A stretch of 64,000 nt of DNA from Vulcanimicrobiota bacterium (GTDB taxonomy: Bacteria; Vulcanimicrobiota; CADAWZ01; Ess09-12). Of the stretch, positions 1 to 64,000 are shown in pieces. The notes under the pieces were generated by a model. It was not told the DNA's origin and ran no database searches. It worked only from the letters and a program-made list of their open reading frames with translations. How positions within the stretch are numbered: the first letter of the stretch is position 1; each line of letters begins with the position of its first letter. Made by a program: the position numbers and the translations under genes. The stretch spans positions 102,669 to 166,668 of the forward strand of contig JAVHLM010000007.1 of assembly GCA_031082125.1 (NCBI GenBank). The letters run 5' to 3'.

Positions 1-1209
1 ATTGAGAAGGAGTTTGTTCTCTCTGAGCAGGAGCTGGATGTGCACGGCATCAATGCCATTGAGGCTCTGAGCGGCGGGAAGAAGCTCTGTGTCCATATGC
101 AGAATGCCGATAGAGGAGCGCCTTGGGGGTCACTCTTCATCCTCGATCCTGAGGGCGGGAAAGTCTTCTGTGCCGGCAAAGGGGTGACAGAGTACTTTAT
201 CTCGCCGAAACAGGCCTTTATGGCGATGGTTTCCACGAAGACGCCTTCATCGCAGGGCAGGGGCACCGTCCAGCTTCTTGATGTGCTTGATGAGAGAATC
301 ACCACGCCTGGCGAAGTGGAAGCCCCGAATGGCATCAAATCCCTCTGGACGCCCGAGGAGCGGTTCCTTTACCTCGTCCTGGAGAAGGACAGTGCCAGGA
401 GCCTTGCGAGAGTCAATACCTTCAAGAAGAGCCTCGAGGTGCTCTGCGGGGGCGTCCAGGCAATAACCCTGTCGCCCTCGGGCAGACGTGCGGTCATTGC
501 GAGACCGTCGGAGAAATATGCCGGGTGGAAGCTGAAAGGAATAGACCGCGGGGAGGGAAAGCTGCTTTTTATCACGGAAACAGGCGGCGACGAGGCGCGG
601 ACCCTCTTTGACGCAAAGGATTTCACAACCCTCTCCCTGCTGGATACCGACAGGAAGACCGAATCTTCCCTCTGCAAGGCTGCCTGTCCCGATCTTCAGA
701 ATGCCCTCTGGTCAGAGAAGGGCGACAGCATCATATTTTTTGATGTGAACGGTCTTTTTTCCATAGATACGGGGAGGAAAAATACCTCCAAAACCGCCCT
801 CGCAGGGCCTTTTGAATACCGTATGAGCCTTCCGGAAGGCTCATACTACCCCCTGGGGCGGGGCAACTTCCTGCTGCTCTGGGACTCCAGGCTTTACTTC
901 CAGAAGGGCATGAAGGGCAGGGATATCCTCATTGACAAGGTGGACTCCTTCGCCATGAATGAGTCGGGAACGCTGCTCGCGTATCTCTCGAAGGCTGATA
1001 ATGGCTTCAGGCTCACCGTATATGATCTGAAAAACAGGGAGCAGATCCCTCTCTTCCATGGCGAAAGAAAAGTGCAGTCGTACCGGTGGCATGGTCAGAC
1101 GATTGACATCCTCAGGATAGTCCTGAACCCGGGGGCGATCACCTCTGATGAGCCCGTGGTGATCCAGTTCGATGAGAAGGGCGATGCGGTCCCCCTCTCT
1201 GAGGAGTGA
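1..1209 (+). CDS. TolB/WD40-like beta-propeller protein, probably 5'-truncated by the window edge
   Basis: Frame is open from base 1 (IEKEFVLSEQELDVHG...). Repeated beta-strand motifs ending in W-S/P-x-x-G (e.g. ALWSEKGDSIIFFD, FAMNESGTLLAY, LSPSGRRAVI). Confidence 0.5.
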   Translation: MEKEFVLSEQELDVHGINAIEALSGGKKLCVHMQNADRGAPWGSLFILDPEGGKVFCAGKGVTEYFISPKQAFMAMVSTKTPSSQGRGTVQLLDVLDERITTPGEVEAPNGIKSLWTPEERFLYLVLEKDSARSLARVNTFKKSLEVLCGGVQAITLSPSGRRAVIARPSEKYAGWKLKGIDRGEGKLLFITETGGDEARTLFDAKDFTTLSLLDTDRKTESSLCKAACPDLQNALWSEKGDSIIFFDVNGLFSIDTGRKNTSKTALAGPFEYRMSLPEGSYYPLGRGNFLLLWDSRLYFQKGMKGRDILIDKVDSFAMNESGTLLAYLSKADNGFRLTVYDLKNREQIPLFHGERKVQSYRWHGQTIDILRIVLNPGAITSDEPVVIQFDEKGDAVPLSEE

Positions 1210-1218
1210 TGCTATCCG

Positions 1219-1560
1219 CTATTCGTGCTGCCCGATTGCGCCCTGGATGTCCTTGATGTGGTCTTCAAGCAGCAGCTTCCGCTCTTTGGGCACATTGATG
1301 AATTCGGCGCCATGCTCGTATGTCCCGTCAGAGCGCTTCTTGGACCATACCACATGGGCTTTCTGCATGAAATTTATGGGGTTGTAATTTATATTGACAT
1401 CAACAACGATCCTCTTGGGAATCTCCCTGTCGGAGCAGAAGCGGATTCCCGTGAGGCTGATGTCATGGACCGATCCTTTTATGGTGCCTTCGCTGTCAGA
1501 TACATAAGTGACATCGACAAACTGAAGCCTGGGAGCTTTCCTTTTCTCATCATCAGTCAT
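1219..1560 (-). CDS. Single-domain PilZ (c-di-GMP-binding) protein
   Basis: RKAPR (RxxxR) and DISLTG (D/NxSxxG) PilZ signature motifs; 113 aa. Confidence 0.85.
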   Translation of the reverse strand: MTDDEKRKAPRLQFVDVTYVSDSEGTIKGSVHDISLTGIRFCSDREIPKRIVVDVNINYNPINFMQKAHVVWSKKRSDGTYEHGAEFINVPKERKLLLEDHIKDIQGAIGQHE

Positions 1561-1707
1561 AGGTAAAACCTTCCTTCTTAGCCGAATCTGTCAAGGCGGT
1601 CCAGACATATGAAAATACCCGGTTTTTTCTATACTTTCGATGAAAAGATGCCAATTCCTCTCATCGCCTGTCAGTCGAGAGAGGCCCGGGAACCTCTTCC
1701 CGGGGGA

Positions 1708-1736
1708 TTGAAAAGAGCCCGGTAATAGTATAGAAT
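1708..1736 (+). promoter_or_regulatory. Sigma70-type promoter for the 1781 gene
   Basis: TTGAAA (1708-1713), 17-nt spacer, TAGAAT (1731-1736). Confidence 0.6.
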
Positions 1737-1780
1737 GAGGCTATCCTGCCTTAACGGGTGAGTTCAGGGATCGTGAGCCT

Positions 1781-2662
1781 ATGAAAAAGAAATGGCTTCT
1801 CTTAAGCCAGTATGTGGCATTTCTGCTGCTGCTGCCCCTGGCAGTCTTCATGGCCTGCGATCTTTTCTCCAGCAGGAGCGCCACTTCACTGCCTTACAGC
1901 GGGAAAAGGGCTTACCGCCATGCGGCAGCCCTCTCATACAGGACCTGCACCTCCCCTGACGGCAGCTCTTTTGCGCCTTCCGCTTCATATATAAGGCGGC
2001 ACCTCGTGGAATGCGGATTGAAGATCGCCCAGATTCAGTGCGATGGAGGAAGGATCAACCATATTTCAGGTATATTGCCGGGAGCTTCAGATCACATTAT
2101 TATCCTTGCCACCTCCTATAATAAGGCCGGTGAGGGGAGAGGAAGCCATGAAGCTTTTCCGGCAGCAGCAGGAGTGCTGCTGGAGCTGGCCAGGTCCTCC
2201 TCGGTGAAAAAACAGGGCCTGACCGTCTGGTTTACCTTTCTTGACGGGGCATCTGACGGTGGAAAGGGCAATAAAAAGGCCCTGGAATTCATCAGGAGCC
2301 TTGCAGCCCAGGATGAGCTCTCAAGGGTAAAGGCTTTCATATATATTGATCCTGCCTGCCAGGGAGTTGATGGCACTTTTGTTGAGAAGGATTCAACTCA
2401 ATGGCTCTCTGATTCTCTCAGGAAATCGGCAGGGCGCCTCGGGTGCGGGAGCAGTCTGGACAGTGCTCCCATAAGCAGGAAAGAAGTGCATGCCCTCTTT
2501 ATCGAAAAGGGCATTCCGGCCCTGGCTCTCCTCGACAGCGGCCGAATTCCTGGTGAGGTGGGCCCGCCTGACGAGAGGATGGCCGCAGAGAAGCTCCACA
2601 TGCTGGGAAGAATCATTGAGAACCTCGTGGTGACTATTGATCCGGCGGGCCGCGGAAGATGA
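1781..2662 (+). CDS. Exported/membrane-anchored M28 peptidase-fold protein with degenerate metal ligands
   Basis: N-terminal hydrophobic segment. M28/glutaminyl-cyclase-like spacing (IIILATSY, AGVLLELAR, VWFTFLDG, ALFIEKGIPAL), but the usual HxD, ND, EE and terminal His ligands are replaced. Confidence 0.6.
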   Translation: MKKKWLLLSQYVAFLLLLPLAVFMACDLFSSRSATSLPYSGKRAYRHAAALSYRTCTSPDGSSFAPSASYIRRHLVECGLKIAQIQCDGGRINHISGILPGASDHIIILATSYNKAGEGRGSHEAFPAAAGVLLELARSSSVKKQGLTVWFTFLDGASDGGKGNKKALEFIRSLAAQDELSRVKAFIYIDPACQGVDGTFVEKDSTQWLSDSLRKSAGRLGCGSSLDSAPISRKEVHALFIEKGIPALALLDSGRIPGEVGPPDERMAAEKLHMLGRIIENLVVTIDPAGRGR

Positions 2663-2722
2663 CCGGCGAGGCATAAAGAGGGAGGGGGGAGAATATATTA
2701 GGAAGGAGAGCATTGAATAACC

Positions 2723-4114
2723 ATGATGCAGAAATTCCTTGAGATGTTCAAGCCGGTGCCCGATGCCGGGGAGATGCTCACCGATGCCGGGGAGATCAAG
2801 AAAAAGTACCGCTACTGGCGTATAAGAATGATGTATTCCACCTTCATCGGGTACGCCGTTTTTTATTTCGTGAGGCAGAACATGTCCATTGCCATGCCCC
2901 TGATGGAGAAAGCAATGGGAATAGGAAAAGACAGCCTCGGCCTCTTTCTCACCCTTCACAAACTCCTGTACGGCGTGTCCAAGTTCCTGAACGGCATCCT
3001 GGGAGACAGGGCGAACCCCCGGTATTTCATGGCCATAGGGCTTCTGATGTCAGCCCTTATGAACATCTTTTTCGGTTTTTCAAGCTCCGTGATTGCCTTC
3101 GGAATATTCTGGATGCTGAACGGGTGGTTCCAGGGGATGGGATTCCCCCCCTGCGCGAGAACCCTCAGCCACTGGTTCAGTCCCAAGGAGCGCGGCACCA
3201 AGTGGGCCATGTGGAATTCCTCCCACCAGGTGGGAGCCGGCCTCATCCTTGTCCTGGCGGGCTATCTGGCCGGCAGAGAGCTGAATCTCCCGATTCCCTC
3301 CTTCCTGGGCAGAGGCCCGGTCTTTCACCTGGCGGGATGGCAGCTCTGCTTCATCGTGCCGGCCCTTATTGCCATGGCGACGGCTTTCTTCGCCATCAAC
3401 AGGCTTCGCGACACGCCGGGCTCCCTTGGCCTTCCCCCCGTGGAACAGTATATGAATGATGAAGGGGCGGCAGTCACCAAGGACTCCTTTGACAATGAGT
3501 CCTTTAAAAAATTCCTCCGCCGCCATGTCTTCGGCAACAAATACATATGGTACATAAGCTTTGCGAATTTCTTCGTCTATATCCTCCGTTACGGCTTCCT
3601 GGACTGGGCGCCGTCATGCCTCAAGGAGATGAAGGGAATACCTCTCGCGCATGGGGGCTGGATCACGGCGGGGTTCGAGCTCTTCGGCCTTGTGGGCTCT
3701 GTGCTGGCAGGATGGCTTACCGACAAGTATCTCAAGAGCAGGCGCGCACCTGTGTGCGTGGCCTACATGGCGGTAACGCTCGTCCTTGTAATGGCTTTCT
3801 GGAAGCTCCCTCCCGGAAACACCTTGAATGCCACTCTGCTTCTCTTTGCCCTCGGCTTTTTCATCTACGGGCCCCAGTTCCTTGTCGGCGTCACCACCGC
3901 GGACCTGGCCTCAAAGCATGCAGCAGCCACGGCAATCGGGCTCACGGGCTTTTTCGGGTACCTGAGCGGCATAGTGTCAGGGTATGGTATGGGGCTCACG
4001 GTGAAATTGTATGGATGGGACGGAGGATTCTATATCATGATAGTCTCTGCGGTCCTCGCCGCGCTCCTTTTCACCCTCTGCTGGAATGCCCGCCCCATGC
4101 ATGAGCAGGTCTGA
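2723..4114 (+). CDS. MFS organophosphate:Pi antiporter (GlpT/UhpC/PgtP, OPA family)
   Basis: YRYWRIR...GYAVFYFVRQN, GILGDRANPR, WFSPKERG, WNSSHQVG and GWLTD are OPA-family motifs; about 12 TM segments. Confidence 0.9.
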   Translation: MMQKFLEMFKPVPDAGEMLTDAGEIKKKYRYWRIRMMYSTFIGYAVFYFVRQNMSIAMPLMEKAMGIGKDSLGLFLTLHKLLYGVSKFLNGILGDRANPRYFMAIGLLMSALMNIFFGFSSSVIAFGIFWMLNGWFQGMGFPPCARTLSHWFSPKERGTKWAMWNSSHQVGAGLILVLAGYLAGRELNLPIPSFLGRGPVFHLAGWQLCFIVPALIAMATAFFAINRLRDTPGSLGLPPVEQYMNDEGAAVTKDSFDNESFKKFLRRHVFGNKYIWYISFANFFVYILRYGFLDWAPSCLKEMKGIPLAHGGWITAGFELFGLVGSVLAGWLTDKYLKSRRAPVCVAYMAVTLVLVMAFWKLPPGNTLNATLLLFALGFFIYGPQFLVGVTTADLASKHAAATAIGLTGFFGYLSGIVSGYGMGLTVKLYGWDGGFYIMIVSAVLAALLFTLCWNARPMHEQV

Positions 4115-4122
4115 CTCCTCCC

Positions 4123-5472
4123 TCACGCCAGCTTCCTGTTCAGGGCCAGGCAGAGCTGCCTGAGCTCTTCGAACTCCCCGAAGGGGAGGACCGTTCCCCT
4201 GTAGGTATGGAATGTGTTGTTGTGGAAAAGGGGGTCCCAGGCCTCGGGAGATCCTGTGCCGGGAAAGTCGTTCCAGAGGCCCGTGCCCGGTATGGGTGAG
4301 TATTCCACGAGCTTTCCCAGGGCTCCCCATCGGTGAACGGCAAGGAGAGCCTCCCTGATCTCCGCGCTCATTACCCCGGGAACACCGGCCATCACATAAA
4401 CCCCGATATCCCTCGGGCTGAATCCGGCCTCATTGAGGCACCTGATGGCTTTTTCCATCGCGTGGGCGGAGACTTTCCCCCCCGTGGAATGTTGCATTTC
4501 TCTTGAGAGAAATTCAAGACCGAGACGGATGGTCTTAAAGCCCGCTTTTTTCAATGTCGAGGCCACCGGCCCGTCAATGAAGCACCCGTGGAGGGCGTTG
4601 GGGGTATGAATTTTCCATTTCTGGCCTTCCTGTGTCATCCTCGAGAGGAGGGGACCTGCATGGCGCTTATAACGGTAGAGGAAGGCATCGTCATAGAGCA
4701 CGAGGTGGTCCAGGGACCTCTCGGATGAGATCTTCTCAAGCATGGAGAGGATCTCGCCACTGTCTCTGGAGTGGTAATGGGGATAAAGCAGCGATGAAGC
4801 GCAGTAGGAGCAGCGCCAGGGACATCCCGTCGAGGTGAGGAGGGGCAGATATTCCATGTGCTCAATCATCTCATAGGCGGGCATTGGCAGGTCGGCATAT
4901 GAATCATAACGGTGCACCCTTTCTTTTCCTGTGAGAGACGAGAGAATATCCAGCAGGGAACCGGCCTCGCCGCTGGATATGACGTGGTGGGCTCCGGAGT
5001 GAATTCTGGCATGGTCAGGGGCGAGCCTGCAGTATAATCCCCCGAGAATTACCGGCGCTCCAGGAAAAGACTCCCGGACTTCCGCTATTGCCTCGTGGGC
5101 GCCGCCGTACCAGTAGGTCATGCCTGAGCCGACGAGAACCGCATCGGGTTGACTCATGGAGGCAAGCATTGCCTTGAATGACTTGAGGGGGATGCCGTAA
5201 CGCTTGTATCTCCTGGGGATATCCCTGAAAAGGAAGGGCTTTTCCAGCTCCTCCCAGTAATATTTACCGCACCCCGAGGGTCCCGAAGGCGGGCGCTCAT
5301 GGGAGGGTATGCCTTCATGATTGCGGTTCAGGCAGTCAAGGTAATGTACTTCATAGCCTTCTCTCTTCAGGAGCGCAATGACGGTGAGAAGGCCAAGGGG
5401 GCTCATCCAGAGGTCATAGGCCTTGAAATCGTGAATCCAGGGATTGATGACAAGAAGCTTTTTCGCTGCCAT
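4123..5472 (-). CDS. B12-binding-domain radical SAM protein
   Basis: CPWRCSYC (CxxxCxxC); N-terminal cobalamin-binding-like region (PLGLL..., ILGGLY); DDAF and TPNALH motifs. Confidence 0.85.
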   Translation of the reverse strand: MAAKKLLVINPWIHDFKAYDLWMSPLGLLTVIALLKREGYEVHYLDCLNRNHEGIPSHERPPSGPSGCGKYYWEELEKPFLFRDIPRRYKRYGIPLKSFKAMLASMSQPDAVLVGSGMTYWYGGAHEAIAEVRESFPGAPVILGGLYCRLAPDHARIHSGAHHVISSGEAGSLLDILSSLTGKERVHRYDSYADLPMPAYEMIEHMEYLPLLTSTGCPWRCSYCASSLLYPHYHSRDSGEILSMLEKISSERSLDHLVLYDDAFLYRYKRHAGPLLSRMTQEGQKWKIHTPNALHGCFIDGPVASTLKKAGFKTIRLGLEFLSREMQHSTGGKVSAHAMEKAIRCLNEAGFSPRDIGVYVMAGVPGVMSAEIREALLAVHRWGALGKLVEYSPIPGTGLWNDFPGTGSPEAWDPLFHNNTFHTYRGTVLPFGEFEELRQLCLALNRKLA

Positions 5473-5782
5473 TGGGTTTCCTTATGCTTCTCCCTTTTCT
5501 GTAAAGGTCCTCTCCCCTTTTATACTCCAGAGCATAACGGACGTCAGCATGATACGTGCAGAATTGCTCATCAGTTCTGCATTTTCCCTCAGAGGGATCG
5601 TGTAATATGTAATGCGCGTCAGTATACCCGTAAATAAGCGATTACACAGGATTTTATATGGAAAGCGAGAATAGTGAATGACGGGAAATTATGCCCACAG
5701 AGAGACAGGGGTGCGCGGTGGGGAAAACCTATTGCAGGCTCCGGACAAGTCTATCCGTTATGATGCAGGAGGAGACAGGCCT

Positions 5783-7177
5783 GTGGCGGATTTGTTATCG
5801 GTAGGCGCGGTGCTCTCGGAACGCTACGAGATAAAAAAGGTCATAGGCCAGGGCGGCATGGGTGCTGTCTATCTGGCCTCAGACAAGCGCCTTCCGGTGA
5901 AACAGTGGGCAGTGAAGGAGATGGTGCACCAGTCGGCCGATACGGCTGAAAAGCTGGAGATAGAGAAGCTTTTCACCGAAGAAGCCCATCACCTCGCCAC
6001 GCTTGATCATCCCAACCTCCCCAGGGTCGCCGATTTCCTCCCTGAAGGTGACAGGAAATATCTCATCATGGAATATATCGAGGGGGAGACCCTGGAAGAT
6101 ATGATTGTCTCGGCCAGGGGCCCCCTGCCCCTTGAAAAGGTTATCAACTATGCAATGCAGCTTGCCGACGTGCTCTCCTATCTTCATAACCAGAAGCCCC
6201 ATCCCCTGATTTTCAGGGATCTCAAGCCTTCAAACATCATGATTACGGGAAACGGGAGGGTCAAGCTGATTGATTTCGGCATAGCCCGCATATTTGTCTC
6301 GGGCAAGCAGAAGGATACCATAGTGCTGGGAACCCCTGGATTTGCGCCGCCCGAGCAGTACGGCAAATCCCAGACGGATCAGCGCTCTGACATCTTCAGC
6401 TACGGCGCCACCGTATACTATGCTCTTTCCGGTGAGGATCCGGCAAAATCGCCCTTCCATTTCCCCCCTCTCAGGAACTTTAATCCCAATATCCCTCCCT
6501 CCATAGAGGAGGTTATCATGAAATGCGTGAACCTGGCGCCAGAGAGCAGGTTCCAGTCGATGGACGAGGTGGTGGAAGGATTTACAAAGCTTCCTCCGGC
6601 TCTTCCCAGGGCCGTGACGACATCGCTTCTCGCTCTGCAGCAGGGTGCCGATCCTTATTTCGACCCCCAGAGCCTTGACTTTGGCATCCTGAAAAGGGGC
6701 AGCATGCGCCAGATGAGCGTGAAGATAATCGGCGAGGTGAAAGGGAGCCTTACCTCTAACAAGAAGTGGCTTAAAATAAAGCCCTCCTCGGTAAAAGGAA
6801 CAAGCCCCGTCATCGATATACTCATAGACACGACGCGCCTGGCCCATGGGGGAAGCTATATGGCCGATATCACCTTTTCCGGGAAGGGCGTAAAGCTCTC
6901 CCTCCCCGTAAATGTCTCCCTGGAGACTCAGGCCGTCAGCGTATGGAAATACGCAATAGCGGTGATTCTCACCATGCTTACTGTCATCCCGGCACTGGGC
7001 TTTCTCTCTTACGTGATCCTTCTGAGCATGTATTATTCGCATCCCGGCGAGGAAAGGGGGCCTCTCGGGGTGCTCATGATGATAGCCTCCATAATATCAC
7101 TGCTCTGGCTGCTCCTCATTCTTGGAGCCGTCACTTATTTTATGGTACTACCCAGGTTCAGGCAGGGAAGCATATGA
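5783..7177 (+). CDS. Hanks-type Ser/Thr protein kinase with BACON-like domain and C-terminal TM helices
   Basis: GQGGMGAVY, AVKE, FRDLKPSN, DFG and APPE are all intact. Start placed at GTG 5783 behind AGGAGGAG; the ORF track start is 5678. Confidence 0.9.
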   Translation: MADLLSVGAVLSERYEIKKVIGQGGMGAVYLASDKRLPVKQWAVKEMVHQSADTAEKLEIEKLFTEEAHHLATLDHPNLPRVADFLPEGDRKYLIMEYIEGETLEDMIVSARGPLPLEKVINYAMQLADVLSYLHNQKPHPLIFRDLKPSNIMITGNGRVKLIDFGIARIFVSGKQKDTIVLGTPGFAPPEQYGKSQTDQRSDIFSYGATVYYALSGEDPAKSPFHFPPLRNFNPNIPPSIEEVIMKCVNLAPESRFQSMDEVVEGFTKLPPALPRAVTTSLLALQQGADPYFDPQSLDFGILKRGSMRQMSVKIIGEVKGSLTSNKKWLKIKPSSVKGTSPVIDILIDTTRLAHGGSYMADITFSGKGVKLSLPVNVSLETQAVSVWKYAIAVILTMLTVIPALGFLSYVILLSMYYSHPGEERGPLGVLMMIASIISLLWLLLILGAVTYFMVLPRFRQGSI

Positions 7178-7212
7178 AGACGCTTTGTTGAGTCGAGACA
7201 GGAGGAAACACT

Positions 7213-8955
7213 ATGATTTGTCCTAATTGCAAAAGGCCAAGCAGCGAAGGGGAGGAGTACTGCGACGATTGCGGCGCCCAGCTTGTGGCAGAAACGCCAT
7301 CACTGTCAAGTGAGCCGGAAAGCAGCGGCCACCTGAAAGCCGGTGACGAGCTGAACGGCCGCTACAGGATCTCGGCATCTTTCCCCCTGCTCAAAGGCTT
7401 CCGGTACGAAGCCAGGGACAGCCAGGGCGACAAGGAAGTGGTGGTATACGAGAAGCCCCTCGCGGGGGCCGGGCAGTCAAACGTGCTCAAGCTCCAGTGG
7501 GATGTCCTCAAAGAGCTCAATGAGCCCCGCTTTCCCGTTGTTCTTGAATACTTTGAAAACGGTGAAAAGGCCTTCCTCGTGAGCGAGGTGATCCCCGGAG
7601 AGTCCCTTGAAGATGTTCTCAAGCGTGACAAGGCGGCATTTCCTCCCCTGAAGGTCATGGAATGGGGGATCTCCCTCTGCGAAGCCGTTGGGAAGCTCCA
7701 TGCGAAAAATCTCCTGCACAGGGGGCTTCAGCCCTCAAATATCATAAGGCAGGAGAATGATTCCCTGATACTGAGCGGCTTTGAAAGGCTCTGCCCCCTG
7801 GGGGAGGTGCCTGACGAGTGCGCCGTCACCCCGGGATTTTCTGCCCCTGAAGCTTATGGAATAGGCGATGGGAAAGTTGACGTGCGATCTGATGTTTACA
7901 GTATCGGCGCAAGCCTTTACTGCCTCATCTCCGGAAAGACTCCCCACCTGGAGCAGAGGGAGACCTTTTTTGCCTTCCCTCCCTTCAATGAGTATAAGGT
8001 GAAGGTGAGCCCTGACGTGGAAAATGTCATTCTCACTGCGGTGAACAAGAAGCTCGATGAGCGTTTCCAGTCAGTGACCGCCCTGATGGACGCCCTGAAG
8101 AAGGTCTATGACGAGGAAGCCACACGGGCAAAGCTTCCCGAGGCGGTAAGCCTCTCCTTTAAAAGCGGGATGATTACCAATATAGGCTGTGTGCGCTCCA
8201 TTAACCAGGACAGCTGCCTTTATATGATCTTCCAGGCTTATGAAAAGTCAGAGCCGAAGGACTGTGCGCTGTTTGTCGTGGCAGACGGTATGGGAGGCGA
8301 GGCTGAAGGGGAAAAGGCAAGCTCCCTTGCCATCAGGGCCATCGCGCACTTCATGGTTGAGAGCAGGATCCCCGTTGAGGCAGGGCAGGGCACCAGGATG
8401 CTCCTTCCCGAGGAGGTAATGGAGAGGAATAAAATACTTGCCTCAGAGGCCCTCAAGCAGGCAAATTCCATTGTCTTTGAGTATTCACAGAAGGAGAGCT
8501 ACAGGAAAGGCATGGGATCGACAATCTCTGCTGCCCTCATAGAGGGCGACACTCTTGTGGTGGGCCATGCGGGCGATACGAGAGTATACCTCATAAGGGA
8601 CACCATAGAGCAGATTTCGGAAGACCACTCGCTTGTGGGACGCCTTGTGAAAATGGGGCAGATGAAAAAGGAGGAGGCCCTCAGGTCTCCCCAGAGAAGC
8701 ATGGTGTACCGTGCCCTGGGGACGAGTCCCCAGCTTGATGTGGACGTCTACGAGAGAAAGCTCCAGAGCGGCGATACTCTCCTCATATGCTCCGACGGGG
8801 TGTGGGAGTATTACCTTGATGACGAGCTCCTGAATTTGGTGCAGGAGTATAAGGAGCCCCAGAAGATATGCAACAGGCTCGTGGAGCTCTGCCTGGAGCG
8901 CGGCGCTGATGACAACTGCACCGCCATCGTCGTGACAATGACTGACAGCACGTAG
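7213..8955 (+). CDS. Zinc ribbon + pseudokinase + PP2C (PPM) phosphatase fusion
   Basis: CPNC..CDDC ribbon; kinase fold with HRGLQPSN and SGF in place of HRD and DFG; PP2C motifs VADGMGG, GDTR, SDG, DDN intact. Confidence 0.85.
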   Translation: MICPNCKRPSSEGEEYCDDCGAQLVAETPSLSSEPESSGHLKAGDELNGRYRISASFPLLKGFRYEARDSQGDKEVVVYEKPLAGAGQSNVLKLQWDVLKELNEPRFPVVLEYFENGEKAFLVSEVIPGESLEDVLKRDKAAFPPLKVMEWGISLCEAVGKLHAKNLLHRGLQPSNIIRQENDSLILSGFERLCPLGEVPDECAVTPGFSAPEAYGIGDGKVDVRSDVYSIGASLYCLISGKTPHLEQRETFFAFPPFNEYKVKVSPDVENVILTAVNKKLDERFQSVTALMDALKKVYDEEATRAKLPEAVSLSFKSGMITNIGCVRSINQDSCLYMIFQAYEKSEPKDCALFVVADGMGGEAEGEKASSLAIRAIAHFMVESRIPVEAGQGTRMLLPEEVMERNKILASEALKQANSIVFEYSQKESYRKGMGSTISAALIEGDTLVVGHAGDTRVYLIRDTIEQISEDHSLVGRLVKMGQMKKEEALRSPQRSMVYRALGTSPQLDVDVYERKLQSGDTLLICSDGVWEYYLDDELLNLVQEYKEPQKICNRLVELCLERGADDNCTAIVVTMTDST

Positions 8956-9025
8956 GAAGCGCAGGCCCCATAAGGAGGAGATCACCTGATTTTATTGAAA
9001 AGAGTTAAAAAAGGAGGCGAGAATC

Positions 9026-10291
9026 GTGGCAGGTGAAGTGTTACTTGATGCAAAGCTCAGTTACCAGAACGTGCTGGTGACAAGTGAAAACAAGATGGTA
9101 TATATGCTCATCGATCTGAAGGCCGGGAAAGAGGTTTCGTACGGCCCCGCCCCTCTCAACCTTTCCATCGTAATCGACAAGAGCGGTTCGATGTACCAGG
9201 CGGAGAAGCTTGAATATGTAATCGATGCCGTGCAGTACGTGATAGATCAGCTCAGGCCCGGCGATATCATATCGATCGTTCCTTTCGCTGACAAGTCGAG
9301 GGTCCTCATCCCTGCGGGGCAGATCTTTGACAAGGAATCTGCCAAGAAGATGATACGCAACATAGACCAGGTTGACGTGGGCTCGGGCACCGAGATGCTC
9401 AAGGGCATCAACGCCGCCATCTCTGAGGTGAAGAAGAATTTCTCCAGGGACAGAACCAACCATATCATCCTCCTCACCGACGGCCTGACCCTCCATGAGA
9501 ATAAATGCAAGGATGAGTGCCGGAGAACGACGGAGTTCGGCATCTCATTCAGCACCATCGGCGTGGGCGATGATTTCAACGAAAAGCTCCTCATTGACAT
9601 TGCCAACTCATGCCGCGGCAAATCCTATTACATCGACATTCCCAGGGACATCCCCAACATCTTCGCCCAGGAGCTCCAGGGAGTCCAGAGCGTCATGGTG
9701 ATGAGCCCCACTCTCAAGGTGAAGCTCATGAAGGACATTGAGGCCCGGAGGGTCTTCAAGGTGAAGCCTCTCATCACCGATATGGGAACACTTCCCGCCG
9801 TCGATAAGACCATCACGGTCACCCTGAGCGACCTGCAGAAAAATGAGCCCCAGAGTGTTCTTTTCGAGCTGGTGCTGCCTTCACGGCAGGCCGGCACCTA
9901 TCGCGTAGGGAGGGTCGAGGCGATATACAGTGTCCCCCAGGCAGGCAGCGAGGTCATAGGGCAGGATATCCTGATAAATTATACTCTGGACCAGGCGCTT
10001 GCCTCGGTGGTGAACCCCCAGGTGATGAACGTGATTGACCTTGTGAGCGTTTTCCGGCAGCAGACCCGGGCTCTCGAGTTCGCCAAGAGCGGCGACAAAG
10101 CCAAGGCCACAAAGCTGCTTCGCTCGGCGGCAACGACGCTCCTTGATCATGGCCATAAGGAGCTTGCCGATCAGGCGCTTGCGGAAGCCCAGCGAATCGA
10201 AAAAGGGACGGGCGCCACATCGGCAGGAACCAAAAAGCTTGAATACGGTACGAGGAAGCTCACGCAGCTTCTCGACCAGCTTCCCATGTAA
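9026..10291 (+). CDS. von Willebrand factor A domain protein
   Basis: MIDAS DKSGSM, GT, LLTDG; GTG start after AAGGAGG. Confidence 0.9.
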   Translation: MAGEVLLDAKLSYQNVLVTSENKMVYMLIDLKAGKEVSYGPAPLNLSIVIDKSGSMYQAEKLEYVIDAVQYVIDQLRPGDIISIVPFADKSRVLIPAGQIFDKESAKKMIRNIDQVDVGSGTEMLKGINAAISEVKKNFSRDRTNHIILLTDGLTLHENKCKDECRRTTEFGISFSTIGVGDDFNEKLLIDIANSCRGKSYYIDIPRDIPNIFAQELQGVQSVMVMSPTLKVKLMKDIEARRVFKVKPLITDMGTLPAVDKTITVTLSDLQKNEPQSVLFELVLPSRQAGTYRVGRVEAIYSVPQAGSEVIGQDILINYTLDQALASVVNPQVMNVIDLVSVFRQQTRALEFAKSGDKAKATKLLRSAATTLLDHGHKELADQALAEAQRIEKGTGATSAGTKKLEYGTRKLTQLLDQLPM

Positions 10292-10366
10292 CGGCGACGG
10301 CCCAGTGCTCAAGGCCGATTGAATCTGTACCAATAAATACTCTGTGAAGATAAAGGAGGAACTACA

Positions 10367-11005
10367 ATGAAATGTCCTGAATGCGGTGCTGAAAATCTTG
10401 AAGGTGCGGCCTATTGCGAAGACTGCGGATCGAAACTCCCTGTGGGCTCCGCGGCGCCTCCTCCCGCTGCCGGTATTCCCCCTGTGCAGCCTCCTGTCGT
10501 CGAGCAGGCTCCGCCTGTCGTCACTGCAGGCGGTATGATGAAGTGCGGTTCCTGCGGGGCAGAGAACCCTGCAGGTGAAGCCTATTGCGAGGACTGCGGC
10601 GCAGGATTGGGTGCGCCGGCAGCAGTGCCGGCAGGCGGGGACGCGCCTCAGCAGGTGATATCAGCGCCTCCTCCCGTTGCGACCGCGAAGGCGAAGATCA
10701 CAGTCCTGGCAAACAGCAAAGAGTTTCTTCTGAACAAGGATGTCATCACTATCGGACGGAGGAGCCCCGCTGACGGGATCTATCCCGACGTGGACCTTAC
10801 CGATGATGACCCTGAATCCTACATATCCCGGAGGCATGCCCAGATAATAAAGCAGAATGACCAGTTTATCTTTGAGGACGTGGGAAGCGCCAACGGGAGC
10901 TTTGTGAATGGCAACAAGGCTGTCAAGGGCGCCCAGGAGATCCTCAAGAACGATGACAAGCTGAGGCTGGGAAAGACAGAGGCCGTGTTCACCATAATGT
11001 CATAG
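10367..11005 (+). CDS. Double zinc-ribbon + FHA domain protein
   Basis: Two CxxCG...YCEDCG ribbons, Pro/Ala linkers, FHA motifs IGRR, ISRRHA, GSANG. Confidence 0.9.
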   Translation: MKCPECGAENLEGAAYCEDCGSKLPVGSAAPPPAAGIPPVQPPVVEQAPPVVTAGGMMKCGSCGAENPAGEAYCEDCGAGLGAPAAVPAGGDAPQQVISAPPPVATAKAKITVLANSKEFLLNKDVITIGRRSPADGIYPDVDLTDDDPESYISRRHAQIIKQNDQFIFEDVGSANGSFVNGNKAVKGAQEILKNDDKLRLGKTEAVFTIMS

Positions 11006-11031
11006 CCGCTGGAAGGGGAGGGCGGAGGCTG

Positions 11032-11406
11032 TCATGCCCCCGAGAGCATGGATTGTATCGCCAGCACAAAGGCGTCCTGGACCTCGGGCCTGGAGCCCAG
11101 GATATCGGTGAAGACAAGAGAAAGAGAGGGAAAAGCCTCAATGGCTTTTCTCTTTATTTCGGGGAGATCGTGCCTCATGTGCCCCCCTGCCGACAGGAAA
11201 AGGGGGATGACGAGGACCTCCCCGGCGCCCCGGCTCTTCAGGGCGGAAAGGGCATCAGCAAGGGCTGGCGGGGAAAATTGCATGTAGGCGAGCATCACGG
11301 GGATGCCGGCGTTGTTTTCCTGGACCCTCTCCCTCAGGCGCTCAAAGGGCTCTCTCCAGAGGGGATCCATGCTCCCGTGTGCGAACAGAATGACGGCCTT
11401 TTTCAC
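11032..11406 (-). CDS. cbiX: Short CbiX/SirB-type sirohydrochlorin chelatase
   Basis: LFAHGS, PLFLSAGGHMRHDLP motifs; 124-aa single domain. Confidence 0.85.
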   Translation of the reverse strand: MKKAVILFAHGSMDPLWREPFERLRERVQENNAGIPVMLAYMQFSPPALADALSALKSRGAGEVLVIPLFLSAGGHMRHDLPEIKRKAIEAFPSLSLVFTDILGSRPEVQDAFVLAIQSMLSGA

Positions 11407-11409
11407 CAG

Positions 11410-13218
11410 CTATTCCCTTCTTTTCATGATTATCATCCCCATGGGGGGGACCTGTGCATCGACGCACTTGTATTTGCCTTCCGAGAGCACCTCCGAGAAG
11501 GCGTGATCGATGGGACCATTGCTGGAGAAGAGATACTCCATCCTTGTGTGTGCCTCATGGAGCTCGCTCTCGACAAGTATGCGGGCATGGCGGGGCTCAT
11601 GGGCGTTTGTGTTTATAGCAACGAGGATCTCCTCGCCAGCAAGAATTCTTGACCAGGCTATGATCTCCTTCGGTTCCGGCCATCTGAATGCCTCGCCGCC
11701 CCTGGAAATCTGCCTGAAATACTGCCTCCCGTAACGGAGCGTGGGCTCACATGCCCTGATGGCGCAGATCTTTGAGATTTTCCTGTAGAGGGGGCTGGCA
11801 TCGTTGAAAAAATGCACTCCCCTCGTTCTCTTGGCGCCGAATTCCCCTCCGAACATACTCTCCCTCACCCACCGGTCCGCGTAGGGCACTCCCCCCTTGC
11901 CGTCGAAGCCCTGCTCATTGCCATAGTATATTGACGGGATCCCCAGGCTTGTGAGCTGGAAGCCCGTTGCGGGGACAATCTGCTCCGGGAAAGGGTTGTC
12001 GGCCAGGAAGCGGGCCTTGCCCTCCTCCGGGTAACGCCAGACCTGGTCGTGGTCGTCCAGGATGCTCACGTGGAACTTGCCCATCTCCCTGTGGCTTGCC
12101 AGCGGAAGGTTTGATTTCTTGGTATAGTATTGGAATAGCTCCATGGGAGTGAGAAAGCCCTTGATCACCTTTTCCATGGCCCGGGGAGGCCCGTTGATGT
12201 CCAGCACGGAATTCAGGCCTGACTGCGTGGTATCAGCAAGGTATTCCAGGGCAATATGCTCGCTTCCTGCCACTTCTCCCATCAGCATGAAATTGTGCTT
12301 TCCTATCAGCTCGGCATATTCCCTGATCGCATTGCAGAATTTTCTCGAGGTATCGAGGCCCACATGCTTCACCGCGTCGATCCTGAAGCCGTCGCAGTCA
12401 GTGTAATATATCCAGAACCGGTATATCTTGATAAGGGCGTCAAGGACCTCCCTGTTCTCATGATCCAGGTCTTTGAGCTCGTAGAAATCGCCTTCCCGGT
12501 ATTCAGGCTCGGTGTCCCAGTTCACGATGGCGCCTTTCCTGCTGTACCAGCGGGGGTTCTGAAACTCCACGGGCCACACGGCGTCATCGGCCTCTTCGAT
12601 GGCCCCGTCAAATCCTCCGCCTTTTCTCGTTCTCCAGCCGCCGAAAGGATAAGGCTCCCCGCGGTAAGAGGGGAAGTTCCTCAGGTTCTCCACCCCTTCG
12701 AATCCCTGGTAGTACCAGTTGTTACCCGTATGGTTGTGGATTATGTCCAGGATGACATACATGCCCCTCTGGTGGGCCTGGGCCACGAGGTCCTTCAGAT
12801 CCTCCCTGGTGCCGAAGTGGGGATCGACATCAAGAAAGTTCTGGATGCCGTAGCCATGATAGGTGACAAATGAATATTCCCTGGCGATGTCCCTCCAGTC
12901 GGCCCTCTGCCTGAAAACCGGCGAGAGCCAGAGCGTCGTGATGCCGAGCCCCTGGAGATAGTCAAGCTTTGAGATGATGCCTTTCAGAGTGCCGCCTTCC
13001 CAGGTGATCCCCGCGTTCCGCCATCGCGCCCCTCCGTCCCCATCGAGGGCATTACCGTCATATGAGGGATCGTAGAGGGGGCGGAGCTGCTCTTTTCCAT
13101 CAGAGAAGCGGTCCACAATGATAAGGTAGAGCACCTGGTCCCTCCAGTCCGCCGGTGAAGGGAAGGCGTCCTTTGGTATATGGAGCGTGAGTTCTTTGAG
13201 GCTGCGTTCGGTGCGCAT
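11410..13218 (-). CDS. GH13 alpha-amylase family glycosyl hydrolase
   Basis: GGTLKGI, YHGYGIQNF, DIIHNH, GFRIDAVKH, GEV, DDHD catalytic regions. Start at ATG 13218; the ORF track start is 13263. Confidence 0.9.
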   Translation of the reverse strand: MRTERSLKELTLHIPKDAFPSPADWRDQVLYLIIVDRFSDGKEQLRPLYDPSYDGNALDGDGGARWRNAGITWEGGTLKGIISKLDYLQGLGITTLWLSPVFRQRADWRDIAREYSFVTYHGYGIQNFLDVDPHFGTREDLKDLVAQAHQRGMYVILDIIHNHTGNNWYYQGFEGVENLRNFPSYRGEPYPFGGWRTRKGGGFDGAIEEADDAVWPVEFQNPRWYSRKGAIVNWDTEPEYREGDFYELKDLDHENREVLDALIKIYRFWIYYTDCDGFRIDAVKHVGLDTSRKFCNAIREYAELIGKHNFMLMGEVAGSEHIALEYLADTTQSGLNSVLDINGPPRAMEKVIKGFLTPMELFQYYTKKSNLPLASHREMGKFHVSILDDHDQVWRYPEEGKARFLADNPFPEQIVPATGFQLTSLGIPSIYYGNEQGFDGKGGVPYADRWVRESMFGGEFGAKRTRGVHFFNDASPLYRKISKICAIRACEPTLRYGRQYFRQISRGGEAFRWPEPKEIIAWSRILAGEEILVAINTNAHEPRHARILVESELHEAHTRMEYLFSSNGPIDHAFSEVLSEGKYKCVDAQVPPMGMIIMKRRE

Positions 13219-13420
13219 AGGTTCCGCCTTTCTGCATGATAATCGAGGGTAATTCAATGCCACGGCGAAAAATCCTGTTCCCCGGGCTCTTGCGATTGGG
13301 AAGAAGCGCCGCCATGTCCGTACGTTAACATTTTGTTAACAAAAAACAGCTGATTTTTCAACGTTTTCTATAGTATAATAAGGGCGGATGGATCTGACGC
13401 AGAAACTGGAGGGGAACTAT

Positions 13421-13948
13421 ATGAGCGACATGATAAGCTTCAACCCGAACATGAATGTATCGCCTTTGACTCCGAGGCAGATGCCTTTGCAGCAGAAGTC
13501 TTCAGAGAATTTTGTCACCGAGTGGCAGCAGCCTCTGGGAGACCAGCTGGAAGTCAACTTCAAGACCCCCCCTGAAATAAAGCTCCCTTCAAAGCCTGCC
13601 GAGAAAAAGGCGGAGCCGGAGAAGCCCTCGGAGCAGTTCGTCACCGACTGGCAGATGCCCGCGGCAAAGAAGGGTCCCGACATGGTGAGCGCCGACACCC
13701 TCACGGGCATCGGACAGGCAGGGAAAGAGCAGAACGGGAACACTACGGGGAGAATCTTCATTGATGACACGCCTCCTCTTCAGGGCCTCGATCTCCCCTG
13801 GGAATTTCCTGCTCCCGCTCCGCTCAAGGATATCGGCCAGATAACGCTCACGGCCGGCCCGGGGACAGCCTTCTTCAACACGGGGCTCAACTCAATCTCG
13901 TCGTCGCTCAAGGATGGCATCTACTTCCTGGACGGAGAAAAGTTCTAG
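13421..13948 (+). CDS. Hypothetical Pro-rich protein
   Basis: RBS GGAGGGG before ATG 13421 (alternative ATG 13388); TATAAT at 13374-13379; followed by a strong terminator. Confidence 0.65.
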   Translation: MSDMISFNPNMNVSPLTPRQMPLQQKSSENFVTEWQQPLGDQLEVNFKTPPEIKLPSKPAEKKAEPEKPSEQFVTDWQMPAAKKGPDMVSADTLTGIGQAGKEQNGNTTGRIFIDDTPPLQGLDLPWEFPAPAPLKDIGQITLTAGPGTAFFNTGLNSISSSLKDGIYFLDGEKF

Positions 13949-13976
13949 GAGTATCACGAACAAAACGAAGCTTTCA

Positions 13977-14010
13977 GGGACGGACCTTCAGGTCCGTCTC
14001 TTATTTTTTT
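13977..14010 (+). terminator. Intrinsic terminator
   Basis: GACGGACC-TTCA-GGTCCGTC perfect stem (13979-13998) followed by TCTTATTTTTTT. Confidence 0.85.
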
Positions 14011-14141
14011 CGCGCGGGACCGCCTGGAGCACCTCTCTCGATGAGAATCTTTACCAATTCGAGATTTCCTTCTATGCTGATAATACTGCTGATACTGGCT
14101 TTTTCGATTGAGTCCCGCGCCCAGGATATTATGGGTCAATT

Positions 14142-15083
14142 TCAGAGGATCTTGAGCTGCTGAAGCCAGGCAATAACGTCCTCAGTCCATCGGTCGGAGT
14201 CCTTGTCCTGCTTTCTCACCCCGAAGGCGTGGCCGCCGCTCTTATAGAGCTTGAGAGTTACGCTGACCCCGACTTTCCTGAGCGCCGCGGCGTAGACCTC
14301 GGAATAATGGACAGGATCGACCGGATCGTCCTTGGCGTGGATCAACAGCGTCGGTGGAATTCCCCTGGAAATCACAATGTCGCTGTTCAGCGCTCGAGAA
14401 TCCACATTCTTGTGGCTCATCGTCATATGTCCTGGATACACGGGGACGGCGAAATCTGGACGACAGCTGACCTGATCGATGGAGTCGAGCGGCTTGTAGG
14501 AACGGTTCTGGAAACGTGTGCTGGCCAACACGACCACATTTCCTCCCGCCGAAAACCCCATCACCCCGATTTTGTCCGGATTGATGTGATACTCCTGAGC
14601 ACGCGCCCGCAGGATCGAAATCGCCCTCTGAGCATCCTGCAAGGCCATGGGGACCTTGGGTGTCACGTGCCTGTGCAGTTTACTGTCCCAATAGCAGCCG
14701 GAATAGGGAACGCGATACTTGACCAGAACGCAGGTGATGCCGGATCGGGTGAGCCAATCGGCAATCTCTGTGCCCTCCAAACCCATCGCCAGCGACAGAT
14801 GTCCTCCCCCGGGGAAAATGACAATGCACGTGCCCGACGGATTCTCCCTGGGGTAATAGACCGTGTAGGTCGGATTGGAGACGTTTGTAACCGGCTTCTC
14901 GGCCAGAATCTGCGGATCTTCCAATGTGCGGATTCCACCCGCCAGCACCGGCGAATGGGCGGACCAGAGGGGTACCTGTTGGGCGCCCCCCCTGGGCGTC
15001 CACGAATCCGCGCTCGACACCCCTGTTAAAACGGGTACGCTGAGGAGCAGCACCATAACGACAAAAATTACAATATTTCTCAT
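14142..15083 (-). CDS. Secreted alpha/beta hydrolase (esterase, BD-FAE-like)
   Basis: Signal peptide, PGGG oxyanion motif, GFSAGG nucleophile elbow, DDPV and GGHAFG. Confidence 0.9.
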   Translation of the reverse strand: MRNIVIFVVMVLLLSVPVLTGVSSADSWTPRGGAQQVPLWSAHSPVLAGGIRTLEDPQILAEKPVTNVSNPTYTVYYPRENPSGTCIVIFPGGGHLSLAMGLEGTEIADWLTRSGITCVLVKYRVPYSGCYWDSKLHRHVTPKVPMALQDAQRAISILRARAQEYHINPDKIGVMGFSAGGNVVVLASTRFQNRSYKPLDSIDQVSCRPDFAVPVYPGHMTMSHKNVDSRALNSDIVISRGIPPTLLIHAKDDPVDPVHYSEVYAAALRKVGVSVTLKLYKSGGHAFGVRKQDKDSDRWTEDVIAWLQQLKIL

Positions 15084-15150
15084 CTCCTCATCTCCTTCCC
15101 ATGATAAGCACTCAGATTCCTGGGGCCAAAAAATTATATCAATAATTTCC

Positions 15151-15486
15151 CTAAAGGTCTGTCCCTGGCGGGAATCTCTTCTCGTTTTTGCTGAGCTTTG
15201 CGAGGACCGCTTCGCTCAGGTCTATTTTGAGGGCCCTCGAGAGGCTCAGCAGGTAAATCATTATATCAGCCATCTCGTCAGCAGCTTTTTCAATGACCGT
15301 GCCTTGAAGGGAGATCCGTCGGGATTCTTCGCTTGTGGCCCACTGGAAGAGCTCCATGAGCTCCGCCGCCTCTATTGCAATAGACATGCTCAGGTTCTTG
15401 GCGTCATGGTAGGGTCTCCACTCCCGCTCGTCGATAAAGGCTCCCACTTTTTCTTTGAGGAAGCCGAGAGTCGTGCTTTTGTCCAT
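15151..15486 (-). CDS. MazG-like nucleotide pyrophosphohydrolase (dCTPase-like)
   Basis: EREWRPYHDAKNL, IEAAELMELFQW, DEMADI motifs. Confidence 0.9.
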   Translation of the reverse strand: MDKSTTLGFLKEKVGAFIDEREWRPYHDAKNLSMSIAIEAAELMELFQWATSEESRRISLQGTVIEKAADEMADIMIYLLSLSRALKIDLSEAVLAKLSKNEKRFPPGTDL

Positions 15487-15501
15487 AAGGCCTCCGTTTC
15501 G

Positions 15502-17448
15502 CTATTTATCGGGCACGTCCCCTGGTGCTCTGTCCAGCGTTGCTTCCGGGTAAGGCAGCGATATGGTGAATTTTGCGCCTTTCCCGGGCTCCGAATCCAC
15601 TGAGATGGCGCCTCCCATCCTCTTCACTATCTCGAGGCTCACCGAGAGCCCGAGCCCCGTGCCCTGGCCTATATCCTTGGTGGAGAAAAAGGGCTCGAAA
15701 ATTCTTTCTTTTACCTCTTCCCTGATGCCGGTGCCATTGTCTTCCACCGAGATATGAAGTGCCTTGCCGGCTTCGAAGGCTGTTATGATAATCTTCCTGT
15801 CAGTGCCTCGCGCCGTTATAAGAGCGTCCTTGCTGTTAAGGATGAGGTTGGTGATCACCTGTGAGAGATGATCGGCCCTGCCCCTGATGGGGCGCACCTC
15901 TGTTTTCCTGAACTCCACGGCGATATTGTCCTTTTCCAGGAGCTTGACGAGGAGCTCCAGAGTGTCCTCCAGAAAGGGCCATATATGTATCTCCTCGTCG
16001 TTGCTCTCTTTGCTCTGCGTGTAGTGGGAAAGCTGCTCATGGATATCAATGCACCGTATGATGGCCCTCTGGGAGATGGAGAGGCGCCTTTCAAGCTTCT
16101 CGGTCCTTTCGACGCCTGAAGAGACTTTGTTGAAGCTTGTGAGGATAGTCTTCATGGGCCTGCTGAGCCTGTGGGCCACTCCTGCAGCCAGAGAACCCAC
16201 GGCAGACATCTTGCTTGACTGGACAAGCTGCGCCTGTATCGCCCTGAGCTCCCTGTTGGTCTCCAGGGCTTGGAGATAGAGGCGGGCATTCGATATGGCA
16301 AGGGCCGCCTGGGTGACAAGGATGGTAAGGAAGCTGCGGTGATCCCTTTCAAACTGATTCTTCACAAGCATCAGAAATCCCAGGAGCTTCCCCTTCTCCC
16401 TGAAGAGCGCAAGGGAGATCTCCCCTTTCTGATGGGGGAAGAAAGTCTCCCTGATATGGGCCCCTTCCTTGAATGATGAGACGGGGTTCTGAATATTTCC
16501 AAGCGACGAGAGAAGGGCGCCCTTGTCGTGCACTTCCCGGCCCCGGGGCAGTGATTGAAGCGTTCCTCCCGCAATGAGAAGAGCCATATCCTCACCGGAC
16601 CCGCCTATGAGAAAGAGGGCCCATCCCTCGGCATTGATGGCCTTCCTTGCCTGTTCCGCGATGTTTTCAAGGGTGGCTTCAAGCTCAAGAGTGCTGTTGA
16701 TACTCCTCGCAAAATCGAAGAGCACGGAGATGTCGTCTTTTTCTGCCGCCGCCTTGATCCCGAAGTTGAGAAGATAGAATCCGCAGAGAGCGGGCACGAT
16801 GAGCAGAAGAAGGGAGAGAGGCCCCATGCTGCTGTAAATGAGAACCGCCACAACGCTGAGAGAGACGAGGGACAGCTCCATGAGCTCGCCAAGGGGATCG
16901 ACATGGCGCTTGAAGGGGGAGAGATTCTCGAAGAGGGCAATCCTCGTGTTGGTAGCAAGAAAGCTGATCAGAAAGCACAGGGAGGCGGAAACAGAGAGAG
17001 CCAGCACGAGTGAGAGATCAAGGCGGGAAAATGAGGGAGTCCCGCCAATGAGGTAATAGACCATGCCGGGAAGGCACGAGATAAGGCAGCAGTATGAGAG
17101 GTTGTAGAATGTCGAGAGGACATAGTCCTTCAGGTACTCCTTGAAGAGCTTCCATTCACTCCGCACCTGCGTGGCGATGTACAGCAATATGGCTGCCATG
17201 AGGCTTGTCCCTATCCAGGGCCCCCAGATCCACAGCCCGAAGAACGTGACGGGCCAGGTGATTGAGAGCTCTATGGCGACACGGGGGATCTTGATTTTAA
17301 AAGTGCTCAGTCCATAGAGCACCATGGTGAACAGGAAAAGCACAAAGGGCGGCGGGGCAGGGAAGCAGAGCCCCATGATGGTGAGCACCGCCAGGGAGCA
17401 GACCGAGAGGAGAATGACAAACAGGGAAAGATAGCGGCTGTAATTCAT
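15502..17448 (-). CDS. Membrane sensor histidine kinase with GAF domain
   Basis: About 8 TM N-terminus, GAF (QAALAISNARL), QLVQSSKM, H-box AH, N-box QVITNLILN, DNGTG, FEPFFSTK, GTGLGL. Confidence 0.9.
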   Translation of the reverse strand: MNYSRYLSLFVILLSVCSLAVLTIMGLCFPAPPPFVLFLFTMVLYGLSTFKIKIPRVAIELSITWPVTFFGLWIWGPWIGTSLMAAILLYIATQVRSEWKLFKEYLKDYVLSTFYNLSYCCLISCLPGMVYYLIGGTPSFSRLDLSLVLALSVSASLCFLISFLATNTRIALFENLSPFKRHVDPLGELMELSLVSLSVVAVLIYSSMGPLSLLLLIVPALCGFYLLNFGIKAAAEKDDISVLFDFARSINSTLELEATLENIAEQARKAINAEGWALFLIGGSGEDMALLIAGGTLQSLPRGREVHDKGALLSSLGNIQNPVSSFKEGAHIRETFFPHQKGEISLALFREKGKLLGFLMLVKNQFERDHRSFLTILVTQAALAISNARLYLQALETNRELRAIQAQLVQSSKMSAVGSLAAGVAHRLSRPMKTILTSFNKVSSGVERTEKLERRLSISQRAIIRCIDIHEQLSHYTQSKESNDEEIHIWPFLEDTLELLVKLLEKDNIAVEFRKTEVRPIRGRADHLSQVITNLILNSKDALITARGTDRKIIITAFEAGKALHISVEDNGTGIREEVKERIFEPFFSTKDIGQGTGLGLSVSLEIVKRMGGAISVDSEPGKGAKFTISLPYPEATLDRAPGDVPDK

Positions 17449-17513
17449 GGCTTTAAACGGAACTTCTCATCATTTGCTGCGGGGAGGGAATGTTCCTCTT
17501 TTGAGGGGAAATC

Positions 17514-17537
17514 AAAAGACCCGGCGCCGCCGGGCCT
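17514..17537 (-). terminator. Intrinsic terminator after the 17561-17929 gene
   Basis: CCCGGC-GCC-GCCGGG stem (17520-17534), followed on the minus strand by TCTTTT. Confidence 0.55.
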
Positions 17538-17560
17538 GTGGAGTGCCTTTTCGCGGGGGA

Positions 17561-17929
17561 CTAGGTCCTTCTGGGAGGCCAGATTGAAGTAGGCTTCTTG
17601 CCCTCGTTTTCCATCTCGTCCATAAGCTCGTCGCTGAAGGTGAGGAGGTCAACGGGATTCTCCATCCTGTCGTCGATCTTTTCCTTCTGGTCCTTCTCGT
17701 TGTTCTGCTCATCGGGCTGGTTTACCTGGTCGGTGGGATTGTTCCACATATCGGCGTAGTTATGGAAGTTCGATGAGCCGTTTGCGAGGGCATAAAGGCT
17801 TGAGAGAACGCCAGAAAGGCCGCTGCCGCCACCGGAAGCGCCACCGTCACCGGCTGAACCGGCTGCCGCCGCGCCGCCGAAGCCGCCGAACCCTCCTGCT
17901 GCTGAGCCTCCCGCCATTCCTACTGACAT
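17561..17929 (-). CDS. Small hypothetical protein, Gly/Ala/Ser-rich N-terminus and acidic C-terminus
   Basis: ATG after GGGGAG, AT-rich upstream region, downstream hairpin. Confidence 0.6.
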   Translation of the reverse strand: MSVGMAGGSAAGGFGGFGGAAAAGSAGDGGASGGGSGLSGVLSSLYALANGSSNFHNYADMWNNPTDQVNQPDEQNNEKDQKEKIDDRMENPVDLLTFSDELMDEMENEGKKPTSIWPPRRT

Positions 17930-18091
17930 TGTCTTGTTCTCCCCGCACTTTTTATCTTCTCTACCTCAACTATACCATGAGGGGGAGAACTCATGTAAGA
18001 ATCAAATATGTTAACTTGTGAAAAATATGTAACAATTATATGAACAAATTGTAAATCTTTTCCAGGTGGCATATCTCTTTTAAAGCCTGCC

Positions 18092-19354
18092 TCAGGGGGA
18101 ACTGAGACGGAATTTCCTGGAATATTCCTTCCCTTTCGAGATTATTTCATCCTCGCCAGGTACAATCCCATCTCTCATGAGGATCTTTCCATCGCATACC
18201 ACGGTGTCAACGGCAGCGCTCGAGGCTGAATAGGCGATATCGGAGAATATGTTGTGCCCCGGCGTCATATCGGCCCTGTGGTCATCGAGAAGGATAAGAT
18301 CGCCGAGAGAGCCCTCATCAAGCACGCCGGCTTTAAGGCCGAAGGCTTTTGCGCCCGACTCTGTCGCCATGGTGAAAGCCTCTTTCGCGGGGAGGATGCA
18401 GCAGTCACTGGAATGGAATTTCTGGAGAAGGCAGGCAAACTTCATGCTCTCCATCATATCGAGGTTATTATTGGAGGAACAGCCGTCAGTTCCAAGCGAC
18501 ACCGTCACCCCTGCCTTTTTCAGCTTCCCGTAGGGCATTGCGCTCCCCACGGCAAGCTTCATGTTCGAGACCGGGTTGTGGGCAACTTTCACGCCATGCT
18601 CGCTCATGAGGCTGATCTCGTAATCATTGACCCAGACGGCATGGGCTATTATGGTGCGCGGCGTGAGAAGCCCCAGGGAGTGGAGGTATTCAACAGGGCG
18701 CTTCCCATGGGCGTTGAGGCAGTCAATCACCTCTTTTTCCGTCTCGGAGAGATGGATGTGGACCATGAGGCTGTTTTTTTCTGAGAAGTCGGCGCACCAG
18801 CGGAGGCTCTCCTCTGAAACAGTGTAGATTGCATGGGGGCCGAGAACGCAGAGTATCTTCGGGTCAAGCGTCGTGCTCATGGCAAGGAATTCCTCATTCA
18901 GACGGAACTGCTCACGGGCTTTCAATGTGTCGCCCATGTCAATCATCACTATCGAGAGAGCTGCCCGGAGGCCCATTTCCGTCACCGCCCTGGCAGTGCC
19001 CTGCCAGAACCAGTACATGTCATTGAAAAAAGTGGTGCCGCTCTTTATCATCTCAAGGCATGCGAGCCTGGCGCCCCAGTAAACGTCTTCTTCAGAGAGA
19101 CGGGCCTCGGCGGGCCAGATCTTTTTTTCCAGCCATTCCTGGAGGAACATATCATCGGCGTAGCCTCTTAAAAGGGTCATTGCCGCGTGGGTATGGGTGT
19201 TGAAGAATGAAGGGAGGGCAATCTTGCCCTGCGCATCAAGCACTTCATCTGCATCAAAGCTCTGCAGGGTCCCGATCTTTGAAATCAGCCCCTCTTTGAG
19301 GTAAATATCCTGCGTGGTGCCGTTAACGGCGGCATTCCTTATCAGAAGGCTCAC
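18092..19354 (-). CDS. mtaD: Metal-dependent amidohydrolase, MtaD/SAH-deaminase-like
   Basis: NTHTH, MIKSGTT, PHAIY, HIHLSET, AHAVW, LGTDG, SNNNLDM; RBS AAGGAG. Confidence 0.75.
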   Translation of the reverse strand: MSLLIRNAAVNGTTQDIYLKEGLISKIGTLQSFDADEVLDAQGKIALPSFFNTHTHAAMTLLRGYADDMFLQEWLEKKIWPAEARLSEEDVYWGARLACLEMIKSGTTFFNDMYWFWQGTARAVTEMGLRAALSIVMIDMGDTLKAREQFRLNEEFLAMSTTLDPKILCVLGPHAIYTVSEESLRWCADFSEKNSLMVHIHLSETEKEVIDCLNAHGKRPVEYLHSLGLLTPRTIIAHAVWVNDYEISLMSEHGVKVAHNPVSNMKLAVGSAMPYGKLKKAGVTVSLGTDGCSSNNNLDMMESMKFACLLQKFHSSDCCILPAKEAFTMATESGAKAFGLKAGVLDEGSLGDLILLDDHRADMTPGHNIFSDIAYSASSAAVDTVVCDGKILMRDGIVPGEDEIISKGKEYSRKFRLSSP

Positions 19355-19548
19355 GGTGACAATCTCCTTTTTCTGTTATCATATGGTTCCATCAGGACCG
19401 CAACTTTCCTTCTCCCGGCTCCCCCGGTGACAGGAGGAATGTGGGGCAAAAGGGAGAAGGTACTCATGAACTCCTCGATATATATACCTTTCCAGGGGCT
19501 TCAGAAGGGGTTCACAGTCAGGCAAATCTAATCACAAGGAGGAACAGG

Positions 19549-20538
19549 ATGGCAGACGTTTTTGACATTATTCTTCTTCTCGCGCTCCCGGCCTCGGGAA
19601 AGTCGGAAACAAGGACATTCATCGCCGCTCAGGAGGAGAAGGCCAAGAAAGAGATCTTTCACCTGGGAAAGGATGCGCAGATGGATGACTTCCTCTATGT
19701 GCACCTTATGAGATGCATTGACGTGGAACTGAAGAAGGCCGGGGGAGACTATGTCTTCTTTCACGCTCCTGACAAGACCTTCAAGGAAGCCGTCTCCTGG
19801 GGCGTCCTCACCCTTCTTCTCAGCGACGACTATGAGCAGCTTATCGATAAGCATGGCGTCATAGACACAAAAGTTGAAGATCTCTACAGGAGAATCGATG
19901 ACGCGAGGGCAAGGCTCAATGCGAAGCCAATCTTTTACAGCAGCGGCAAGCCCCTTATTGACGAGGACAAGCTCCGCAGGGTGGCTGACGCCCTGAGGGA
20001 AGAATACAGGAAGATGCAGGAAGAGCGGGAGACCCAGATACCCAAGGACATGACGGGCGCAACGCTCATCATTGAGTTTGCCCGTGGTGGCGCCGAAGGC
20101 TCGTCAATGCCCCTTTCCTACGGCTATGAATACAACCTGAAGCTTCTTACCCCCAAGATACTTGAGAAGGCGGCCATACTCTACGTGTGGGTCACCCCGG
20201 AGGAGTCCCGCAGAAAGAACAGGGAGAGGGAGGATCCCAACGACCCCGGGAGCATCCTGGCCCATGGAGTCCCCGAAGAGGTGATGCGCAAGGAATATGG
20301 CTGTGACGACATTGAGCACCTCATGGGCAAGTCTGACCAGGAAGGCTTTATCAAGGTGGAGCGCCCGGAAAGGTCCTATTACCTGCCGATCCAGCGCTTT
20401 GACAACAGGAAGGACAAGACCTCCTTTGTGAGGAGCAATGTCTGGAAGGATGAGGACAGCAAAGCCCTTTATGACGGCCTGAGCGAGGCCTGCATAAAGC
20501 TTTATGAGAAATACCGCTCACAGGTGCACCCTGTCTGA
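19549..20538 (+). CDS. Hypothetical P-loop NTPase/kinase-like protein
   Basis: LALPASGKSE Walker-A-like motif near the N-terminus and IIEFARG. Start at ATG 19549 after AAGGAGG; the ORF track start is 19441. Confidence 0.7.
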   Translation: MADVFDIILLLALPASGKSETRTFIAAQEEKAKKEIFHLGKDAQMDDFLYVHLMRCIDVELKKAGGDYVFFHAPDKTFKEAVSWGVLTLLLSDDYEQLIDKHGVIDTKVEDLYRRIDDARARLNAKPIFYSSGKPLIDEDKLRRVADALREEYRKMQEERETQIPKDMTGATLIIEFARGGAEGSSMPLSYGYEYNLKLLTPKILEKAAILYVWVTPEESRRKNREREDPNDPGSILAHGVPEEVMRKEYGCDDIEHLMGKSDQEGFIKVERPERSYYLPIQRFDNRKDKTSFVRSNVWKDEDSKALYDGLSEACIKLYEKYRSQVHPV

Positions 20539-20555
20539 GGAAGGAAAGCCTTCCT

Positions 20556-21275
20556 GTGGAGCTGGTAAAGATCTTAGTGGGATTTCTCGGGGCGCTTTTC
20601 GTGGGCTTCGGCATATCGCTTTTTGAAAGAGCCCGCGAGGTGGCAGGCGTTTCACGGGAGTATTTCAGGCTCGCCGTGGAGTCCGTAATAAATCTCAATG
20701 ACAGAAAAGAGCGGAGGGTCCGTGTAAAAGGCACGGTAAAGCCCTCCGCTTCTCTTCTGGCGGGGCCTTTTACCGGCAAGGAGTGCGTATACTGCAAATA
20801 CAGAGTGCTCACGAGGCGCTCCTTCCTTCCGTCAACACAGACTGTGGAAGGGAAAGAGGAGACGGTCTTCATGGTGGAAGATCCCACTGGCGCCGTTCTC
20901 GTTGAGCCTTTCGGGGGAAGGTTCATCATAAGGCATGACACTCTGAGCGAAGACGATCTCTCTGCTGACTCCGCTGCGAGGCTCAGGGATCTTATGGAAA
21001 AAAAAGCAATGCGCAAAGGGAGCTCCCTGACCATCATAGAGGAGCACCTGGAGCCTGAAGAGCCGGTGACGGTCCTTGGCACGTACTGTCCATCAGCAGG
21101 AGACGGCAGGGGGAGCATCGGCCTCTCAAGGAAATCCCCCCTTATAGTCGTGAGGTGCTCCGACGAGGCCTTCGCCCTTCTTCACCGCCGGGCCTGGTCA
21201 AGGCTCCTGCTGCTGGGGCTCTGCTTTCTCGCCGCCGGCCTTTTCAACCTTTACCTCCTCTTTTTCTTCCGATGA
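20556..21275 (+). CDS. GIDE-domain-like membrane protein
   Basis: N- and C-terminal TM helices; VRVKG...GPFTGKECVY...FMVEDPTGAVLVEP pattern typical of GIDE domains. Confidence 0.55.
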   Translation: MELVKILVGFLGALFVGFGISLFERAREVAGVSREYFRLAVESVINLNDRKERRVRVKGTVKPSASLLAGPFTGKECVYCKYRVLTRRSFLPSTQTVEGKEETVFMVEDPTGAVLVEPFGGRFIIRHDTLSEDDLSADSAARLRDLMEKKAMRKGSSLTIIEEHLEPEEPVTVLGTYCPSAGDGRGSIGLSRKSPLIVVRCSDEAFALLHRRAWSRLLLLGLCFLAAGLFNLYLLFFFR

Positions 21276-23798
21276 GGAGGAGTTTTCCCCTTTTGGCTGC
21301 AGCGGGCTTTTCTGAGGCCTTTCCCCGCGCGGGGCAAGGAGAAGTAAGAGGAGGCCCGTCAATGATGTCGCCACCGTGATGAGAATTCCCTTTTTGAAGA
21401 GTGTCGGCCTGAAGGAGAGGACCACGCGGTGGCTTCCTTTTCCCAGCGCCACTGCCTGGAAGGCGTAATTGGCCTTCAATACTTCAGCGGGCCTGCCGTC
21501 AACGGCTGCTTCCCACCCGGGGTAGAAGACCTGGGATATGAAGAGAATTGACTTCTCACTGCAGTGAGCAGTGATAGTAACAATGTCGGGAGCGTATTCC
21601 TCAATGGAAGTCCCTGTCCCCTCCTCTGCTGCCGGGGTATCAGCTGAAAAATGAGGCTCATGCTCAAGACAGGCGGTCTCTTCAGGACTGAAGTCCTTCG
21701 AAGAGACGCGGTTCAATATGGCTTCACGGGAATCCACCCTGAAACCCTTCACGAGATATGCCCTGGGGAGCGCCGCCAGATTCTCATAAATGACAACCCT
21801 GTCACGCAGGACCTCCCTGAGTGTGCTGTCAGGCCCGGGGAGGGGCTTTTCAAGAATGAAGTAGCGCACGTTGAGCATTGAAAAGACGGGCGACTGATAG
21901 CCTGTCATCTTCACCACGTTGCCGAATATGACCCTTTCCTGAGCCCTGAAGCCTGACTCGACGGTGCTCATCAGCTGCTGAAACCATGAGGGGTAGAGTG
22001 ACTGGCCGCCGCCGGCGTCATCTATGGAAAAAACCTGGAAAAGATTGTTCGGATCGGGAGACGCAAGGTTCAGCACGCGGAAAGGGCCCTGCTGCGCCAT
22101 GAGATACCTGAGAGGAGGAGTGGGCTCAGGGGCCTTTCTTTCCGTGACGGGGATATATAGAATTCCTGAGAGGCCGAGATCCGCCATCACGAGGAACAAT
22201 GCCAGGTGTGATGCGAGTTTCACCTGAAGCGAGCCTCTCTGGAAGGCGCGGAGCACAAGCGCCCCTGCCGCGAGGATAATGGCGGGAAGGAACAGCCAGA
22301 GGTTCATTGGGCTGTAATAAGAGGCGATGGCTTTCATATATTCAAGGTACATCTCGGGGCCTCTCCCGCAGGTGAAGGAATACTGCACGCGGGGGAATCC
22401 CCATTTCAGGAGCGGGATGAAGAGGCCAGGGATGGCCTGGAAGAGGAGCACTGTGGCGAAGCATATGCCGTAGAAGGCCAGGAGGATTATCACGGTGGAG
22501 GTGACGGGCTTCCGTGCCTCCTTTTCTTCGAAATAACGGTGAAAACCTGAGGCGGCGAGTATGCAGAGGCAGAAGAGAGCAAGATATATGAACCTTCCCG
22601 GGATCATTTTGTTAAAGAGGGGAAGGAAGGTAAAGACAGGGTAGTAAAAGATGGTGCAGCCGGCCCACAGAAGGGCGCAGAGGGCCGCGAAGGCGAAGAA
22701 AAGACGCTCCCTTGCCCTGCATGACAGGATACCTGCTACGGCGAAGGGGATGGAGAGGATCCCGATATACCAGCAGGTCTCATGGTACATCATGGAGCCC
22801 CTGGCGAAGAAGTGGAGGCCCAGGGCGGGGTTTCCCAGCGCCTGGGGGCAGAGAAAGGTGAGGAGAAAGGTCCAGAGGGGCGCCGAGTAAAGCTGGAAGA
22901 CCTCATTCCACGTGAAGGCTTCACGCTGGGTGTACCTGAGCATCTCCACGGAGAGGAGGGTCTGTACCGCCGAGACCCCGAAGGCGAAAAGGCCTGTAAG
23001 CAGAAAGGAGAGGGCGCATCTTCTCAGGCTCGTGGAGCCGGTGAAGACCATGAAGAGGCCGTAGGCGAAGAAAAAGAGGGCGAAGTAGAGGGAATACTGG
23101 AGAAGGGCCACGAGCTGGTAGACTCCCAGGATCATCCCCGTGATGACGGCGTACCGTGCCTTCTGCTCCATGATGCTTTTCCTGAAGAAGAGAAAGGCCA
23201 GGGGGAAATAGGCGTTCACGTTGGCGATGTCACCGTACTCGAGCCATCCCGTCGCCAGGCCTGAAAACATCCATATCACCGCGGCAAGGAGCGAGGCGCA
23301 GGGTGAGCACTGGAAGCTTCGCGCCAGGAAAAACATGGCGATGCCGGCGACGAGCGTGTGAATAAAGATGAGGAGGCCGTGGGCCTTTTCCACGGGGAGG
23401 AGGCGGTGGGCAAGCATCTTGACGGGGTAGAACAGGCCGGCCCTTGCGTCGGGCACGACGGGAAAGCCGCACATGGAGTGGGGGTTCCAGAGCCACGTGC
23501 GGCCCTGGTGGCACATCCTGTTGTAGAAGAAGTCTGCAGGGTAGCCGTAGGCGATGATGTCGCCGAGCTGGTAGTTCCATTTCTCATCGGGGAGCATCCC
23601 GCCGAAGACGGGGTCATTGGAGATGAGCCCCGTGGCGAGGTAGGCTTTCCCGCCGAAGATGAAGTCGGAGAAGAAGAGCACGGCGAGAAGGGCGATGGCT
23701 GCAAGGTAGATTCCTGTCCGTAGGCGGTGGCTCATAAAGGATGTTTCTCCGCGGGGGGGAAAAGTCTTGCAAGCGAAGTCTGTATTCATCGCTCTCAT
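21198..23798 (-). CDS. YfhO-family (GT-C-like) membrane protein
   Basis: WNPHSMCGFP, YPVKML, many TM helices, C-terminal FYPGWEAAVDG...NYAFQAV motif. Alternative start ATG 23735. Confidence 0.85.
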   Translation of the reverse strand: MRAMNTDFACKTFPPRGETSFMSHRLRTGIYLAAIALLAVLFFSDFIFGGKAYLATGLISNDPVFGGMLPDEKWNYQLGDIIAYGYPADFFYNRMCHQGRTWLWNPHSMCGFPVVPDARAGLFYPVKMLAHRLLPVEKAHGLLIFIHTLVAGIAMFFLARSFQCSPCASLLAAVIWMFSGLATGWLEYGDIANVNAYFPLAFLFFRKSIMEQKARYAVITGMILGVYQLVALLQYSLYFALFFFAYGLFMVFTGSTSLRRCALSFLLTGLFAFGVSAVQTLLSVEMLRYTQREAFTWNEVFQLYSAPLWTFLLTFLCPQALGNPALGLHFFARGSMMYHETCWYIGILSIPFAVAGILSCRARERLFFAFAALCALLWAGCTIFYYPVFTFLPLFNKMIPGRFIYLALFCLCILAASGFHRYFEEKEARKPVTSTVIILLAFYGICFATVLLFQAIPGLFIPLLKWGFPRVQYSFTCGRGPEMYLEYMKAIASYYSPMNLWLFLPAIILAAGALVLRAFQRGSLQVKLASHLALFLVMADLGLSGILYIPVTERKAPEPTPPLRYLMAQQGPFRVLNLASPDPNNLFQVFSIDDAGGGQSLYPSWFQQLMSTVESGFRAQERVIFGNVVKMTGYQSPVFSMLNVRYFILEKPLPGPDSTLREVLRDRVVIYENLAALPRAYLVKGFRVDSREAILNRVSSKDFSPEETACLEHEPHFSADTPAAEEGTGTSIEEYAPDIVTITAHCSEKSILFISQVFYPGWEAAVDGRPAEVLKANYAFQAVALGKGSHRVVLSFRPTLFKKGILITVATSLTGLLLLLLAPRGERPQKSPLQPKGENSSSSEEKEEVKVEKAGGEKAEPQQQEP

Positions 23799-23873
23799 TC
23801 ATGATATAATTGAAAGAGGTGCGGGATGTCCCTGAGGTGAGGCATTGTTAGTCCGGCAGACAAGGAGGTCACC

Positions 23874-24074
23874 ATGAGAATTGAGATAGAAACGGAAGAA
23901 GATGGCCGTTGGATCGCTGAAATACCGGAGCTCCCCGGAGTGATGGCATATGGTCAAAGCAGGCAGGAAGCTATCCGCAGTGTGAAAGCACTGGCTTTAC
24001 GTGTGCTGGCTGACAGGCTTGATCATGGAGAGGCCATCCCGGAGCTTGGCCATATGTTTGCCATAGCGTCATGA
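23874..24074 (+). CDS. hicB: HicB-family antitoxin (short form)
   Basis: IETEEDGRWIAEIPELPGVMAYGQSRQEA; RBS AAGGAGG. Confidence 0.9.
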   Translation: MRIEIETEEDGRWIAEIPELPGVMAYGQSRQEAIRSVKALALRVLADRLDHGEAIPELGHMFAIAS

Positions 24075-24187
24075 TAAAATGGCCGTCTGTTAAGGCACAA
24101 AAGCTTCTTAATGCTTTGCTTCAGATCGGGCCGCGGATGCTGGCGCGTATTGCAAAGAAGACCGGTATATCGCCAGGTGATCTGTAA
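24071..24187 (+). pseudogene. hicA: HicA toxin remnant with a central in-frame deletion (38 aa)
   Basis: ATGA overlap with the hicB stop. Translates as MIKWPSVKAQKLLNALLQIG-PRMLARIAKKTGISPGDL: HicA-like N- and C-termini, but the GSH-containing core is absent. Confidence 0.75.
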
Positions 24188-24368
24188 GACCTGGACACTG
24201 AATCCTCTCAATCAATCTCTCTGGCCTGACAAAGAGGGATATTATTTTTTAAAGTATTCTCCTGCTTGCGGCGGGCTTAACCCGAAGCTTTGTCGAGCAT
24301 TGTGTTTATGGTCCTGATGTGTCCCATGCTCTGAAGGAGGAGATCGAGCGTCTCCGCCATCTTTTCCT

Positions 24369-24551
24369 GTGAAGGGGCATCTATATAGCGCTCCAGGCTG
24401 TCCAGCATCATCTGCAGGATACTGTGAGCTCTCAAGAAGGGTCATAAGAAGGCTTTTTATTTACAGGGAAGTCATTCTCACGCCTGAATACCGCGTCTTC
24501 GCCAAGCATCTGGAAACCTGCGTGAAATGCGCGGATTACCTGATGTTGTAA
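24369..24551 (+). CDS. Possible small zf-HC2/ZAS-like protein or fragment
   Basis: C...HLETCVKC (HxxxCxxC); no clear RBS. Confidence 0.25.
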   Translation: MKGHLYSAPGCPASSAGYCELSRRVIRRLFIYREVILTPEYRVFAKHLETCVKCADYLML

Positions 24552-24582
24552 AGGGGAATGGGTCACTGAAGAGGGCATCACC

Positions 24583-25013
24583 ATGCTGGTATTTTCCTGC
24601 CACGCCGATACATGCTTTTACTCCCACACGCTCAGGCGTCTTGAAGATGGGGTGGTTGAAGGCAACCTGGATAATTTTGCCGGCGTCCATGCGGTAATGA
24701 AAGCTTATTTCTCTGGAAGGCTCTCGAGCGATCACCTCAGGATTGAGCTTACTCATGGCGAGGAAGATGACTCTGAAGGTGCGCATGATGTTCTCAGAAC
24801 GTTGCGAAAACATGACTTTGTGCTTGTGTGGATGTTTATAGAGAGCGGCTCGACAAAGTCTGCCTTCTCGCGATGCCTATAACCGGCGGCGATTATAATG
24901 AACAGGTGGTGAGGTGCCGGGAGAAGAGCATTGAGGCCGCAGCCGAGGCTCTGTGTAGAATAGCGGAGCATTTTCCAAGATTCTGCAGGGAGCACGGGAT
25001 AGTTCAGACTTAG
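24583..25013 (+). pseudogene. M28/M20-like peptidase, frameshifted near 24826
   Basis: HADT, DNFAG and GEE ligand motifs in the 24583 frame; C-terminal half (DVY...GGDYNE...EALCRIA) in the 24828 frame. Confidence 0.6.
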
Positions 25014-25073
25014 GATAAGGCATTAAATAAGCATAATGATGAGCCTGAGAGGAGGGGGCTCGCATGAGTAAGA

Positions 25074-27428
25074 TTAAGTGATGGAATCGCCGGAGCCCGC
25101 CAGGACTCCCTTTTGATAGACCAGGAAGGGAGTGCCTTCCGAGAGGGAGCCGAAGGTGAAGGTAAGATCATAGGGCGCCCTGCCCTTCACGGTGAGGGTC
25201 CGCAGGCCATGGAGGAGGTGGAGGTGGCAGGCCTCGCAGAGCACGATGAGGTTCCAGGGGTCATCGGTGCCGCCCTGGGAGCGCCTGATGATGTGATGCA
25301 CGTGCAAATTCCGACGGCACCGGCAGCCGGGGGTCTGGCAGCGAAACCGGTCGCGCTTCAGGATTTTGTGATGATGGGCCGCTTTTTTCAAGGTTCCCTC
25401 AGTGACAATGTAGTCTGCCAGGAGGGCTGCAAGGAATTTCTCTTCCGGTTGGCCCAGGTTGTCGGCTGCTTCCGCGAGGGCAAGGCGGCCGAGAAAGGCA
25501 TGGACCGCCAGGTTCCAGATTTCAAGGAGCTCCCGGGGGAGAAAGAATTTTATCATCATGGAGCTTCCTGCCGCCGGCGAGGGATCTCCCGCCGTGAGGA
25601 TGTCCACCAGGAAGGTCTCCTCGGGATTCTCGCCCCGGGGGATGGTACAGATCTGCCGGGCTTTTTGCCCCGCACACAGCCTCGAATTTCTTTCAATTTC
25701 AAGGGAAGCCTCGGAGGCCATCATCTCATCGACATCGCTGAAGTACCTCCAGGGCGCATCAAAGCGCCTGTCGCGGCCTGCAATGAGCTTCTCGTCGTCT
25801 GACGCGAGAGGCCACGAAGAGCAAAGAGAGGGGCCCTTATACCACGAGCCATCACGTATGCAGTCCTGCACCTCCGGAGAAAGGCCCCGGAACCTCTCGT
25901 CGGTGAGATAGCGGAGGCCGGGAAGCAAAGTATAATTGTGGGAGACCAGGCAGTCATATTCAAGGATCCTGGCAACTCGCCCCGCCTCTTCCCTGAGGTC
26001 CGCCGTGGGCACGCTCGCGGCATAGGCAATCCACTGCGATTCATTCCTGGAGTCCACCAGGGGGAGAATGAGGCGCGCCTGCTCCCTGGTGATGACGCCC
26101 TTCCTGAAGGCGTCTTCGGTGAGGGAGTGGCGGCGGAATCCCTCGGCGAGCCTGATGAGCTGGCGGGTCTGCGCCATCGAGAAGCCGCAGCGCTCCCCTG
26201 CATAGTCCTCGATGAACTCATAGCCGAGAAGGCGGTGGAGCTGCCGATCATCCATCGCCCGAAGGAGCATTCCCGCGGCCACGTCAAGCCTCTGGCGGAT
26301 GGAGGCGGCCCTCCGGAGGCGGCCCGCAAACGCCCTGGCGGAGACCCCGGCGTATTCTCCGCCGGACCGGGCCTCTTCCAGCCACGACGGAAAATGGATG
26401 CTCCAGGGCAGCTCCCAGGGAGCGCCGCAGGAAGGGCTTCCGAAGGCCTTCCCGACACCCTCATCGGGATCGCTCACACGCCGGTTTCCCATCCTTCTCT
26501 TCATGAGGGGCACCCGTGAGAAGAGGGGGCGATTTCCCTTGGCATCAAGGGCCGGAAGCTCCGGGGCGGCTTCCCCTGAGGCAAGGAAATTCGCAAGGAG
26601 AGCCTCGACAAATCCTGAGACAGGCCCGTCATAGTGCTCTTTGTCCCGGAAGAGGGAGAGGGCGAAGTCCCAGGTGAGGGCAAGGGAGGGCGGCACGCTG
26701 AAATACATCATCGTGCCCTCAGCCTCGTCACCGTGCGCATCATCGCACGCCCCGCCCGCTGCGCGCAGACTTCCTTCAGAACCGGGAGCCCCATCGGCCT
26801 TCCCTTCAGCGAGGGCCCTTTTCACTTCCTGCTCGAGGCCGCACAGCGAGCGCCCACTGGCAATGGCGAGCCACTCACCCTCGTTCTCGGGCATGATGAC
26901 CCTCGAAAGATGCCTGAGAGCGCTCTTCGCGATCCTGCCCTCAAGATAGGCCTCCCGGGTGAGGGGGAGCGCCTTGAGGAGATCGAAGTTGTGCATCAGC
27001 TCCGATGCGGTGCGCCCGGAGAACGAGAGATGCTCCGTGGCGAAGGTGCCCATGGAGCGGTATCCTAACTGATCAACCCCTTTCGTTTTAAGAGTGACGA
27101 GAAGGCCGCCGAGTGCAAGATCAAGTGCCAGGCGGCCGCGGACTGCCTCGCAGAGCAGAAAATCAATGCGCTTTGCCCGCTCATCCCTGTCGATTGAGCC
27201 GAAGGAGATATCCTCGGTGAGCTTTTCCGCTTCGGGGATGAGGCCCTCCCTGGTGAGCTTGACGAGGTGCTCCGGCCTGCAGGGCCCTCCCGCGGAAAGC
27301 TCATAAGGCTCCGGCAGGAGCAGCATGTCCTCGTAATCCTGAGAAGACAATGGATTACCGAGGTGAAGAAGCTCTTCTTCATCTGGAAGGAACAGGGCAG
27401 TAACGGAACGAGTCTCATGTGTATCCAT
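25074..27428 (-). CDS. Large HNH endonuclease-domain protein with DUF222-like N-terminal region
   Basis: C-terminal RDRFRCQTPGC...HVHHIIRRSQGGTDDPWNLIVLCEACH. Start at ATG 27428; the ORF track start is 27491. Confidence 0.85.
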   Translation of the reverse strand: MDTHETRSVTALFLPDEEELLHLGNPLSSQDYEDMLLLPEPYELSAGGPCRPEHLVKLTREGLIPEAEKLTEDISFGSIDRDERAKRIDFLLCEAVRGRLALDLALGGLLVTLKTKGVDQLGYRSMGTFATEHLSFSGRTASELMHNFDLLKALPLTREAYLEGRIAKSALRHLSRVIMPENEGEWLAIASGRSLCGLEQEVKRALAEGKADGAPGSEGSLRAAGGACDDAHGDEAEGTMMYFSVPPSLALTWDFALSLFRDKEHYDGPVSGFVEALLANFLASGEAAPELPALDAKGNRPLFSRVPLMKRRMGNRRVSDPDEGVGKAFGSPSCGAPWELPWSIHFPSWLEEARSGGEYAGVSARAFAGRLRRAASIRQRLDVAAGMLLRAMDDRQLHRLLGYEFIEDYAGERCGFSMAQTRQLIRLAEGFRRHSLTEDAFRKGVITREQARLILPLVDSRNESQWIAYAASVPTADLREEAGRVARILEYDCLVSHNYTLLPGLRYLTDERFRGLSPEVQDCIRDGSWYKGPSLCSSWPLASDDEKLIAGRDRRFDAPWRYFSDVDEMMASEASLEIERNSRLCAGQKARQICTIPRGENPEETFLVDILTAGDPSPAAGSSMMIKFFLPRELLEIWNLAVHAFLGRLALAEAADNLGQPEEKFLAALLADYIVTEGTLKKAAHHHKILKRDRFRCQTPGCRCRRNLHVHHIIRRSQGGTDDPWNLIVLCEACHLHLLHGLRTLTVKGRAPYDLTFTFGSLSEGTPFLVYQKGVLAGSGDSIT

Positions 27429-27463
27429 GATTGTATCATAGCATATCAGCCAAAAAACATCAA
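27426..27463 (-). promoter_or_regulatory. Sigma70 promoter, leaderless configuration, for the HNH gene
   Basis: Minus strand reads TTGATG-N17-TATGAT (with extended TG), 6 nt, then ATG; no RBS. Confidence 0.65.
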
Positions 27464-27705
27464 ACAGGCTGCCCCTCTCAAACCTTATCACAGAGAGGAT
27501 AAAATGCCGTCACAGGATGCCCTCCAGAGGGCCCGGAAGAGGTTGAAAGGCCAAAAATGACTCTGAATGCCATGAAGCGAGAGTCAGTGAAGGACCAGGC
27601 CGGTTTCCCCGCGTTTCAGATCCAGTCTGTCGCCGGGCATAAGGTTTTTTTGCGCGGGAAAGATTTTATAAGACAGCGGAAACCATGATCCCATGTTCCT
27701 GAACC

Positions 27706-27741
27706 CAAAAATAAAGGGACTTCTCCCCAAAGGAGGAGTCC
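27706..27741 (-). terminator. Probable terminator downstream of mazF
   Basis: GGACTTCTCC-CCAAA-GGAGGAGTCC stem (27717-27741) with one non-Watson-Crick pair, followed on the minus strand by TTTATTTTT. Confidence 0.5.
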
Positions 27742-27874
27742 TTGTCACTTTTCTCCACGGAAAACCTAAATATTATGATCATACTTTTTCACTGACACCT
27801 ATATGGCAGCGAATGAAGCTCTAATGATTTCAATGAATGAAAAAGCTTGTTTAATACTGAGGGGGAGCATGATG

Positions 27875-28210
27875 CTATCCGACTATATCCATCAGGCCTT
27901 CAATAATGCTTTCCAACTCTTCGTAGCCTGCAGTGCCGATTTTTTTGCCCAGCCGGTCGGTGGACAAAGTTCTTATCTGGCCGATCTTCACCCAGGAAGG
28001 CCTCGTAAGACCATGGGAGCTCAGTCTGTATGACAAAGGGAAGCCGGCGGCGGGCTCCCTGCTTGTGACCGCCAATGCTATGACCGTACCGCTTCTCTCG
28101 TTGAAGATATCCTGGCTTATCACGAGGACGGGCCTTTTGCCCGCCTGTTCTCTTCCCCTGACGGGATCAAGATCTGCCCAGAATATATCACCTCTCAGTA
28201 TTTTTCCCAT
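27875..28210 (-). CDS. mazF: PemK/MazF-family mRNA interferase toxin
   Basis: RGDIFWADLDPVRGREQAGKRPVLVIS, VKIGQIRTLSTDRL. Confidence 0.92.
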   Translation of the reverse strand: MGKILRGDIFWADLDPVRGREQAGKRPVLVISQDIFNERSGTVIALAVTSREPAAGFPLSYRLSSHGLTRPSWVKIGQIRTLSTDRLGKKIGTAGYEELESIIEGLMDIVG

Positions 28211-28437
28211 GCCTTATTCACCGCGTCAAATCCTTCTTCTGAGAGCTTTCTCTCTTCCTCGGGCACAACCTGTGATAGGGCGCTCTGCAATCGGTTCTTC
28301 CGCCACCGTGCAATTCTTTCTTTCAGAACTTCCTGGATTGCTTTGCTTCTGTTGGGATATAGGCCCTCCGATACCCATAAATCTATTTCTTTAAGGCATT
28401 CATGCTCTAATGTGATAGCAATTTTAGCACTGGCCAC
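28195..28437 (-). CDS. Ribbon-helix-helix (CopG-type) antitoxin
   Basis: KIAITLE...YPNRSKAIQEVL; GTG 28437 after GAGGTG; overlaps the toxin start. Confidence 0.85.
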   Translation of the reverse strand: MASAKIAITLEHECLKEIDLWVSEGLYPNRSKAIQEVLKERIARWRKNRLQSALSQVVPEEERKLSEEGFDAVNKAWEKY

Positions 28438-28678
28438 ACAAATCACCTCTGGTAATCTATTTTATCAACCCAATCTTTCTTTGTCAATCATAGAGCCACT
28501 ATGCAATGTCATACGATAGTTACAATGGATGGGCAGGTCAGTGCCTATCCATTGTGTGTAAGAAAGAATATGGAGTGGAAAAATCAAGGGACTGACCCAA
28601 ACTAACGTGGATTACCAGGAAGGCAGAGCCACAAACAACTTGAAATAGTTGTTGAGTAATCTAAAGGAGGTCAGTCCC

Positions 28679-29804
28679 ATGAATAATTATAGCACACTCT
28701 ATGTCGGGTTGGATGTCCATAAGGAAACGATTGTTGCGGCATGCATATCTGGAGCAACTGGTGAAATTGTTGGCGGGGAAAAGTTTTCGAATGACTTGAA
28801 AAAACTCAAGAACTATCTTAAGCAACTGGAAAGAAAATTGAATGGAAAAGTCTTGGCGTGTTATGAAGCTGGTTGCATGGGGTATGCTCTCCAGAGAGAA
28901 ATTGAGCGTTGGGGTCACACCTGTAAGATTTTAGCACCTGCAATGATTCCTCAACGACCAGGAGATCGCTGTAAAACCGACAGGCGCGATGCTGAAAAGC
29001 TGGCAAATCTCTGCTTCTCTGATCAGCTTACGTTCATCGCGATTCCTGATGAAAAAGATGAGCCTGTGAGGGATCTGCTCAGATACAGAGATGTGTTGCG
29101 AAAAGAAATATTGCAATCAAAGCATTATGTATTGAAATTTCTCCTGCGAAAAGGTTTCGGTATACATCAGGTAAAGCCCATCGGACAAGATGTCACTGGG
29201 AGTGGCTCCGCTCCATTCGTTTTGATTACTCTCTCGATCGTGAGCTCTTCCAGGAATACCTCGTGCTTTTGGAGTTCAAACTCCAGCGTCAGAATGAAAT
29301 TGACCGGCGGATTGAAGAAGTATCAAGAACACCCAGGTACTCAGAAAAAGTGAGGTATCTATCTGCCTATCGAGGCATTGATATCTATTCTGCCATGGTT
29401 TTGCTTCTGGAAACAGGTGACTTTAATAGATTTCCAAAAGCAATGAACTACATGAGTTTTCTTGGTCTGGTGCCTTCTGAGTATTCATCGGGTGGTATTG
29501 AAAAACGCGGTCATATTACAAAAACAGGGAATTCTCACTGTCGTCATGTATTAGTCCAGGCAGCCTGGCATTATTCGAGACCTGTTAGGATTGAGAATAT
29601 TGTGAGTAAGCTCTCTGGGATGCCGCCCTGGTTAGTTCTCAAGTAATCCAGGCACAGGAAAGACTTTGCCGAAAATACTGGAAATTGGCGCGACAAAAAA
29701 GTCCTCGAATTGCTGTGATAGCAGTGGCTCGCGAACTGGCCGGTTTTATCTGGGCAATGATGAAGAAACTTCAAGAGGAAAAGGCTCACAAGTTAGCAGC
29801 ATAA
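28679..29804 (+). pseudogene. IS110 transposase/recombinase with two single-base frameshifts
   Basis: GLDVHK, YEAG, KTDRRD (DEDD) and LGLVPSEYSSGG. Reading continues after shifts near 29159 and 29642 to ...IAVIAVARELAGFIWAM...LAA* at 29804. Confidence 0.88.
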
Positions 29805-29825
29805 GTCATAATCCTAAATTATATG

Positions 29826-30002
29826 TTTGGGGGATGGCACGGTACGAAAGCAGGAACCTCGAGAACGTTATGTGACAGTCATTGAACTGATTCACGCGGA
29901 TAGTTTCAAGGTTCCTCGACGAACGTGGTAAAATGCGGCAACATCGTTGACCCGCGCATATCAGAGTGATTCATCGTCGAAGCATCCGTGCCGTCTCCCA
30001 AA
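29826..30002 (+). ncRNA. Bridge/seek RNA of the IS1111-type element
   Basis: 17-bp closing stem (29826-29842/29986-30002) encloses two hairpins with internal loops. The loop sequences match the target flanks (GAACG, GATAG) and the element ends (GTAA, CATATCAG). Confidence 0.8.
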
Positions 30003-30037
30003 TAAAAAACAAGAGGTGTTATCTATGTAGAAAAAGA

Positions 30038-30139
30038 TTGTGGATACTGCCGTTCTGTGCATAACTTATGGACAGCAAGCTGCCCACAAGTTATACTCAT
30101 CACTTGACCAAGTCTTCGACCTGCTCACAGTATCCACAA
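30038..30139. repeat. Palindromic module with DnaA-box-like 9-mers inside the IS right end
   Basis: Perfect 12-bp inverted repeat TTGTGGATACTG / CAGTATCCACAA; TGTGCATAA at 30056-30064. Confidence 0.6.
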
Positions 30140-30711
30140 CGTGAGTGCAAATATTTATAAAATGAGAGAAAAAGCGAAGAGTTCCTGGGACGCTTTTTGT
30201 GCCTCTTGACAAGGCCCATCCATATCAGCGTTCGCCTTTCACATGCAGACCCACCCCTCCTGCTCGGATTTTTCTTTATGCACCAATAATTTTGCTGCGT
30301 TCCCCTTCTCTTTTATGAATTCACAGGAAAGACAGCAGGAGGACAGGGGACATTCTCCTCTTCAGCAAACGTTTGATTCTGTCCCTATGGGTGCACAGGA
30401 ACACAGACAGAATCTGTTTGCCCGGGAGAATTCCCCTGGCCTCTCTCTACAGCGCCTGCCTGGTGTGATGCAAGTGGCAACAAGATAACCAGGTAGTATC
30501 AATGAGGAAAATATTCTTCGATTGCAGCGGACTTGGTGACTGCCTGCAAATTCCGAACGCTGTCAGTGAAATATGACAAGAAAGTGTATCTCGGGATTAA
30601 CGATCTATTTACCTTTTGTTCACATATCGGAAATATAATTCTGGTAAAATATGATCAGTGACTGATGATAACAATAAATAGTAGAGAAAAATCTCGAAGG
30701 AGGTAAAGGAT

Positions 30712-31419
30712 ATGATAGGCGGAGTAGGCGGCGGTGGCTCATCAAGCGTTATGACAATGGCCCAGATGCAGCAGGCTGATATGCAGCTGATGGAGCAGAG
30801 GGCACTCGAGCTGCAGGGAAAGAAGCCCAAGGAGACGGGATATCCTGATCCTTATGCTCCTCTCAAGAATGACCTTGCGGAGGGCGCCGATGAAATTGCG
30901 GGCCGGCACCGGAGCATTGAGGGGGACCGGCAGCAGTCGCGCTATGAATATGCAGTGGGCGAGCATGGGCTCGGCAGTGAAGTGGTGAACCAGAGCTGGA
31001 ACAATTTCAGGGAGAATGTGGGTAATACCGCGACAGTGCTATCGACTGGCGCAAAAGCAGCTTTCGATGTAGGAGTTGCAGCCCCGGCAATAGGCCTTGT
31101 CAACGCAGGACACGCGACAGTGGACGGTGCGGCAGATACTGTCAACCATTCGGTGGGGCATGTGAAAGAAGGCGGCCAGGAAATAGCCCAGCGCCATAGA
31201 AACGCCGACATGGATCGTACTGAATCACGGCAGGAATATGCAAAGGGAGAACACGGCCTGGCATCGGAGCTTATCGGGCAGGGATGGATCAACTTCAAGG
31301 AAAATGTGGGGAACACAGGGACGGCCCTCAAGACAGGCGCCCACCTGGGGATTGATGCGGCCACGGCTCCCGCGAGATTTCTCTGGAATACGGCGACACA
31401 TTTAGTCAACGGGAGATAA
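30712..31419 (+). CDS. Hypothetical protein with two tandem ~96-aa-offset repeats
   Basis: RBS AAGGAGG; EG..EIA.RHR...DR..SR.EYA.GEHGL.SE...Q.W.NF.ENVGNT occurs twice. Confidence 0.8.
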   Translation: MIGGVGGGGSSSVMTMAQMQQADMQLMEQRALELQGKKPKETGYPDPYAPLKNDLAEGADEIAGRHRSIEGDRQQSRYEYAVGEHGLGSEVVNQSWNNFRENVGNTATVLSTGAKAAFDVGVAAPAIGLVNAGHATVDGAADTVNHSVGHVKEGGQEIAQRHRNADMDRTESRQEYAKGEHGLASELIGQGWINFKENVGNTGTALKTGAHLGIDAATAPARFLWNTATHLVNGR

Positions 31420-31548
31420 GAGGGGGGGCAGGAAACCGCTCGATGGCAGGAAAACGAGAGAGACTCTTAAAATAAGCATGGGAATGTGAGGGATGAGGCA
31501 CAGGCTGCCTCTCACTTTTTTATGCCGACGCAGTTTAAGTGACAAGGA

Positions 31549-32061
31549 GTGGTGGCCATGATTTGCCTTAAGTGCGGCAGAACTTATCCGCTCGATGAGA
31601 AGCTTTGCAGTGAATGTAATTTCAAGCTCCAGGGCGAGGAGCGTGAAGGGAAGTCCTTCGGAGCTCATTTTATGCAGTTCGTGCGCTCCAGCGAGGAGAT
31701 GGCAAACCAGGAAATCTCCCCCGATGTGTATCTCAGGGTCATTGATAATATGCTCTCAGTACTGGGTGCAATTGAGGCCGGTATCAAGGAAGATGCCGGA
31801 TCCACCGGGCTCTATGAGGTGCCTGCTGAAGTGGGCAGGGTGGTGGAACAGCCCGTGGCGAATGCGGAAAAGGGGGTAATGCTCTACCGGCAGGTCCTGG
31901 GTAAATTGAAAAAAAACCTGGAGAACCTCGATGCCGAGTTTATAAAGAAAAGCCTCGTGCAGGCGGAGCGGGCCCATGGATATCTCCTGCTTGCCGAGCA
32001 AATGGCAGAATACGGAGCGGCGGAGCTTGAGAAAGCCACACACAAAGCCACCGGAAAATAG
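31549..32061 (+). CDS. Hypothetical protein with N-terminal zinc ribbon and helical C-terminus
   Basis: CLKC...CSEC; RBS AAGGAG (start GTG 31549 or ATG 31558). Confidence 0.7.
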   Translation: MVAMICLKCGRTYPLDEKLCSECNFKLQGEEREGKSFGAHFMQFVRSSEEMANQEISPDVYLRVIDNMLSVLGAIEAGIKEDAGSTGLYEVPAEVGRVVEQPVANAEKGVMLYRQVLGKLKKNLENLDAEFIKKSLVQAERAHGYLLLAEQMAEYGAAELEKATHKATGK

Positions 32062-32165
32062 GAACAGTATGCTGGTTCCCTGCAGAGCCGGCCTCATTTC
32101 GGCATGGGGAGGGATTGGCCGATGTTCCGGCGAACCGATGCTGGAAAAGATGACAGGGTGTTGCA

Positions 32166-34169
32166 ATGAGCCAGCCAGAATCTCAGACAGGGACTCCCTT
32201 AATAGCAAATGATTCCGCTCGCCTCTTTCTGATTAGCTTCCTTGTGCTCTTCTTCGAGCTTGTCTGCATCAGATGGATCCCCGCTTATATAAGATACCTG
32301 AGTTATTTTTCCAACTTTGTGCTGCTCTCATGTTTCCTGGGAATGGGAGTCGGCCTTCTTGCGGCGAAAAAAAAATGGCAGCTTTTCTCTCTTTTCCCGC
32401 ACACGCTCCTCAGCTTCATTATACTTGTCTCCTTCATGAAATATGATTTCATGCTTACTTCGAACGATGCCCTTTATTTTCAGCACCATGCAAAGGAATA
32501 TAAGCAGGTTGAAAGTTATTACCTGCTGCCTTTCGTATTCGTATCTGTCACCTTTATGATGGCAATGCTCAGCCAGGAAATGGGACAGCTCTTCGGCCGG
32601 TTCAGGCCTCTTAAGGCATACGCTCTGAATATCGGCGCAAGCCTGGCCGGAATAGCCATTTTTTCAATCTTAAGTTACTTTCTCGCTTCGCCGCTCTTAT
32701 GGTTCCTTATTATCTCTGTTATCGTGCTGCTGCTTGAACGGGGAAAGCCCTTGAAAATCCTCTTTACTTTATCTGCTCTCAGCCTGATCTGCATCAGCGT
32801 CTTCTGCCTCCAGAAAGAAAGCATCTGGAGCCCTTATTACAAGATTACCATGCGTGAACTTGCCGACGGGGGAAAAGAATTGAATGTAAATAACATCGGG
32901 CACCAGACAATGCAGAGGATAGAAAGCAAGGAGGCCTTTTACCACATTCCTTATACCTCATACAATAATAACCATTTCAAGAGGGCCCTGATCATCGGGG
33001 CAGGCAGCGGAACGGACACCTCCTTTGCGCTGAAGTATGGAGTCGAGCAGGTCACCGCTGTCGAGATTGATCCGGTCATTTACATGCTGGGATATCATTT
33101 TCATCCCCTGCAGCCGTATTCTGATTCAAGAACTGAGGTCAGAATATGTGATGCGCGGACATTCCTCAAAAATGATAAGTCCCTGTATGATCTGATAATC
33201 TTTGCCCTCCCCGATTCGCTGACGCTCACCTCATCATTCGCGAATCTGAGGCTTGAGAGCTATCTCTTCACTGTCGAGTCCCTGGCGAGCGCGAAGGAGC
33301 GCCTGGCACCCGGAGGGCTTATGGTGTTATACAATTATTACAGAGAAGACTGGCTTATCGACAAGCTGGCGGGCATGCTCAGGGAAGTCTTCGGGTATGC
33401 GCCCAAGGTCCAGGTCTTTGAAAGCAAGGAAGCCGTTTTCATGGCAGGCGATAAGATCAAGGATCTGAAATCGCCGATACCTGATAAAAAGATGGATTCA
33501 TCCTTGAAGCTTGCCACCGACGACTGGCCCTTCATCTATATGAAGAGGGCAGCCATTCCCCCGATATTCATCTTCTCTCTGTTGATGATTGCAGCATTCG
33601 GTGTCGGTATGGTGCTGCTGGCCTCTCCACCGGGGACCCTGCGGGGCTTCAGCGGCCATTTCTTCTTTCTGGGCGCGGCCTTCATGCTTCTGGAGACTAT
33701 GAACGTGGTGCGGTTCTCTCTCATCTTCGGAAGCACCTGGATGGTGAATTCCCTCGTGTTCTTCGCCGTTCTCGCGATGGTACTGCTGGCCATCTGGGTA
33801 TCGGAAAGATTCAGGATCGAGAGAATGTGGCTGCTCTATGCCGTCCTCTTCGGAATTCTGCTGCTCAATTATCTTCTGCCCCTCGAGAGCCTCCTCAGCG
33901 GAAACCCTGTGCTTCGCTATATTCTCTCGAGCCTGATGCTTTTCTCTCCTATTTTCTTTGCGAATCTCATCTTCACTTCCACCTTCAGGGAAGAGACGGG
34001 GACCGCTGTGGTAGCCCTTGCCTCCAACATCCTGGGCTCTTTCTTCGGCGGAATGTTTGAATACACATCCCTGGTGCTCGGGTACAGGAACCTGGTAATC
34101 TTCGTGGCAGTGTTTTACGCGGCAAGCTTCCTTTTCCTGCACCTGGCGGCGAAGAGCAAAAGCCATTGA
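32166..34169 (+). CDS. Membrane-bound spermidine-synthase-like SAM-dependent transferase
   Basis: TM clusters flank a core with LIIGAGSGTD, AVEIDP, DARTFL, YDLIIF and TDDWPF. Confidence 0.85.
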   Translation: MSQPESQTGTPLIANDSARLFLISFLVLFFELVCIRWIPAYIRYLSYFSNFVLLSCFLGMGVGLLAAKKKWQLFSLFPHTLLSFIILVSFMKYDFMLTSNDALYFQHHAKEYKQVESYYLLPFVFVSVTFMMAMLSQEMGQLFGRFRPLKAYALNIGASLAGIAIFSILSYFLASPLLWFLIISVIVLLLERGKPLKILFTLSALSLICISVFCLQKESIWSPYYKITMRELADGGKELNVNNIGHQTMQRIESKEAFYHIPYTSYNNNHFKRALIIGAGSGTDTSFALKYGVEQVTAVEIDPVIYMLGYHFHPLQPYSDSRTEVRICDARTFLKNDKSLYDLIIFALPDSLTLTSSFANLRLESYLFTVESLASAKERLAPGGLMVLYNYYREDWLIDKLAGMLREVFGYAPKVQVFESKEAVFMAGDKIKDLKSPIPDKKMDSSLKLATDDWPFIYMKRAAIPPIFIFSLLMIAAFGVGMVLLASPPGTLRGFSGHFFFLGAAFMLLETMNVVRFSLIFGSTWMVNSLVFFAVLAMVLLAIWVSERFRIERMWLLYAVLFGILLLNYLLPLESLLSGNPVLRYILSSLMLFSPIFFANLIFTSTFREETGTAVVALASNILGSFFGGMFEYTSLVLGYRNLVIFVAVFYAASFLFLHLAAKSKSH

Positions 34170-34288
34170 GAAGCGGGCTCCTGAATAGCAGGAGGATCGC
34201 CGGGAGAATGAAATGGATCTTTTCCCGGGGAGCCGGGTATGGTATCATAGGGAGAGAAGTTATCCTGGCGACACAAGGAGCGGCCGGA

Positions 34289-35269
34289 ATGCAAAAATCA
34301 GATTCCAATGCGTCGAAGCTCACCGAGTACTTTTATGCCCTCACGCCTGACCGTATCCTCGAGGCGTTCTCTTCCGCGGGTATAAACTGCCAGCCTGCCG
34401 TCAGTTTTCTGAACTCCCTCGAGAACCGCGTGGCTTCTGTCGTGGACGAAGAGGGAGAGCGATGGGTCGCGAAGTTCTATCGGCCGCAGCGTCATTCCCG
34501 AGACGCGTTGCTGGAAGAGCATCTCTTCCTGAAAGATCTCCACGATGAGGGACTTCCCGTCATACCCCCGCTCCCGCTTACGCAGGGCGGGTCAGGCACG
34601 CTGGGCTCCACGGCGGGAATCTACTTTGCGGTCTTTCCCCACCACAGGGGCTCCCCGCCCGATGAACTTGACGCCGGCAAGATCGCTCTGCTGGGGGAAC
34701 TCATCGCCCGCATTCATACTGTCGGTTTCCGCCGCTCCTCCCCTCAACGTCACGTATGGAACCCCGACACCCTCGGCAATGCCGATCTTGCGGTACTTGC
34801 CCGTGCCGTGCCTCCCGATATCTGGAGCCGATACGAGCGGTCAGCGCGAAAACTCATGGACTGGCTTTCGCCGCGTATCGCGGGCACGCCCGGGGGGCGC
34901 ATCCACGGAGACTTTCACCGGGGGAACCTGCTCTGGTGTGCCACAGGGCCCCTCGTCGTCGATTTTGACGATATGACCATGGGGCCCCCTGTCCAGGACT
35001 TCTGGATGATGGTGCCCGGCCGCGATGCCGAGGCGCTTGCGCTGCGAGAGGCACTGGTGCAGGCTTACGAAAAGCAGCGCCCCTTCGACAGGCAGAGCCT
35101 GGAGCTGGTGGAACCGCTGAGGGCCTTTCGCTACATCCGCTATGCCGCCTGGCTCGCTGCGCGCCAGAAGGATCCGGCATTCGTCCGTGTCCTCCATGAC
35201 TTCGGTTCGCGGTCTTACTGGAGAGAGGAGCTCGAGGAGCTCGAAGCCCAGCTCGAGCTTTTCATGTAG
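34289..35269 (+). CDS. srkA: Stress response kinase A (RdoA/YihE, APH-like)
   Basis: LNSLENRV, VAKFYRP, EEHLFL, IHGDFHRGN, DFDD, GPPVQDFWM. Start at ATG 34289 after AAGGAG; the ORF track start is 34166. Confidence 0.88.
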   Translation: MQKSDSNASKLTEYFYALTPDRILEAFSSAGINCQPAVSFLNSLENRVASVVDEEGERWVAKFYRPQRHSRDALLEEHLFLKDLHDEGLPVIPPLPLTQGGSGTLGSTAGIYFAVFPHHRGSPPDELDAGKIALLGELIARIHTVGFRRSSPQRHVWNPDTLGNADLAVLARAVPPDIWSRYERSARKLMDWLSPRIAGTPGGRIHGDFHRGNLLWCATGPLVVDFDDMTMGPPVQDFWMMVPGRDAEALALREALVQAYEKQRPFDRQSLELVEPLRAFRYIRYAAWLAARQKDPAFVRVLHDFGSRSYWREELEELEAQLELFM

Positions 35270-35342
35270 CCAGCGGACCTTTTCTTGAGCTTTTTTCCGA
35301 TTTAAGGTAAAATAGAGCTGTATCTCGTGATATCATCCATGA

Positions 35343-36785
35343 ATGAATACCCTGTGTGAAAGTGGGATGTCAATGGACTCTCTGCAGAATCCTTCAGCCC
35401 TCTCCGCAAGCCGGAGCGGCAGAGCCATTGCCGGCCGGTGCCTGAAACAGGAAAGGGCCCTTGATGAGAAGAAGGGAAGCCAGAGGCGGGAGCTCCTTGA
35501 GGATGGCTTCAAGGCCGTCTCGGAGAGCAGCGAGACCACTATCGACGAGAAGATAATCGCTGCCATGGCCTTGCGGCTCCAGAAGAAACTGCCGGACGAC
35601 AGGCTTGCCGTTGCCGTTTCCCATGTCTTCATGGATGCACTTTCCGCCTCACTTCCCGGTGCTCCAGGCGCTTCGCTCACTGCCGCCATTGCAGATACCG
35701 CCTATAATGCCTTTCTCTCTGCGGGACCCAGCAAATACAAACAGGACAAAAGGCCTGAAATTCTCAAGGACGGCTTTGAGACGCTCCAGATGAATTCCGC
35801 GTCAAAAAAGGAGAGGGCAATGGCGGAGTTCGGCCGGGCCATGCTGAAAGAAAAGCACCTCATTGAAGCCTTTTATGTCATGGGAGCCATGTCGCAGCCC
35901 CTGCCGTTACCCTGTGCGGTCCATATCGCCCGGGCAGTCCTTCGCACCACTGCCGTCCCCGTTCAGCAGATAAGCGACTGGAGCAGGACGGCCGGGGTCC
36001 TCAAGGAGACCTTTGAAGCGATCAGCACAAGCCCCGGCATTTCCCGGGAGGAGCATGAGCTGGCCGCCCTCGGCGCCGTGATAGCGGGGGAATGCAGCCC
36101 GGGCAGGGAAAGCGGCGCATGCGCGAATTCCCTGCTGGAATGCATCGGCACTCCCTTCCAGGGGAAAGTGAGCGCCGTGATCGCGCAGTCCGCTTTAAAA
36201 TCATACCCCGATGTGTTTCTCAACGAGATGAACGCCGTGGGCGAGGTGGTGACGCGCTCCTTTACGGCAATCAAGGAGAGCCCCGGCGCATCTGAAGGGG
36301 AAAAGGGACTTGCGGCACTCGGGCTTTCGGCAATGGATGCCGCTTCTGACAGACATCCGGCCCTCATATTTTCAAAGACGGTGCTTGCTTCACTTGCCTC
36401 ATCAACGGGCGAGCCCCGGGATCAGACTGCCGCCAGGGCGGCCCTGATGACCACCTCGACAGGAGGCGGGGCAGGGGAGAAGATCACGCTGTTTGGCATG
36501 GCTTTCCGGTCTATTCTCTCCTACCCTTCAGTCACCGGAGAAAAGAGAAAGATCGCAGAGGAGATAGTGGGCGCGGCGGAGCATTTCAAGGACCCCGGGC
36601 TTACCTTCAAGGTGATGTGCCAGCTCGCAGAGGTCTATGTGGGGAGAAAAGTGAAGAACCCCCTGGGCGAGGTGAAGGCCATGCTGGAAAGAGCAGGACA
36701 GTCGGAGCCCCGGGGAAAAGGCTCCCTGATAGTGGAGGACGAAGTGCTCTCCATCAGGGGGGTCAGGCTGAAACGAAGAAAATAA
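35343..36785 (+). CDS. Hypothetical Ala-rich helical-repeat protein
   Basis: 480-aa ORF with about five imperfect L..(G)F..I...P..S..E+.LA repeats. Confidence 0.7.
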   Translation: MNTLCESGMSMDSLQNPSALSASRSGRAIAGRCLKQERALDEKKGSQRRELLEDGFKAVSESSETTIDEKIIAAMALRLQKKLPDDRLAVAVSHVFMDALSASLPGAPGASLTAAIADTAYNAFLSAGPSKYKQDKRPEILKDGFETLQMNSASKKERAMAEFGRAMLKEKHLIEAFYVMGAMSQPLPLPCAVHIARAVLRTTAVPVQQISDWSRTAGVLKETFEAISTSPGISREEHELAALGAVIAGECSPGRESGACANSLLECIGTPFQGKVSAVIAQSALKSYPDVFLNEMNAVGEVVTRSFTAIKESPGASEGEKGLAALGLSAMDAASDRHPALIFSKTVLASLASSTGEPRDQTAARAALMTTSTGGGAGEKITLFGMAFRSILSYPSVTGEKRKIAEEIVGAAEHFKDPGLTFKVMCQLAEVYVGRKVKNPLGEVKAMLERAGQSEPRGKGSLIVEDEVLSIRGVRLKRRK

Positions 36786-36869
36786 GGCACCATCTGTCAC
36801 AGGGGAATGAGAGGGGATCGGGCTTCCCGGGAGAGGAACTTGCAGGTCCCGCTGAGAAAGTTCCCCTTC

Positions 36870-39503
36870 ATGGATATCTTGAGAACGCTCCTCTCTCTTT
36901 TTGCCCGGTGTGTCGCGTCGCTCCGCTACCGCGTGAGGGTTACGGGCCTTGAGAAGGTGAAGGGCCACCTGGCTAAAACGCTGGTCCTTGCCAATCACCC
37001 TTCCCTCTCCGAGCCGGTCATTACCATCGCCACCCTGTGGCCTGTGCTGCGCGTCCGTCCCATGCTCTACTCCGTCAACTTCCAGCACCCGCTCCTCCGC
37101 TGGATTATGAAGGCCCTGGACGCCGTCGAGGTGCCCGTAATGGAGAACCTCTCGGCTGAAGCCAGGGAAGGGGCCGGAAAGGCGGTACAGCAGGTCATTG
37201 AGGGCCTGAGATCGGGAGAAAATATTGTGATGTGGCCCGCAGGCAAGATCTACCGCCAGCCATACGAGCGCCTGGGCGGAGCGAGCGCCCTCGCAGAGAT
37301 CCTCAGGGCAGTGCCCGATGCGAGAATTGTCGTGATAAGAACCAGGGGCATGTGGGGGAGCATGTTCTCTTATGCCTATAACGGCAGGAACCCCGATATC
37401 CCCCGCTGCCTCAGGGCGGGCCTGCGATTTCTTATCACCAGCCTTGTGTTTTTCGGCCCGCGCCGTGAAGTCGAGGTGACGGTCGAGGAAATAGAGCGCT
37501 CGGCACTGCCAGGCTTCGAAAAGGAACAGGTGAACCCCTTCTTTGATCAATGGTACAATTCCCCGGGGCCTGAAGAGCCAGTTTATGTCCCCTACCATGC
37601 CTTCCTGGCCCCGCGGTCCTATCAATTTCCCGCTCTCATCAGTGAGCCAACAGTGGATTTCGAGAAGATAAGGCCCGCCACTCTTGAAGCGGTGAAATCC
37701 ATGCTTGAAGAGTATCTCGGGAGAGCCATCGGCGGCGGCGATCTGGGCCCCGGAACAATGCTTGAGGACCTGGGGCTTGACAGCCTGGGGAGGATGGAGG
37801 TCTCGCTCCTTGTGCAGGGGCGCTTCGGCTTCGCCGGCAGCAAGGTCCCCGCCACGTTCGGAGAGCTTTCCGCCCTCGCTGAAGGGCTTTTCGAGAGGGG
37901 CAGGAAGGCGGTCAGACCCGCTCCTCCCCTCTGGTTCAGGGAACCCCGAAAGCCGCAGCTTGAGCAGATCCGGGGAGAGACCATCCAGGAAGCTTTCGTG
38001 AGAACGGCTCTGGCCCTCAGGGACGACATGGCATCTGCCGACGATGCGAGCGGGGCTCTCACCTATGAAAGGCTTCTCATCACGGCGCTCTTGCTGTCAA
38101 GGAGAATCAAGGCTTTACCCGGCAAGTCAGTAGGTATCCTTCTCCCTTCTTCAACGGCCTGCGCGGCAGTCTTTTTCGCCACCCATATGGCGGGGATGCT
38201 TCCTGTCATGCTGAACTGGACTACGGGCCCCGGCGCCATGGCCCATGGGGCAAAAATTACGGGGCTTGAGGTGATAGTCACAAGCAGGGCCTTCGTAGAC
38301 CGCGCAGCGATAAAAGTTGAAGGGCCCTCCATGCGGTATCTGGAGGATATCAAGGCTAGCATAGGAATAGGGGAGCAACTCTTTGCGCTTATGAAGGTCC
38401 GGCTTTCCGGCGCCGCCCTCCTCAGGGCTCTCCAGGCCTCTTCTCCCGATGACACGGCGGTGGTCCTTTTCACCTCCGGCTCAGAGAAGGCTCCCAAGGC
38501 TGTCCCTCTCACTCACAGGAACCTTTTAAGAAACACGAGGTCGGGCCTCGCTGCCCTGAAGCCCACACGACATGACAGCCTCCTTGCCATTCTCCCCCCG
38601 TTCCACAGCTTCGGCCTTACGGCCACCCTGTTGCTTCCTCTTCTGTCGGGCATCAAGGTGGTCCATCACCCCGATCCCACCGATGCGGCAGCTCTTGTGC
38701 AGAAGATTACCGCTTATAAGCCCACGTCACTTTACTGCACCCCCACATTTCTCTCCTATATCCTTGAGCGGGCAGGCAAGGGGCAACTGGCAAGCCTTGC
38801 CACGGTCGTGACGGGTGCAGAGAAATGCCCTCCCTCCCTCTTCAGGAAGCTGGGGGAGATGGCGCCGCGGGCTGTGCTCTTCGAGGGTTACGGGATCACT
38901 GAGTGCTCACCCATAGTGTCGCTTAACTGCCCCGGCAGCATGAAGGAGGGGACCATAGGGAAGGCCGCTCCCGGTGTCGAGGTGAAGGTAGTGGACCTTG
39001 AGAGCTTCAGGCCTCTTCCCCCTGGAGAAAGGGGAATGCTCCTTGTGAGCGGGCCCAGTGTTTTTTCGGGGTACCTCGCTTCCGACGGGCTTGAGCCTTT
39101 CATGGAACTCGAGGGAAAAAGCTGGTACATTGCAGGTGATCTTGTCTTCATTGACAGTGAGGGGTTCATCACCTTCTGCGGGAGGCTGAAGCGCTTCCTA
39201 AAAGCAGGCGGCGAGATGATATCCCTCCCGGCGCTTGAAGAGCCATTCTCGGCGCGCTATCCTGCCACCAGGGAGGAGGGGCCACTTGTTGCCGTTGAGG
39301 GCCTTGAATATGACGGGGGAAGAAAGGTGGTCCTCTTCACTGCCGTGGACATTTCCCTTGCCGAGGCCAATGCCATTCTCGCAGAAAAAGGCATGAAAGG
39401 GATAATGCGCATCGATGAGGTGAAAAGGCTGGAGAGCATTCCTGTGCTGGGGACGGGGAAAATCGATTACAAGGTCCTCAGGGGACTGCTGGAGGAGAGG
39501 TAG
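36870..39503 (+). CDS. Aas-like acyltransferase + ACP + AMP-dependent acyl ligase
   Basis: NHPS..EP and WPAG acyltransferase motifs, LGLDSL ACP serine motif, FTSGSEKAPK, GYGITE, GDL. Start probably ATG 36870; the ORF track start is 36807. Confidence 0.88.
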   Translation: MDILRTLLSLFARCVASLRYRVRVTGLEKVKGHLAKTLVLANHPSLSEPVITIATLWPVLRVRPMLYSVNFQHPLLRWIMKALDAVEVPVMENLSAEAREGAGKAVQQVIEGLRSGENIVMWPAGKIYRQPYERLGGASALAEILRAVPDARIVVIRTRGMWGSMFSYAYNGRNPDIPRCLRAGLRFLITSLVFFGPRREVEVTVEEIERSALPGFEKEQVNPFFDQWYNSPGPEEPVYVPYHAFLAPRSYQFPALISEPTVDFEKIRPATLEAVKSMLEEYLGRAIGGGDLGPGTMLEDLGLDSLGRMEVSLLVQGRFGFAGSKVPATFGELSALAEGLFERGRKAVRPAPPLWFREPRKPQLEQIRGETIQEAFVRTALALRDDMASADDASGALTYERLLITALLLSRRIKALPGKSVGILLPSSTACAAVFFATHMAGMLPVMLNWTTGPGAMAHGAKITGLEVIVTSRAFVDRAAIKVEGPSMRYLEDIKASIGIGEQLFALMKVRLSGAALLRALQASSPDDTAVVLFTSGSEKAPKAVPLTHRNLLRNTRSGLAALKPTRHDSLLAILPPFHSFGLTATLLLPLLSGIKVVHHPDPTDAAALVQKITAYKPTSLYCTPTFLSYILERAGKGQLASLATVVTGAEKCPPSLFRKLGEMAPRAVLFEGYGITECSPIVSLNCPGSMKEGTIGKAAPGVEVKVVDLESFRPLPPGERGMLLVSGPSVFSGYLASDGLEPFMELEGKSWYIAGDLVFIDSEGFITFCGRLKRFLKAGGEMISLPALEEPFSARYPATREEGPLVAVEGLEYDGGRKVVLFTAVDISLAEANAILAEKGMKGIMRIDEVKRLESIPVLGTGKIDYKVLRGLLEER

Positions 39504-39591
39504 CCATGAGAGAAACAGGCATGGCTGGTTTACCCTGAAGGCTTCAGCTTGTAGAATAAAGAAGAGCGAAAAATGCCCCGGAGGAGGAGCG

Positions 39592-41286
39592 ATGGATGAG
39601 AAGGCTTACCTTGAGAAGGCACAGGCTCTTTTCGGCGCCGCCGTATCAGGAGATGCTGAGGTAATAAGGAGCCTGCTGAAGCAGTGCCCCGGCCTCATCA
39701 GTGCGAGGACTGAGAAGAGGGGTACGGCGCTCCATCTTGCCTCAGCCATGGGTATGAAGGTGGCAGCCGAGGTTCTGCTGGACCATGGTGTGGGAATCGA
39801 CGAGCGCGACGATGACGGCATGACGGCCCTTCACGCAGCCCTCATCGAGGGAAGACTCAACGTGGCGGAGTTTCTCGTGGCAAAAGGTGCCGATGTGGCG
39901 CTGAAGGATTGCAGGGCGGGCGGTACTCCTCTTCACATCGCCGCCGTCAAGGGCATAGTGCCCCTCGCTGAGTTTCTCTGTGACAGAGGGGCCCCGGTAA
40001 ACCTGAAAGACCTGCAGGGCTGCACCCCCCTTTATTGGGCTGTCACATACGGCCACGAGGAGATGGCGCGCTTCCTCCTCTCCCGCGGCGCCTCCGTGAA
40101 CGAGGCTGAGAATAACGGAGCCACGCCTCTCCACAGCGCCGTTTCAGCCGCTTCCATGGCGCTGGTGAAGATTCTCGCGGAGGGGGGAGCGTCTCTCAAT
40201 GCCGCAGATAACAGTCTTCTTACCCCCCTTCACTGCGCGGCCATGAGGGGTAATATCGAGATTGCTGAATACCTCCTCACCCACGGTGCCGATCCCGACC
40301 TGAGCGACAGCCATGCGGGGACACCCCTGTATTTTGCTGCCGCCCGTGGATTTATGAACATGGTGGAGCTTTTGATCATCAGGGGCGTGAGGGATATCGA
40401 GGGGCCCATGGCGATGGCAGCCTGGAGAGGGCAGAATGCTGTTGTTGAGTACCTGGCAGAGAAAGGAGCCGACGTCAATGCTCCTGACCCCGAAGGCAAT
40501 ACCCCTCTTCATGCAGCCTCGGCAAAAAACAACGTGAAGCTTGCCGAGTTCCTGCTGAAAAGGGGTGCCAGGACTGATGCCGTGAACGATATGGGCTTCA
40601 CCCCCATCTTTCTTGCAAGACAGCGGGGGAGCGTTGAAATGATGGAGTATCTCATTATGAAAGGCGCCGGTAAAATGTCTGCCCCTCGGGAGTGGGATGC
40701 AGTGAAGATATCTGAACGGACCGATAAGAATGACAGAGAGTTTGCCTCACTGGTCAAAAGCCTTGAAGAGGGAAGAAGGGACGTAGACTTCCTGCTTCTT
40801 CGCCGCCTCTACACGGGAACTTCCCACTACGCTCCCTATTCAGGCGAATGTGAACGCCTCAACGGCCAGGCTGACGAAGCCGCCGCCGGAGGGAGGCAGG
40901 CGGAGGCTCTTGAGATCATGAAAGAACTCCTCAAGGTGAAATACGTGGACTTCACTGTCCATCTATTCCTGGCGAACCTCTGCAGGGATCTGGGGTTCCA
41001 GGAGCTTGAGGCCCGTCACCACTTTATTTTCAGGGGCCTGCTGCGCGCCGTCGTTGAATCCGGTGATGGTATGTCTGCAGAGACCGCCTACAGGGTCATT
41101 GATGTGAAGGAGGAATATGACCTCATGCCCTGGCTTGGCGATTACGAGATAATGGGCCAGAGCCTCGTTGCCGAAGGCGGCCATGAATGCGATCTCATGG
41201 AAGTGAAGCACCGTGCCACAGGGGAGCATCAGTGGATCTTTTTCAACATCGATGCCCTGGCCGTCGCCAGAAAAAAATTCCTTTAG
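39592..41286 (+). CDS. Ankyrin-repeat protein with C-terminal DUF4919-like domain
   Basis: About 9-10 G.TPLH.A ankyrin repeats; C-terminal SGDG.SAETAY.VI...EEY motif. Confidence 0.85.
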   Translation: MDEKAYLEKAQALFGAAVSGDAEVIRSLLKQCPGLISARTEKRGTALHLASAMGMKVAAEVLLDHGVGIDERDDDGMTALHAALIEGRLNVAEFLVAKGADVALKDCRAGGTPLHIAAVKGIVPLAEFLCDRGAPVNLKDLQGCTPLYWAVTYGHEEMARFLLSRGASVNEAENNGATPLHSAVSAASMALVKILAEGGASLNAADNSLLTPLHCAAMRGNIEIAEYLLTHGADPDLSDSHAGTPLYFAAARGFMNMVELLIIRGVRDIEGPMAMAAWRGQNAVVEYLAEKGADVNAPDPEGNTPLHAASAKNNVKLAEFLLKRGARTDAVNDMGFTPIFLARQRGSVEMMEYLIMKGAGKMSAPREWDAVKISERTDKNDREFASLVKSLEEGRRDVDFLLLRRLYTGTSHYAPYSGECERLNGQADEAAAGGRQAEALEIMKELLKVKYVDFTVHLFLANLCRDLGFQELEARHHFIFRGLLRAVVESGDGMSAETAYRVIDVKEEYDLMPWLGDYEIMGQSLVAEGGHECDLMEVKHRATGEHQWIFFNIDALAVARKKFL

Positions 41287-41296
41287 CAGACAGGCG

Positions 41297-41324
41297 CTCT
41301 AGCCCCGGCCCTCTAGCCCCGGCC
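41297..41324. repeat. 14-bp perfect tandem duplication
   Basis: CTCTAGCCCCGGCC x2, spanning the stop codon of the 41313-42329 gene. Confidence 0.85.
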
Positions 41325-42329
41325 CTCGTGGCGGATCTTCTCTTCCTCGTGGCGGATCTGCCTGTGGATTTTTCCGGCCTCCATGAATTTCTTGTCGATG
41401 ACGAGGAGATATTTTTCTATATACATCTTTGAAAGGGTGTCGTACTGATCTCCCTGCTCCACGAGGGTCCTGCAGAACTGGTCCAGGTCGTCGCCGCTGC
41501 AGAAGGGGGGCTGGCTTTCCTTGATTTTATAAATCTGCTCGATGGTCTGGAGGGCCTTTTCGGTCCTGTGCTCGCCTATGTGCTTCCTGGTGAGATCCCG
41601 GAGCTCATCGAGTCTCTTGAGGGTAAAGAACGATTCTATGTCCTCGCTGCATTCCTGGACAATGTATTTGTTCTCTGCCACAAGGTTGGTGAATCTCTTG
41701 ATGTAGAGCTCCGAAATCTTATCCGCTATAGCCCCTGGGACGACGACGATGTTCAGGAAGCGGTCAAAGTCGGGATCGCTTTCAAGCCTCAGCTTCCTTA
41801 TCTCCCCTGCGATCTCATATACATTATTGAGATCCGCGTCCCTCTCGAGCCCGAGGCGCAACTGGCCCACGAGCTGGGTGATCCTGGCCACTTTTTTTGA
41901 GCTGTCGGTCTTTCTGAGCTTCTTTTTCAGGTGCTCCAGGTTGAGATCGGAAGGGCCGGACGTGACGAAGACCTTCTTTTTCTGCTCCATCTCCAGGTAG
42001 CTCGAGATAAAGGCGTTGAGGTACTCGGAGAGCGCCTTTCTCATCCTTGTCCGCACAGATTTGGCCGTGGCCCTCCCACAGTCTACTATGGTGGCGTTTC
42101 TCTCCCGGGCTTCGCTGATGACCCTCTCAATATTTGCTACAGGAATGGGCTCATGCACCATGATGGGATACATGAAGCTGAGCTGATCAGCCTTGAGCAT
42201 GTCGGACTCCTGGAGCTCCACCGGGGAGATGGTGAGATATGAGGCAAAGTGTATCTTGTTCTGAAGAGAAGTGTTCTCTATCCAGTAAAGAAGGGCGCTG
42301 CTTTTAGGGGTGCCGCGGAATTTAATCAT
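41313..42329 (-). CDS. Hypothetical protein, UPF0302/YpiB-like N-terminus with duplicated helical C-terminal domain
   Basis: ALLYWI...LQNKIHF resembles the YpiB N-terminus from recall. Two D.(L/F)D.F...G...D.(I/L)S.(L/M)YI.+ segments. Confidence 0.45.
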   Translation of the reverse strand: MIKFRGTPKSSALLYWIENTSLQNKIHFASYLTISPVELQESDMLKADQLSFMYPIMVHEPIPVANIERVISEARERNATIVDCGRATAKSVRTRMRKALSEYLNAFISSYLEMEQKKKVFVTSGPSDLNLEHLKKKLRKTDSSKKVARITQLVGQLRLGLERDADLNNVYEIAGEIRKLRLESDPDFDRFLNIVVVPGAIADKISELYIKRFTNLVAENKYIVQECSEDIESFFTLKRLDELRDLTRKHIGEHRTEKALQTIEQIYKIKESQPPFCSGDDLDQFCRTLVEQGDQYDTLSKMYIEKYLLVIDKKFMEAGKIHRQIRHEEEKIRHEGRG

Positions 42330-42360
42330 GTGCCCTTATGACCTCCCTTATTATTTCCTG

Positions 42361-42891
42361 TCACTCCTTGGCGGTACTCTTGGACGTGCGGAAGAAAAAG
42401 TCCACGTTACCGATGGTCACCGAGTCGCCTTCGGTAAGGATCTGCTCCTTTACCCTCTGGTTATTGACAAAAAGCCCGTTCCTGCTCCCGAGATCCCTGA
42501 TGATGCAGCTGTCCTGGTTCCTCACAAGCTCTGCGTGGGAACGTGATATGGAATCATCGTTGAGGAAAATATCACTCTTCACATCTCTTCCCACGACCAC
42601 ACGATCCTTGATGAGGGGATAGCCGGCCTTCGAGGCGTCCTTCCTGGGAATGAGCCATCCCCAGGTCTGGTCGCTTTTGACAAGGGGAGGGGGCATCTCG
42701 CCGAAAGGCCTCTCCAGCTTGATAAGGATGAGCTGCGCCGCCCCTATGAAGACCGCGAGAAAAAAGAAGATTGCTATCACGCACAGAGTCGATGAGGCAT
42801 TGAATTCATTCTTGAGCACCTGGGCTGAGACGAGCCCCACGGTGCATCCCATCACGATGAAGAGGGCATTTATCAGAATTCTTTTCAGCAC
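42361..42891 (-). CDS. Membrane-anchored FHA domain protein
   Basis: Two N-terminal TM helices; VGRD, ISRSHA, DLGSRNG. Confidence 0.9.
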   Translation of the reverse strand: MLKRILINALFIVMGCTVGLVSAQVLKNEFNASSTLCVIAIFFFLAVFIGAAQLILIKLERPFGEMPPPLVKSDQTWGWLIPRKDASKAGYPLIKDRVVVGRDVKSDIFLNDDSISRSHAELVRNQDSCIIRDLGSRNGLFVNNQRVKEQILTEGDSVTIGNVDFFFRTSKSTAKE

Positions 42892-42907
42892 TGCATCTCA
42901 CTCTCCT

Positions 42908-45382
42908 TCAGGGAAGCTGAAAGCTTTTACCCGGCACCATTTTCCCGTCAGGCGGTCTCTGCGCCCCCGTCCATTCCGTGGAACAGCAGCGCCTGTCCTT
43001 GAACTGCATGGTGGCGGAGGCACCTTTAAAACTGCCGGCAGTGAAGAGCTCATCAAGAGAGTTCCTGAGCTGGAGCCTTGTAAAGCTGTTCTTTTCTATT
43101 GAGCGCGCCACCATCATCAGGGCGTCAAAGGCGTTGAAAGGGCCCCGGGGCGCTCCCTTGTATATTGCTTCGAAAGCCCTCCCGTATTCGCTGAAGAGAG
43201 AGTTTTTTTCAAGAGCGTCGGAGGGAAGGGCTGACCAGAGAGGTCCCCGGGGAAGGGATTTAAGGCCCATGCTGTCGAGCCGGGCAAAGGTCGGGGGCAG
43301 CATCAGGATTGGGCTGGAGAGCTTGTCGCTGGCACACTGCGCCATGAGCGATGAAAAGTATTCCCTCTCCTTTGCGGAATCCGTGGGAAGGGCCATTACC
43401 ACGAGGTCAGGTCCCCCTTTTACCAGAAGGTTTGAGAAAGTGAGGACGTCATCTTCCCCTTCCGAGTGGGTGAGCTCAATGGGTGTCTGAGCTGATGCCA
43501 GCTCCTTGAAAAAAGCATCTTTCGTGAACAGGCTGTTCTTCGCCGCCGATACTATGGCGGCCTTGCGGGCTTTCAGCTCATCGCGTGCCAGGCGGCCAAG
43601 AGCCTGGGAATCAAGACCCCGGGGGACCGTGCAGGAATAAACGGCGCCCGAAAGCTGCGGGGCAAATGACTGGTCGTCGCCGAAGACAATAATGGGAAGA
43701 GGCGCTGCCTCCCCAGGATTCTTAAAAATCTTCTGCTCCTGGAATGCCGTGTCGGAGAGCATGGCGAGCATGTCAGGGTTCTCCAGGCACTCCTTTATCA
43801 GGCTCTCTTTCCTGTAGTCCTCCTTCTTATGGATCTTCGGCATGATGACAACCTTTTTGCCGTTTATGCCACCGCGCTTGTTGATGAGCCACTGCGCAAG
43901 GGCAAGATCCCTGTATGTGCCCCTGTTCTCTTCGTGCGCCCGGCATCCGTTGGTTGAGATCAGCAGGGCCAGCGTGACCCTGTCGGACCCCGAGGCGAGC
44001 GCATAGGCGTTGTTGAGATAGAGAAGCACCTCGCCGTCGTCAGGATTGCTCTCCCTCACTGCTTCCAAAGCTTCAAAGGCCTTCCTGAAGCTTCCCTTGT
44101 CTATCCATGCAATGCCTTTCCTGACCATCTGGTCCTCAGGAAAGCTGCTGTTGTAATCAACGGTTTCCCCCTGGCCCCTGGTAAGGCGCTCCAGTGAGGC
44201 AAGGGCCATCTGCCAGTAACGGGCTCCATTTTCCTTCAGGAGAAAGTAACCCGCCGTTGCTATCAGAGCCACGATGAGCAGGAGCACCGCGATGGTCTTG
44301 AAGCGCCCCTTCTTAGCTTGCTTGAGTGCGCCGATGGGGGGCGATCCTTTTTTCTGGGGCGCTGAAGCCATAGCTCCCTGTTGTGCCTGGGGCTGCTGCA
44401 TACCAGGCGGCGCCTGCTGCTGCGGGGGAGGAGGCATCTGCGGATAGCTGGCGGGGACTGTCTGGGAAACGCCCCCCTGCTGGGGCAAGGCAGGGGGCAT
44501 GAGGTTTGGCACCGTGCCTCCCGGACCCGCAAGGGGAGCTGAAAACTTTGCTGGCGACGTGGACTCGATGCCCAGGAATGACTGGAAGTCCCGCTTCATA
44601 TCAAGGGCATTCTGGTAGCGCCTGTCAGGGTCAATCTGGATGGCCTTCTCTATTATTTCCGCCATCCGTGGCGAGATGGAGGGGTTCAGGTTCCTTACGG
44701 GGGGGAATTTGAAGGGTGTCTGGGTGCTTGCCGGGTCATACTTGGTGAGGAGCTGGTAGAGGGTGACCCCCAGGGAGAAGATATCGGACCGGGGATCAGT
44801 CTGGCCGCTGTATTGCTCGGGTGGCGCGTAGCCCGGGGAGCCGATTCGCATCGTGTCGCCCTTCTTCGCCGGTGAGAAATGCCGGGCAATGCCGAAATCG
44901 ATGAGCTTGATGGTGTTGTTTGCCGAGAGCATCACGTTGGAGGGCTTCATATCCCTGAAGACCACCGGCGGCTCCTGGCGGTGGAGGAAATAGAGCACCG
45001 TAGCCACCTGGATACCCCACTCGGCCACCTGTTTCTCAGGGACGGGCCCCGGCGACTCCGTGAGTATCCTGGAGAGGTCCCTCCCCTCCACAAACTCCAT
45101 GACGAAATATGATTTGTTGTTCTCATGAAAGAAATCGTTCACCTTGGGGAGGTTCTTGTGCTCAAGCCTGGCGAGGAGATCGGCCTCCCTTCTGAAGTGT
45201 TCCTGGGCTTTCACCTGTTCCCTGGGATCGCTGTACTGGGCGGCGAGCTCCTTGATGACCCACTTTTTACCCGGCAGGCGCAGGTCCTCGCAAAGGTAAA
45301 GGTTGCTCATCCCGCCCTTGGCGAAATTGCTGAGTATCCTGTAGCGTCCCGAGAGCATTGTACCATTAGGAAGCATGGGCAC
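42908..45382 (-). CDS. Ser/Thr kinase with TM helix and extracellular type-I periplasmic-binding (Leu/Ile/Val-like) domain
   Basis: KGGM, VIKE, FRDMKPSN, DFG and APPE intact; Pro/Gln linker; INKRGGINGKKV binding-protein motif. Confidence 0.9.
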   Translation of the reverse strand: MPMLPNGTMLSGRYRILSNFAKGGMSNLYLCEDLRLPGKKWVIKELAAQYSDPREQVKAQEHFRREADLLARLEHKNLPKVNDFFHENNKSYFVMEFVEGRDLSRILTESPGPVPEKQVAEWGIQVATVLYFLHRQEPPVVFRDMKPSNVMLSANNTIKLIDFGIARHFSPAKKGDTMRIGSPGYAPPEQYSGQTDPRSDIFSLGVTLYQLLTKYDPASTQTPFKFPPVRNLNPSISPRMAEIIEKAIQIDPDRRYQNALDMKRDFQSFLGIESTSPAKFSAPLAGPGGTVPNLMPPALPQQGGVSQTVPASYPQMPPPPQQQAPPGMQQPQAQQGAMASAPQKKGSPPIGALKQAKKGRFKTIAVLLLIVALIATAGYFLLKENGARYWQMALASLERLTRGQGETVDYNSSFPEDQMVRKGIAWIDKGSFRKAFEALEAVRESNPDDGEVLLYLNNAYALASGSDRVTLALLISTNGCRAHEENRGTYRDLALAQWLINKRGGINGKKVVIMPKIHKKEDYRKESLIKECLENPDMLAMLSDTAFQEQKIFKNPGEAAPLPIIVFGDDQSFAPQLSGAVYSCTVPRGLDSQALGRLARDELKARKAAIVSAAKNSLFTKDAFFKELASAQTPIELTHSEGEDDVLTFSNLLVKGGPDLVVMALPTDSAKEREYFSSLMAQCASDKLSSPILMLPPTFARLDSMGLKSLPRGPLWSALPSDALEKNSLFSEYGRAFEAIYKGAPRGPFNAFDALMMVARSIEKNSFTRLQLRNSLDELFTAGSFKGASATMQFKDRRCCSTEWTGAQRPPDGKMVPGKSFQLP

Positions 45383-45389
45383 TTCCTCC

Positions 45390-46355
45390 TTAAGGCTTTA
45401 CGAAAAAATAGTAAGCAAGGAAAAGCACTGCCCCTATTATAACAGCAAGAAGAATCCCGAGCAACCAGTTGAGGAGAGCACCCTTTGCCGTGGGGCTCTC
45501 TTTTGCAGGGGCCGCCGTCTCCACGCGGAGCGACTTGAGGACCTGCAGGAGATCGCGCTTCATGTCGTTGAGGGTCTGGTAGCGCTTCTTGGGATCGATC
45601 TCCGTGGCCCTGTTGATGATGTCCTGGACGCTTTTTGAGATCATCGGGTTCAGGAGGCTTATAGGCTTGAGATCAAAGGGCGACGACGAAGGGTTCACGT
45701 TGGTGAGGGCGTGATACATGAAAGCCCCGAGGCTGTATACAAGAGAGCGGATGTCGAAGGCCGCGTCTTCTGAGAACTGCTCCGGCGAGGCATACTCCAT
45801 CGAGCCCAGCCTGCTCAGGTTTTCCGTGTCGGACTCGGTCTGGAATATCCTCGCAAGCCCCAGATCGATGAGCTTTATGCCGGCGTTCCCCGTGTCAATG
45901 ATGTTCCCCATATGGAACTCCCTGAAGAAGATGGCAGGCATTTTCTTGCCGAAGAAGAAAGAGAGGGCCTCAGCAAGCTGCACGGACCACGTGAGCACCT
46001 CGATCTCTGTGAATGGCCTCTGGTTAATCTTTGAAAGGGAGGCCAGATCATTGCCCGGGACATAATCGCGGACGATGTACAGGTTGCTTCCCTCGACGAA
46101 GAAGTCCACGACGGTGGCGATCACCGGGTGGGAGATGGCAGCGATCTCCGAGGCCTCCTGCTGGAATTTCCTGATGGTCCTGCTTCTCTCATGGCTGTCT
46201 ATGGCTACCATCTGCATCTCGCGGAGAACCCAGGATTTCCCTGCCATGTGGAGATCATTGACAAAATATATGTTGATGAGCTTTGTCTCAAAGAGCACCT
46301 TGTCTATGCGGTACCGAGACCTGAGTGTTGTGCCGATTGACTGCAAAGGTGGCAT
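45390..46355 (-). CDS. Membrane-anchored pseudokinase
   Basis: Kinase fold with no Gly loop (FETKLINIY), VLRE (K to R), FREFHMGN (D to E), DLG; C-terminal TM helix. Confidence 0.8.
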   Translation of the reverse strand: MPPLQSIGTTLRSRYRIDKVLFETKLINIYFVNDLHMAGKSWVLREMQMVAIDSHERSRTIRKFQQEASEIAAISHPVIATVVDFFVEGSNLYIVRDYVPGNDLASLSKINQRPFTEIEVLTWSVQLAEALSFFFGKKMPAIFFREFHMGNIIDTGNAGIKLIDLGLARIFQTESDTENLSRLGSMEYASPEQFSEDAAFDIRSLVYSLGAFMYHALTNVNPSSSPFDLKPISLLNPMISKSVQDIINRATEIDPKKRYQTLNDMKRDLLQVLKSLRVETAAPAKESPTAKGALLNWLLGILLAVIIGAVLFLAYYFFVKP

Positions 46356-46621
46356 TCTTCTCTCCCTCGCCTTCAGCTATATTCTTCTCCCTTTTCATGG
46401 TCATCTCCTATACTCGGAGGCAAAAATTTCGCCGGAGGCAGGGGGGGGCTCTGCGGGCAGAGGTCACCTTCGGGGGAATGACAGGGCTCATCACGCGGCA
46501 TGACAGGAATTAGGCGTTTTTCTGAGAACCATATAGTATTACTCCAGAGCATACAGACGACATCTTTATACTCGGGAATATACTATGTGCAAGTGAGCAA
46601 TTCATCCATTGGCGGTGCAGC

Positions 46622-52382
<5,761 letters not shown>

Positions 52383-52408
<26 letters not shown>

Positions 52409-54629
52409 AGCAGGCGGAAAGAAGCTGCGCATCGTGCAGCACCTGGGGGGAAAGAGAAACGTCACCTACAAGGTGACTCTGCAGGATGGAGATACCCCTT
52501 ACATCCTGAGGGTGATAAAGAGGCCCGGCGAGGCTGAGCTGAAAAACCTCAGGGAGAGCGGCAAGGCCGAAGCTCTTGAAGCCTTTTTCGAAGAGAGCGA
52601 TGATCTCAGGGGCAGATACGGCCATTACTCCGATGAGGCCGCCCTGGAGATATACAGGGCGGCGCTCCAGGGGCAGGTAGCACTGGAAGCACAGGTCCTG
52701 AAGGAGTACAGGCACCCTGCTATGGCGGAGATCCTCCAGTCGAGCCATGACCGGGAGGCTTACTACCTCCTTCTCAATTATATAGAGGGCGAGAGCTTTG
52801 AAACCATCGTGGAGGCAAGCGGCGGGGAGAGCCCTCCCATCCCTGAGGAGAAAGCCCTTGAATGGATGAATGACATTGCCTCGGTGCTCCGCTTTTTCCA
52901 CTCCCAGACCGAGGAGAAGATTCTCTACAACAACCTTACCCCCCTCAATATCATCGTGGATACGAAAGGGAAGGCGCGCCTCGTCGATCTCCAGAACATA
53001 AGGATTTACGATGCCGGGCGGAACTGCACGGAGGACTGGCAGGATGTCCTCCTTATTGACACACCGTCGCCTTTCATCCCTGTAGAGGGCTACAAGAACC
53101 CCCAGTCAGAGATATATGCCTTCGGCGCCGTGTTTTATTACCTCCTCACGGGGATATTTCTCCAGGATGCCCATGAGAGGCTCTCCCATGACCAGGCGAG
53201 GCCTCTCAGGGAGGTCTCACCCGGCTATTCCGAGAAGCTGGAGCTGATCCTGACCCTCTGCCTCGAGCTCTCGCCGACGCACCGCTTCAATTCCTTTGAG
53301 AGCATCATCATGGCTCTGGAAATGGCCGATTTCGGAGCGCTGAAGGTCGAGTCGGAAGGGGGGCGCCTCAGGACCCTGTCCCTGGGGAGAATCGGCAGGC
53401 ACGACGAGAAGAATGCCGAGATCCTTATAAAAAAGCCTATTCCCAAGGATCCTCTCTCCATCGCGGTTCTTTCCTTCAAATATCAGTGGAGGCTGAAACC
53501 TGAAGCGGAAGAGCCCCGCGTGGTGCTCTCCGATTCCCGTCTCCATGAGGACCACCTCTCCGCCTCGATTGTCATCACGTCGTGCGATCTTCCGGTAGGG
53601 CGCTATGAAGGGGTGGCCACTTTAGAGACGAACTGGGGCAAGGCGGAGATCCCTCTTGCCCTCAGCTGCTCGCAGCGAAGCGCTTTCGCCCCCTTTATCG
53701 CCGGAGGATCGATTGCCGTGCTCTTTATCACAGGGCTTCTCCTGCTCAGGAAAGCTCCTTCCGACATTTACGACAAGACCTATCTCAAGTGGAGCAATGC
53801 CGGCTGGATGGCCCTGAAGATAAAGTCCCCTGACCTGGTGGCACCGAGAGTCGATATTGACAATACCACCCAGTGGGAGGAATACCAGAAGCCCGCCGGC
53901 CTCACCATCAGGCCGGGAGCCGCAAGGCTCCAGATTTCAGGAACGCCGAAAGAGAGCAGCCCCAAAAGGACAGGCTGGATCTCGAGCTTCTTCTTCCCGC
54001 CCATGACGGGCACCACCGCCAGCGTCACCCTGGAGGCAAAGGAGGGAGAAAAGGATTTCACGGCGGGGATGATGCTTTTATCGAGCGACAGGATGGCGGT
54101 CTGTATCGAGCACGAGATGCCGGACAGTTACAGGATTGGCCTCATGGAAGGAAAGAAATGGGAGTACAAGACCTTTGACGCCGCTGCAAAAATGCCCCGT
54201 TCAAGGCCGAGGCTTGAAATTCAGCTCAGTAATGCCGACGAGTATGCGAGATGCCTTGTGAACGGCAAGGAACTGGGGGAGTTCACCAACGTGCAGATAA
54301 GGGACCTGGCCCTTTTGCTTTATGTGATTCCCCGGGGGAGCGGATCTCCCGTAGAGGTCACCTTCGGCGATCTCCGCGTGAAATTCGGCGCCGCCGTCCA
54401 GAAGACCCCCCCCTTCACGTTGAGAACGCTGGGGAAGATAAGCCTGCGCTCAAAATATCTCCCGGGGTCGAAGCTGATAGTCAATACCTACCCCAACGAA
54501 GAGGTTGAGGTGCTGGAGGTAGAGAGAGAATGGAGCAAGGTGCGCCTTGTGCAGGCAAGTCATCTGGAGGGGTGGGCGAAGAGCAGCGAGCTCCAGTCAA
54601 TTCTGCCCAAGGAACTCAAGCTTGAGTGA
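52383..54629 (+). CDS. Pseudokinase + BACON-like domain + TM + extracellular beta-sandwich + SH3b-like domain
   Basis: Kinase fold with YNNLTPLN and DLQN; C-terminal EEVEVLEVEREWSKVR...EGW SH3b-like motif. Confidence 0.7.
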
Positions 54630-55350
54630 CAGAAGGGCGCTTTTTTCTCTCGATGATCCACACCAGCAGCAGGCTTATTTCATAGAGGGCCACCATAGGC
54701 AGGGCCACGATAGTCATGGTGAAAGCATCGGGTGTGGGCGTGGCAATGGCGGCTATCACGAAAATGGCGAATACGGCATATCTTCTCTTCTCCCTCAGGA
54801 ACCTGCTGTTCACTATCCCTATGAGCCCGAGAAAAAGTATTACGAGCGGCATCTGGAATATGAGGCCGCTCATGATGACAAGGGTGGTGACAAAGGAGAC
54901 AAAGCCGCCTATGGTAATCATGGGGGTGAGGCTTTCGGTCTGGAAGCTCAGGAAGAAGCCAAGGGTGGCAGGGATGAGCACAAGGCAGGCAAAGGCAAGG
55001 CCGGCGAAAAAGAGGAGCACCGCCATAGGCACAAGGAGGAGGACCCATTTTTTTTCATGGGGCTCAAGCCCCGGGACTATGAAGAGAAGAGTCTGGTGAA
55101 GGATGACGGGGAGAGCGGCAAAGAGCCCCAGGGTCAGGGCGACCTTGAAATAGGCCATGAATGCCTCGGCAGGGTTGATGAAGACCAGCTTGGTATGGAG
55201 CATCCCCGTGAGATATGAGAGGACCGGGGGAGTAAGAAAATAGGCTCCTATGGTGCAGAGTATCCATACGGCAATAGAATAGACGATCCGGAGCCTCAGC
55301 TCCTCAAGATGACCCACAAGGGTCATTTTTTTCTCATCGGTCATGGTCAT
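54616..55350 (-). CDS. tatC: Twin-arginine translocase subunit TatC
   Basis: HLEELRLR, PAEAF..Y.K, FQMP, RRYA, TPTPD. Confidence 0.95.
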   Translation of the reverse strand: MTMTDEKKMTLVGHLEELRLRIVYSIAVWILCTIGAYFLTPPVLSYLTGMLHTKLVFINPAEAFMAYFKVALTLGLFAALPVILHQTLLFIVPGLEPHEKKWVLLLVPMAVLLFFAGLAFACLVLIPATLGFFLSFQTESLTPMITIGGFVSFVTTLVIMSGLIFQMPLVILFLGLIGIVNSRFLREKRRYAVFAIFVIAAIATPTPDAFTMTIVALPMVALYEISLLLVWIIERKKRPSVTQA

Positions 55351-56456
55351 TCCATGGTCCAGAGGTAGAGCAGCTGCGGCGACTGGCCCCTGAGAGTCTC
55401 TTTAAGGTCAGGCACCAGCCTGAGGGAAGCCGGCTCGTTCATCCTGGAGAAAAGCAGCTCCTGGAGGGGGGAGAGCCTTGACTTGTATTTTACAAGCTTT
55501 GCATCCTTGAGCTTGGCAAGCTCTTTGGCCTTCTCAAAGGCGTCTTCCTTGTAACCGAGGCCGTCGATGAGCTTCTTCTCCAGGGCTCCCTTCCCCGAGT
55601 AGATGGTGCCGTCGGCCAGCTTCTCCACGTCTTTTCTTGTAAGCTTGCCCTTTCTTCCCTCGGCGACGACATCGACAAAGTTGTCCCACATCTCGTTGAT
55701 GATGTTCTGGAGGAGCTTCCTCTCGGCAGGTTTCATCTCCCTGAAGGGATTGCCGATATCCTTGACGCTCTCCTTGCCTTCAAAGGTCTCGCTCTTGATG
55801 ACATTCATATCGATCCCGATTTTCTGGCAGAGGCCTTTCACGTTTATGAACTCCGCTATCACGCCGATATTTCCCACGAGTGAGGTCTCGTGGGCCATGA
55901 TATAATCGGCCATCGAGGCTACGTAATAGCCGCCTGAAGCGGTAACATCCTTGCAGTAGGCAATTACGGGGATTTTTTCCTTCTCCCTGTAGTTCTTTAT
56001 CTCGCTCCAGAGCACGTCGCTGGCGGTGATGCCGCCGCCGGGGCTGTCCACCGTGACAAGAAGGGCCTTGATTTCCTTGTCCTTCTTTGCTGCCTTAAGC
56101 TCGCTCCTGACGCGGACCACGATATTGTCCCTTGACCGGAAGCTCTCCTCATCTTCAAAAATCACTCCGTTGATGGCAATTTCCAGGACCTTGTTCTTGC
56201 TCTGGTCGTCGCCCATCACGAATGACTCGTTATAGCCAGGCTTATCCTCGTCGGTAGTGATACCTCCCGCCATTCCTGCGCAGACTCCCAGAAGCACCAT
56301 AAGCACGAGGTTCGCGATGACGCTCAGGATAAGCACCACGGAGAGCAGGGCAAGGATCCAGAATGAGACTCCGCGTTTCTGGGGAGGAGGTGCGGCAGGC
56401 CTGGGGGAAGGCGTGTCGGGCATCGATATGTTCTCTTCCTTTGCAAAATCGTCCAT
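55347..56456 (-). CDS. sppA: Signal peptide peptidase SppA (S49)
   Basis: VDSPGG, ASGGYYVA, GNIGV, DGTIYSG; N-terminal TM. Confidence 0.92.
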   Translation of the reverse strand: MDDFAKEENISMPDTPSPRPAAPPPQKRGVSFWILALLSVVLILSVIANLVLMVLLGVCAGMAGGITTDEDKPGYNESFVMGDDQSKNKVLEIAINGVIFEDEESFRSRDNIVVRVRSELKAAKKDKEIKALLVTVDSPGGGITASDVLWSEIKNYREKEKIPVIAYCKDVTASGGYYVASMADYIMAHETSLVGNIGVIAEFINVKGLCQKIGIDMNVIKSETFEGKESVKDIGNPFREMKPAERKLLQNIINEMWDNFVDVVAEGRKGKLTRKDVEKLADGTIYSGKGALEKKLIDGLGYKEDAFEKAKELAKLKDAKLVKYKSRLSPLQELLFSRMNEPASLRLVPDLKETLRGQSPQLLYLWTME

Positions 56457-56588
56457 GGAGCTGCCTCTTTCCTGTTGTTATAGATGATGGTGAGTGTACT
56501 GAATTCTTTAAGGCAATGCAATTTCCTCCCTGCGGGGAGGCCCTGAAAAGAAGGAGATATGGGAGAATGGGCAAACTTATAGAATATC

Positions 56589-57638
56589 ATGGTACCTCGC
56601 TGCGCGGCGACTTGCATTGGAAGCTTTCCCCACACCTCGGCAGAGGCCCTCTGCCGTTTTATTACTGACACGCTTCCCGAGGTCCCCCTCTGGCCACAGC
56701 TGCCCCGCCGCAGCTTTTATGAAGGCATGTACGTGCAGTTTACCGAGCATCTCCCCCTGGCGGACCTTGACGGTGATGAGAAGAAGATATTTTTCAGAAG
56801 CCCCGAGGGGAGGGAAGAGGAGATAGAGGAATTTTACGAGCGCTCCCTCGATGAGGACCTCTCCTATTTTTCCATATCGCCGTCCTATGCCGAGGGGCTC
56901 AGCCGCTTCGCAGAGCTTTCGGAGAAGATAAGGGCCATGAAGCCTCTTGCCATCAAGGGACAGGTTACCGGCCCCGTGAGCTTCGGCCTGACCGTCACCG
57001 ACAAGGAGCGAAAGCCCATTTATTACAATGCCCAGATGAGGGAGATCATAGTCATAGGCCTGAAGATGAAGGCCCTCTGGGAGCTTCAGTATCTGTCATC
57101 CATTTATGAAAAGATCATCCTCTTCATAGACGAGCCTTATCTCACCAGCATAGGCTCGGGCGTCATATCCCTGAAGCCCGGCGATGTGGTGAGTGATCTG
57201 CAGGAGTTCACCGGGGCGCTCCGGGAGCATTATCCCTCGGTACGCATCGGTATGCACTGCTGTGGGAATACTGACTGGTCACTCATCATGAAGACCGGGG
57301 TGGACATCCTGAGCTTTGATGCTTATACCTACGGGGAAAATCTGCTCGTTTACGAAGGAGAGCTGAAAGAGTTTCTGGGAGGCGGGGGAATGCTTGCCTG
57401 GGGCATCGTTCCCACGGCGGGGGAAGAGGTGGACACACCTGTCCCTGCCCTTATGGAGCGTATGGAGGCCCTTCTCGCTCTCTGCGGGAAGAAAGGTTTT
57501 GATATTGAAAAGCTTCTGGAGCACTCCTTCGTCACCCCGAGCTGCGGGATGACCACCCTTGACGAGAGGCTTGCCGACAGGCTCATAGAGAACACGGCAT
57601 CCCTCTCCGCAAAGCTGAGAAAAAAATACTTCAGCTGA
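56589..57638 (+). CDS. Cobalamin-independent methionine synthase catalytic-domain-like protein (MetE/UROD fold)
   Basis: IGSFPH, WPQLP, KGQVTGP, DEP, MHCCG, AWGIVP, TPSCG. Confidence 0.8.
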   Translation: MVPRCAATCIGSFPHTSAEALCRFITDTLPEVPLWPQLPRRSFYEGMYVQFTEHLPLADLDGDEKKIFFRSPEGREEEIEEFYERSLDEDLSYFSISPSYAEGLSRFAELSEKIRAMKPLAIKGQVTGPVSFGLTVTDKERKPIYYNAQMREIIVIGLKMKALWELQYLSSIYEKIILFIDEPYLTSIGSGVISLKPGDVVSDLQEFTGALREHYPSVRIGMHCCGNTDWSLIMKTGVDILSFDAYTYGENLLVYEGELKEFLGGGGMLAWGIVPTAGEEVDTPVPALMERMEALLALCGKKGFDIEKLLEHSFVTPSCGMTTLDERLADRLIENTASLSAKLRKKYFS

Positions 57639-57674
57639 GGGCTCCCATACCCAGAGCACTACCAAGGAGGATCT

Positions 57675-60600
57675 ATGCGCAAGACAGTCAATATGCAGAG
57701 CCTTGTAAAGATATCAAAGACCGTCATGTCACGCTGCGTCGTCAGGAAAACCTTTTACCTCCATGACGAAAACTCTGCCAAGATCAGCGAGTTTGTCCTT
57801 TTCCCGTCGGGCCTCAAGCTCATCAAGAGCGTCTTCGAGGGCTTTGCCGGGAATCCCAACAAGAGGGTTCACATCATGTGGGGCTCGAGCGGCACGGGGA
57901 AATCCCACTTGGCTCTGATGCTCGCCAATATCCTGGGAAGGGACATCAACGATCCGGAGTGCAAGTTTATCCTCGGGAAGATAAGGGAGCAGGATCATTC
58001 CGCCTTCAGCACCATCAGAAATGCGCGGAATGCCGTAAAAAAGATACTGGTGACCTTTCCCGAGACCCTCTCGGGCGGCGAAAGCAGGCTCCGCTCGCCC
58101 CTCATCATGTCCCTCAACGGCGCCCTCTACCAGGAAGGCCTCGAGTACCTTCCCAAGGCGGAAGGGTCCCTGGTGCAGATAATCTCGGACACCATGGAGT
58201 TTCTGAGGGAAAATACCGACGTGAGAGGCCTTGCCATCGTCTTTGACGATTTTGACCGGTTCCTCGCCCTCCAGGATGAAGCACCGGACAGCCACGAGCT
58301 AAGCGCCTTTGAGGAGTTCGTCGATTTCTGCAGGCGAAGCGAGTTCCCCCTTGTCTTTCTGGGCATCTCCACAAGGGCACCCAACACGTACTTCAAGGAT
58401 GATATCTCCAAGATAGCGCGCCTCATTGATGACGTCCATTATTTCAACCTTTTTTCCCGGAGCGCCAAGCTCGAGGACTTCATAGGCACCCGCGTGCTTG
58501 AGCACCCTGCCAGCATTGACAGGGATGAGCTTTACCAGCATGAAGACTATGCCCTCCTCGAGAAGATGATAATCGAGATGGATCTCTACCCGGGTATCTC
58601 CCTCAAGGAGCTCAAGGAGAAGCTTCTCTTCAGGACCTACCCCCTTCATCCCCTCTCCCTCTTCTGCCTCCCCAGGATGGGCGAGAGGCTCTCTTCGCCT
58701 GACAGGAATATCTCCACTTTCTTTAACGATACCATGCCGGGGGGATTGAGATACTTCATCGAGAACATAGCGACGGTGCAGCCTAACGGGCGCCTTTCGC
58801 TCTATACCATTGATTACCTTTACTCATACTTCGAGAAGAACATCAAGGAGAACCCACTCTATACGGTGTACCTCGAGACAATGGAAAAGTCATACCCCCG
58901 CGTCGGCGAAGTGCCGAACTCCCGGAGGATAATGAGGCTCATCACCACCATGCAGATGATCAACAGCTACAAGCTGCCGGCAACAGAGAAAAACATCCTG
59001 AACGCCCTCCATCTCGGTGACCGCGATATCAAGCAGATCCAGGAGAGCCTCAAGAAGATGGTGGACAGGGAGACCCTCGTCTATGATGACAAAACGGGCA
59101 CTTACGATATCCCCGTGGAGAAGAAGGTGACCCTTTTTGACAAGCTCCTCAAGGAGACAAATGAGAAGATCAAGGAGACCGTCAAGCCTTTCGCTTACCT
59201 CAACAAGCATTACCACCCGCGGAGGCTCCTGGCGAAGCAGTACAACCAGCGCTTTTTTGCCGACAGGAGCGCTTACGGCAGGTATGTGACCGCCGAGGAG
59301 CTCCAGGACCCGGCGCCTTTTCTCCGGGAGGTGGAAGCCATCTACCGGCCGGAGAACAGGCATTACCGCGGCGATGTGCTTATCCTGTACTGTCCTCTCC
59401 TCGCGCAGGGCGACCTTCCCCTTTTCCAGAAGGCTCTGAAAGGCGAGCTCTCCAGGAACCCCCATATTATCATGGCTCTCTCCAAGAAAATGGTGAACTT
59501 CATCGATGAGGTCAACGTGCTCCAGAGCCTCAATATACTTTTCATGCAGGAGCAGTTCCTCAACGAGCCCGCTTCCCTTGGCGAGAAGGAGGGGAAAGAG
59601 AAAATAAAGTCCACGCAGAACTCCCTCAAGAAAAAGCTCAGGGAGTTCCTGAAGCCTGACAGCCTCAAGTTTTACTGGCAGGGTCAGGGGCTTGAGGAGT
59701 TTGACGTCACCGGCGACCTCAACACTCTCTCCGATATGATGAGGGATCTCTTCACCAAAGCTCCTATCCTGAAATACCGGACCCTCCTTACGCGCTCCCC
59801 CAAGGCGGGCCTTCAGAGGGTGATCAAGGAGGCGGTGGATATCCTTCTTTATAACAGGCAGCCTATCCCTGTACCGGAAGATCCCGAGAATGAATCGGAG
59901 AAGATACTGAGGGCCGCCCTCATCGACAAGGACCTCCTGAGGCAGGTCGGTGACAATCCATCGGAGCCGCGCTTCGAGATTGACGACCAGATATCAGGCG
60001 ATTCACCTTTCTACGAGATGTGGATGCTCCTTGACGAGCATTTCAAGCCCCGGGGCAATGAGAAGAGGGAAGTCCCTCTCAAGGATGTCGTGATTGCCCT
60101 CATGAAGCCCCCCTTCGGCCTCAGTCCCATGGTGCTCGAACTCCTGCTGGCGGCATATTTCAGGAAATTCCCTTACCGGTTTGACTGCTTCTCCGGCGGG
60201 CACATGTACCTCATCTCCAGGAGCCACGAGGACCTCACGCTGCAGAACATCTCTTTCGAGACAGTCCAGGGAATGGTCACCGACCCCGAGGAATGGCATG
60301 TCGAGACATATATCTCAGGAAGCGAGGAGAAGGAGTACCTTGAGAAGCTCATTGAGCTCTTCGGCGCACCGGCAGGGAGCGGCGAAGAGGGCGTCCTGTG
60401 GGAAAGGGCCAGGGACGCCATGATGGCCTGGTACGGACAGATTCCTGCGATGACAAGGTCCAGGGATTCCTTTTCAAACACCACTGCGCTTGCGCTGCTG
60501 GAGCTTTTCAGGGACAGCGGCAGCGTGGTCAACATAAAGGAGCTTCTCACGGGGGGCATGCTCGCGGCAATGGGATATGACGCGGCGAAGTTCTCCTGGG

Positions 60601-61130
60601 CGGACGATCTCAAAGCCCTTCTTGGCAGGATAAAACAGGCAAAGGATGAGGTTTCAGTCGATGCCGAATCCATCAAGGCGGCCCTGGTCAGGGATTGTGC
60701 CGCTCTTTTTGGGGCTTCTGCAGATTCCCATTCCCTGGGCAAGGAACTGGGCGCCTGGTACGGCAAGGTCTCAGCAGAGGTGAAGAACGAGGAGGATCTC
60801 GGCGATGAAGCCTCGTCATTCCTGCAGGCCCTCTCGATGGAAAAGCCGGTAGAAGAGCTTCTCTTCTTTGATGCTCCCGAAATGATGGGGATAAAATCCA
60901 TGGCGGAGTGGATGAGCGACCGGTCGCCCGAGGTGGCGGCCTGGATGAAAAAGATGAAGCTCTCCATCGAGAAGGGCGGAGCGAAGCAGGAGCAGGTCGC
61001 CATCGACTTTGACGAGCCCCGCTCACCTGCTGAGGTCCTTGAGGAAATCTCCCGGAGCCTCGGCCTTTCAAAAGAGGACAAGGGCGCCGTTATTGAAGGC
61101 GTCCTGGAGCATATCGCCTGGGGAAAGTGA
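57675..61130 (+). CDS. Large P-loop ATPase, BrxC/PglY- or DUF4007-associated-like
   Basis: GSSGTGKSH Walker A, IVFDDF Walker-B-like, YPLHP motif, C-terminal PPFGL..V.ELLL motif; 1151 aa. Confidence 0.65.
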   Translation: MRKTVNMQSLVKISKTVMSRCVVRKTFYLHDENSAKISEFVLFPSGLKLIKSVFEGFAGNPNKRVHIMWGSSGTGKSHLALMLANILGRDINDPECKFILGKIREQDHSAFSTIRNARNAVKKILVTFPETLSGGESRLRSPLIMSLNGALYQEGLEYLPKAEGSLVQIISDTMEFLRENTDVRGLAIVFDDFDRFLALQDEAPDSHELSAFEEFVDFCRRSEFPLVFLGISTRAPNTYFKDDISKIARLIDDVHYFNLFSRSAKLEDFIGTRVLEHPASIDRDELYQHEDYALLEKMIIEMDLYPGISLKELKEKLLFRTYPLHPLSLFCLPRMGERLSSPDRNISTFFNDTMPGGLRYFIENIATVQPNGRLSLYTIDYLYSYFEKNIKENPLYTVYLETMEKSYPRVGEVPNSRRIMRLITTMQMINSYKLPATEKNILNALHLGDRDIKQIQESLKKMVDRETLVYDDKTGTYDIPVEKKVTLFDKLLKETNEKIKETVKPFAYLNKHYHPRRLLAKQYNQRFFADRSAYGRYVTAEELQDPAPFLREVEAIYRPENRHYRGDVLILYCPLLAQGDLPLFQKALKGELSRNPHIIMALSKKMVNFIDEVNVLQSLNILFMQEQFLNEPASLGEKEGKEKIKSTQNSLKKKLREFLKPDSLKFYWQGQGLEEFDVTGDLNTLSDMMRDLFTKAPILKYRTLLTRSPKAGLQRVIKEAVDILLYNRQPIPVPEDPENESEKILRAALIDKDLLRQVGDNPSEPRFEIDDQISGDSPFYEMWMLLDEHFKPRGNEKREVPLKDVVIALMKPPFGLSPMVLELLLAAYFRKFPYRFDCFSGGHMYLISRSHEDLTLQNISFETVQGMVTDPEEWHVETYISGSEEKEYLEKLIELFGAPAGSGEEGVLWERARDAMMAWYGQIPAMTRSRDSFSNTTALALLELFRDSGSVVNIKELLTGGMLAAMGYDAAKFSWADDLKALLGRIKQAKDEVSVDAESIKAALVRDCAALFGASADSHSLGKELGAWYGKVSAEVKNEEDLGDEASSFLQALSMEKPVEELLFFDAPEMMGIKSMAEWMSDRSPEVAAWMKKMKLSIEKGGAKQEQVAIDFDEPRSPAEVLEEISRSLGLSKEDKGAVIEGVLEHIAWGK

Positions 61131-61131
61131 C

Positions 61132-62147
61132 ATGAAAGAGGATAAGAAAAGCCATCGCACGGTGGCTCTGTGGTTTCTCCGCCTTCTCTGCGGGCTCCTC
61201 ATCATCGGTGCCCTCTATCTCTCTGTTGATGTGAAGTCGCTTGTCCAGGTTTTTTCCCACGTGAAGGCCCTGCCCCTTGTCATTTCCGCGGTTTTTTTTT
61301 CTCTGCTATTCTGGTGGGCATGGGCGCCTGGAAGATCCTGCTGGGTCCCCATGGGTTAGTCCTCACGTGGGGGCAGATCCTGAGGTTTTACCTGCTGGGC
61401 TTTTTCCTGAACAATGTTATCCCCGGCGGCGTGGGCGGCGAGGTCTTCAAGGCATACTTCGTGGCAAAAGCCACCGGCAAAGTCACCCCTTCCATCGCCT
61501 CAATAGTGCTGGTGCGGTATCTCTCCTTTCTCTCCCTCATTGTCATAAGCTTCTGTGCCACCCTTCTTGAATGGGGGACCTTTGAAAAGTCAGGGATCCT
61601 GATCCCGATACTGGGCATAATCGCCTTTCTTGTCCTGGCGTTTCTCGCCTCCCTCGCATTGTTCTTCTGGGGAGCCCGTTATGCGGGGCGGTTTCTGCTC
61701 AAGTTCACCATGGGCGTGCCCCTGCTGAAGCTTATGGATGATTTCATGCTTTACGGCAGATATGGCTCCGCGCTCCTGCGTGCTTTTTCTCTCACTATGA
61801 TAACGCCGGTGATGGAGGGGGTTGCCTATTTTTTCATTGCCAGGGCTTTTGCCGTCGAGGTGCCCTTTATCCCCTTTCTTGTCCTTATCCCCATCCTGAC
61901 TGTCATTTACCACATCCCGGTGACGGTAAATGCCGTGGGAACCCAGGACGCCGCAATAGTCCTTTTCTGGAAGAGCTTCGGTGTTGATACGGCCCATTCG
62001 CTCTCCATCTCGCTCGTTGCCCATGCCCTCAAGATAATCGTGGCGACACTGGGCGCCCTGTCATTCCTCTTCTCTTGGCACAATGAGGGGAGACCCGTGC
62101 CGAAAGAAGGCGATCTTGCAGAGATGGCCGGATCAGAGGGAGGATAA
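61132..62147 (+). pseudogene. Lysylphosphatidylglycerol-synthase TM (flippase-like) protein, frameshifted at a T9 tract
   Basis: N-terminal part in the 61132 frame; remainder (FLNNVIPGGVGGEVFK, IPVTVNAVGTQD) in the 61314 frame; shift at T9 61292-61300. Confidence 0.75.
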
Positions 62148-62151
62148 AGCC

Positions 62152-63084
62152 TTGCATGCGAAGAGAGCCGCATTTTTGGCAGTGTTCATTTTCGCCGTGG
62201 TGGTGTGCCCCCTTGGGGCTTCAGATATTCATCGCTGGGACAGGACTAGAAAAATCAGGCTTATTTATGGCCTTGCCGTTACCAACAAGGGGGATCGGCC
62301 CCTGGGAAATATCACCGTAAGAGTGCCGGAGATTCAGGATCGCCCGCCTTACCAGTCTGCTGACGTCATCGCAGTGAGGCCGGGGGATTTTACCAGGGAG
62401 AGGAGCCCCCGTGACGTTCCCCTCGCGAGGTTTGAGATTGAAAAGCTTGCGCCGGGGGAAAAGAGGACATTTCTTGTCCAGGCTGAGGTAGCTGTCTCGG
62501 AGGTCACCTACCGCCTGCAGGAGGAAAAAGCCCATGATCCCGGTGCCTCAATGAGGCAGTTCCTGTCGCTTGACGGGGACTTCACGACGAAATCACCGGC
62601 GCTCCGTGAAAAGTGCCGGGAATTCGCCCGGGAGAAAAATCCCTTAAAAAGGGCGAAGAATATTTATCTCTATATCATATCGGGGGCCTTTACCTTTTCC
62701 AATTCACCCGCGGGCAGCGGTGTAGACCTCTCCTTCCGGACGAAGCATCTCAACTGCAGTGATGCCGCGTCACTCTACCTTGTCATGTGCAGGCTCTGCG
62801 GAATCCCTGCCCGTTATGTAGGCGGCATATTCTATACCAGTGAGCGGAAGTGGTACCCCCTTCTCCACGCGTGGAACGAGATTTACATCCCTCCCTTCGG
62901 ATGGCTTCCCGTGGACCCCACGCTGGGAAGGATATCGGCAAAGAACCGTTCGCTCTGCTTCGCCCACATCCGTAACAGGTATATTGCCCTCTGGAGTGAC
63001 CAGCCCGGCGCGTTCTCCATTGAGAGTCCATCAGACGCGGACCATCTTGAATTTCACCACTCGGTCCACGCCGAATCACTCTGA
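62152..63084 (+). CDS. Exported transglutaminase-like domain protein
   Basis: Triad motifs LNCSD, HAWNEIY, WLPVDPT; TTG 62152 after GGAGG; signal-like N-terminus. Confidence 0.85.
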   Translation: MHAKRAAFLAVFIFAVVVCPLGASDIHRWDRTRKIRLIYGLAVTNKGDRPLGNITVRVPEIQDRPPYQSADVIAVRPGDFTRERSPRDVPLARFEIEKLAPGEKRTFLVQAEVAVSEVTYRLQEEKAHDPGASMRQFLSLDGDFTTKSPALREKCREFAREKNPLKRAKNIYLYIISGAFTFSNSPAGSGVDLSFRTKHLNCSDAASLYLVMCRLCGIPARYVGGIFYTSERKWYPLLHAWNEIYIPPFGWLPVDPTLGRISAKNRSLCFAHIRNRYIALWSDQPGAFSIESPSDADHLEFHHSVHAESL

Positions 63085-63133
63085 GACGGCAGTGCTGTTT
63101 CTCAATGGGTTGATTTTTTAATTTCCCCTGTGC

Positions 63134-63149
63134 TATAATTTTCTTGGAG
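63134..63149 (+). promoter_or_regulatory. Extended -10 promoter element and RBS for the Trp-repeat gene
   Basis: TGCTATAAT with TATAAT at 63134-63139; GGAG at 63146-63149, ATG at 63156. Confidence 0.55.
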
Positions 63150-63155
63150 TCATCT

Positions 63156-63743
63156 ATGAGCAAAAAGAGCATCTTCTGCTTTCTTCCTTTCCCTGTACTT
63201 GTCGGCGCGGTCAGCGTGTCGCTCATGCTCACTCTGTCCAGCGAAGCGGTGAAAGAAGATCCTGCAGAAAAGAGCTGCGGCAATGCTCCCCCGATACGGC
63301 TTGTCACAAGGGCTGAAGCCAGTGAGCGGGGCATCCCGGCACTCACATGCAGCGACTATCTGCTCTCAGTCTATGAGCCTTCATCTGCGGAGAGCCTCCT
63401 GGCGGTGACTGATGAAGCCTGGGACAACTGGTCGGGGAACTGGACGAGCGACTGGACCGGCGACTGGTCAGGGAACTGGGGAACAAACTGGGCTGACTGG
63501 TCTTCGAATTGGGGAGCCGACTGGGCAGGCAACTGGACAGGGAACTGGGGGGCCGACTGGACAGGGAATGTGAACCCCACCTCTTCAGGGACCCCGATTG
63601 CGAGCCCCACACTGGGGTGGGAGTCCAACTGGTCGGGGAACTGGGGGGCTGACTGGAGTGCCAACGTAGCTCCCAGCCCGACTCCCAGCGTGGTGGCATG
63701 TGGCGGCTCCGGGGGAGGCTCGGGTGCAGGCTCAGGCGGGTGA
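63156..63743 (+). CDS. Leader/signal + W-x-x-[N/D] repeat protein (candidate RiPP precursor); extends to TAG 63950 if two TGAs are read through
   Basis: Hydrophobic N-terminus, 17 Trp-led repeats (63420-63665), then a Cys-initiated Gly/Ser repeat with in-frame TGA at 63741 and 63792. Confidence 0.7.
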   Translation: MSKKSIFCFLPFPVLVGAVSVSLMLTLSSEAVKEDPAEKSCGNAPPIRLVTRAEASERGIPALTCSDYLLSVYEPSSAESLLAVTDEAWDNWSGNWTSDWTGDWSGNWGTNWADWSSNWGADWAGNWTGNWGADWTGNVNPTSSGTPIASPTLGWESNWSGNWGADWSANVAPSPTPSVVACGGSGGGSGAGSGG

Positions 63744-63947
63744 GGCTCCGGGGCGGGCTCCGGGGCGGGCTCAGGTGCAGGATCAGGCGGGTGAGGCTCC
63801 GGTGGCGCGGGCTCCGGGGCGGGCTCAGGTGGTTCAGGCGGTGGTTCAGGCGGCTCAGGCGGCGGCTCAGGCGGCGGCTCGGGCGGTGGCTCAGGCGGCG
63901 GCTCAGGCGGCGGCTCGGGTGGCGGCTCGGGTGGCGGCTCGGGTGGA
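63699..63947 (+). repeat. Low-complexity (GGN)n-TCN repeat encoding Gly/Ser (plus strand) or Pro-Pro-Glu (minus strand)
   Basis: About 20 imperfect 9-12-nt units of GGCGGCTCN type. Confidence 0.9.
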
Positions 63948-63953
63948 TAGAGA

Positions 63954-64000
63954 ATGGCCGTTTTGGCAGGAACCGAGGATTTTCCCCTGGAGCTGAAGCC
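63954..64000 (+). CDS. 5' end of the next gene (MAVLAGTEDFPLELK...), truncated by the window
   Basis: ATG 3 nt after TAG 63950, same frame, open to the window end. Confidence 0.45.
   Translation, partial: MAVLAGTEDFPLELK

What the first reader, a model, noticed from the sequence alone, without database searches (positions are those of the whole stretch)
29826..30002. Readable bridge RNA whose four guide segments match this insertion's own target and donor
Seen: outer stem 29826-29842/29986-30002. Hairpin 1 (AGGAACCT 29852-59 / AGGTTCCT 29909-16) has loop segments GAACG (29863-67, reverse complement of right flank CGTTC 30229-33) and GATAG (29899-903, identical to left flank plus core 28515-19). 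Hairpin 2 (CGACGA 29917-22 / TCGTCG 29974-79) has GTAA (29928-31, reverse complement of left end TTAC 28520-23) and CATATCAG (29957-64, identical to right end plus core 30221-28). Known: IS110/IS1111 recombinases use bispecific bridge/seek RNAs, located downstream of the transposase in IS1111-type elements. Inference: a complete, potentially reprogrammable target/donor pair with an AG core.
Basis: partly seen in the sequence, partly recalled or inferred. Interest (0 to 1): 0.8.

Follow-up and report, generated by a model that had tools for sequence, protein, structure and literature searches.

The report
Bridge RNA of a decayed IS1111-type element

Summary
Window 28520-30228 is a 1,709-bp IS110-family element with IS1111-type architecture. 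It has a short left end, 10-bp subterminal inverted repeats, a DEDD transposase and a long right end carrying a 177-nt structured RNA (29826-30002).

A covariance model built from 42 relatives, excluding this window and its closest relative L001, finds the RNA at 120.8 bits (E = 4.6e-30). 25 of the 33 base pairs show compensatory changes.

Across about 45 distant relatives and about 85 soil-metagenome relatives, all four loop segments covary with the DNA they should read:
- the 3' target segment equals left flank (3 nt) + AG core + the first 2 nt of the left end;
- the 5' target segment is the complement of AG core + 5 nt of right flank;
- the 3' donor segment equals the right end (5 nt) + AG;
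- the 5' donor segment is the complement of the first 3-4 nt of the left end.

The window's GAUAG, GAACG, AUAUCAG and GUAA sit exactly in these registers. Two near-identical copies in other metagenomes have unrelated left flanks that both end in GATAG.

Caveats: the transposase carries two frameshifts, no empty allele or RNA data could be found, and one core position pairs only as U·G.

Verdict: a real but ordinary new member of a known kind.

The parts
28515..28519 (+). Left half of the target: GAT plus the AG core copy (28518-19)
   Evidence: Identical to RNA 29899-903. Near-identical copies of the element in runs X7 and X10 have unrelated DNA up to exactly this pentamer. Family flank positions -5 to -1 match the RNA in 64-95% of loci, against 26-49% at the variable positions in cross-pairings.
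28520..30228 (+). Whole insertion sequence, 1,709 bp, IS110 family with IS1111-type architecture. GC is 45% in a 54-60% GC host region.
   Evidence: Ends are defined by the subterminal inverted repeats and by homology to the ends of L001 and about 45 relatives. GC profile.
28525..28534 (+). Left subterminal inverted repeat ATGGATGGGC, 5 nt in from the end
   Evidence: Perfect 10-bp inverted repeat with 30214-30223, and the only two copies in the window. It is also part of a local 14-bp hairpin, 28522-35 with 28542-55 (I2).
28584..28682 (+). 5'-UTR stem (28584-97 with 28669-82) that sequesters the Shine-Dalgarno GGAGG and the ATG of the transposase
   Evidence: I3. Fold z = -4.89. The same stem occurs in L001 with compensatory changes, ACUGACC/GGUCAGU versus ACCGACC/GGUCGGU.
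28679..29803 (+). Transposase (DEDD/RuvC-like domain plus Transposase_20 domain), a pseudogene with two -1 frameshifts. One is in the T-run 29155-57, the other is near 29630-29640. The catalytic motifs GLDVHK, CYEAG, DRRDA and PSEYSSG are still readable.
   Evidence: Three-frame translation. Pfam. NCBIfam NF033542 at 229 bits. Copies in X7 and X9 carry an extra T after 29154, which restores the frame at that site. Other genes in the window are long and intact, so rampant assembly error is unlikely.
29826..30002 (+). Bridge RNA / long seekRNA gene: an outer stem enclosing two stem - internal loop - stem-loop modules
   Evidence: Fold z = -5.46. Model R2, built without this window or L001, gives 120.8 bits and E = 4.6e-30 at 29827-30000. 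92% of cells are paired and 25 of 33 pairs have compensatory changes.
29863..29869 (+). Target loop, 5' strand: GAACGUU, pairing with the top strand of core + right flank (AG|CGTTC). It has one U·G wobble at core G.
   Evidence: Family: the reverse complement of this segment matches right-flank positions +1 to +5 in 57-81% of loci, against about 25% in cross-pairings. Self 4.76 vs cross 0.75, 0 of 5,000 permutations. Soil clade 4.65 vs 2.25.
29871..29896 (+). Distal stem-loop of the target module (UGUGACAG...CUGAUUCACG)
   Evidence: Consensus structure. Helices 4 and 5 are 98% and 89% paired, with compensatory changes.
29899..29905 (+). Target loop, 3' strand: GAU (left flank) + AG (core) + UU. 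The UU equals the first 2 nt of the left end and is in the position of a handshake guide.
   Evidence: Identical to 28515-28521. Family per-position matches. The 2-nt extension covaries with the left end (AC/AC 20, AT/AT 4, TT/TT 3, TC/TC 1, AA/AA 1; self 1.69 vs cross 1.19 of 2).
29928..29931 (+). Donor loop, 5' strand: GUAA, complementary to the first 4 nt of the left end (TTAC)
   Evidence: It is in the same register as the 3-5 nt left-end complement of relatives. Self 2.76 vs cross 2.04, 0 of 5,000 permutations. This is the weakest of the four guides.
29934..29956 (+). Distal stem-loop of the donor module (UGCGG CAAC AUC GUUG AC CCGCG)
   Evidence: CAAC/GUUG in the window versus GGC/GCC in L001. 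Helices 7 and 8.
29958..29964 (+). Donor loop, 3' strand: AUAUC + AG, identical to the last 7 nt of the right end including the core
   Evidence: Equals 30222-30228. In the family, variants covary with the right end: L040 ATATGAG, L042 ATCCTAG, L031 ATAGCAG, L027/L003/L004 ATACGAG, L057 ATATTAG, L030 ACATCAG, L055 ATGAGAG, L046 ATACCAG.
30206..30211 (+). TTGACA, a -35-like hexamer 17 nt from the right end. After circularisation it would face TTACAA/TACAAT of the left end, giving a candidate junction promoter.
   Evidence: Read from the sequence. GTCAA lies at a similar distance from the end in most relatives. Junction promoters are documented for this family (PMC11187229). For this element it is an inference.
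30214..30223 (-). Right subterminal inverted repeat (GCCCATCCAT on the + strand)
30227..30233 (+). Right junction: the AG core copy at the element's end (30227-28) and the right half of the target, CGTTC (30229-33)

Best explanation
Window 29826-30002 encodes the bispecific guide RNA (bridge RNA, or long seekRNA) of an IS1111-type member of the IS110 family that occupies 28520-30228.

The RNA has an outer stem and two modules. Each module is a basal stem, an internal loop and a distal hairpin.

In the target module:
[quoted passage not shown] - the UU can pair with the first two bases of the incoming left end after strand exchange, which is the handshake position.

In the donor module:
[quoted passage not shown] A DEDD/serine recombinase tetramer bound to this RNA would bring together the circularised element (junction ...CATATC-AG-TTACAATGG...) and a target reading GAT-AG-CGTTC, and exchange strands at the AG (CT on the other strand) core. 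That gives exactly the two junctions seen here.

Shown: the RNA family, its structure, the four guide registers, their covariation with flanks and ends, and the conserved AG core.

Inferred from published IS621, ISEc11 and ISPa11 work: RNA-protein complex formation, the circular intermediate, and the strand-exchange chemistry.

This copy cannot move on its own. Its transposase has two frameshifts, while the RNA and both ends are intact.
For: 1. Anatomy. The transposase has DEDD_Tnp_IS110 and Transposase_20 domains and passes NF033542, 'IS110 family RNA-guided transposase', at 229 bits. There are 10-bp subterminal inverted repeats. The left end is short (159 bp) and the right end long (425 bp) with the RNA in it, which is the published IS1111 layout (PMC11208160, PMC11187229).

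2. RNA family. Model R1, built from the window and L001 only, hit 76 of 82 homologous loci, always on the transposase strand and just downstream of the gene. Model R2, built from 42 relatives without the window or L001, hits 29827-30000 at 120.8 bits, E = 4.6e-30. 92.2% of cells are paired against about 40% for slid controls, and 25 of 33 pairs have compensatory changes.

3. Guides covary with DNA (self mean vs cross mean, 0 of 5,000 permutations each):
- left flank: 4.27 vs 1.89;
- right flank: 4.76 vs 0.75;
- left end: 2.76 vs 2.04.
Per-position registers coincide with the window's segments. Right-end variants are mirrored in the donor loop. The closest relative, L001, changes 3 + 3 target-guide bases, and its flanks change with them.

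4. Soil clade. It has a nearly invariant scaffold but 46 different 5' guides and 26 different 3' guides, and these track the flanks.

5. Same element elsewhere. Copies of the left end in X7 and X10, 95-99% identical to the window's, have unrelated left flanks that both end in GGATAG, matching RNA GGAUAG.

6. Guide order. The top-strand match is 5' of the bottom-strand match, as reported for IS1111 seekRNAs (PMC11187229).
Against: - No empty allele of this site was found, so the exact junction at AG is inferred from family conservation and from the core duplication, not from a before/after pair.
- There is no transcript evidence; no RNA run holds the stretch.
- Rfam 15 has no matching family.
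- The transposase is frameshifted twice, so the RNA may no longer be used in this genome.
- In the window, the core-pairing bases are imperfect: U·G in the right-target guide and A/A opposite the core in the left-end guide.
- The left-end guide is only 4 nt, and its family covariation is the weakest of the four.
- The donor-loop handshake position shows no covariation with right flanks (0.50 vs 0.46).
- One X1 contig ends at 30228 and continues TCTGTCCC, which does not fit CGTTC. X1 also carries a related element with a different target loop, so that contig probably belongs to that relative.
Confidence: 0.9

Rival explanations
1. The RNA gene and the ends are a fossil. The element is dead in this genome, and the matches between guides and junctions merely record the last insertion. 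Nothing here functions today.
For: There are two frameshifts in the transposase. Other genes in the window are long and intact, so the frameshifts are probably real rather than assembly noise. There is no second copy of the RNA or transposase in the 64-kb window. No RNA data exist. The X7 copy also carries a 5-nt deletion near 29164.
Against: The RNA scores 120.8 bits against a family model, with all helices intact and all four guides still matching, so decay is recent or limited to the gene. The first frameshift is a single-base change in a T-run, and X9 has the in-frame version. An intact copy elsewhere in the genome could act in trans, since seekRNA and transposase work in trans (PMC11187229). 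This reading is about present activity; it does not contradict what the feature is.
Confidence: 0.55
2. Only the first hairpin is a guide, that is, a target-seeking seekRNA. The second hairpin is a protein-binding scaffold, and its resemblance to the ends reflects independent conservation of both rather than base-pairing to donor DNA.
For: AUAUCAG and the right end CATATCAG are both highly conserved, so most of their agreement carries no covariation information. In one search the right end was located by using the RNA 7-mer, which is circular. The left-end guide is short, with modest signal (2.76 vs 2.04). The seekRNA paper defined only target matches.
Against: Where the right end deviates, the donor loop deviates identically, in at least 10 loci and 8 different variants. 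In most of those loci the end was independently confirmed by its inverted repeat with a left end that follows an NAG flank. The left-end guide changes with the left end: GGU/ACC, UGU/ACA, AUC/GAT-type ends, GUAA/TTAC, GAUAA/TTATC. The donor loop is established for IS621 and was predicted for IS1111 elements (PMC11208160).
Confidence: 0.06
3. The structure is a generic 3'-UTR or terminator element of the transposase mRNA, and the short matches to the flanks are coincidence.
For: In the window alone, the 5-mers and the 4-mer are individually expected by chance in 9-42% of shuffles. Rfam gives no hit.
Against: All four words occur together in 1 of 20,000 shuffles. Family-wide covariation sits at exactly these registers. 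No terminator-like T-run follows the stem.
Confidence: 0.02

Closest known systems
IS1111-group elements with a downstream seekRNA / bridge RNA (ISEc11, ISPa11, ISKpn4, ISPst6; Siddiquee et al. 2024, PMC11187229; IS1111 predictions in Durrant et al. 2024, PMC11208160)
   Same: - A DEDD + PF02371 transposase with the GL-P----SG motif (FLGLVPSEYSSG).
- Subterminal inverted repeats (10 bp, within the published 7-17 bp range).
- A short left end and a long right end.
- The guide RNA lies downstream of the transposase.
- The segment complementary to the top strand lies 5' of the segment complementary to the bottom strand.
- The two target matches overlap at a central dinucleotide.
- A possible junction promoter (-35 in the right end, -10 in the left end).
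   Different: - The transposase is about 375 aa, against 330-350 aa reported for IS1111-family enzymes.
- It is only about 23% identical, over 69% of its length, to IS4321/IS5075.
- The nearest intact relative is 58% identical.
- Placement inside the IS1111 clade was not tested by phylogeny.
- No experimental data exist for this lineage.
- This copy's transposase is frameshifted.
IS621 bridge RNA (IS110 group; Durrant et al. 2024, PMC11208160; Hiraizumi et al. 2024, PMC11208158)
   Same: - Two internal loops, one for the target and one for the donor.
- Each loop reads one strand on each side of a 2-nt core, and the core is included in the pairings.
- Read on the opposite strand, the core here is CT, as in IS621. 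In that frame the layout is the same: the sense guide on the 5' side, the antisense guide + core + 2-nt handshake position on the 3' side (my inference and the definitions).
   Different: - The RNA lies in the right end, downstream of the gene, instead of in the left end upstream of it.
- Relative to the direction of the RNA and the gene, the polarity of the recombination site is inverted.
- Guide lengths differ. Here they are 5 + core and 3 + core for the target, and 3-4 and 5 + core for the donor. IS621 has a 7-bp left-donor arm and a natural right-target pairing of 4 bp.
- The subterminal repeats are long.
- No covariation was detected for a donor-loop handshake guide.
ISPpu9 / Ssr9 small RNA of Pseudomonas putida (PMC12288879)
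   Same: An IS110-family element with a small RNA gene downstream of the transposase and insertion into specific short sequences. This is taken from the abstract only.
   Different: Not compared at sequence level here. ISPpu9 targets REP sequences, and extra orphan copies of its RNA gene exist.

Membership tests
IS110 family (RNA-guided DEDD transposases) | N-terminal DEDD/RuvC-like domain (PF01548) plus C-terminal Transposase_20 domain (PF02371), scoring above the NCBIfam NF033542 cut-off | tested here: met
   PF01548 E = 1.5e-15 and PF02371 E = 8.1e-19 on the two frames. The read-through protein scores 229 bits against a cut-off of 140.
IS110 family (RNA-guided DEDD transposases) | Intact catalytic residues (D, E, D, D and the serine of the SG motif) | tested here: met
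   GLDVHK, CYEAG, DRRDA and PSEYSSG are present in the read-through translation and align with invariant columns of 25 homologues. The open reading frame itself is broken by two frameshifts.
IS1111 group | Subterminal inverted repeats of 7-17 bp | tested here: met
   ATGGATGGGC at 28525-34 and its complement at 30214-23, each 5 nt in from the end. Relatives have equivalent repeats.
IS1111 group | Short left end, long right end, and the long non-coding region / guide RNA downstream of the transposase | tested here: met
   The left end is 159 bp and the right end 425 bp. The RNA lies 23 nt after the stop codon. The same holds in 76 of 82 relatives.
IS1111 group | In the RNA, the top-strand target match lies 5' of the bottom-strand match (reversed relative to the IS110 group) | tested here: met
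   GAACG (complement of the top-strand right flank) is 5' of GAUAG (equal to the top-strand left flank). The same order holds family-wide. The rule is from PMC11187229.
IS1111 group | The transposase clusters phylogenetically with IS1111-family enzymes (330-350 aa) | tested here: inconclusive
   No tree was built. There is about 23% identity to IS4321/IS5075 and a similar level to IS110-group enzymes on plasmids. The length, about 375 aa, is outside the reported range.
IS1111 group | Insertion without target duplication beyond the shared core, and a circular intermediate with abutted ends | not testable with these tools
   No empty site and no circle-junction reads were found. AG is present at both junctions.
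Bridge RNA / long seekRNA | A conserved secondary structure with two internal loops, supported by covariation | tested here: met
Bridge RNA / long seekRNA | Target-loop strands covary with the left and right flanks of the insertion | tested here: met
   Independent insertions in X7 and X10 share GATAG.
Bridge RNA / long seekRNA | Donor-loop strands covary with the element's own ends | tested here: met
   Right-end variants are mirrored in the donor loop. Left end vs 5' donor strand: 2.76 vs 2.04, 0 of 5,000 permutations. This is weaker than the target signal.
Bridge RNA / long seekRNA | The RNA is expressed, binds the recombinase and is required for recombination | not testable with these tools
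   No RNA runs were available. This needs an experiment.

The most novel reading that the evidence does not exclude
The element belongs to a distinct, uncharacterised lineage of IS1111-like bridge recombinases.
- Its transposases are about 375 aa and at most about 25% identical to the studied IS4321/IS5075-type enzymes.
- The lineage is very abundant in soil, sediment and groundwater metagenomes.
- It has an almost invariant RNA scaffold and dozens of natural guide variants.
- It uses a compact 3 + 2 + 5 bp target code.

Read on the opposite strand, the system is point-for-point the IS621 design: CT core, sense guide on the 5' side, antisense guide plus handshake bases on the 3' side. On that reading, the IS110/IS1111 split would be an inversion of the recombination site relative to the gene/RNA module rather than a different mechanism. 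The lineage could supply new programmable recombinase orthologues.
Probability: 0.5. Interest if true: 0.45.

Novelty: new member of a known kind. Interest (0 to 1): 0.33.

Why it matters
The finding shows that a bridge RNA can be read directly from raw sequence and checked against its own insertion junctions. It also gives a clean annotation for an element that Rfam and standard pipelines would label only as a 'transposase pseudogene'.

The family analysis adds three things:
- a calibrated covariance model for this RNA lineage;
- its guide registers: 3 + core + 2 handshake bases on one strand, core + 5 on the other, 5 + core and 3-4 for the donor;
- evidence of extensive natural reprogramming on a fixed scaffold.

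These are useful for annotating IS110/IS1111 elements in metagenomes and for picking orthologues for recombinase engineering. The finding does not change the understanding of the mechanism.

Tried and rejected
- Rfam 15 scan of 28000-31000 at E ≤ 1: no hit.
- Empty-site search: exact-protein look-ups of the neighbouring antitoxin, toxin and the downstream ORF found nothing on record. Contigs of runs X1 and X2, which hold roughly 90%-similar host DNA, do not span the junction and show no joint. No run holds the right end alone. Laying runs on 30020-30330 gave nothing.
- RNA-seq: no run was listed.
- The single metagenome scan, with a donor-loop pattern, was meant to find more copies of this very element. 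It returned almost only a different, very abundant soil clade. That clade was used as an extra covariation set instead.
- Locating the left end by inverted repeat alone misfired for the window itself and gave no NAG| left junction for L003 and L030. The window's left end was set from the reading and from homology to L001, and the other two loci were dropped.
- Donor-loop handshake guide: tested, no covariation with right flanks.
- A junction promoter as a family-wide feature: the -35-like GTCAA is common, but the spacing to the end varies from 16 to 19 nt. It is therefore claimed for the window only, as an inference.
- A second weak model hit at 33394-33529 (13 bits, E = 0.04) lies inside a 667-aa ORF and was judged to be chance.
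- Programmed frameshifting as an explanation for the broken gene: rejected. X9 carries the in-frame T4 run, and the family's genes are single ORFs.

Full report
**1. What is in the sequence**

- The outer stem is 29826-42 with 29986-30002, 17 bp including two G·U pairs.
- Hairpin 1 is AGGAACCT 29852-59 with AGGTTCCT 29909-16. Its loop words are GAACG (29863-67, the reverse complement of right flank 30229-33) and GATAG (29899-903, equal to 28515-19).
- Hairpin 2 is CGACGA 29917-22 with TCGTCG 29974-79. Its loop words are GTAA (29928-31, the reverse complement of TTAC 28520-23) and CATATCAG (29957-64, equal to 30221-28).

The 177-nt stretch folds far better than its shuffles (-71.3 kcal/mol, z = -5.46).

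Taken alone, the short words are weak evidence. They occur somewhere in 9%, 36% and 42% of shuffled RNAs. Only the 8-mer (0.17%) and the conjunction of all four (1 in 20,000) are unusual. The case therefore had to be made with relatives.

**2. The surrounding element**

Positions 28520-30228 form a 1,709-bp insertion with 45% GC in a 54-60% GC region. It has perfect 10-bp subterminal inverted repeats, ATGGATGGGC at 28525-34 and its complement at 30214-23, each 5 nt in from the end.

It encodes a transposase with the DEDD_Tnp_IS110 and Transposase_20 domains. Read through its two frameshifts, the protein scores 229 bits on NCBIfam NF033542, 'IS110 family RNA-guided transposase', against a cut-off of 140.

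The gene is broken twice.
- One break is a T3 run at 29155-57. Near-identical copies in other metagenomes have T4, which restores the frame.
- The other break is near 29630-40.
- Other genes in the window are long and intact, so the frameshifts are probably real.

The left end is 159 bp and the right end 425 bp, and the RNA starts 23 nt after the stop codon. This is the published IS1111-group layout: short left end, long right end, long subterminal repeats, and the RNA in the right end (PMC11208160; PMC11187229).

The insertion lies about 32 bp upstream of the -35 of a strong promoter-like site (28487-28459, minus strand) that faces a PemK/MazF-RHH toxin-antitoxin pair.

**3. The RNA is a conserved family**

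The nearest intact transposases are only 58% and 56% identical. The 58% relative, L001, is a complete element on a 2-kb contig.

A covariance model built from just the window and L001 hit 76 of 82 loci that encode 38-58% identical transposases. These come from Gemmatimonadota, Rokubacteria, Acidobacteriota, Elusimicrobia, Firmicutes and others. The hit was always on the gene's strand and immediately downstream.

On 42 of these, excluding the window and L001, the structure is 92% paired against about 40% when partners are slid. 25 of the 33 pairs show compensatory changes (the alignment was fitted to the model, which favours it somewhat).

A second model was built from those 42 only. It finds window 29827-30000 at 120.8 bits, E = 4.6e-30, and nothing else credible in the 64 kb. 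Rfam 15 has no corresponding family.

**4. The four loop segments read DNA**

In the relatives, the right end was located as the copy of the donor-loop 7-mer downstream of the RNA. The left end was then located independently, through its inverted repeat with that right end. Almost every left flank then ends in NAG, and almost every right end ends in AG.

Per-position comparison gives the following.
- The 3' target strand equals flank positions -5 to -1. Matches are 0.64, 0.86 and 0.93 at the variable positions, against 0.26-0.49 for mismatched pairings, plus the conserved AG.
- That strand continues into the first two bases of the left end (0.90 and 0.69, against 0.70 and 0.36).
- The reverse complement of the 5' target strand equals the core plus right-flank positions +1 to +5 (0.81-0.57, against about 0.25).

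Permutation tests give 0 of 5,000 for left flank, right flank and left end.

Deviant right ends are mirrored base for base in the donor loop: ATATGAG, ATCCTAG, ATAGCAG, ATACGAG, ATATTAG, ACATCAG, ATGAGAG and ATACCAG.

L001 differs from the window at three bases in each target strand, and its flanks differ in the same way: TCGAG|TTAT... and ...CAA|CGAAT.

An abundant soil clade was retrieved with the donor-loop pattern. It has a nearly invariant scaffold but 46 different 5' guides and 26 different 3' guides, and these track the flanks.

The window's GAUAG(+UU), GAACG(UU), GUAA and AUAUCAG lie precisely in these family-defined registers.

**5. Independent insertions of the same element**

Contigs from two other metagenomes (X7, X10) match the window's left end at 95-99% identity. 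Upstream of position 28515 their DNA is unrelated:
- ...ATCCGGTG|GATAG|TTAC...
- ...CCCCTTG|GATAG|TTAC....

Both in fact read GGATAG, matching RNA GGAUAG. So three independent left junctions share exactly the bases the RNA specifies.

No right junction of another copy and no empty allele could be retrieved.

**6. Mechanism**

Shown:
- the structure;
- the guide registers;
- the covariation;
- the AG core at both junctions.

Inferred from IS621 and ISEc11 work (PMC11208160, PMC11208158, PMC11187229):
- the element excises as a circle joining ...CATATC-AG-TTACAATGG...;
- in the window this juxtaposes TTGACA (30206-11), 17-18 nt, and TACAAT, a candidate junction promoter that would drive the transposase and, by read-through, the RNA;
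- the recombinase-RNA complex holds that donor in the second loop and a GAT-AG-CGTTC target in the first;
- strands are exchanged at the core.

Read on the opposite strand the core is CT, as in IS621. The layout then becomes IS621's: the sense guide on the 5' side, and the antisense guide + core + two handshake bases on the 3' side (definitions; the mapping is my inference). The two bases after the core in the target loop covary with the left end, as a handshake guide should. The equivalent donor-loop bases show no such signal.

In the window, the right-target guide pairs with core G only as U·G, and the left-end guide does not pair with the core.

**7. Comparison and novelty**

This is the IS1111-type bridge RNA / long seekRNA described in 2024. 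The order of the top-strand and bottom-strand matches is the one reported for IS1111 elements.

Differences from studied members:
- a longer transposase, about 375 aa against 330-350 aa;
- very low identity to IS4321/IS5075, about 23%;
- no phylogenetic placement attempted.

It is a new member of a known kind. It is correctly read by the first stage, but it is not surprising to a specialist, and it is non-autonomous in this copy.

Noticed in passing
window 28584-28597 / 28669-28682 (and L001 399-410 / 475-486): A 5'-UTR stem pairs the Shine-Dalgarno GGAGG and the ATG of the transposase with an upstream segment. The stem is conserved in L001 with compensatory changes (z = -4.9 and -4.2). It is probably a translational brake on read-through transcripts.
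   Followed up: partly
window 27875-28446 (- strand) and 28459-28487: A PemK/MazF toxin (111 aa, E = 1e-29) and an overlapping RHH antitoxin (83 aa) sit next to the element, with a near-consensus promoter (TTGACA-17-TAAAAT, TG-extended). The element is inserted about 32 bp upstream of the -35, so the toxin-antitoxin promoter itself is left intact.
   Followed up: partly
window 30206-30228 + 28520-28526: Joining the right and left ends would create TTGACA-N17/18-TTACAA/TACAAT, a candidate circle-junction promoter. Junction promoters are known for ISEc11 and IS492.
   Followed up: partly
window 28522-28555: The left subterminal repeat is part of a local 14-bp hairpin (ACAATGGATGGGCA / TGCCTATCCATTGT, 6-nt loop). 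The element therefore carries three copies of the repeat motif. L001 lacks an obvious equivalent.
   Followed up: no
window 30038-30049 / 30128-30139 and 30069-30097: A perfect 12-bp inverted repeat, 78 nt apart, lies in the right end between the RNA and the terminal repeat. It encloses an outward-facing promoter-like site (TGGACA-17-TATACT, 10 of 12). Its function is unknown.
   Followed up: no
window 29785-29812: A weak promoter-like site (CTCACA-16-CATAAT, 9 of 12) ends 14 nt before the RNA's outer stem. It could give the RNA its own transcription start.
   Followed up: no
window 25074-27491 (- strand): An 805-aa protein whose only recognisable domain is a C-terminal HNH nuclease motif (residues 722-758). 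The rest has no Pfam match.
   Followed up: no
window 30712-31419: A 235-aa ORF with no Pfam hit contains two copies of a roughly 75-aa internal repeat (…GxHRxxxxDRxxSRxEYAxGEHGLxSExxxQxWxNFxENVGNT…). It lies just downstream of the insertion.
   Followed up: no
run X1, contigs laid at window 29931-29992 and ending at 30228: X1 (a groundwater metagenome that also holds roughly 90%-similar host DNA) carries a related element. Its target loop differs (…GGAGTTTGAAGGCTCCC…), and a contig ending at the right end continues TCTGTCCC instead of CGTTC. This is probably a sister element with other guides.
   Followed up: partly
L050, L052, L053 (three contigs of one MAG): Three copies of one relative sit in near-identical sites (GAAAGTYAATAG | CCYGGYGCGT). 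This suggests a repeated target sequence in that genome.
   Followed up: no
L093, L123, L159, L168 (metagenome loci): Several loci keep only the donor-module half of the RNA, joined to unrelated upstream DNA. They could be truncated elements or rearrangements within the RNA gene.
   Followed up: no
window 33394-33529: A weak match to the RNA model (13.3 bits, E = 0.04) inside a 667-aa ORF. Judged to be chance.
   Followed up: partly
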